Assembly: GCA_048938895.1 (NCBI GenBank)
Contig: JBHLLU010000025.1
Coordinates: forward strand, 25,510-62,414
Direction of reading: 5' to 3'
DNA: 36,905 nucleotides
Source of the DNA: Promethearchaeota archaeon
GTDB taxonomy: Archaea; Asgardarchaeota; Lokiarchaeia; Sigyniarchaeales; SOKP01
Positions 1-36,905 of the stretch are shown here, one piece after another; the stretch's first letter is position 1, and every line of letters starts with the position of its first letter. Under the pieces are notes generated by a model. It had not been told where the DNA came from. It saw only the letters and a list, made by a program, of their open reading frames with translations, and did not search any database. Both the position numbers and the translations under genes were made by a program.

Positions 1-16
1 TTTCTTTAAACCACTA

Positions 17-1144
17 TCAAATCTTAAAACTTTCAGCTCTATCTAATTTTCTTTGGCTAAAACTAATAATTTTTGCCAAAATTTTCGATTTTTCTATGGA
101 ACTATTTAATTCATTGGGTTCTATTATATATCCTTTATTCTGAGCGAGATTGTATATTTTTTCTCCTATTTTTGTTCTAATCATCACAGTAGTATAACCA
201 CTTTGAGAACCCAATCCTCCAAAAGAAATATCAGCATAAAAATTTGAAAAGTTTTCACATACTCTACAGGCATGCCTCATAATATCTCTAAGTTCAGAAA
301 ATTCTATCTGCAATGGTGTGTTGCTATTTTTTAGATTGATTATCAGATTTTCTTTAATATTTAACTTTTTAATATCGTCAAAAGAAAATTTAAACCTTTC
401 CTCTATTCTAGCCCTCGCAACGTTATCAAATTTAAAATTTTCATAGCAAAATAATCCTAAAGTATATTTAACAATATGAGCCGGAATAATATTGAGTTCT
501 TGCATTTTTCTGATAGAATGGATCTGGCAGGGAACTCCAACTACCGCAATTTTCATGTAATCTGCATACGCAATTTTTTTTAATTCAGAAATAGTAGAAA
601 CAAAGGTATTATAATTTCCTAATTCCGAAACAGGACCTTTTGAATCATAATAAGTACCTGCAGCCTCAAGAATTTCTTCTCTCGTTTTAGCAAAGAAGGG
701 GATTCTCTGAAATGAATTTATTCTTTTTGAGATAAGTGCCCCATTAATTAAATTATTTTCTAAAAGTGAAATTAATATGGCTGTAACAACCCCCCCATCA
801 GTAGCAACTTCCCTAATTTTTGGATCACTAGCTTGAGCTGTTAGAATTTTGATCCAATTTCCAATAGGTGGTTTGTATTCATATTTAATATTTAACCCTT
901 TGTCCAGTTCAAATGTTTCAGGACAAATTAAATAACAAATTCCACAATGTAAACAATTATCCTTATTAGAGTAATGTGGTGGTCCTTCCTCAGACATCTC
1001 AATTGCTCCTATATCTGCTGCGCTACAAAAACTCACACATCCCCCACATTCTCCACATATATCTTTTTCATGGACCTGTTTAATCAGATCTTCAAAGGAT
1101 TTAGGCATAACATCACTTTTTTTTGTTTGAGGATCTTCAGCCAT
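17..1144 (-). CDS. frhB: Coenzyme F420 hydrogenase/dehydrogenase beta-subunit family protein (FrhB/FdhB/FpoF-like) with N-terminal 2x[4Fe-4S] domain
   Basis: CGECGGCVSFC and CLHCGICYLICP ferredoxin motifs; ATDGGVVTAIL, VVGVPCQ, GLFCYENF, ACRVC..F....ADISFGGLGS..GYTTVMIRT..G are FrhB N/C-domain hallmarks; AGGTGA RBS 6 nt before the ATG. Confidence 0.88.
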   Translation of the reverse strand: MAEDPQTKKSDVMPKSFEDLIKQVHEKDICGECGGCVSFCSAADIGAIEMSEEGPPHYSNKDNCLHCGICYLICPETFELDKGLNIKYEYKPPIGNWIKILTAQASDPKIREVATDGGVVTAILISLLENNLINGALISKRINSFQRIPFFAKTREEILEAAGTYYDSKGPVSELGNYNTFVSTISELKKIAYADYMKIAVVGVPCQIHSIRKMQELNIIPAHIVKYTLGLFCYENFKFDNVARARIEERFKFSFDDIKKLNIKENLIINLKNSNTPLQIEFSELRDIMRHACRVCENFSNFYADISFGGLGSQSGYTTVMIRTKIGEKIYNLAQNKGYIIEPNELNSSIEKSKILAKIISFSQRKLDRAESFKI

Positions 1145-1651
1145 ACAAATTCACCTATTTAATTATTCAAAAGTTAATTAATAATTTTATAGTATTTTTA
1201 ATATTATAATATTTATCATAAAAATCAGATAAAATGACTTAAAACGCATATTTCATTCCAAATAAATTTAGGAATTTGAATTTAATTTCCCATTTTGATA
1301 ATTATTTTTAAAGAATTTTCCCTATTTAAAATTACTTGCTCTTGCTATATTTTGAATTCATATTCATACCCACTACTAAAAAAAAGTCATATATTTTGTA
1401 AATTAGTTCATTTATTGTATTTTTTTTTCAAAATGAATAATGAAAATGTCGAAAAATTTAAAAAAGTTACATAAATCCGAAATTCTAAAAAATCTTTAAA
1501 TATTAAGCTCGATCTTAATTATATTATTGAAAAAAATTATTGTAATCCTTAAAAATATAATAAATACCTTATTAAAAAGATCAATATTTATAAAATAGGA
1601 AAAATAGAATCTAAAACATATTATATTAATAAGCATAAGGTTTGAAAAATT

Positions 1652-2158
1652 ATGCAAATGATAGATTTTGAATTTAGAAATGAGTTAATAGAGGATGATT
1701 TCTCATTAAATTATTGTTATCAATGTGGAACTTGTTCTAGCACCTGTCCTGTAGCACTTATAACAAACGGTGAATATAATCCCCGAAAAATCATTGAACA
1801 ATCGCTTCTAGGGCTTAAAGACCTATTGTTAAAGGATCAAAAGCCTAACGTATGGCTATGCTGTACATGTCAGATGTGTGTGGAAGAATGTCCTCAAAAT
1901 GTTTTTTTAACTGAAATCTTTGAGAGAATAAAAAACAAAATCGTTATTTCGGGAGAACCTTATCCTGAGACATTTAAAACACAAGCACAAAGTGTTTTAG
2001 ACAACGGGTTAGCAATTCCTCTAACACCACCTATAATTCGTAGAAGAGATCAATTGGGACTTCCCAAAGTAGAATCTGCTAATATCAATGAAATAAAAAA
2101 ATTGTTAGATGCTACAGAGTTCGAAAAAAAAATAAACTCATTGGGAGGGAGTAAATGA
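1652..2158 (+). CDS. hdrC: Heterodisulfide reductase subunit C
   Basis: CYQCGTCSSTCP and WLCCTCQMCVEECPQ motifs, YNPRKII, RRDQLGLP; directly upstream of hdrB. Confidence 0.93.
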   Translation: MQMIDFEFRNELIEDDFSLNYCYQCGTCSSTCPVALITNGEYNPRKIIEQSLLGLKDLLLKDQKPNVWLCCTCQMCVEECPQNVFLTEIFERIKNKIVISGEPYPETFKTQAQSVLDNGLAIPLTPPIIRRRDQLGLPKVESANINEIKKLLDATEFEKKINSLGGSK

Positions 2159-2159
2159 A

Positions 2160-3035
2160 ATGTCATATAAGTTCTTTTTGGGTTGTGTAATTCCTGGAAG
2201 ACTACCATTTTTGGAAGCATCAGCTCGTAAAACTTTTGAAAAGATTGGTATGGATGTTGGAGATCAGACTAACTGCTCCTGCTGTCCTGATCCCACCGGT
2301 GTAGCTCAAATGGATCATGAATCATTCTTAGCTATAGGAGCAAGAAATTTATGTCTTTTTGAAGAAAGTAATAATCATATATTGAGTCTTTGCTCTGGAT
2401 GTACAGAATCTCTTAAAACTGTGAAACACACTTTAGATAACGACGATAATATGAAAAAAGAAATTAATTCGAAATTAAAAGTAATTGGAAAATCCTATAA
2501 AGGAAGTATTGATATTAAGCATTTTGCTGAAGTTTTATATGAAAATATTGAAAAACTTAAAAAAAATATTAAAAATCCATTAAAAGATCTAAAAGTTGCC
2601 GGACATCCAGGTTGTCATTATCTACGACCTTCTGAAATAATAAACTGGGATGATCCACTCAATCCCACGACATTAGATAAATTAATTGAAGTAATTGGAG
2701 CAGATGCGGTTGAGTATGATACGAAAAATGATTGTTGCGGAAATCCCCTAGAAAAGTCTGATAAAGAAATCTCTTTGAATATGTTGGAAAGCAAACTTAG
2801 AAGCATGAAGGAAGCGGGAGCAGATTGTATAGTTTGTGTTTGTCCCGCTTGTTATCAACAGTTTGATTTCAATCAGAGAGAAATCAATAAAATTAAAAAT
2901 ACAGATTATAATTTTCCTGTTTTCTATATAACCGAATTAATAGCTTTAGCTTTAGGAATTGATACAAAAGATCTTGGATTAAATTTCCATAGGATAAAAG
3001 TGAATGAAATTTTACAAAAAATAATCAAATCATAG
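2160..3035 (+). CDS. hdrB: Heterodisulfide reductase subunit B
   Basis: Two CCG-type domains: FLGCVIP..CSCCPDP..ARNL..CSGC and HPGCHYLRP..DCCG..CPACYQQFD. Confidence 0.95.
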   Translation: MSYKFFLGCVIPGRLPFLEASARKTFEKIGMDVGDQTNCSCCPDPTGVAQMDHESFLAIGARNLCLFEESNNHILSLCSGCTESLKTVKHTLDNDDNMKKEINSKLKVIGKSYKGSIDIKHFAEVLYENIEKLKKNIKNPLKDLKVAGHPGCHYLRPSEIINWDDPLNPTTLDKLIEVIGADAVEYDTKNDCCGNPLEKSDKEISLNMLESKLRSMKEAGADCIVCVCPACYQQFDFNQREINKIKNTDYNFPVFYITELIALALGIDTKDLGLNFHRIKVNEILQKIIKS

Positions 3036-3048
3036 GAGATGGTATATT

Positions 3049-4344
3049 TTGAGTGAAAAAGAAAAAAAAGTTATGGTTATTGGTGGAGGAATAGCAGGGA
3101 TCCAAGCATCCTTGGATTTAGCAGAGAGAGGTATAAATGTTGAACTAATTGAGAAGAATGCCTGTATTGGTGGAAGGATGGCTCAACTTGATAAAACCTT
3201 TCCTACTAATGACTGTTCTATATGCATTCTAGCTCCTAAGCTCGCTGAGTGTGTTCGACATCCAAATATTTCATTACATACACTTTCGGAAGTTAAAAAT
3301 TTAACTGGGAGACCTGGCAATTTCAATGTGAAAATTTTAAAAAAAGCAAGATACGTGAAAGAAGATAAATGTATAAATTGTGGACAATGTGTAGAAAAAT
3401 GCCCTATGAGGGTAGATGATGAATTTGATATGAAATTAAGGAAACGTAGAGCAATTTATATCGATTATGTTCAAGGAGTTCCTTCAATAATGACAATAGA
3501 TAAAGAAAATTGTCTATTTTTTACGAAAGATGCATGCAGGATTTGTGAAAAAGTATGCGAGAGAGAAGCTATTGATTTTGATCAAAAGGATGAGGAATTT
3601 GAACTAAACGTAGGATCAATCATCGTTGCTACTGGTTATGATATATTTAATCCAATTACTCTTACAACTTTAGGATATGGACGATACCTTAATGTTGTTA
3701 CCGCTTTAGAATTTGAAAGACTAATTTGTGCATCTGGTCCTTTGGGTGGACATTTACAAAGACCATCTGATAAAAATGATCCAAAAAAACTTGCCTTTAT
3801 TAATTGTGTGGGCTCAAGGGATATAAAAAACAATCCCTTTTGTTCATCATGTTGTTGTATGTATACCACCAAAGAAGCAATGATCGCTTATGAACATGAC
3901 AATGAAATAGAAACATCAATATTTTATATTGATCTGCGGGCTGCAGGTAAAGGTTTTCGAGAATATATTCAAAGGGGAGAAAATGAATATAGTATTAAAT
4001 ACATAAAAGGTAAAGTAGCAAGAATAGTAGAAGATGAACAAAGAAATCCTATAATAATATATGAAGATATTGATACTTCACAAGTTAAACAACTTAAATT
4101 TGACCTGGTTATACTCGCTACTACAATGATTCCTAAAAAAGATTCAGGCGAATTAGCTAAGATCTTAGGAATTCAAACAAATGATTTTAGTTTTTTTAAG
4201 GCAAAAAACTACCAGCCACAGAAATCCTCGAAGGAGGGTATATTTCTCTGCGGAACATGTAGAGAACCAATGGATATTCCAAATTCAGTAATTGACGCAA
4301 GTGGAGCAGCTGCTAAAGCCGCTGAAATAGTAATGAGGGGGTGA
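3049..4344 (+). CDS. hdrA: HdrA-like flavoprotein, part 1 (FAD domain with inserted ferredoxin; lacks the N-terminal CHCG domain and C-terminal ferredoxin)
   Basis: VIGGGIAG, GGRMAQLDKTFPTNDCSICILAPK, CINCGQCVEKCP, EFERL, CVGSRD..CSSCCCMYTTKEA; TTG start after AGGAG. Confidence 0.92.
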   Translation: MSEKEKKVMVIGGGIAGIQASLDLAERGINVELIEKNACIGGRMAQLDKTFPTNDCSICILAPKLAECVRHPNISLHTLSEVKNLTGRPGNFNVKILKKARYVKEDKCINCGQCVEKCPMRVDDEFDMKLRKRRAIYIDYVQGVPSIMTIDKENCLFFTKDACRICEKVCEREAIDFDQKDEEFELNVGSIIVATGYDIFNPITLTTLGYGRYLNVVTALEFERLICASGPLGGHLQRPSDKNDPKKLAFINCVGSRDIKNNPFCSSCCCMYTTKEAMIAYEHDNEIETSIFYIDLRAAGKGFREYIQRGENEYSIKYIKGKVARIVEDEQRNPIIIYEDIDTSQVKQLKFDLVILATTMIPKKDSGELAKILGIQTNDFSFFKAKNYQPQKSSKEGIFLCGTCREPMDIPNSVIDASGAAAKAAEIVMRG

Positions 4345-4349
4345 AAAAG

Positions 4350-6017
4350 ATGTCGAACGAAGAGATTAGGATTGGAGTGTTTATTTGTCATTGCGGTACT
4401 AATATAGGAGGCGTTTTGAATATTTCTGAGTTAACAGAATATACCAAAACTTTACCCAACGTCGTATATAGTGACGCTAACTTATATACATGTTCAGAAG
4501 TTGGCTTAAGTGAGATCAGGAAAAATATTGAGGAACATAATTTAAATCGTGTTATAGTAGCCTCATGTTCTCCACGTACTCATGAGCCTTTATTCAGATC
4601 CACGTGCCAAGAAGCAGGCTTAAATCCGTATTTATTTGAAATGGTAAATATTCGGGATCAAGATTCTTGGGTTCATATGAAAGAGCCCGAAAAAGGCACT
4701 GAAAAAGCTAAAGATCTAATTAGAATGGGTGTTCATAAAGCAGCTTTATTGGAATCGTTAGAAAAAACACAGGTCAGTGTGATAGCTTCTGCTATAGTAA
4801 TAGGTGGAGGGATAGCAGGGATGAATGCTGCTTTAACTTTAGCAAACCAAAATTTTAAAGTAAATTTAATTGAAATAGAATCCGAGTTGGGAGGTTTACT
4901 CAGATACCTTTATAAAGTGTATCCTACTAATGAAGATGCTTCAAATATATTGGAGACAAGAGATCTGATTGAAAATCACGAGAATATTGATATATACAAG
5001 TCTACTGTAATAAAAAAAATAGAAGGCTTTGTAGGGAATTATAAAGTATTTCTTCTTCAAAATAAAAAAGAAATAGTAATAGAAGCAGGCGCTATAATTG
5101 TTGCTACTGGCGCAAGAGCATTATCACCAGAAGGATATTATAATTATAACGGTAAAAACATAATTAGTCAATTAGAGTTAGAGGGATTATTAAAAGAGAA
5201 GAAAATCGAAGCTAATAACATTACAATGATTCAATGTGTGGGGTGTAGAAATGAAGAAAGAAAATATTGTTCTAATATATGTTGTATGACAGCACTTAAA
5301 AATGCTATATTGATTAAGGAACAAAATTCAGATGCTAATATAAGTATAATTTTTAGAGATATTCAAACACAAGGTGTTACCTATGAGGAATATTACAGAA
5401 GAGCAAGAGAAATGGGAATACTATTTATTAAATATTTACCAGAAAAGCCACCAACTATTAAGAAAAATCGTATTGAAGTATATAATGAGTTTATGAATCA
5501 AGTAATTGGATTTCCCTATGATCTTATAGTACTATCAATGCCTCTTATTGCAAATGAAGATTCGGAACAACTAGCTAAAATGCTAAAGGTTCCACTAGAG
5601 GAAAATAACTTCTTTTTAGAAGCTCATGTAAAATTAAGACCAGTAGACTTTGCAACCGATGGTGTTTTTGTTTGTGGTTCAGCTCACTGGCCTGCAGATA
5701 TTTCAGAAAGTATATCACAATCAAATGCAGCAGCATCTAGAGCTAGTACAATTCTCTCGAAAGAACTTCTAGAAGTAGAAGGTTCTACTGCTGAAGTTGA
5801 TACAGATGTATGTGTGGGTTGTGAAGCATGTATTAAGATTTGTCCATATAGTGCAATATACAAAGATGAAGATACAGATACCGTAATAGTTAATAAAGTG
5901 GTTTGTAAAGGATGTGGAGTATGTGGTGCCAGTTGTCCTCATAGTGCTATTATCATCCATCACTTTACAAGTGATCAAATAATTGCTGAAATTGCTACCT
6001 ATGGAGGTGGAGAATAG
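4350..6017 (+). CDS. hdrA: HdrA-like flavoprotein, part 2 (CHCG domain, FAD domain without inserted ferredoxin, C-terminal 2x[4Fe-4S])
   Basis: RIGVFICHCGTNI, ASCSPRTHE, NIRDQDSWVH, IGGGIAG, QCVGCR..YCSNICC, EAHVKLRP, CVGCEAC..CP, CKGCGVCGASCP; ATG 4350 follows a GGGGTGA RBS (ORF track starts at GTG 4341). Confidence 0.92.
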   Translation: MSNEEIRIGVFICHCGTNIGGVLNISELTEYTKTLPNVVYSDANLYTCSEVGLSEIRKNIEEHNLNRVIVASCSPRTHEPLFRSTCQEAGLNPYLFEMVNIRDQDSWVHMKEPEKGTEKAKDLIRMGVHKAALLESLEKTQVSVIASAIVIGGGIAGMNAALTLANQNFKVNLIEIESELGGLLRYLYKVYPTNEDASNILETRDLIENHENIDIYKSTVIKKIEGFVGNYKVFLLQNKKEIVIEAGAIIVATGARALSPEGYYNYNGKNIISQLELEGLLKEKKIEANNITMIQCVGCRNEERKYCSNICCMTALKNAILIKEQNSDANISIIFRDIQTQGVTYEEYYRRAREMGILFIKYLPEKPPTIKKNRIEVYNEFMNQVIGFPYDLIVLSMPLIANEDSEQLAKMLKVPLEENNFFLEAHVKLRPVDFATDGVFVCGSAHWPADISESISQSNAAASRASTILSKELLEVEGSTAEVDTDVCVGCEACIKICPYSAIYKDEDTDTVIVNKVVCKGCGVCGASCPHSAIIIHHFTSDQIIAEIATYGGGE

Positions 6018-6788
6018 ATGGCATTCGAACCAAAAATATTAGGATTTTTATGCAATTGGTGCTCTTATGCAGGAGCAGACTTAGCAGGTGTAAGTCGAAT
6101 TCAATATCCAACAAATGTTAGAGTGATTCGTGTTATGTGTTCTGGAAGAGTTGATCCTGTGTTTATAGCTGAAGCATTTATGAACGGTATTGATGGAGTA
6201 CTTGTTCTAGGATGTCATTTAGGAGATTGTCATTATATTAGTGGTAATTATGAAGCAGAATTAAAAATGAAGATGTTAAGTAAGGCATTATCGATGATTA
6301 ATTTCTCTGGGCGATTACAACTTGATTGGGTTTCTGCTTCTGAAGGTGGTAGATTTGCTCAAATAGTGAGTGATTTCACTGAACATATCCGTAAATTGGG
6401 ACCTTCTCCTGTTAAGAATAAAAAAATGAAAGAAGAAGTAATGAATAATCTTACTGCAATTAAATCTACTTTATGTGATACAAGATTAAGAGCTTTAGTT
6501 GCGAGACAAAGGGAATTGACAACAGAAGGGAATGTATATGGGGAACTAATTCCTAATGAGGAATTCGAGGATATTCTTGATAATGCAATTGAAAATGAAA
6601 CAATTCGCCATAAAATCTTAGAAAAAATCAAAAAAGAGGGAAAATCTGTTCCTGATATTGCAAAGGAAATTAATGTAGAACCTCATAAAGTTTTACAACA
6701 TATTGTAACTCTTCGAGCTCGTGGCCTGGTTGATGTTGATCAAATAAATGAAGAGATTCCCACTTTTATTTCTATTAAAGAGGTTTAA
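6018..6788 (+). CDS. mvhD: MvhD/FlpD [2Fe-2S] subunit with ~125-aa C-terminal extension ending in a winged-helix-like domain
   Basis: FLCNWCSYAGADLAG, RVMCSGRVDP, GCHLGDCHY..GN, WVSASEG; extension contains SVPDIAKEINVEPHKVLQHIVTLRARGLV. Confidence 0.92.
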   Translation: MAFEPKILGFLCNWCSYAGADLAGVSRIQYPTNVRVIRVMCSGRVDPVFIAEAFMNGIDGVLVLGCHLGDCHYISGNYEAELKMKMLSKALSMINFSGRLQLDWVSASEGGRFAQIVSDFTEHIRKLGPSPVKNKKMKEEVMNNLTAIKSTLCDTRLRALVARQRELTTEGNVYGELIPNEEFEDILDNAIENETIRHKILEKIKKEGKSVPDIAKEINVEPHKVLQHIVTLRARGLVDVDQINEEIPTFISIKEV

Positions 6789-6790
6789 AA

Positions 6791-9700
6791 ATGGAAAAGG
6801 TTGGTTCAGTTTTAGTTGTAGGAGGAGGAATAGCAGGTATTCAAGCTTCAATGGATTTAGCAGATTCAGGGTTTAAAGTGTATTTAGCTGAATCGTCAAT
6901 GAGTATAGGAGGAGTTATGTCTCAATTAGATAAAACCTTCCCTACTAATGATTGCTCTATTTGTATCCTTGCGCCTAAATTAGTGGCTGCAGGACGTCAT
7001 GAAAACATTACACTTTTAATAAATACAAATTTAGAAAAAATTGATGGAACTCCTGGTAATTTTACTGTAGAATTAAAACAAAGATCCCTACTTTTAGATC
7101 AAGAAAAGTGCACAGGTTGTGGCGTTTGTGCTCAAGAATGTCCAGTAGAAGCAATTGATTTTTTTAATGAAGGATTATCCAATAGGGCAGCTATATCAGT
7201 TAAGTTTCCCCAAGCAGTTCCATTAGTTTTTTCAATTGATCAAAATTTATGTATTGGTTGTGGTTTTTGTAAAGGGGTTTGTAAAGCTAAAGCAATAGAC
7301 TACACACTTGAGGATAAATTTACTACTCTAAATGTTGGGGCAATTATTTTAGCACTTGGGTTTGATGAGTATGATCCTAGTCTTACCCAACAATATGGAT
7401 ATAGTAAATATTTGAATGTGGTCACTAGTATTGAGTTTGAACGTATTTTAAGTGCAAGTGGTCCGCATTCGGGACTTATACTTAGACCCTCTGATGGAAT
7501 AATTCCAAAAAAAATAGCCTTCCTCCAATGTGTTGGTTCAAGAGATAAGAAGTTTGGCGCCGAATATTGTTCATCTATATGTTGTATGTATACTGCTAAA
7601 GAGGCAGTAATTGCTAAAGAACATATGGAAATAATTCACCCTACAATTTTTTCTATGGATGTTAGAGCCGTTGGAAAAGATTTCGATAAATATATTGAAC
7701 GTGCTCAAAAGGAGTATGGAATAAGATATATTAGGAGTAGAATTTCCTCTATAAAAGAAATACCTGACTCGAAGGATCTAATACTTCATTTCGAAAATGA
7801 AGAGGGAAAAGTTGTAAGTGAGGTTTTTAATTTAGTCGTTCTCGCAGTAGGTGCTTTACCAAATCATAGTACAAAAGAATTAGCAAAAAAATTAAATATT
7901 GAATTGAATGGTTATGATTTCTGCAAAACCAAACCGTTTTCTCCTGTAGAAACATCCAGAGAAGGAATATATGTATGTGGTATGATTTCAGAACCTAAAG
8001 ATATTCCAGAAACTGTTGTAGAGGCGAGTGCAGCAGCGGGCGCTGTAAATATACTTTTATCTGAAGTAAGAAACACGTTAGTTACTGAAAAGGAATTACC
8101 CAAAGAACTTGATATTAGTGGTGAACCCCCCCGGATAGGAGTTTTCATATGTCATTGTGGAATTAATATTGGGGGTGTGGTAGATGTCCCTGAAGTTGTT
8201 GAATATGCAAGTAAACTACCTGATGTAATCCATGCAGAAAGAAATTTATACACTTGTTCCGCCGATACTCAAAGTAATATTAAGGAACAAATTAATGAAC
8301 ATAAATTAAACAGAGTAATAGTAGCTTCATGTACACCTAGAACTCATGAATCTTTGTTTCAAGCTACAATTCGGGAAGCAGGGTTAAATAAATATTTATT
8401 TGATTTAGCCAATATTCGAGATCAATGTTCCTGGGTACATATGCATGAACCAGAACAAGCGACAGAGAAAGCAAAAGATCTAGTTAGAATGGCTATCGCT
8501 AAAGCTCGGCAATTAGTCCCCCTCCAAGAACAACAGGTAGAAGTAATTCATAAGGGATTAATAATTGGGGGGGGTGTTTCAGGTATGACTGCCGCGTTGA
8601 ATCTTGCAAATCAAGGATTTGAAGTATTTCTCGTTGAAAAAAGTGGAAAATTAGGAGGTTTTTCAAACAATATTTATCAAACCCTAGAAAATCATGATGT
8701 GCAGGAATTCCTTAAAGATTTAATAAATAAGGTTAACACGCATAAATTAATTAATGTCTTTCTTAATGCTCGAATTAACTCGATAGGAGGATATGTTTGT
8801 AACTTTACTGCCAAGATTACATTTGGTGAAGATAAACAAAAGAAAGAATTTCAGCATGGTATTATTATAGTTGCTACTGGAGCTCTTGAATATCAACCAA
8901 AAAATGGTGAATTTCTTTTTGCTAAAGATGATAGGGTTATCTCGCAGTCAGAATTAGAGAAAATTCTGTTTACTGAAGAAGAAAAAGTTAACGACTTAAA
9001 ATCGATCGTTATGATCCAGTGTGTAGGTTCTAGAAACGATGAACATCCTTATTGTAGCAGAATGTGTTGCAGTGAAGCTATTAAAAATGCTTTAAAAGCA
9101 AAGGAGATTAATCCAGATCTTAATGTTACTATATTATATAGAGATATCAGAACTTACGGGTTTAAAGAAAAGTATTATAATTTAGCAAGAGAAAAAGGAG
9201 TAATTTTCATAAGATTTCAAGAGGACAAACCTCCAGAAATCAAATTAGAAGATGGAACTTTACAGATCTTCATTCAAAGACCCGATCTCGGAGATATTAT
9301 GGTAAATGCTGATTTAGTTGCACTCAGCGCAGGTATAGTTGCCGATGGTCCAGCAAACGAAGATCTTGCAAAAATGCTGAAAGTCCCTGTAAATGATGAT
9401 AAATTCTTTTTAGAAGCTCATGTAAAACTTCGACCATCAGATTTTGCTACTGACGGAATTTTCTTGTGTGGTACTGCTCGAGGAACAGCAACAATTAGAG
9501 AAAGTATTGCACAAGCAATGTCAGCAGCCTCCAGGGCTACCACAATTTTATCTAAAGATATTTTAGTAACTGAAGGAGTTATTTCTCAAGTAGATCCTGC
9601 TTTATGTATAGGCTGTAATAGATGTGCTGAGGTTTGTAATTATGGCGCAGTTGGGGTAAGATATGAAGAAGGATTAATGGTTTCTGAAGTAAATCCTCTA

Positions 9701-10255
9701 CTTTGTAAAGGGTGTGGAGATTGTGCTGCTGAGTGCCCGGCCGAAGCGATAACCATGAGCCATTTTGGAAGAATCCAAATTGAACCAATGATAGCTGAAG
9801 CTGCTAAAACCACAACCACGGATGGACAACCAAGAATTGTTGCTTTTCTCTGTAATTGGTGTAGCTATGCGGGGGCGGATCTAGCTGGTGTCAGCCGATA
9901 TCAATACCCTCCAAATGTAAGAACAATAAGAGTTATGTGTTCTGGGGGCATCCCTAAGAGTTTTATATTACAAGCATTTTTAGAGGGTGCTGACGGTGTT
10001 TTTATAGGTGGATGTCATCTAGGTGATTGCCACTACATAGCAGGAAATCAGGACACTTTAAGAAGAACTGATGAAATTGAAAAGATTATAGGATCTCTTG
10101 GAATAAATCCAGAAAGGTTCCTGAGAAAATGGGTTTCTGCGAGTGAAGGGAAAATTTTCGCTGAAACCATTTCAGAATTTACCAATAAATTGAAAAAACT
10201 TGGACCTATTGAAAATGATTATAAAAAAAAAAAAGAAATTCTAATAACAAAATAA
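6791..10255 (+). CDS. hdrA: Large HdrA-like protein with two FAD domains fused to a C-terminal MvhD domain
   Basis: Two GGGxxG FAD motifs, LDKTFPTNDCSICILAPK, internal RIGVFICHCGINI, four ferredoxin-type motifs, C-terminal FLCNWCSYAGADLAG..GCHLGDCHY. Confidence 0.93.
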   Translation: MEKVGSVLVVGGGIAGIQASMDLADSGFKVYLAESSMSIGGVMSQLDKTFPTNDCSICILAPKLVAAGRHENITLLINTNLEKIDGTPGNFTVELKQRSLLLDQEKCTGCGVCAQECPVEAIDFFNEGLSNRAAISVKFPQAVPLVFSIDQNLCIGCGFCKGVCKAKAIDYTLEDKFTTLNVGAIILALGFDEYDPSLTQQYGYSKYLNVVTSIEFERILSASGPHSGLILRPSDGIIPKKIAFLQCVGSRDKKFGAEYCSSICCMYTAKEAVIAKEHMEIIHPTIFSMDVRAVGKDFDKYIERAQKEYGIRYIRSRISSIKEIPDSKDLILHFENEEGKVVSEVFNLVVLAVGALPNHSTKELAKKLNIELNGYDFCKTKPFSPVETSREGIYVCGMISEPKDIPETVVEASAAAGAVNILLSEVRNTLVTEKELPKELDISGEPPRIGVFICHCGINIGGVVDVPEVVEYASKLPDVIHAERNLYTCSADTQSNIKEQINEHKLNRVIVASCTPRTHESLFQATIREAGLNKYLFDLANIRDQCSWVHMHEPEQATEKAKDLVRMAIAKARQLVPLQEQQVEVIHKGLIIGGGVSGMTAALNLANQGFEVFLVEKSGKLGGFSNNIYQTLENHDVQEFLKDLINKVNTHKLINVFLNARINSIGGYVCNFTAKITFGEDKQKKEFQHGIIIVATGALEYQPKNGEFLFAKDDRVISQSELEKILFTEEEKVNDLKSIVMIQCVGSRNDEHPYCSRMCCSEAIKNALKAKEINPDLNVTILYRDIRTYGFKEKYYNLAREKGVIFIRFQEDKPPEIKLEDGTLQIFIQRPDLGDIMVNADLVALSAGIVADGPANEDLAKMLKVPVNDDKFFLEAHVKLRPSDFATDGIFLCGTARGTATIRESIAQAMSAASRATTILSKDILVTEGVISQVDPALCIGCNRCAEVCNYGAVGVRYEEGLMVSEVNPLLCKGCGDCAAECPAEAITMSHFGRIQIEPMIAEAAKTTTTDGQPRIVAFLCNWCSYAGADLAGVSRYQYPPNVRTIRVMCSGGIPKSFILQAFLEGADGVFIGGCHLGDCHYIAGNQDTLRRTDEIEKIIGSLGINPERFLRKWVSASEGKIFAETISEFTNKLKKLGPIENDYKKKKEILITK

Positions 10256-10291
10256 AAAAATAACACTTTCATAAAATTAGGAGTTTATAGG

Positions 10292-10990
10292 ATGATAATA
10301 ACTAAACAAAAGGATATTGAAGAAATATATGATATGGTAAAGCCTTATTCAAAAATCTTGGTTGCAGGGTGCGATGGTTGCTGTCAACCTCCGCGTTCTA
10401 TAAATGAAGCTAAACTTTTAGCACAAATGCTTGAATTGAAGGCAAGAAGTGAGGGAAAGGAATTAAAATGGAAAGCTATAACTGTTTTAAGACAGTGTGA
10501 TGACAGAATTGCGGCTACAACAATAAGACCTTTTATTGAAGAATATGATGCTATTGTTTCATTAGCGTGTGGTCTTGGGGTAGGAATGTTAAATAGAATA
10601 TTTCCTGCAATTCTCACTTTTCCTGCGCAAAATAGTATGTTTGGGGGCGCAGAAAATAATGGTGAGAATTATTTTGTTGAGTATTGTGAAACTTGTGGTG
10701 AATGTTTATTAGGAGTCACAGGAGGTATATGCCCTATGGCAGGATGTGCTAAAAACCTAAGTAACGGTCCATGCGGAGGGCAAGTCGAAGGGAAGTGTGA
10801 AGTAGGAGGATATATTCACGATTGTGCGTGGGTAAAAATCTGGGAGCGTTTAAAAAAGTTTAACAGGCTCGATCTTTTCACAGTTTATAGACCCCCTCGG
10901 AATTACCGATTATGGTCAAGTCCAAGATTTATACATATATATGAATCAATTTCTAATGAAGAAGAACAAAAAAAGGAGGAAAAGGTCTAA
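10292..10990 (+). CDS. metV: Methylene-tetrahydrofolate reductase Fe-S/Zn subunit MetV
   Basis: MIITKQK start, GCDGC, RQCD, LACGLG, and C-terminal CETCGEC.L..TGGICP...CAKNL.NGPCGG...GKCEV..DCAW (MTHFR_C); immediately before metF. Confidence 0.9.
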   Translation: MIITKQKDIEEIYDMVKPYSKILVAGCDGCCQPPRSINEAKLLAQMLELKARSEGKELKWKAITVLRQCDDRIAATTIRPFIEEYDAIVSLACGLGVGMLNRIFPAILTFPAQNSMFGGAENNGENYFVEYCETCGECLLGVTGGICPMAGCAKNLSNGPCGGQVEGKCEVGGYIHDCAWVKIWERLKKFNRLDLFTVYRPPRNYRLWSSPRFIHIYESISNEEEQKKEEKV

Positions 10991-10991
10991 A

Positions 10992-11924
10992 ATGACAAAC
11001 AGACCAGCTTTCAGTAATTTAGTAAAAACGATTAGAGAGGGTAAATTTGTTTTCACCGGTGAATTAGAACCAGAAAAGGATTTTGACTTAACGCATGTAC
11101 TTAAATCAGCAGAAGAAATGAAAAAAACTGGAAAAATAATTGCAGCGAATGTAACTGATGGTCCTCAAGGAGATGCTTATACTTGTTCCATGGTTCCTTG
11201 TTATTTAGTTCAAGAAAAGGTTGGATTAGAAGCGATTTGGCAAATGACTGTAAGAGATAGAAATAGAATTGCTTTATTTGGCGATATATTAGGTGGTTCA
11301 ATTCTTGGCCTTAAAAATTTACTAGCTTTGACCGGAGATCATTCTGCACTTGGTGATCATCAACAGGCTAGACCTGTATATGATCTAGATTCCACTCAAT
11401 TAATTGCATTAGTTTCAAAAATGGTTGATGAAGGAACAGATTTAGAAGGGAACGAAATTAAAGGAGGAAAACCTCAAATAAATGTGGGCTGTGCTGCAAA
11501 CCCAAATTCAAATCCAAGAGAACCCGAAATATTAAAAGTTGGCAGAAAGGTAGAAGTAGGTGCAGATTTCATTCAAACCCAAACATCATTTGATATAGAA
11601 GATGCTAAGGAATTTTTAAAAGAATTAGAAAGGTATAATACTCCTGTATTACTCGGATTATTCCCGATAAAAAATTATGGAATAGCGTGGTATTTTAATG
11701 AATATATTCCAGGAGTTTCAGTTCCTCAAGATTTTCTTAATGCTTTAAAAAAAGCTAAGAAGATTAAAGATAAACAGGAGAAATATACGGCGATTGACAA
11801 CATAAATCTTGAATTTTTTGAACCATTTATTAAAGAAATAAAAAAAACCACGAAAGCAGCGGGAATTCACTGCATGGCAGTACATTATGAGAGATTATTC
11901 GAGCCACTACTTAAAGATTTTTGA
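10992..11924 (+). CDS. metF: Methylene-tetrahydrofolate reductase catalytic subunit MetF
   Basis: FVFTGELEP, ANVTD, QMTVRDRNRIAL, NLLALTGDH, VYDLDS, GADFIQTQ, GIHCMA; ATG 10992 directly after the metV stop (ORF-track start 10941 overlaps metV). Confidence 0.93.
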   Translation: MTNRPAFSNLVKTIREGKFVFTGELEPEKDFDLTHVLKSAEEMKKTGKIIAANVTDGPQGDAYTCSMVPCYLVQEKVGLEAIWQMTVRDRNRIALFGDILGGSILGLKNLLALTGDHSALGDHQQARPVYDLDSTQLIALVSKMVDEGTDLEGNEIKGGKPQINVGCAANPNSNPREPEILKVGRKVEVGADFIQTQTSFDIEDAKEFLKELERYNTPVLLGLFPIKNYGIAWYFNEYIPGVSVPQDFLNALKKAKKIKDKQEKYTAIDNINLEFFEPFIKEIKKTTKAAGIHCMAVHYERLFEPLLKDF

Positions 11925-12012
11925 AAAATAGAAGCATTTTTTTAAATAAGATTATTTGTATTTTTATTTACAATTTTTTGAAGGGTAGAAAAAAGAAATG
12001 GGGGCAATAGTT

Positions 12013-12462
12013 ATGAAAAATCTTGATGAAAAAGATAAAAAGATTATTGAAATGTTGTTTGAAAACTCAAGAAGACCCTATCATGAAATTGCGGGTGAAG
12101 TAGGGTTGTCTGAATCAACTGTTAGGAAACGTGTAATTAAATTACAAGAAGGGGGGATAATAGAAAAATTTACTATAAAAATTTGCCGAGAAGATGAAAA
12201 ATGTATATATGCCTTCCTTACACTTATTCCAAAAAATGAATCAGAAATTAAAGAACTACTAAGAGAAACGGTAATTCTTCCTCAATGTGAGGAAGTATAT
12301 AAACTTGACGGCAGATGTGGAATTTTAATTAAAGTTAGTGTACCCGATACTAATGAGTTAGATGCTTTGTTAGAAATGTTTCGTTCTCGAACTGATATCG
12401 AAAGCGTAGAGAGAATTTGCATTGTCTTAAAGCCAATTAAAATCATTCCAAGTACTTTATAA
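12013..12462 (+). CDS. Lrp/AsnC family transcriptional regulator
   Basis: LDEKDKKIIEML..NSRRPYHEIAGEVGLSESTVRKRVIKLQEGGIIEKFT HTH plus AsnC-type effector domain; alternative start 11998. Confidence 0.92.
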   Translation: MKNLDEKDKKIIEMLFENSRRPYHEIAGEVGLSESTVRKRVIKLQEGGIIEKFTIKICREDEKCIYAFLTLIPKNESEIKELLRETVILPQCEEVYKLDGRCGILIKVSVPDTNELDALLEMFRSRTDIESVERICIVLKPIKIIPSTL

Positions 12463-12482
12463 CCATAATATTCAATGAAATA

Positions 12483-12511
12483 AGAGAAGAAAAAAATTCT
12501 TCTCTCTTTTT
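12483..12511 (+). terminator. Hairpin plus T-tract downstream of the Lrp gene, possible terminator
   Basis: AGAGAAGAA (12483-12491) and TTCTTCTCT (12497-12505) form a perfect 9-bp inverted repeat followed by CTTTTT. Confidence 0.45.
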
Positions 12512-12849
12512 AGAATTGAATGAAATTAGTGATCAAAAACATTCTTATTTTTAACAAGATCTATTTAAACTACTCGTTAAATTATTCTTTCTCTTGTAGA
12601 ATGAGATATAATATTATTAAATTAGTAATTATCGTTTCTGTTAAATCAAGAATGTATAGAAGATCGTTTGGATAAAGGTCGTAAACTAGTAACACTATGC
12701 TTAATATAATATTGATAATAAATACAGAGCTTAAAAGAATCTGAGCTTTTTTCATTTCATTCTATCGTGGCTAAAATTGCAAGTATTACTAATAATCTAC
12801 AAATTTATTTTAAAACATGTATAAAATCTGTAAATTATAAAGAATGAAA

Positions 12850-13176
12850 TTAATATGGATTTGTCCACTTCTCCAAAAATTGTAATAATGTATCCGAATC
12901 TCTTGATATTTCAATACTCTCTATAATCCCAACATTTCTTAATTTAAGTTCGGAATTGAAATAACATAATAACGCATGCAAGGGTTTCCCATGAAGGTGA
13001 ATATGTGGAAAATAAACATTTTTTAAAGAATTTAATCTTTTTACGACTTCTAATTCTATACCCATTTTTATCTCTTTGTTACATTTAGGACATCTAATAT
13101 TTTTTTCTACAGACTTTTTAATATGTTCATCATCCTTAATTCTACCATATACAACAACCAGGTTTTTCACATCCAA
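12850..13176 (-). CDS. Small putative Zn-binding protein (CxxC ... HxH ... H-x4-Y-x7-R module)
   Basis: IRCPKC..HIHLHGKPLHALLCYFNSELKLR; the module recurs at the N-terminus of 25831..26736; start uncertain. Confidence 0.75.
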   Translation of the reverse strand: MDVKNLVVVYGRIKDDEHIKKSVEKNIRCPKCNKEIKMGIELEVVKRLNSLKNVYFPHIHLHGKPLHALLCYFNSELKLRNVGIIESIEISRDSDTLLQFLEKWTNPY

Positions 13177-13223
13177 ATTATGATCATAATCACATTAAGT
13201 GTTCATATTATTTAAAAAAAAAA

Positions 13224-13460
13224 TTATGAAAGATCATTATCTAATTCTTTTAAAAAGTCTCTGCGATTTTTCTCTTCCTTAAATTCCTCAAACACATCCA
13301 TAAAGGATCCTAGATCGTCCAGAGATAAAAAATATTCATCATCAATTTCTTCAAGAATTTCTTTGGTATATGTTAAGTTACAATCTAAACATTCAATAAG
13401 ATCATCATATTCAAGAATATTTCTTGAATTACATCGAGGACATAGATGAGATGATTGCAT
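13224..13460 (-). CDS. Small Zn-ribbon protein with acidic C-terminal tail (paralog 1)
   Basis: CPRC-x13-CLDC; ungapped similarity to 13719..13964; start set at MQSSHL by alignment with the paralog. Confidence 0.8.
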   Translation of the reverse strand: MQSSHLCPRCNSRNILEYDDLIECLDCNLTYTKEILEEIDDEYFLSLDDLGSFMDVFEEFKEEKNRRDFLKELDNDLS

Positions 13461-13718
13461 TCTACCCAAGCATTGAACAAAAATGTAATAACTATTAATA
13501 TTCAAATCCCCTATATAAAGGTAATTAAAATAGTAATGTGAGATTTGAAGCCTAAAAACTTGAAAATTATAGGAAAATGTTTCAACCTACGAAAAAGTTA
13601 TCGGATTATGAAACTATTATTAAAATATTTGCAAATAGAATGGTTTTCATAGATCCTGTTTACTCCAAATACATATCATTAGTGGTAAATTTACAACTAC
13701 AATCTAAATTTCTAAAAG

Positions 13719-13964
13719 CTAATTTTCCTCATTAAGATCTTTCATTATGGAGTCAAATATTTTCTTGGTTTTTTCAGGCTCTTTTAATTCATCAAAATTT
13801 CCAAAGAAGTTATCCATTTCAGAAAATGCTAAAATATCCTTATCAGGTATTATTCCAATTTGATTTTTATCAAATTCTAATAAACAGTGTGGACATTCAA
13901 TTGAATCTGTGTATTCAATGACCTTTTTTGTCTTACATCGAGGACAATAATACTTTTTAACCAT
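13719..13964 (-). CDS. Small Zn-ribbon protein with acidic C-terminal tail (paralog 2)
   Basis: CPRC-x13-CPHC; ungapped similarity to 13224..13460; start set at MVKKYY. Confidence 0.8.
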   Translation of the reverse strand: MVKKYYCPRCKTKKVIEYTDSIECPHCLLEFDKNQIGIIPDKDILAFSEMDNFFGNFDELKEPEKTKKIFDSIMKDLNEEN

Positions 13965-14478
13965 ATCTCTTCTAAAACCATTAAAAAAGTATATGCTAAC
14001 TAATGATAAGTGCATCATACATATAAAACAATTGGTTATGAGATTGTTCATTTCACTCATACCATTAACAAAAGGTAGCTCTTTTTAAATAAAAATTTAA
14101 GCATTTGCTCTTTACGTTTTTCCTTTAAATATAACGAATGTTTATAATAAATATTGGCTTCAAAATTTCGATGTGAGGAAGATCAGAAAAGATTTTCCTT
14201 TCTAATCTTATATGCTTACAACGGTAAAGAAAACACAATGGATAAATTATACTTTTATTGGGAATGCTGTTCTAATCTACTTTCCCGTTATTACTGTAAA
14301 TTTACGATATCAAGTATCATTTTAAAAAAGTGGAATTAGTTGATACTTTCCTATTATTCATAATTATTTCTTATCAATTTTTTACTTAATATACTGAAAT
14401 TTTTTCTATTTTCTTCTATTTTTTCTTTAAATATATCGACTGAAATAGTATAGTAATTGTTACTTTAAGGTGAATTTT

Positions 14479-17079
14479 ATGCATAAAAAATTTGGAATCG
14501 TAATTATACTTGTTATTTGTACTTTATTTAGTGTTGTGATTACTTCTCAGAGTTGTTATCATACTAAAAATCTTCCTACTGAACATTACTCTAATAATGT
14601 GAATATGGCATCATTGAACAACTATAATAACCTTAATTCTATTTTTACAGATAAAATAGATGATTATAATGAATATGGATTTTTCCCTCAGATTTATGAA
14701 CCTTCATTACAAGCAACCTACTATGGGCTGTTCATATTAGATGCTATTGGAAAGTTAGAGAGGGTAAATAAAACGCAAATAACTGACTATATCATGAGTA
14801 CTTATGACTGGGAGACTAGATTATTTATGGATTCATATGCATATAGGTTTCTTGATACAGATTTTTCACGCTCAAGGATCTATCCTCTTACATCCTTACT
14901 TGAAGTTAATTGTTATGCGATCCTCTCCTTAGACCTATTAAACGCTCTGAATTTAATTGACTGTAGTGCCGCTATAAAATTCATAAAAAGTTGTTATAAT
15001 AATATTACCTCAGGATTTATAGGTCAACCATTTTCAAATGATTTACAATATTATGCAAAAATTTCTACCATGGATAACACATTTTATGCAATTAAAACTT
15101 TAGATTTGCTTCTGGATAGCTGGACGGGTTACACTCAAGAGAGAGATAATATTATCCAGTATATAAACGATTTACAAATAATAGACAATAGCAGTTGGGA
15201 ATATGGAGGATTTGCGAATGACAATGAAAATTATTTTTTCTCCCTTAAATTATATACTGATGTCCATATATTTTCTTCATATTATTGCTTTAAGAGTTTA
15301 GAATTATTAGGTATGGAAGAGAGTGTTAATTTCGGTAATTTCAATGAGTTCTTAGAGGAGCTTTATAATAGTGAAGAGAGTAGTTTTTATTATATGAAGG
15401 GATATGATCAATATAACATTGTTGCTACTGCTTTAGGGTTGAATCTCGCAAATTTTACCGATTTTATCTCCTATAACTGGAGCGCCACAGTTAATTTTAT
15501 ATTTGAACATAGAAATACATTAGGAATATGGGATGGTTCTAGTAATAAGGGATATCATGAACTAATAGATACATTTCAAATCATTAGAGCTTTAAAGGAT
15601 AGTAATATTATCTCGAGATTGTCTCTTACTGATACAAATCTAATAGCAGATGTTATAATCAATTATTTCTCAAGTAATTCTGGATTCTCTCTTATATCTA
15701 TGGATTATACAACACTGAATCTTTTCTATACTATAACTTCATCATTTGAATTATATGATAAACTCCCGGAATTAGATTTTCAAGAGATTTATTCTATGAT
15801 TTGTGATGTATATTATTATAATCCTCCATTATATCATGGATTTTGGGGAGTAACTCGACCAGAAATAGATGGAGAGACAATTCTTGGGTTTCGGTCTCTT
15901 CCTATTGAGTTTGAGACTATGGGACAGAAAATCAACTTTACAGAAGTTGAATATACTATTTCTCATAAATACACCTATTATGCCTTAGAAGTTTTAAAAA
16001 TCATGTTTAAACTTGACGATTTTGCTTTAACTTGTAACCTAAATAAATTGATGGATGATATTATATCTACTCAATTTTTAAACAACTCATATCCCGAATA
16101 CTATGGTGGATTTTCTTATATTTACCCATATAGTTCTCTATATGATGGGTTGTTAGTGAGAGATATTTATTTCGAATATTCATATTATGCAATAAAAGTC
16201 CTCGAACTACTTGCTGAACAATTGGATATTGGAGATCTTACATTTTTAGATTTTAATATTGATGCTTTGAACTCATATATAGAAAATAATATCGTAGAAA
16301 CTCCAGAATTACTTTACTTCAATCCAACATACACAAACAATATAGAGACGATATTAGAATATACATATTACATGATTTATACACTAAAGGCTATTGGGTT
16401 ATTTGATTTAAACATTCAAAAACTCAGAAATCTAATTGAATATAATCTCAATTACACAAATATTAAAAATCTCTATTTTAGTTTTAAGATTGCAGAAATT
16501 CTAGAATTTGATGTGGGATTTGAAATTGATAAAGTACAAAAACTAGTCACTTACATTTTTTCCCCAAGAATAAATGAGTATTATCTTACATCTCGCAGAG
16601 ATTTTATTGATCAAGAGATTTTTTTATGGATATGTGAAATGGCCTCAAGTCATAATCATAAAATCATTGCTCAGTACCCAGAACAAGTAATGCTGGGAAA
16701 CCATATAAACATTGACGCTTCGCTTTCCAATATTATTCTATCCTACTTTGATTACAATCTATCATTTATTTTTGAGAGTGCCCAGGTAGGGAATTATGAA
16801 TTTCAGAAAATAGGAAACAATGATTTTTCCCTAGATCTCCTGATACCTCAACATACAAATAATTATCCGAATGTAGTTGGCAAGATATATGCTCTTAACA
16901 ACAATATTAAATTAGCAGAAGTTAGTATAATGATAATTACATATTATCCTGAAAAAGTCTATCGAAATGAGATAAATAGTGCAATTGTGCTGTCAGTGTT
17001 ATTTATCATGATTCCTGGTGGAGTTATAATTTTCTCAGAAAAAAAACTAAAAAAAAGAGATCCTAATCTCACACTCTAA
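14479..17079 (+). CDS. Secreted, C-terminally membrane-anchored prenyltransferase/squalene-oxidase-repeat (alpha/alpha barrel) protein
   Basis: N-terminal KK+hydrophobic signal; repeated GGF/SGF ... TYY/TFYA/SYYA..L.LL units; C-terminal TM (AIVLSVLFIMIPGGVIIF) plus KKLKKR; AGGTGA RBS 5 nt before ATG 14479. Confidence 0.75.
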   Translation: MHKKFGIVIILVICTLFSVVITSQSCYHTKNLPTEHYSNNVNMASLNNYNNLNSIFTDKIDDYNEYGFFPQIYEPSLQATYYGLFILDAIGKLERVNKTQITDYIMSTYDWETRLFMDSYAYRFLDTDFSRSRIYPLTSLLEVNCYAILSLDLLNALNLIDCSAAIKFIKSCYNNITSGFIGQPFSNDLQYYAKISTMDNTFYAIKTLDLLLDSWTGYTQERDNIIQYINDLQIIDNSSWEYGGFANDNENYFFSLKLYTDVHIFSSYYCFKSLELLGMEESVNFGNFNEFLEELYNSEESSFYYMKGYDQYNIVATALGLNLANFTDFISYNWSATVNFIFEHRNTLGIWDGSSNKGYHELIDTFQIIRALKDSNIISRLSLTDTNLIADVIINYFSSNSGFSLISMDYTTLNLFYTITSSFELYDKLPELDFQEIYSMICDVYYYNPPLYHGFWGVTRPEIDGETILGFRSLPIEFETMGQKINFTEVEYTISHKYTYYALEVLKIMFKLDDFALTCNLNKLMDDIISTQFLNNSYPEYYGGFSYIYPYSSLYDGLLVRDIYFEYSYYAIKVLELLAEQLDIGDLTFLDFNIDALNSYIENNIVETPELLYFNPTYTNNIETILEYTYYMIYTLKAIGLFDLNIQKLRNLIEYNLNYTNIKNLYFSFKIAEILEFDVGFEIDKVQKLVTYIFSPRINEYYLTSRRDFIDQEIFLWICEMASSHNHKIIAQYPEQVMLGNHINIDASLSNIILSYFDYNLSFIFESAQVGNYEFQKIGNNDFSLDLLIPQHTNNYPNVVGKIYALNNNIKLAEVSIMIITYYPEKVYRNEINSAIVLSVLFIMIPGGVIIFSEKKLKKRDPNLTL

Positions 17080-17126
17080 TAAAAAAAAAATTTTAAAAAT
17101 GTTTTGTTTGTACTTAAACTTTATCT

Positions 17127-17459
17127 CTAGGGTGCTTTTAATCCTACGAATGGCATTGCTTCCACTAAATCATAAGCAATATCGATTTTATATCTAAAAC
17201 CCTCAATAGCAGAAGCTAATTTTAAAAGCCGATTAGATGCTATATCCATTGCTTCCTTAGTTTTTCCGGGTTGAACAACACCGATAGTAATACTGTGCAT
17301 CCCTTCCGATACTGGCCATACTGCGGATTGAATAATTGGTTTAGTGATCGATCGATCATCAGGAAACTCTTGCATTACTTCAAGGTAAATTTTTCCGACC
17401 TCTTCTGATTTACTTGGAGGCCACCAATGTTCTGTTACAATATACACTTCATTTTTCAC
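17127..17459 (-). CDS. Hypothetical protein, possibly ferredoxin-like dimeric alpha/beta barrel
   Basis: 110-aa ORF with alternating beta/alpha pattern; AGGTGA overlaps the first GTG, so the true start may be the second GTG. Confidence 0.7.
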   Translation of the reverse strand: MKNEVYIVTEHWWPPSKSEEVGKIYLEVMQEFPDDRSITKPIIQSAVWPVSEGMHSITIGVVQPGKTKEAMDIASNRLLKLASAIEGFRYKIDIAYDLVEAMPFVGLKAP

Positions 17460-17603
17460 CTAATTTTATTAAATTAAAAAATTGGATTCAAATAGACATA
17501 ATTATTAATTAGTATTTAACATTTTAGTCGAATAATAAAATCCAAAAAATCTCTCTAATATCAAGTTTAGTTACGACATTCTTAAGGAAAAAAATGAAAA
17601 GAA

Positions 17604-17822
17604 TTATTCTGTACAAAACTCATTTAAGAACAGTTTTCGATATTCTGGATGCCTTTTGTTAAATTTGATGCTCTCATTTCCATTGTAAATAAAATCACAG
17701 CTTAGAGAACTCGGAAACTCAGAAAACTGGATAACAACCTCCTTAAAATTTATAATCTCCTCTTTTTCAGGTTCATAATTTGGGAAAAAAATAAGTTTTT
17801 GCTCGATTGTATGAGAACTCAT
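17604..17822 (-). CDS. Microprotein with FIYxGxExIxFxxRHP..LxLxEF motif (paralog 1)
   Basis: Ungapped similarity to 18951..19151; TGTGA RBS-like motif 6 nt before ATG. Confidence 0.75.
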   Translation of the reverse strand: MSSHTIEQKLIFFPNYEPEKEEIINFKEVVIQFSEFPSSLSCDFIYNGNESIKFNKRHPEYRKLFLNEFCTE

Positions 17823-17999
17823 GATTTATCACATTCTATTGTTATCTATAATTATATCCTTAGTATCCTATTATAAAACCGATTGGAATAAAATTGAAGT
17901 TATTCCAATAATTTAGAATATAAGTGAGTTTTCTTTCTTGACTTGAAAAACAATCTGATATCCTGCATCATAGAAAATCCAGAATAATATAGTTTCTTT

Positions 18000-18812
18000 T
18001 TATTTTTTATACAAACCTAAGAAAATTATTATAAAAATAATGATATCGACAAATTCCACTATAATAATATATGAGGCAGTTTCACCGAGTAAATTTTGCA
18101 TAACCGGTCTAAATATATTCGATAACATATATAAAAAGAAACTGATTGTCAATATTCCCGGTTTAACAATTGTTAATCGATTAAGACTATATGCCATATA
18201 AAAAATGTAGACGATCCCTAATAAAGAAGGGATAAGAATTATGGGTAAAATCATTCCCATTATTATAAAGTTTGGCCCTAAAATAATTGCAATTGATTCG
18301 CTTATTATAATCACGCTAATCAATAGTTTTCTTAATCGATTCATATAATGCTTATCTTTTAATTTAGTAAAACGGTCCTCTAATCTAAAGAAAATTATCT
18401 CCATACCCAAGTATATTAAAGGAGCAACTTCAAAAATGATGATAAAAAATCGAAATTTTAAAAAGAGCAATACCACATTATCACTAAACGTAAAAAAAGT
18501 AAGATCCCATAGGAGATCTACGGCTTTTCCAAAAATAAGAATTAGAAAAAACATACCTAATAAAAAGGGAATATCAGATAGATACTGTGCCTCCTGTTTA
18601 AACCATTTTTGAAATAAATAAAATACTGTTATGGATAAGATCAAAATCCTGATTGATATTACCAAAAGGACTTCACTTGCACCATCGTATGATTGAAATG
18701 CCTGAATAATGGATGACCAATTAACCAAAAATAAAACTACAACTCCTATTATAGCACACGCAACAGAAATGAATAAGGTTAATTTATATTGTCCCTTTTT
18801 TGATAATTTCAT
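18000..18812 (-). CDS. Multi-pass membrane protein (~8 TM), function unknown
   Basis: About eight hydrophobic segments with short basic loops; no soluble output domain. Confidence 0.8.
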   Translation of the reverse strand: MKLSKKGQYKLTLFISVACAIIGVVVLFLVNWSSIIQAFQSYDGASEVLLVISIRILILSITVFYLFQKWFKQEAQYLSDIPFLLGMFFLILIFGKAVDLLWDLTFFTFSDNVVLLFLKFRFFIIIFEVAPLIYLGMEIIFFRLEDRFTKLKDKHYMNRLRKLLISVIIISESIAIILGPNFIIMGMILPIILIPSLLGIVYIFYMAYSLNRLTIVKPGILTISFFLYMLSNIFRPVMQNLLGETASYIIIVEFVDIIIFIIIFLGLYKK

Positions 18813-18950
18813 AACAAGTGGTTTAATTTCACATTTTTAAATTAAACCAAAAAAAAATTAAAGATAATTATTTCCTGTAGTAAGTTGCCAAAAAGGCATT
18901 TCTCGACCCAAAACGAAGATAACTTATATATCCATAAAATAAGGAGTAAA

Positions 18951-19151
18951 TTAATGACTCACAAATTCACTTAACATCAGATCTTGGAATATGGGATGTC
19001 TCTCTTTAAAAGGAATCTTTTCTTCACCACTGTAAATAAATTCTTCAGTAGAATGACTTGAAATATCATGAAAGGGTACAATTATTTGTTCCACAATCGA
19101 CTTGTGATCTGTTTCAACCATTTCTTCTATTGATTCTATTCCCATTTTCAT
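18951..19151 (-). CDS. Microprotein with FIYxGxExIxFxxRHP..LxLxEF motif (paralog 2)
   Basis: Ungapped similarity to 17604..17822. Confidence 0.75.
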   Translation of the reverse strand: MKMGIESIEEMVETDHKSIVEQIIVPFHDISSHSTEEFIYSGEEKIPFKERHPIFQDLMLSEFVSH

Positions 19152-19371
19152 TAACTCTTTTGCAAATCCTTATTTTAGATAGGTTAAGACAGAATATTTA
19201 GTTTCATATCAGAAACTTCTTGCGAAGTTCGTACTATAATGAAATTGTAAAACATCTTTCAATCTGAAATAATTAACACACGAAGAAGAAATCTATTTAG
19301 TACTATATTATTACTTTTACTTCTTTATAAAAAAGGAGTATGATATAAAATAGTTAGATTTAAAAAATACT

Positions 19372-20085
19372 TTAATTAGCTGTTTGTAATATTATATTAT
19401 TTTTATCTAAAAACCAAGATTCTACCAAGAATGTTTGTGTTGAATTCGTTTCTACATTGTATTGAGATTTAATTGTAGATTTTGGAATCCAAATTTCTTC
19501 CCCATTTTCCATAGTTACCCGAAGAGCTTTCTCAGTTTCACCAACTATTTTTCCTTCCATTCTTTTTAATTTGTTACTTATATTCATTTCTTCTTGAATA
19601 GTTAGTCCATCATCAAGCCTTTTATTTTCTGCATTTTTTTTAGAATTATTATTATTAAAGGAGGACTTTTGCACATCTGGAATAGTGGAGAAGATGATTT
19701 TCTCTTCTAATACATGTTGTAATAATAATTTTAAAATCTTAATTTGTGGGAAACTTAACATCTTAGGATAATCTCCTACATTAAACCAAACTTTAGAATC
19801 TCCTTCCCAATTTATTGAAATAGGTGTCTTTTCTTCTTTGAAAATATGTACAGTGGACCAAGTTTTAATTCTCTTCTCCAAAACTTCAAGTATCATGACA
19901 ATTTCTTCTAAACCACATTTAACTGTTTTTCCTTCTCCAGCAGACATTTTTTCCCATGTACCATCATTCTTCTTCTTAATAAACTTCAAATAAATAAACG
20001 CTTCATTCTTCGAGGAACTTTGAATAACCATTCCTGTACGTTGTCCAAAAAAACTTTGACTATGGGTATCTACGATTTTTCTCAC
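19372..20085 (-). CDS. Two-domain hypothetical protein: possible Whirly-like nucleic-acid-binding N-domain, low-complexity linker, small beta-barrel C-domain
   Basis: Beta-rich region followed by a helix, occurring twice (..WEK..KTVKCGLEEIVMIL..STVH..LSFPQIKILK); NNNNSKK linker; C-terminal ETEKAL..WIPKS..W motif; CDS is clear, fold call tentative. Confidence 0.6.
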   Translation of the reverse strand: MRKIVDTHSQSFFGQRTGMVIQSSSKNEAFIYLKFIKKKNDGTWEKMSAGEGKTVKCGLEEIVMILEVLEKRIKTWSTVHIFKEEKTPISINWEGDSKVWFNVGDYPKMLSFPQIKILKLLLQHVLEEKIIFSTIPDVQKSSFNNNNSKKNAENKRLDDGLTIQEEMNISNKLKRMEGKIVGETEKALRVTMENGEEIWIPKSTIKSQYNVETNSTQTFLVESWFLDKNNIILQTAN

Positions 20086-20341
20086 CTTTTAAATTGATTT
20101 TATTTACTAATTGTGTTAAAAATATATAAAGAAAAAGAGAAAATCGGTTTTTCGAAAAATTAATACATTTTCAAAGTAATTTACAAATTGTACTTTGTCT
20201 CTTCATTTAAATCCTTGTCTGTTTTCATGAGTTATGAATGATATTCTTCATAAAAGGAGGTTGTAAAAAACTAATTGGGAATTATTGTGCTTTAGAGATT
20301 ATACAATACAATAACTCCCTCGAGAACTTAATAGGGAAGTC

Positions 20342-21232
20342 ATGAAATCTAAAAATTTGGGTTACCTAATACCAAGAGTAGAGTCAAAATCTGAGTCTTT
20401 TGCTCATAAAATAATCAAACAATTGATCTATACCAATATTCTTGAACACAATTTAGATATTATTGATTCGTGTTTAGAAAAATATTTTGAGACAAGACGA
20501 GCTGACGTTTATTTCAAGTTTAAATCAGGAGAAGAGGTAGTAGTTGAAATCCAAAACTCCCCTATTTCCTCAAAGGAGATTACTGCCCGTACAAAGGATT
20601 ATAACAATAGAGGAATTTATGTCCTATGGATTTTTTATGGGAATGGGAAGAGTATTGGTTCACCTAAGAGCCCTCATCATCTTAAAAATTTGAAGATAAG
20701 TCCTGCAGAAATGCGATTGCATCAGCTTTATAGGGGGAGAGCTTATTATGTAAATATTACTTATACGCAAGAGAAATTTAGACCCACTCAACCCTACGCG
20801 TTACATTTCTCCTTTTCGGATAAATATTCCCCCAATATATTTAGAAAAGGATTTGAAACATTTTTTATTCGTAATATAAACTATATTCGTATCCCAAATT
20901 GGAATCTATTTTGCACAACATATGGGAATTATAAAATCGCTAGATTTTATGATCGCAATGCCAAATATACGTTAATGGAATTGATAAGTGGACATGCAAA
21001 AAGAAATAATATTATTCGTGATAAATCATATTCTAAAACAAAAAATACAAAAAAATACTTAAAACTGATCTATAAAATATTTGGAGATGAATATGGGAGA
21101 AATATCATCATCGATGCCTTACTTCGTTTAACAGATAATAGAGGATTTATGTTAAATGCAAAATGTCTGAAAAAATATAAAAAAAGCCTTTCTCGTAGAG
21201 CAAAGACTAAATTAACTAAAATTTCCTTTTAA
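20342..21232 (+). CDS. CoiA-like PD-(D/E)xK nuclease-domain protein
   Basis: SES..HK..K, E..F..RRADV, VVEIQNSPIS..EI..RT.DY...GIYVLWI match the CoiA nuclease domain; basic C-terminal region. Confidence 0.8.
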   Translation: MKSKNLGYLIPRVESKSESFAHKIIKQLIYTNILEHNLDIIDSCLEKYFETRRADVYFKFKSGEEVVVEIQNSPISSKEITARTKDYNNRGIYVLWIFYGNGKSIGSPKSPHHLKNLKISPAEMRLHQLYRGRAYYVNITYTQEKFRPTQPYALHFSFSDKYSPNIFRKGFETFFIRNINYIRIPNWNLFCTTYGNYKIARFYDRNAKYTLMELISGHAKRNNIIRDKSYSKTKNTKKYLKLIYKIFGDEYGRNIIIDALLRLTDNRGFMLNAKCLKKYKKSLSRRAKTKLTKISF

Positions 21233-21335
21233 GAAAAGTTTTGATATGTAATACCTCAGCAATCTCTCAAAACAATATATTGAAAACTTCAATTAATTTT
21301 TTCTGGCTAATTCTTTCCTTTTTTTCTCTGAAGTA

Positions 21336-21953
21336 TTAAATTGCTACGGATACTAAGTTTTGTTTGAAATGCTTTTTTAATATTAATTGTAAAATCTCTT
21401 CAAAACATTCTAGAACACCTTCCCCCTTAATAGCACTTGTATATCTTGTGTCGACATTTTTATATTTAGGGTAATTAATTTCTTTTAAAAACACCCTAGG
21501 ATTGATTTTTATTTCTGGTTCAAGATCTTGTTTGTTGAACACTAACAGAATTGGAATTAGTTCAAAAAATTCATTAAAATATGACATTAACTCCTTCCAA
21601 GAGATTAAATTTCTTGAATATACTTCTCTATGAGAATCTAGTACAAAAATAATCCCATCTACTGCCCGTAGTGTAGTTAACCTTGTTATTAAATAGAAAT
21701 CCTGACCTGTAGTTGTATAAATATGAATTTTTATTCGCCAATCTTGATTTTGAAAGGTAACAGTACCATAATCAAAAAATAATGTCCTATTAACCGTACT
21801 TTCAACACTGCATAACTCCTCTTCCTTTCCAAAGAGTGAGAATAAAGCTTTAATAGAAGTAGTCTTACCGGAAAGAGCAGGCCCAAAATATACGATTTTA
21901 ATACTTAATGTTTTATCGACATGATCTATAATCATATGTTTTAGTTTAAACAT
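21336..21953 (-). CDS. Small Ras-superfamily GTPase, MglA-like
   Basis: KIVYFGPALSGKTT (G1), RTLFFDY (MglA switch I with Arg), TTTGQ (MglA-type G3 lacking Asp), DGIIFVLDS, NKQD (G4), SAI (G5). Confidence 0.92.
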   Translation of the reverse strand: MFKLKHMIIDHVDKTLSIKIVYFGPALSGKTTSIKALFSLFGKEEELCSVESTVNRTLFFDYGTVTFQNQDWRIKIHIYTTTGQDFYLITRLTTLRAVDGIIFVLDSHREVYSRNLISWKELMSYFNEFFELIPILLVFNKQDLEPEIKINPRVFLKEINYPKYKNVDTRYTSAIKGEGVLECFEEILQLILKKHFKQNLVSVAI

Positions 21954-22024
21954 ATATTTTTAAAAACCAATTATTTCCTACTTTTTCTGTATATAAATTT
22001 GCTCAAATAAAGATTCCTAAAGGA

Positions 22025-23128
22025 TTAGATCTCTTTCCATAAATCATCAATTTTTTCACCTAATTTATCCCATTCCCATACTATGTTCAACCCAAAATAT
22101 GCTCTAATTAAGTCTGTTAAAAAGTAGAGATACTGCTTTCTGATTTTCTTAATTTTTAGCGAATCTTCTATATGCCTAACAAGAATTCTTGGTGATACTG
22201 GTTTTCTATAATCTCCTCTCTCATAATAATTGAACAAATGCATAGTTAAAATATATATTCCTTCAAGTTTCTCTTTTAAATCTAAAACACAAGAACCATT
22301 ATCTTGGTTATTGTAAAAATTTCTTATTAAATCAGTTTCATATTTTAAATGATGAGAATTTATTAATTTTCTCGTCTCATTTATTACATCCTTTTCAGGC
22401 ATTATAACAAAACCTTCATATAACTGTCTATTTTTCTTATATTGTGACTTAGATTTAATGATTATTTCAGATGTAAAGGATTTTTGAAATATATAATCAA
22501 TGAAATTACTCAAATCAGGAATCAAATGAGTAATTTCCTTCTTCATTAGAATTAATATCTTCTTTCGAAATAAACTAGAATGTACAATATAGATTAATAC
22601 TTCGGGAGGAATATTCAATTTTAATTTAGCGATTGTTTCTTCTTGTGGTTTTCCTGTAAATGGTAAATTTAAAAGGTTAAAATATTTTTCATAGATTTCC
22701 AAGAGTGTGTTTTTAAATTTACTATAATTTAAATCTTCTAATTCCTTTCGAGTTTTACGTTTTTCATACAAAATTTTAGGTAACTCCTTTAGACCTTTCA
22801 ATTCATGAGCAAATTCTTGAATTATTTGAGATTTGAGTTTTAACGACTTGAAGTTTTCATTTAATTGTTCACCTACGATAAATGTAATCATAAATTCTTC
22901 AAATCCACTTCTGGCAAACTTAGAACATATATAAAACCGATAATTTAATGTCTGAAAATCTTCAAACGCAATTGGAAATGGTTTTTCCCCGCCCCCATAA
23001 CCCAATAACATGTCCAGTAAAAACCCATCAAAAGGATTATTGTCATGTTTACTAAAAAATAATTTGGGCCCCTCTACTTGGTCAAAATAAAAGATGTATA
23101 ATCTTCTAGAATCAATATTTTCTTTCAT
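22025..23128 (-). CDS. Putative longin/uDENN plus core-DENN-like protein
   Basis: N-terminal YFDQVEGP and FYI.SKFARSG.E.FMITFI resemble uDENN/folliculin-type longin motifs; C-terminal ~200 aa homologous to 25831..26736. Confidence 0.6.
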   Translation of the reverse strand: MKENIDSRRLYIFYFDQVEGPKLFFSKHDNNPFDGFLLDMLLGYGGGEKPFPIAFEDFQTLNYRFYICSKFARSGFEEFMITFIVGEQLNENFKSLKLKSQIIQEFAHELKGLKELPKILYEKRKTRKELEDLNYSKFKNTLLEIYEKYFNLLNLPFTGKPQEETIAKLKLNIPPEVLIYIVHSSLFRKKILILMKKEITHLIPDLSNFIDYIFQKSFTSEIIIKSKSQYKKNRQLYEGFVIMPEKDVINETRKLINSHHLKYETDLIRNFYNNQDNGSCVLDLKEKLEGIYILTMHLFNYYERGDYRKPVSPRILVRHIEDSLKIKKIRKQYLYFLTDLIRAYFGLNIVWEWDKLGEKIDDLWKEI

Positions 23129-23268
23129 TTTTCTCTCAGTTATAAAAAATTCTGAATTTAAGTTTTAAAAGCTCTAGATTTCAAACTTCTGAAAATTAAA
23201 AAGAATTCAATTGAAAAAAGTAACTTTTATTTAGTATCCAATCAAAGTAGAATAGAAGGTGATTTGTT

Positions 23269-24348
23269 ATGGTTTTAAAAACAGTTATAACAGAGATGTT
23301 TGGTATTAAACATCCAATTGCATCTGCTGCTATGGGGCCCTTCAGAACAACCGAATTGGCCATAGCTGTCTCAGAAGCTGGTGGTCTTGGCATGATCTCT
23401 CACGCAAATCAATCTATGGATGGTAGGGAACCAGATGCTTTGGTTGCTTTAAAAAAAAATCTTGATTTTGTAGTAGAACATACAGACAAACCTTTTGGGT
23501 TCAATATAAGGACTTCAAGACTCACTGTAAATTGTGACAACCTGATTACTGAAACATCAAAGCATATTATGGCGAATCCTAAATTAAGAGAACAGTGTCT
23601 ATATGCCCTCACCAGTGCAGGCTCAGCAAGAAGGATGCCTGAAAACAAAGCTTTTCAGAAATTAAGGGAAAGTACAGAGATTAAACATTTCCATGTTGCA
23701 CCTGCACTCTGGTTAGCAGATAAATGTGTCGCAGCAGGATGTGACGGATTGGTTGTAACAGGATTCGAAGGAGGTGGACATCAATCCTATGAGAAAGTTG
23801 GAGGTATCGTTTTATTACAACAAGTGCAAGAAAAACACCCTGATATTCCAAAAATCGCTTGTGGCGGATTTGCAACGGGAGTAGGTATGGCCGCAGCGTT
23901 AGCTCTCGGTGCGGGAGGAATCGCTATGGGATCGAGATTTATTGCATCGAAAGAGAGCGAGTTTCATGAAAATTACAAGAATGTGGTACCCCCTGCTAAA
24001 GCATCGGATACAATTATCAGAACAGGCAGTCTAGGAACCATAAGGTATTGGAGGAATAAATATGCCTTGTCAAAAGGTTTAGTAGAGAGTAAAGAAGAAA
24101 AAATGGCTGAAGAAAAAGCAAGGGACGAACACCGTGATTCTATATCGCAAGAGGAACTTGCTGAAGAATTAAGAAAGGATTCAATAGCTGCTTTTGCTGC
24201 GTATCAAGGTGATATGGAAAATGGTGGCGTTTTATTAGGACAAAGTATCGGAATAGTAAATCAAATTGAAAGTGTTTCAGATATCATTGAACGGGTAATA
24301 AAGGACGCTGAAATAGCATTAAGAAAAGCAAATAGTGTTATACAATAA
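23269..24348 (+). CDS. Nitronate monooxygenase / FabK-like FMN-dependent oxidoreductase
   Basis: FGIKHPI..AAMG, ELAIAVSEAGGLG, TDKPFGFN, GFEGGGH, IACGGF..G.G.AAALALGA.G..MGSRFIASKES, GQSIG; AAGGTGA RBS. Confidence 0.92.
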   Translation: MVLKTVITEMFGIKHPIASAAMGPFRTTELAIAVSEAGGLGMISHANQSMDGREPDALVALKKNLDFVVEHTDKPFGFNIRTSRLTVNCDNLITETSKHIMANPKLREQCLYALTSAGSARRMPENKAFQKLRESTEIKHFHVAPALWLADKCVAAGCDGLVVTGFEGGGHQSYEKVGGIVLLQQVQEKHPDIPKIACGGFATGVGMAAALALGAGGIAMGSRFIASKESEFHENYKNVVPPAKASDTIIRTGSLGTIRYWRNKYALSKGLVESKEEKMAEEKARDEHRDSISQEELAEELRKDSIAAFAAYQGDMENGGVLLGQSIGIVNQIESVSDIIERVIKDAEIALRKANSVIQ

Positions 24349-24425
24349 TCCTCATTTATAATTTTTTTTTATATTATCTTTTATAAAATTCCTGCAAATA
24401 TAGATTATTAAGGATTAAATATTAA

Positions 24426-25763
24426 ATGATAAAAATGGGTAAAATTTTAGACCTTGCTGAAGATCTATGGGTAAGTAAAAAAGACACATTTTCTAATCAT
24501 CCATTTGGTGTTCCTCGTGGTCTTGAACTTATAAGTGAATACAATTCGCAACGAACATGGTTTTATCGAGGATTTTCCAATTCTGTAATAAGAGAAACTA
24601 ATGATGGTTTGATAGTTGTCGATCCAGGAGCAGATTTTGATGGTGAAAGGAGGTTTAATGCGATTAGAGAAGCAACAACTCAAAAAGTCAATACAATAAT
24701 ATTTACTCATGGTCACGTGGATCATGTGGGAATGAAACTTTTTTTAGAGGAGTGTAAGAATGAAGGTTGGCTAAATCCTCAGATTATTGCTCATGAAGCG
24801 GTTATTAATCGTTTTAATCGATATAAACTAACAAATTCTTGGAACGGTTTTATTAATCTCCGACAATTCAGAGGAGGTAGAGGAAAACCTGCTTTTAAAA
24901 ATGATTTTGAATATCCCACTTTAACTTATAGGGATGAATTAGAAGTTAAAGTGGGAGATGTAGAAATTCACCTAAAGCATTCGCGAGGTGAGACTGATGA
25001 TCACACCTGGGTTTATTTCTCTGATACGAGCATTTTATGTACTGGTGATTTATTTATTTGGGGTGTCCCAAACGCAGGGAATCCTCAAAAGGTTCAACGT
25101 TATGCTTATGAATGGGCAGTAGCATTGCGAGAAATGATGAAATGTAATCCTAACATTTTATGCCCCGGACATGGAGTTCCTATAATTGGCCAAGAAAGAG
25201 TTAAGGAGGCACTAGATCATACTGCACTTTTATTGGAATCACTTCATTCTCAGACGATCTCTCTTATGAACGATGGAGCAACATTAGACAAAGTTATTCA
25301 TTCTGTGAAAGTTCCTGATGAGTTACTAAACAAATCATATCTTAAACCGATTTATGATGAACCAGAATTTATTGTTAGGAATATCTGGCGTTACTATGGA
25401 GGATGGTATGATGGAACTTCTTCTCATCTAAAGCCTGCACCTGAAATTGATCAGGCAAAAGAGATTGCAAATCTTGCTGGAGGTGCATCAAAATTGGCAG
25501 AAAGAGCACTAGAACTTGCGAATGAAGGTAAATTAAGGTTGGCATGTCACCTCGCAGAATGGGCTTGGTCATGCTCACCGAACGATGAACATATTAAGGA
25601 AATGACTTCTAAAGTTTTTATGGTTCGAGCCAAATCAGAAAAATCAACAATGGCAATTGGAATTTATTTATCAACCGCAAGAAAAATGGGAGCTGATATT
25701 GAAAAAGAAATGCCAGGAAGAACTATAATTCAAGCCCAAGAGTTAAGAAATAAATCTATGTAA
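24426..25763 (+). CDS. Alkyl-sulfatase-like metallo-beta-lactamase-fold hydrolase with dimerisation domain
   Basis: VVDPG, THGHVDH, GETDDH, GDLF..PNAGNPQKVQR, PGHG, VRNIWRYYGGWYDG; alternative start 24435. Confidence 0.9.
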   Translation: MIKMGKILDLAEDLWVSKKDTFSNHPFGVPRGLELISEYNSQRTWFYRGFSNSVIRETNDGLIVVDPGADFDGERRFNAIREATTQKVNTIIFTHGHVDHVGMKLFLEECKNEGWLNPQIIAHEAVINRFNRYKLTNSWNGFINLRQFRGGRGKPAFKNDFEYPTLTYRDELEVKVGDVEIHLKHSRGETDDHTWVYFSDTSILCTGDLFIWGVPNAGNPQKVQRYAYEWAVALREMMKCNPNILCPGHGVPIIGQERVKEALDHTALLLESLHSQTISLMNDGATLDKVIHSVKVPDELLNKSYLKPIYDEPEFIVRNIWRYYGGWYDGTSSHLKPAPEIDQAKEIANLAGGASKLAERALELANEGKLRLACHLAEWAWSCSPNDEHIKEMTSKVFMVRAKSEKSTMAIGIYLSTARKMGADIEKEMPGRTIIQAQELRNKSM

Positions 25764-25830
25764 TAAATCGTGTTGATTGAAAGTTTTTAACAGAATTTCT
25801 TATTTAAAAAAACACATAGTTAATTAAAAT

Positions 25831-26736
25831 TTAGAAATGTATTTTTTTTTTAAGATTTACATCAAAATAATTCAAAACAATTTCATACAGAAAGTTCAAG
25901 TAAGTTTTATCAATCTTGATTTTGAACTCTTTGGACAAGTATTCTGAAACAACATTATTGATATATTTTTCTTGGCTAACCACCTCATCAAGAATGGATT
26001 CAATGATAGAACTATCAGGTCTTATTTTTTTTTTTTGTGGGCTATATGCATTTGCAAATTTAGCAATGGCTTTTGCATAAGTGAAAGCCTTAGTTAATTC
26101 ATTTATTAATGTTAGATAGCTATATCCTAAATCAAATTCACTAAGAAATTGATTTACGATCTGTCTTTCTACCTTACATTTTTTTTCCTCCAAAATACTA
26201 TTAGGATCATTTATAATTTTATTTCCATCGAGAACAATCCTATTTTTGAATAACTTCTTTTGTTTTTTATATTCTTCTTCAGAAATAATGTCTAATTCGA
26301 AATCAAAAGAATCCTTAGTAATATAATTGAAGAAATTTCTAATATGATCATTTAAAAAAGATTGGTAAGAGATTAAAACTAGCTTTTCCTTGCAGAAAAT
26401 AGCTCTTAATAAATTGGTTAAAAGGGTAAGAGTAATATTTAACTTAATTAAATCTATATTTAAAATAGCTTTATCTGGTAAAACAAGATCCTTTATTTTC
26501 TGCTCTTCAGGTAAATCAGGTATTTCAATTAGAAAATCTGCTATAAAATAATCCCTTACTGTAAAATTTTTATCAATATAGACAATAAAAGAGTGTTGAC
26601 AAATAAAATTTGATACAATATTTACAGCTAATAACCCACGTGAAGTTGATTGTACTAATTCTTCGGAAAGTTCAACAAATCCCAATTCTCTACATGCAGG
26701 ACATCTAATTTCAACTTTAGGTAAAAAAATCACCAT
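25831..26736 (-). CDS. Zn-binding module fused to a core-DENN-like domain
   Basis: IRCPAC..CQHSFIVYIDKNFTVR N-terminus (cf. 12850..13176); C-terminus aligns with that of 22025..23128. Confidence 0.65.
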   Translation of the reverse strand: MVIFLPKVEIRCPACRELGFVELSEELVQSTSRGLLAVNIVSNFICQHSFIVYIDKNFTVRDYFIADFLIEIPDLPEEQKIKDLVLPDKAILNIDLIKLNITLTLLTNLLRAIFCKEKLVLISYQSFLNDHIRNFFNYITKDSFDFELDIISEEEYKKQKKLFKNRIVLDGNKIINDPNSILEEKKCKVERQIVNQFLSEFDLGYSYLTLINELTKAFTYAKAIAKFANAYSPQKKKIRPDSSIIESILDEVVSQEKYINNVVSEYLSKEFKIKIDKTYLNFLYEIVLNYFDVNLKKKIHF

Positions 26737-26755
26737 TAAAATATAATTTGAAAAA

Positions 26756-27478
26756 TTAAAAATAAATCTTTAATGAACTTAAAGTAATAACAACCAAACC
26801 GCTAATTTTTAACGTCAATGACACCAAGAAAACTATAAACCGAAAATCATCACCAAAAACTGCCTGGAGCGGTGCGACAATGAATTCACTTTCTATAACT
26901 GAACCAAAAAAATAAAAAACTGTGCCTATTACAAATATAAACGAAATCTTTCGCAAATCGGGTCTTTTAATTCCAATATATATAAATAACGCTGGAATTA
27001 AAATCATTACTAATGATCCTAACATTCCAACAGCGGAAATAAATTGAAAATCTTCTGCTGTGCTTACGGGATAGATTAACTGAAACAGTGCTATACCTAA
27101 TAAAAAGTATGCTAAAATCCCTTTGAATTTAAACCTGAACATTTTTTTGTCAATAATATATAATAAAATTACAAAACTTAAAGAGGAAATAAAGCTTGCT
27201 GCTTTCCAAAAGATTATATTTGGAAAAAGATGAAGAAGGTCTTGATCATAAAAAGTCAAATAGAAATCAAAGTAAAAATAGATTAATCTTGAAATAAGCA
27301 ATCCTAGCATTAAAATAAATATCCCAAAAATAAAATTAATCTCAAATTTACCTCGTTCCCTTTTCTTTTCGAGCACTCTCTTTGCTAAGTATATTGTAAG
27401 TGAGAGTTTAGCAATCATAAGAATTATGTTTAGTGAAAACAATAAATTGTAATCAAAGCTATTTGGAGTAAGCACCAT
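26756..27478 (-). CDS. Seven-transmembrane protein without a fused output domain
   Basis: Seven hydrophobic segments; basic loops after TM1, TM3 and TM5 imply N-out topology; ATG 27478 preferred over TTG 27487. Confidence 0.8.
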   Translation of the reverse strand: MVLTPNSFDYNLLFSLNIILMIAKLSLTIYLAKRVLEKKRERGKFEINFIFGIFILMLGLLISRLIYFYFDFYLTFYDQDLLHLFPNIIFWKAASFISSLSFVILLYIIDKKMFRFKFKGILAYFLLGIALFQLIYPVSTAEDFQFISAVGMLGSLVMILIPALFIYIGIKRPDLRKISFIFVIGTVFYFFGSVIESEFIVAPLQAVFGDDFRFIVFLVSLTLKISGLVVITLSSLKIYF

Positions 27479-27720
27479 TATTATCAATTATTCTTAAAAT
27501 ATTTTGCATTTTAAAATAATATAAAAGGAGAGATATTTATTCTTTTTTCAAACTAAACCCCTTTTTCAAACAATTCTGTATTTAACGTTTATGTCAAATT
27601 TCTAATTATATCAGTTAAAAAAATCAAATTTGAAATTAAATTCACATAGAACATTTAAATATAAATAAGAATAAAATAAAATCATAGTTTAATCTTTAAA
27701 ATTTTTGAGGAATAATAACT

Positions 27721-28518
27721 ATGCCATTTTTTAATAATGATGGAATTAAAATATATTATGAAGTTGAAGGGGAAGGTCCACCAGTAGTATTAATTCATGG
27801 ATTCGCAGCAAGTCTTGAAGGTAATTGGAAACAAGCAAATTGGGTTAACGTTCTAAAGGATGATTATAAAATAATACTTTTAGATTGTCGTGGACATGGC
27901 AAAAGTGACAAACCTTTAGATCCGGCTCAATATGGAGCTCTTATGACTGATGATATAGTAAAGCTCCTTGATCATTTATCAATAGAGAAAGCTAACTTCT
28001 TTGGGTATTCAATGGGCTCAAGATTAACTCTAGAACTTTTACTCAGTAAGCAAGAACTCTTTATAAGTGCTATTCTTGGTGGATTTGCAATTCAGTTCCC
28101 CAGTGATGAACAAAGATCAGCAGCTCAGCAACGAGCAAATGATATGATTGAAGCTTTAAAAGCAAATGTTGATGATATAAAAAGCCCAGCTGCTCTGAGA
28201 ATTCGACGTATAATTGCTGCTTATAAAGACTTTGATTTACAAAATTTAGATGCTCTAACAGCCGTTTTAAAGGGTGGTTTTCTGAGAGAAGCAACCCAAA
28301 CTAACGAACAAAGAAAAGAAGCTCTTAAAAATATCAAGGTACCCGTTTTGACTGTTGTAGGATCTGATGATTTTCCTGGGGATAAGACCATAGTAGCTCA
28401 AATAGTTCCAGATGCTTGTCATTTTCAAATTCAAGGAAGAGATCACATAAACGTTGTCCCTGATCCCAAGTTTCATATGATGGTAAAAGCTTTTCTGGAT
28501 TATGTAAACAAAATTTAA
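27721..28518 (+). CDS. Alpha/beta hydrolase
   Basis: LIHGF, DCRGHGKS, GYSMG nucleophile elbow, VGSDD, RDH catalytic His; GAGG RBS. Confidence 0.93.
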   Translation: MPFFNNDGIKIYYEVEGEGPPVVLIHGFAASLEGNWKQANWVNVLKDDYKIILLDCRGHGKSDKPLDPAQYGALMTDDIVKLLDHLSIEKANFFGYSMGSRLTLELLLSKQELFISAILGGFAIQFPSDEQRSAAQQRANDMIEALKANVDDIKSPAALRIRRIIAAYKDFDLQNLDALTAVLKGGFLREATQTNEQRKEALKNIKVPVLTVVGSDDFPGDKTIVAQIVPDACHFQIQGRDHINVVPDPKFHMMVKAFLDYVNKI

Positions 28519-28598
28519 TTTTATTAAAGAAAATCTGTATGAGAAGTGCTGAAGAAATTTAAATTTCTTCATTTTTCTTTTTAATTTTTCCATTATAA

Positions 28599-28853
28599 TC
28601 ACAAGATTTTTATGGGGAGGATCAAGAACTTCTCTCTTTTCTAGTCTTAGATAAAGACGAAAGACTCGAAAAATATTTGAACCGAACTATTAAGCCGCTT
28701 TTGAATAAATTACTAAAATGGTTTATTTCAGAATATAATGGCTGTAGACTGAATGATGCGGCTAAATTTGAGCCATTTAGAGGAACAATAGATAAAATAT
28801 TCGGAACCGGAACGATGACATTAGAGGAAAAAGTGCTCTCACTTTTAATATAA
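28599..28853 (+). pseudogene. 5'-truncated gene remnant (84 codons), resembling the C-terminal part of a longin-like protein
   Basis: Open frame ..ELLSFLVLDKDERLEKYLNRTIKPLLNKLLKWFISEYNGCRLNDAAKFEPFRGTIDKIFGTGTMTLEEKVLSLLI* directly after a TAA with no start codon at its 5' end; part of it is repeated at 30294. Confidence 0.55.
28698..28785 (+). repeat. 88-bp direct repeat, copy 1
   Basis: 80/88 identical, ungapped, to 30294..30381 (manual alignment). Confidence 0.92.
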
Positions 28854-29210
28854 CAATGGTTCTTGTTTAAATCATCGAGAAATTTGAACGTCTCTCAAGG
28901 ATTGACGATTAAAGCCACATTGAGATATTCGAAAGTGTCTGAGTATCACTGTGTGTGCTTAATATTGAATATATCGTAGAATATCCTACACTATGTATGA
29001 AAAACGTTGATAACACGTTCAATACAGAAAAGCACATAATTTATTTCTAACTTTTATTAATATTAGAATAACAGAAAGTACTGATCCAACGATTACTTCA
29101 GCTAACAAACCTGATAAGCTATTTATTATGGAAAACTTAGTCGATTCCTTTCTAAAATATTAAATAAAAAAAAAGGGAGTTAATTGTTAATTACAAATTT
29201 TTTTCGAGAT

Positions 29211-30086
29211 TTAGATCATAATTGTTATAGAATTTGTAAACGTATATGCCGTTATTGGACCAATAGGGTACCCATTCCAATTAAAAATATCCCATCCCCA
29301 CCCCATTTTTTTGATTTCAACAGTATAACGAATGCGTACAGAATGATACATTTGAGTCGGTGTGGAAGTACTTCTAGGGATATTTTCATTTGGCTCGAAG
29401 TATATAAGTAAACCAAGTTCTGTTACCGCATCATCACCATCTTCTTCAAACTTTGCCCAATCTCGACCCCAATAAGTATCTTGACCATAAGTAAAACTAT
29501 CACCTGAAGGTATAAACCAATTTATTACAGTTATCACTCCATCAAGTACAGTAAAGAAAGGATGGATTTCACCTGCGATGGCGAAGATTATGAACTGAAA
29601 CAATTCTTCCATTAAATCCATTCCTTGATTGGCATTGGCACCCTCTGAAACACCAGTAGCAACTGGAGTGAGAATACCTGAACCCAGAGGGGTTACTATC
29701 CAATTCCCCCCAAACATGTGAATGTGCCTTGTAATATCAATTTCAATCATGATCGATTCGATATAATAAGTCCACCAAAATTTAACCCAAATACCGTTTT
29801 CGTATTTATCATAGGAATCGGGGTTTAGTGAAATCATGAACGCACATTTTAGTTCATCTAAATACCAATTAGGATTACCTGACTCTCTATGATACATAAC
29901 CCGGGTTTCAAAACCTAACACCGAATCATCTTCTGTGTTATTTGAGGGTGCATCGTATTGGCGAGCACCCTGCCCTGTATCAAAACCCCAATATTCATCT
30001 GCTCTTACTAAGGTGATTAGGAATAATAATGAAAATATCACTGTTGTTATTATTAAGGTATATTTTTTTTTATTTATTTTAATCAT
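29211..30086 (-). CDS. Secreted hypothetical protein
   Basis: KKK plus hydrophobic signal ending VRA-DE; beta-rich, aromatic-rich body with a central hydrophobic helical segment. Confidence 0.8.
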   Translation of the reverse strand: MIKINKKKYTLIITTVIFSLLFLITLVRADEYWGFDTGQGARQYDAPSNNTEDDSVLGFETRVMYHRESGNPNWYLDELKCAFMISLNPDSYDKYENGIWVKFWWTYYIESIMIEIDITRHIHMFGGNWIVTPLGSGILTPVATGVSEGANANQGMDLMEELFQFIIFAIAGEIHPFFTVLDGVITVINWFIPSGDSFTYGQDTYWGRDWAKFEEDGDDAVTELGLLIYFEPNENIPRSTSTPTQMYHSVRIRYTVEIKKMGWGWDIFNWNGYPIGPITAYTFTNSITIMI

Positions 30087-30293
30087 CTCTTTACAATTTC
30101 TTTTGAGGATTTTTGTTCTAAATGAAATCCAATCTTAAAATACAAAAATGTAAAATAACATTGGATATCGATAGATAAGTAAAACTATTATTTAAAGTTT
30201 TGATAACAACAAACCGATACTAGTAATTATATGGGAAAACTCAATGAGTTCTTCATGAAATTTTTGATTAAAATTATGCTAATTATAAAGTAA

Positions 30294-30381
30294 CTTTTGG
30301 ATAAATTACTAAAAAGGTTTATTTCAGAATATAATGGCTGTAATCTGAATGATGCGACTAAATTTGAGTTATTTAAAGGAA
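30294..30381 (+). repeat. 88-bp direct repeat, copy 2
   Basis: 80/88 identical to 28698..28785; reads LLDKLLKRFISEYNGCNLNDATKFELFKG in the homologous frame. Confidence 0.92.
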
Positions 30382-30511
30382 TGAATTTCTCCAGTTAATC
30401 GTAACCACTAAATTATTACACTGTTTTTAGTTTAAAATTGAGGTGAACTATTAGATATACCTCACAAAAGACAAAAATGATATTAGAGGTGTTTTCACTA
30501 TAAAACCACAT

Positions 30512-31381
30512 TTGCTAGATAATCAAGCTGCTTCTTCAATTATTTCTAAAAGAGATGCCTATCTTAACCGTTTTAGTAAGTTTGACCTACAATCTCGTTT
30601 GGGAACTTCTGAAGAAGCAACTATGAATGACTTACTAATATTTCTTTCGCATCAAACTCTTGATTGGGAGCAATCTGAAAAAGAAACACTTGAAAAAATC
30701 TTCAGCGAGTTAGAATCTTCTTATGGACCTTACGAAAAAAACTTACCTAAAATTGTACCGATAATAAAAACAACAGGACGAGAAGAATGTGATGCAGCTT
30801 ATACAAGAAAAAATAGTATCTATATCCCTCTCTCTATGGTTCAATGGCCCTATAATGAATTAAAAGAATTAATTGCCCATGAACTTTTTCATGTTATCAG
30901 TAACGCCGATCTCGAACTAAGAAATGACTGGTATACCAAGTTAGGATTTACTGCATGTCCTGAATTACAAATCCCTAATGAATATCATGAACTCTATGTA
31001 ACCAATCCCGATACTATTGGAAAAAATTGCTACTTATCATTTCAAGAGAAGGGGAAACCATTAAAAGCAGTCTCTTTTCTTTACTCTAAACATTCCTACA
31101 AAGGAGGTTACTTCTTTCGTTACTTCTGTTTTTCGTTCCTTAAAGCTGAAATAAATAATAGAAAATGCAAGGCAATATATGAAGGAGATACACTTCAATT
31201 TATTGATGTCCCCCAAGACTTGTATGATCTCTGTGTAGAAATTGATCCTTATAATAATCCACATAGACTTCACCCTGAAGAGATATTAGCAGAATATTGG
31301 AGTCTACTCCCTTTCTCAGAGCCAGAACTTGATTATAACAAGAGAAACTTCTTAAAAAGAATCCATAATATTATAGAGTAA
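30512..31381 (+). CDS. Putative zincin metallopeptidase (HExxH)
   Basis: AAYTR, LIAHELFHVIS, TNPD, HPEEILAE; may start at ATA 30500. Confidence 0.75.
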   Translation: MLDNQAASSIISKRDAYLNRFSKFDLQSRLGTSEEATMNDLLIFLSHQTLDWEQSEKETLEKIFSELESSYGPYEKNLPKIVPIIKTTGREECDAAYTRKNSIYIPLSMVQWPYNELKELIAHELFHVISNADLELRNDWYTKLGFTACPELQIPNEYHELYVTNPDTIGKNCYLSFQEKGKPLKAVSFLYSKHSYKGGYFFRYFCFSFLKAEINNRKCKAIYEGDTLQFIDVPQDLYDLCVEIDPYNNPHRLHPEEILAEYWSLLPFSEPELDYNKRNFLKRIHNIIE

Positions 31382-31451
31382 GAAATTTGACTCTCCCATT
31401 TTTTTTTTATAAATTTTAAGTATGAAAGTTCATAATAGAAGATGATATCTT

Positions 31452-31910
31452 ATGGTTAATATAAAGGAAAATTTATGGATTTGTGTAATATTAGCAGGTG
31501 TTTTGGGAATAGTATCAATCTTCACACCAACAATCTATATTAGTGATGAAGATGCCTTAATCTGGGTATGGAATTTATATGTTACAGGTGATAATATCAA
31601 TTATGTTCAAACAGATGAAACTCTGTATGATTTGGGAGTTATTGCTACAATTTTTATAGTAATTGGTACACTAATAACCCTTTTCTCAGGAATTATTTCG
31701 AAGGTTAAAGATAAACGTTTAAACTTGGTGGCTATAATCGGGGGGATATTATTATTGATCGGACCTATAGTTTACTTAGGGGGAATTACTATTGATGAAC
31801 CAAATATTTGGGACTATCTTTCTATCAATATTGGTAGCATTTTACCCTTCATCGCGGGAAGTATTGCTATTTTAGGGGGAATTCTGGGTATCCTAAAAAG
31901 AAAATCGTAG
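31452..31910 (+). CDS. Four-TM membrane protein
   Basis: Four hydrophobic segments; aromatic beta-like loop (LIWVWNLY) between TM1 and TM2; basic C-terminus. Confidence 0.8.
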   Translation: MVNIKENLWICVILAGVLGIVSIFTPTIYISDEDALIWVWNLYVTGDNINYVQTDETLYDLGVIATIFIVIGTLITLFSGIISKVKDKRLNLVAIIGGILLLIGPIVYLGGITIDEPNIWDYLSINIGSILPFIAGSIAILGGILGILKRKS

Positions 31911-32017
31911 ATTTAAAAAAAGTATATAAAAAATTTATAAAATTCTCTTTATATTTTTAGCTGATGTATAAGGAGTAAAAAAAAAATGAATTTTTATAAA
32001 ATTTTAATACTGACCTA

Positions 32018-33913
32018 CTAAATTTTCCCCCTCTTTTTCTTCAGATTATAAACAATTATGAAACCTACGGGGCATATTATCGCAAGACCAACGAAACCAA
32101 TAGAAAATCCAGGAATTGGGGGAACTGGTTGGTCCTCTGCTTCATCTGGAACACCATTTTGATTATTGTCTTTAGATGTACCATGTCGTATATCTAAGAG
32201 GTCATCTACGCCATTTTCATTGAAATCTGGTACAAACCCAGCAAATTGATAAAACATTTCATATTCCCGTTCCCCATTGATAAAAGCTTGTTGACCGACA
32301 TCCCACCATGTTGCGTTTGTATCCACTACTGTTGCTGTTACATAAATGTACGTTGATGGAAATAGACTCAAAGCAGTCCCATTCAAGATGTATTCAATCT
32401 CTTCTCCTTCTGCATCGAATGTGTCAATAGGATCATGTCTGTCTAATGCGGGATCATAAAAATTGTCAACACTACGATCCATTGTCAGGTTTGCTATCGA
32501 GATCCGGAAATCTTCTTCTATTTCAATATCTTTCTGCAAAGATTGGCTTGTTATATTACTAATTGGTAATCCGTTTAAATCTAGTGGAGTAGTATCCACC
32601 ATCATAGTTTCAATATCTATTAATCGAGGTAGAAAAAACCACATAAACTCACGAATAATCAATGGACGGGGTAGAGGATTCATTAGTCTTAATAAGAAGT
32701 TTCCAAAATTCAAATCTACCTCACCAGTATCAAAACCACATACTCTTGGAGATAATGGTAATTCATCTCCTGCACTATCTAACAATGTTGTTTCTGTTAT
32801 AATGATAGGATCAGGTTCTGAAAATCCTGCTCCAGAATGAAATTCTGCTTCTGGGGGAACAATCCCTGGCGATCCACCTAACCAACTCTTAGGGGTACTA
32901 AAATTAAGCTCAAAAACATTGTAACTATCTCCTTGAAAGACTTCAGTAGTTCCTAATGCAGTTATTGTTGGATCATCCCATGGACATAATGAACCGCGAA
33001 ATACCCAATCAACTGTCAATAAACTCGCTTCACTGAGTATCTTAATTATCATTCCATATGCATCCTCATCATTCGGATTGAAAAAATCCCAGTTGTAAAC
33101 TGTTTTTACATTTAATCCTATATCATGCCCTAATATTTCATAAGAGGTATCACTAAAATGACGATCAGTTCCCGCACGCATTTCTCCTGTCAATGTTGAC
33201 CCTGTTGCTAGTATATGATTGTTTTCGGGATCTTCTGCAGAACCTGTTCGAGGTGCGGCATCACCATGTGCACAACCATAATTATGTGCTGCTTCATGTG
33301 TAGTTGTACCAGCAATCGCAGTAGCCCATCGTTCTAACGTTGAATCTGCTCCCTCTAATGCTTGTCCTGTTCCACCATATGCTGAAAGGAATGAACCCGA
33401 CCATACGCGTGCATAATCTTGAGCATCATTATCTCCTATATCAACTGCTTGTGCTAACCCAAAAACATCATATCCCCCTGTAATAGTTTCTGCATCAGAT
33501 CCAATACCTACAATCTGCCATCTATCTTCAGTTGGACTAGGTGCTGTAGTTGTACTTATCACATCAACATCAAATTCCCAATAATCTATTGTTACCATTT
33601 CACTAATCCTGTCCCGTAGTTGAGATGTTGTCCCAATACTCCCGTCTAAATCAGCTACATCAAAAGGACCTAAGGGGGATGTAACAGCTCCATATGAACC
33701 ATACTCTGGGAAACCAGAATCTGAAACTGTTGGATAATAAAGATAGAGAGTGTTGCGATGATTCGAATTTGCCGTTCTGGGATTAGCTAAAGCAATCGAA
33801 CTTATACTTCGAGAATCAACACCAGCGGTGTGAACAATCCCGATGTGTATTAGAAATGAAGACATTGCAAATAATATGAGGATAAACTCAAATACTATCT
33901 TTCTTTTTGTAAT
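32018..33913 (-). CDS. Cell-surface metzincin-like metallopeptidase with Ca-binding-like repeats and an IPGF-TM-basic C-terminal sorting signal
   Basis: HEAAHNYGCAH (HExxHxxGxxH); DFNENGVDD and DNNQNGVPDE; IPGF + TM + KKKRGK; start extended from ATG 33865 to ATT 33913 (RBS and complete signal peptide). Confidence 0.8.
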   Translation of the reverse strand: MTKRKIVFEFILILFAMSSFLIHIGIVHTAGVDSRSISSIALANPRTANSNHRNTLYLYYPTVSDSGFPEYGSYGAVTSPLGPFDVADLDGSIGTTSQLRDRISEMVTIDYWEFDVDVISTTTAPSPTEDRWQIVGIGSDAETITGGYDVFGLAQAVDIGDNDAQDYARVWSGSFLSAYGGTGQALEGADSTLERWATAIAGTTTHEAAHNYGCAHGDAAPRTGSAEDPENNHILATGSTLTGEMRAGTDRHFSDTSYEILGHDIGLNVKTVYNWDFFNPNDEDAYGMIIKILSEASLLTVDWVFRGSLCPWDDPTITALGTTEVFQGDSYNVFELNFSTPKSWLGGSPGIVPPEAEFHSGAGFSEPDPIIITETTLLDSAGDELPLSPRVCGFDTGEVDLNFGNFLLRLMNPLPRPLIIREFMWFFLPRLIDIETMMVDTTPLDLNGLPISNITSQSLQKDIEIEEDFRISIANLTMDRSVDNFYDPALDRHDPIDTFDAEGEEIEYILNGTALSLFPSTYIYVTATVVDTNATWWDVGQQAFINGEREYEMFYQFAGFVPDFNENGVDDLLDIRHGTSKDNNQNGVPDEAEDQPVPPIPGFSIGFVGLAIICPVGFIIVYNLKKKRGKI

Positions 33914-34383
33914 TTCAATTTCACCTTTATGATTCTTGATTTAATTTTTATATTTCTATTATTTTTCTTCAATATCATATTATTTGGGAAGTGATCACTG
34001 AATCCCTTACTATCATGATTTTTGTTCAGACGTCCAACGCGTCGTGGAACATCATTTGCTCCCAGTATTAATTTGAATTCTCTCTATAAAAATATTTGAA
34101 TACATAAGCTATCTATCTGATCTCCTTCCCACTGAAGATTTAAACAGATTTTAAAATATAATTTTCGATCAAAAAGTTTTGAAAAAGTCTTAGAGTAATT
34201 TTAGACTTCATTGTCAAATTTACTTCATCGCAAAATTAAATCTAAAAAGAGTAAATCGTAAGTCTAAAATAAGAGTGAAAAAAAAATATAATACTCCTTT
34301 AATATTCTTAGCAAGGCTTTCGCATCCAGATTCCTCGAGAATCTTGAATAATCCTAAAAAAAAAGAGGGTAATTAATTATTTC

Positions 34384-36750
34384 TTAATAATTCAATTGAG
34401 AATATTCCAGAGCAGCAACTGCATCAATTAAACCCCATCCGTAAATGTCGTCCCATCCAGTATCATCCCCAAGATTTATAGCAGTATTATACAAAATTTC
34501 CTTAATTTGAGATGGAGTTAGGTCAGGATTATCATAGAGCAATAAAGCACAGACTCCAGCTACTAATGGACATGCATAGGAAGTTCCATTACCGGTATAA
34601 TACCCATTATCTAGATCTGGGCTAGATATTTGTGTTCCAGGAGCTACAATTCCCTCATCTTGATCATAGCCATAACAACTCCCACCATAATATTGATCTT
34701 CAGGATATTCTGGTAGCGTCCAACGATTATAGGTATTTAACCCTACTAGTGTAAGGTCATAGTATAAAGCTCCTACTGGAATTATATAATCATAAAAGGC
34801 AGCGGGATAATGTATATCCGTAACTTCATCTGCCCAACTATTCCAATTACCGGCCGCAGCACATAAAGTTATACCTGCTTGATATGCAGCTTGACATTTA
34901 TCTTCTACTTCATCATCCCATGATCTGTAATAATAAATTTCATTAGTAAAATAACCTAAACTCATAGAAATTACATCCACATCATTATCTATACCCCATT
35001 GAATTGCATCTCCCAAATTAGTAATAAATTTCATATTACTGTATAAATGAATTCGTGCTACATAAAGTGATACCTCAGGAGAAGCGCCTATTATGCCAAC
35101 TCCATTATTCACAGCACCTATAATTCCTGCACAATTTGTCCCATGTCCATCGGTGTCTTCAGGAGTATCGTCTTCATTATCAAAATCTTTTCCCAATTCA
35201 TAATTTTCGACTAAGTCAGTGTGGTCTAAATCCATCCCCGTATCAATAACTAATACTTTTACACCCTCTCCATTGGTAATCCCCCATAATCTTTCAGCAT
35301 CTACCATATCCATTCCCCAATCAAATACTTGTTGATTTGAGAAACTCGTATTATGATATGTGTCAAAATTAATTACCACTGATTCATAGTCTTCCCCTCC
35401 AGATGAACCAAATACTTGAATGGAATAAGATCCTTCCGGTAAATGAAGGACGTGATCTTCTGAAAAATAAACAGGATTTTGATCATCTCCATTCAAAACA
35501 TACCTTAAATTATCTAGATTTGATGGCTCAACATCGAGGGTGACATATTCACTGTAATCAATGCCTTCTTTGGGAGAGCATATGCTAATTCCCTCTTCAT
35601 AGTATATTTCACAATAAACTGTATCAATTATATTAGCTCCAATATTGATGTTCCCAAAAGGAGTCCATATCCACCCTGTACACTGGGCCTTAAACTGTAC
35701 TCGAATATTGTCTATATCTTTTTGATCACCTGCGAGAACCCAAGTATTAGTTGTCCAACTAGGTGTCAAAGGACCTGGCATAGAACTGCGCGGGAGGTTA
35801 ACTGTTTGCCATGATGTCCATTCACTATTCCAATATATTGAAATTTTTGGATTTGTGTTCCCAAAACTTCTCCCAAAGGTATTTATCTCAATCTTGGATA
35901 CTTGTTTCACAAAATTAATATTATTGCTCATAACAAATTCTTCTATCTTATTGTGATGATCATCTCCACTGGCGGTAATTACAACACCATCCCCTATCGT
36001 TGGTTTAGTTACAGCTTCATCTATACGACTATAATGAGGTTCAGGATTAGAGGTTGAAACCCACTCAGTTCGAATGTCTCCATTTGGTCTATTAATGCCA
36101 GTGATAGTGTCAGATATCGTATAGTTAACTTCACAGAAGAAGGCATCAATACTATTGGAACCGATGTTGATATTTCCATAAGGTGTCCATATCCAACCTG
36201 TACAATGAGCTTTATACCGTACTTGTAGATTATTTAAGTCAGATTGATCTCCTGATACAGGAAATTCATTTTCCGCCCATCCAGGAGTCAATGGTCCCGG
36301 CATAGCACGAGGGAGATTAACTGTTTGGTAATCGGTCTCTCCTCCATCCCAAGTAAGGGCAACCTTTGGATTAGAATTTCCAAAACTCCTGCCGTATGTA
36401 TGAACCTTAATTAATGAGACAGATTCCACATAGAGAATGCTGTTTTCCATCTCAAGAATTTCTATTTCGCCATCATCATCCGCATTTGCTGTTACATAAC
36501 TACCATCAGGAGGATCATTCTTATCATCACATTCATCCATCTTGTTCCAATGTGGTGTTGCAGTACTCCATGGAGTTTGATAATCATCGTCTGGAGTTAT
36601 ATTGGCAATTACATGTTGATTAAGCTTGGGTAATAAGGCTTGAGGAAGTGTTGTGCTATTAGTAGGGGAACGAATAACCGAAGTTATCGGGAACATAATT
36701 CCCAGTAAAATTACTGAGAGTATTAAACCTTTAAATCTAATTTTCTGCAT
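34384..36750 (-). CDS. Secreted subtilisin-like (S8) serine protease with two N-terminal tandem domains
   Basis: VLVIDTG (Asp), HGTNCAG (His), AAAGN (oxyanion Asn), GTSYACP (Ser), YGWGLIDA; N-terminal signal peptide. Confidence 0.93.
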   Translation of the reverse strand: MQKIRFKGLILSVILLGIMFPITSVIRSPTNSTTLPQALLPKLNQHVIANITPDDDYQTPWSTATPHWNKMDECDDKNDPPDGSYVTANADDDGEIEILEMENSILYVESVSLIKVHTYGRSFGNSNPKVALTWDGGETDYQTVNLPRAMPGPLTPGWAENEFPVSGDQSDLNNLQVRYKAHCTGWIWTPYGNINIGSNSIDAFFCEVNYTISDTITGINRPNGDIRTEWVSTSNPEPHYSRIDEAVTKPTIGDGVVITASGDDHHNKIEEFVMSNNINFVKQVSKIEINTFGRSFGNTNPKISIYWNSEWTSWQTVNLPRSSMPGPLTPSWTTNTWVLAGDQKDIDNIRVQFKAQCTGWIWTPFGNINIGANIIDTVYCEIYYEEGISICSPKEGIDYSEYVTLDVEPSNLDNLRYVLNGDDQNPVYFSEDHVLHLPEGSYSIQVFGSSGGEDYESVVINFDTYHNTSFSNQQVFDWGMDMVDAERLWGITNGEGVKVLVIDTGMDLDHTDLVENYELGKDFDNEDDTPEDTDGHGTNCAGIIGAVNNGVGIIGASPEVSLYVARIHLYSNMKFITNLGDAIQWGIDNDVDVISMSLGYFTNEIYYYRSWDDEVEDKCQAAYQAGITLCAAAGNWNSWADEVTDIHYPAAFYDYIIPVGALYYDLTLVGLNTYNRWTLPEYPEDQYYGGSCYGYDQDEGIVAPGTQISSPDLDNGYYTGNGTSYACPLVAGVCALLLYDNPDLTPSQIKEILYNTAINLGDDTGWDDIYGWGLIDAVAALEYSQLNY
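35596..36603 (-). repeat. Intragenic tandem duplication of a ~165-aa domain in the S8 protease
   Basis: Both copies contain GRSFGNxNPK, QTVNLPR, MPGPLTPxW, GDQxD and CTGWIWTP(Y/F)GNINIG. Confidence 0.9.
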
Positions 36751-36905
36751 TTTTAATTCTTCTAAGATTTTTTTTTATTCACAATTCATATAAATGTGAA
36801 TTTTTAGATTTCAATTAATCATTAAGGCTTAATTGTTTTTAAATATTATAGACAGAAAGACAGCAGATTTTCTAGTTTTTTTATGTTATCTGGACCAAAT
36901 TTCTA

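Follow-up and report, generated by a model that had tools for sequence, protein, structure and literature searches.

Among the closest described systems are the following three kinds. In the bacterial MglA-MglB systems of Thermus and Myxococcus, a regulator of the roadblock/longin superfamily adjoins the GTPase. MglA is marked by an arginine of its own in switch I (RTLFFD) and by TxxGQ instead of DxxGQ, and MglB, a small roadblock homodimer, contributes no catalytic residue (PMC10933270). In the second kind, FLCN (with FNIP2), SMCR8/C9orf72 and NPRL2/NPRL3, a longin domain is followed by a DENN domain. A GP motif at β1-β2 together with an arginine finger is specific to GAP-type longins, and such longins are also present in Asgard archaea (PMC12290439, Traffic 2025). 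That report considers ArfR or Rag/Gtr as possible clients of the Asgard GP-motif longins and leaves the matter open. The third kind is an Asgard operon. The preprint by Liu et al. (10.1101/2020.10.19.343400) describes a conserved operon of Roadblock, small GTPase and DENN genes, DENN proteins in Asgard archaea, and FLCN-like proteins with longin and DENN domains in Heimdallarchaea.

We analyzed a stretch of 36,905 nucleotides from a Promethearchaeota archaeon (the window), in which a gene for a 367-aa protein (X367) precedes a gene for a small GTPase. The features are as follows.

22025..23128, minus strand: X367, the 367-aa longin-DENN protein (ORF, homologues, AF2 model, Foldseek and VIA matches)
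22658..23128, minus strand: longin (uDENN-like) domain of X367, residues 1 to about 157 (AF2 model)
23066..23071, minus strand: residues G20-P21, the GP motif, at the beginning of β2 in the longin (conservation and position)
22910..22912, minus strand: Arg73 (R73) in the β4-β5 loop, candidate arginine finger (conservation)
22028..22651, minus strand: DENN-like domain of X367 (cDENN and dDENN), residues 160-367 (AF2 models and VIA)
21954..22024, minus strand: intergenic spacer between X367 and the GTPase gene, with a TATA-like TTTATATA at 21990-21997 (sequence read)
21336..21953, minus strand: MglA-like small GTPase, 205 aa as called (Pfam Ras/Arf, PDB matches and motifs)
25831..26736, minus strand: 301-aa paralogue with a DENN-like C-domain and an N-terminal CxxC...CxH zinc ribbon that replaces the longin (BLASTP)

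The sequence-only reading had described a 367-aa gene lying 71 nt upstream of a co-oriented MglA-type GTPase gene, and the ORF list agrees with this in order, orientation and distance. All of the motifs that it quoted were found: FDQVEGP (residues 15-21), FYICSKFARSGFEEFMITFI (residues 65-84) and LIYIVHSSLFRKKILIL (residues 178-194) in X367, and RTLFFD and TTTGQ in the GTPase. It had also stated that no roadblock/MglB gene is adjacent. Indeed, the neighbors of the window's GTPase gene are unrelated, and none of the 25 Robl_LC7 matches of the genome is on this contig. The pair is flanked by a divergent nitronate monooxygenase (NMO) gene and a convergent CoiA-like nuclease gene. Orthologues of the GTPase begin at the second Met (MIIDHVDK). 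Therefore, the true start is probably at 21935, which gives a protein of 199 aa and a gap of 89 nt. The TATA-like TTTATATA, read in an AT-rich genome, may represent a promoter of the GTPase gene's own. The 301-aa paralogue aligns with X367 residues 185-349 (BLASTP, E 9e-10) and is a member of a large family of proteins of roughly 280 aa. It was considered as a conserved DENN-DENN partner and dropped, because it is missing from the corresponding place in locus L001.

At E<=0.001, 46 protein clusters matched X367; they are 56-96% identical to it, and most of the matches cover the full length. Thus, X367 is a real gene and not a chance ORF. In the AF2 model of the full-length protein (pLDDT 77.3), the N-terminal part has the β-β-α-β-β-β-α order of a longin fold. 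G20-P21 opens strand E20-25 of this model, and its position agrees with the GP motif of GAP-type longins as defined in section 2.4 of PMC12290439. The motif is invariant in 24 X367 orthologues and conserved in an alignment of 19 longin sequences; among 20 diverse relatives, the G is invariant and the P is kept in at least 90%. R73 is invariant in the same 24 orthologues and in the 19-sequence alignment, and at least 90% of 20 distant relatives keep it. By topology, R73 and the GP motif share one edge of the sheet. R73 may be equivalent to the arginine fingers of FLCN, NPRL2 and SMCR8, as judged from the topology of the model rather than from a superposition. In relatives, the longin domain is fused variously to DENN, GTPase or TIR domains.

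In the AF2 models, the C-terminal part consists of a central α/β cDENN followed by a helical dDENN. The cDENN is reduced, with only three β-strands. The element that had been read as the start of a core DENN domain (LIYIVHSS.. / KKILIL) is modelled as a helix at residues 175-186 and a strand at residues 190-195. The Foldseek comparison that had been proposed for the 367-aa protein was performed with the whole model, and 19 matches were obtained at E<=1e-3, the best being 8dhb_J (E 8.6e-6). All matches listed at this threshold are chains of longin/DENN-protein complexes or DENND GEF domains, namely FLCN-FNIP2, Commander/DENND10, GATOR1/SEA (NPRL2/3), C9orf72-SMCR8 and DENND1A/B. The C-domain alone was modelled at pLDDT 91.9 and compared by VIA with 48,161 chains. 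The six best matches are all DENN proteins and span 161-183 of the 208 residues. Thus, both the longin and the DENN assignment, made from the letters alone, were right.

Searches at the sequence level gave a different picture. X367 has no Pfam or NCBIfam family (for Pfam, none at E<=1). PDB profiles were searched up to E 10, once with the full-length alignment and once with that of the longin, and no longin, DENN, FLCN or NPRL protein appeared; the sole matches were USP8, DUSP10 and a baseplate protein of a phage, which were regarded as chance matches. Pfam searches with 19 longin domains, also up to E 10, yielded no DENN, uDENN, Folliculin, Folliculin_C, C9orf72-like or NPR2 match. The sole sequence-level DENN match is a weak one in the relative P0048 (Pfam DENN, E 0.059). 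This scarcity agrees with another interpretation, in which the C-half is no true DENN but a generic small α/β domain combined with a winged helix, such as a domain that binds nucleic acids or nucleotides. With the C-domain alone, Foldseek also gave no significant match (best E 0.055), and AAA+ ATPases were interleaved among the matches. In VIA, winged-helix domains that cover residues 130-196 of the C-domain model take ranks 7 to 50. Furthermore, the C-domain relatives P0097 and P0104 carry N-terminal HTH domains. Against this stand the extent of the six DENN matches, the fall in VIA score below them to partial matches of 60 residues, and the full-length model, which matches longin-plus-DENN proteins end to end. 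In atlas features, the nearest named cluster of X367 is archaeal, mostly Heimdall, with Pfam Folliculin in 23% of its members (score 0.93), and the eukaryotic C9orf72, Folliculin and SMCR8 clusters come next. A C-half without a DENN fold is therefore very improbable.

The neighboring GTPase has a Pfam Ras/Arf match. In a phmmer search of PDB sequences, four MglA entries head the list (E 1e-24 to 7e-23), with Thermus MglA 3t12 as the best match (E 1.1e-24), and the best Rab, Rab4B, comes next at 2.2e-6. By sequence, the GTPase is thus MglA-like, and its closest relatives are MglA proteins. In the alignment with Thermus MglA, its RTLFFD and TTTGQ correspond to ERTLFFDF and TVPGQ, and R50, T76, G77 and Q78 are shared by all of 13 GTPase sequences.

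These features bear on the activity of X367. If X367 were a DENN-type GEF, its cDENN would act on the MglA-like GTPase as DENND1 acts on Rab35, by opening the nucleotide pocket, and the longin would be only a platform or dimerization module. The DENND1A/B matches from Foldseek belong to this class, with a sequence identity of only 11%. However, GAP-type longins have the GP motif and the conserved Arg and DENND-family GEFs lack both (PMC12290439), and the cDENN of X367 is down to three predicted strands. Nucleotide exchange by the DENN core is therefore rather improbable, and GAP activity is favored over GEF activity. The narrower proposal that X367 is an arginine-finger GAP, using the GP motif and R73 on the MglA-type GTPase, is doubtful. 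The GTPase retains an arginine in switch I and the catalytic glutamine, so it may not need an arginine finger from outside.

The synteny survey that the sequence-only reading had proposed was carried out. Full-length X367 orthologues occur in only 10 of the 54 genomes of one Promethearchaeota genus. Eleven related loci were fetched, and nine of them had enough downstream DNA to be judged (L005 and L011 end too early). In all nine, a GTPase gene is within about 2 kb of the X367 orthologue. It is directly downstream and co-oriented in five loci, separated by an inserted opposite-strand amidohydrolase gene in three, and convergent in one. In a second genus, the genes of a 321-324-aa relative of X367, whose longin part is 31-38% identical, and of a same-clade GTPase converge at six of six loci. 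In the tree, the X367-linked and second-genus GTPases form one clade (99/96), which is placed within the operon-type GTPases from the same family. Thus, the pairing is real but narrow, and since the orientation varies, it is no strict operon.

The same survey provides the basis for a competing explanation, namely that the two genes are neighbors by descent. X367 would then act on another GTPase (Rag-, Arf-, Ras-like or longin-fused) or as a scaffold, and the adjacency could go back to one insertion event that a single subclade has inherited. GTPases 54-85% identical to that of the window (most above 60%) are present in 50 of the 54 genomes of the genus, compared with 10 for X367. At 12 inspected loci of same-clade GTPases (eight genomes, seven of them without X367), no X367-like neighbor was found. 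In the X367-less genomes, a 154-aa protein is encoded upstream of these GTPases; it has only a Pfam zinc ribbon and gave no hhalign match to the longin profile. No GTPase gene was found beside the 378-aa C-domain relatives in another genus (L048 and L049). The surroundings of the pair, namely the NMO gene, an MBL-fold gene, the CoiA-like gene and a gene for a 237-aa protein, are conserved as well. Therefore, some of the adjacency may simply have been inherited. The variable orientation and the opposite-strand gene inserted in three loci are also in line with this explanation, and the 17 small-GTPase matches (E<=1e-5) and 25 roadblock matches in the genome offer many other candidate partners.

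On the other side, the adjacency outlasts inversion, insertion and divergence to 56% identity. The linkage recurs in the second genus with a much-diverged relative, and the GTPases that adjoin X367 relatives belong to one clade. In addition, DENN-like genes and MglA-like GTPase genes are linked phylum-wide, as described below. Among 28 scanned representatives of the longin family, nine have the longin joined to a Ras/Arf-type GTPase domain, and one such fusion is encoded in this genome, which is evidence of the Rosetta-stone type. Mere descent as the cause of the adjacency is thus unlikely, though less so than a GEF role, and X367 probably regulates the neighboring GTPase. For the earlier proposal of a cognate pair, the synteny in both genera is support short of proof. 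A complex prediction with two X367 copies and the GTPase scored 0.00, with controls that were not folded, and bears on binding in neither direction.

A precedent for such a pair is present in the same genome. On contig C91, a paralogue of the window's GTPase, MglA-like and 51% identical to it, is part of an operon in the order Roadblock (Robl_LC7), 298-aa protein, GTPase. Across the phylum, all 42 loci examined have the three genes in this order, and 12 of these loci belong to other genera and families. Atlas features mark the 298-aa protein as DENN-like, and one of 16 members of its family has a Folliculin_C match (E 5e-4). By hhalign, neither the X367 family nor its C-domain family gave a significant match to the 298-aa protein or its family (probability 1.7% for the C-domain family against the 298-aa family). 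From its gene content, this is presumably the operon drawn by Liu et al.

This three-gene arrangement is not found at the window locus, which has two genes and no roadblock gene. Both share a DENN-fold gene linked to a small GTPase gene in an Asgard genome. In contrast to that operon, X367 carries its own longin and is confined to a single genus, in 10 of its 54 genomes. The sequence-only reading had nominated the pair as an undescribed system. This is not supported, since the DENN operon and FLCN-like proteins are described in 10.1101/2020.10.19.343400, Asgard longins with GP motif and Arg finger are in PMC12290439, and Asgard MglA-like GTPases are known. We read the window pair as a lineage-specific, fused variant of the known DENN-GTPase module and not as a new kind of system.

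Among the known systems, FLCN, SMCR8/C9orf72 and NPRL2/NPRL3 are the best structural matches of X367. They share with it the longin-then-DENN architecture, and FLCN, SMCR8, C9orf72 and NPRL2 likewise have the GP motif and the conserved longin Arg. X367 differs from the FLCN, SMCR8 and NPRL proteins in being much smaller (367 aa), in its reduced cDENN and in the undetectable sequence-profile similarity. In addition, no second, catalytically inert partner subunit is evident for X367, and its neighbor is an MglA-like GTPase, not a Rag or Arf GTPase. In comparison with MglA-MglB, the GTPase hallmarks and the adjoining regulator of the roadblock/longin superfamily are shared, whereas X367 combines a longin with a DENN domain and has a candidate arginine finger, unlike the small roadblock homodimer MglB. 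Compared with the Asgard 'FLCN/SMCR8-type' longins of PMC12290439 and the Loki Roadblock-Longin protein (PDB 8yqg), the neighborhood of X367 points to an MglA-like GTPase.

Based on these results, we consider that X367 is an Asgard longin-DENN regulator of the FLCN/SMCR8 type, a fused variant of the Roadblock-DENN-GTPase module for which GAP activity is favored. We give this reading a probability of roughly 0.55. In X367, a longin joined to DENN would replace the separate roadblock gene of the operon. X367 would dimerize via its longin and/or DENN domains, and the longin platform would bind the neighboring MglA-like GTPase, as MglB, FLCN-FNIP2 and C9orf72-SMCR8 do with theirs. X367 may then control the nucleotide state of the GTPase, preferentially by GTPase activation through the GP/R73 pocket.

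Asgard DENN proteins and folliculin-like longins have already been catalogued; this locus and the phylum-wide operon nominate MglA-like GTPases as their clients. If X367 is, as the doubtful narrower proposal has it, an arginine-finger GAP for an MglA-type GTPase, the catalytic mechanism of FLCN, GATOR1 and C9orf72 would predate eukaryotes and would first have served prokaryote-type MglA-like GTPases. The split (Roadblock and DENN) and fused (longin-DENN) forms, present in the same genomes, would in that case record the assembly of the tripartite uDENN-cDENN-dDENN module.

The sequence-only reading had placed a 367-aa gene, in the same orientation, directly upstream of an MglA-like GTPase gene. 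The two genes were found in this arrangement, with 71 nt between the open reading frames:

22025..23128, (-) strand: 367-aa ORF (X367), predicted longin-DENN protein
21336..21953, (-) strand: 205-aa ORF, MglA-like GTPase

All the motifs quoted for the two proteins were present in the window sequence, and no roadblock gene adjoins them, as none of the genome's 25 Roadblock/LC7 matches lies on this contig. Since the GTPase orthologues begin at the seventh codon of the window ORF (MIIDHVDK), the true GTPase is probably 199 aa long, with a spacer of 89 nt. The spacer holds a TATA-like sequence, TTTATATA, at 21990-21997. In an AT-rich genome (27% G+C here), this is only a hint at a separate GTPase promoter. 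The pair is flanked by a divergent nitronate monooxygenase gene and a convergent CoiA-like nuclease gene. The latter (20342-21232, (+) strand; Pfam CoiA_nuc, E 4e-13) is convergent to the GTPase gene; in other genomes, a gene of about 633 aa, the size of an aldehyde ferredoxin oxidoreductase, separates the two. Elsewhere in the window, positions 17-11924 carry FrhB-like, ferredoxin, CCG (HdrB-like), pyridine-nucleotide-disulphide oxidoreductase/HdrA-like and FlpD/MvhD-like genes, a 1154-aa fusion among them, and then MTHFR genes. This cluster resembles a module for electron-bifurcating methylene-tetrahydrofolate reductase.

X367 gave no Pfam or NCBIfam family match, and its membership in a known sequence-profile family is not supported. 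The AF2 model (pLDDT 77.3) predicts a longin domain with the order beta-beta-alpha-beta-beta-beta-alpha and, after it, a domain that is part alpha/beta and part helical. With the whole protein, Foldseek against the PDB returned 19 matches at E<=1e-3 (best 8dhb_J, E 8.6e-6). Each match listed at this threshold was either a DENND GEF domain or a chain from a complex of longin/DENN proteins: FLCN-FNIP2 complexes, Commander/DENND10, GATOR1/SEA complexes, C9orf72-SMCR8 and DENND1A/B. Because the longin domain dominated this list, residues 160-367 were folded alone (66-row alignment, pLDDT 91.9). The top six VIA matches of this model, aligned over 161-183 of the 208 residues, were all DENN domains (DENND1A 9.5, C9orf72 7.7, FLCN 7.6, DENND10 7.3, FLCN C-terminal domain 7.3, SMCR8 6.8), followed by 60-residue winged-helix matches. 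The model has three predicted strands only. Its Foldseek matches were weak, the best being DENND1B at E 0.055, and AAA+ proteins were mixed in among them. Given the VIA result, it is very improbable that the C-terminal half is no true DENN domain. By language-model features, X367 lies nearest to an archaeal, mostly Heimdall cluster, 23% of whose members carry Pfam Folliculin; eukaryotic C9orf72, Folliculin and SMCR8 clusters rank after it. The AF2 model, Foldseek, VIA and these features agree with the longin/DENN-like fold proposed from the sequence, and a longin plus DENN fold is well supported by the predicted structures.

X367 has 46 homologous clusters (identity 56-96%); all that bear a name are annotated 'hypothetical protein' and come from MAGs of Promethearchaeota or Thorarchaeota, which assigns the window to an Asgard archaeon of the Loki lineage. 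Screening 1.84 billion representatives with a profile yielded 227 relatives at E<=1e-3, in which the N-domain (1 to about 155) and the C-domain (about 165-365) were also found apart. Most of the 227 belong to a large family of Asgard C-domain proteins about 280 aa long; the C-domain is also combined with HTH or HATPase_c domains. Of 28 representatives scanned, 9 had the N-domain joined to a Ras/Arf-type GTPase domain; in single cases (e.g. P0095) it was joined to TIR. One member of the ~280-aa C-domain family lies in the window:

25831-26736, (-) strand: 301-aa X367 paralogue, DENN-like C-domain shared with X367 and preceded by an N-terminal CxxC...CxH zinc ribbon (BLASTP E 9e-10; no match in a Pfam scan)

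Fusions of about 345 aa, consisting of a GP-motif longin and a divergent Ras/Arf-like GTPase domain, occur on contig C53 of this genome (L014, 5534-6571, (-) strand) and in P0073, P0082, P0110 and others. N-domain matches of about 350 aa are present in most genomes of the family, and those inspected were such fusions. One MAG (L003, L007, L011) holds two full and one truncated X367 copy on separate contigs, 69-76% identical to the window's; either the paralogues are real or the bin is mixed. A relative of 321-324 aa in a second genus (L037, L038, L040, L054-L056) has a longin, a zinc ribbon (CPYC...CEH) and only the last ~70 C-domain residues, a layout that suggests modular remodelling of the X367 family.

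The GTPase is MglA-like by sequence. Its best PDB matches were four MglA structures (E 1e-24 to 7e-23; best Rab 2e-6), and both TxxGQ and the arginine of switch I (RTLFFD) are kept. Asgard MglA-type GTPases are already described in PMC10933270 and 10.1101/2024.02.28.582541. The window genome has two more close paralogues. One, 68% identical, occupies a different conserved locus (L012 on contig C72, 5583-7869; also L103, L105, L106, L108, L109, L113). Across six such loci its neighbours were a 647-aa TPR protein (four), a 180-aa Ras-family GTPase (four), a 125-127-aa protein without known family (three) and, on the opposite strand, a protein of about 404 aa without known family (all six). Upstream of the window on the same contig, a further cluster (L017, contig positions 12000-25600; 5312-8287 and 12361-13041 of the locus) holds three co-oriented genes with products of 182 aa, 217 aa (a small GTPase sharing 38% identity with the window's) and 581 aa; just outside the window, at its left edge, is a P-loop GTPase-like gene (226 aa).

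According to PMC12290439, FLCN, NPRL2, SMCR8, C9orf72 and also Asgard longins carry a GP motif where longin beta2 begins, next to the arginine finger. In the X367 model, G20-P21 lies exactly at the beta2 start and Arg73 in the beta4-beta5 loop. Both are invariant across 24 orthologues; among 20 distant relatives, longin-GTPase fusions included, 90% or more keep them. By sheet topology only, Arg73 is a candidate structural equivalent of the known fingers. If X367 is a regulator, the favoured action would be GAP activity through the GP/Arg73 pocket, carried by a longin platform that is probably dimeric. Since the GTPase has its own catalytic arginine, caution is needed about an external finger. 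The same source reports the motif as absent from FNIP2, NPRL3 and DENND GEFs, and a GEF role of X367 through its DENN core is improbable.

Of 11 related loci from species-representative genomes, nine had enough downstream DNA for linkage to be judged. The GTPase lies within about 2 kb of the X367 relative in all nine: directly downstream and co-oriented in five, with an opposite-strand amidohydrolase gene inserted in three, and convergent in one (56% identity). In the second genus, the relative is convergent to a GTPase (47-49% identity) at 6/6 loci. Full-length X367 orthologues were found in only 10 of 400 phylum genomes, all of the window's genus (54 genomes, including its own). Of these 54, 50 carry GTPases that share 54-85% identity with the window's (most >60%), often in two copies, and no X367-like neighbour was found at twelve such loci in eight genomes. 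This is evidence against an obligate pairing. Moreover, as the surrounding genes are likewise conserved across loci, inherited synteny may account for some of the adjacency. That the two are neighbours only is a less probable explanation, and we consider regulation of the GTPase by X367 somewhat favoured (probability about 0.55). In the passages covered by the literature search, no longin-DENN protein is tied to an MglA-type GTPase; figures or supplements may hold one.

The pair had also been proposed as a candidate for an undescribed system. This is not supported: Liu et al. (10.1101/2020.10.19.343400) describe a 'LAMTOR1-like Roadblock, Rab-like small GTPase, DENN' operon conserved in most Asgard archaea, FLCN-like longin+DENN proteins of Heimdallarchaea and, in Loki, DENN paralogue families that have expanded. 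Probably the same operon is present on another contig of this genome:

L013 (contig C91), 6277-8793; also L060-L101: Roadblock-298 aa-GTPase operon, tight, overlapping genes

Its genes code for a roadblock protein of 336 aa (Pfam Robl_LC7), a protein of 298 aa and, last, an MglA-like GTPase 51% identical to the window's. Atlas features mark the 298-aa protein as DENN-like (C9orf72-like, Folliculin_C/SMCR8_C, SPA/DENND11), and 1 of 16 family members has a Folliculin_C match (E 5e-4). Its homologues occur in 229 of 400 genomes, and the order and orientation of the three genes are kept at 42/42 loci across the phylum, including 12 that belong to other genera and families. Profile comparison of the X367 C-domain and 298-aa families did not show close kinship. 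In a maximum-likelihood tree, the X367-linked and second-genus GTPases form one clade (99/96), nested among the operon-type GTPases of the same family, with a tentative rooting on two long-branched paralogues. In contrast to the C91 operon, the window pair combines a paralogue of the operon-type GTPase with a longin joined to DENN in one chain. Since the operon with its paralogous GTPase is present phylum-wide, the pair is best read as a lineage-specific offshoot of it, in which a duplicated operon-type GTPase stands beside a single-chain longin-DENN protein.
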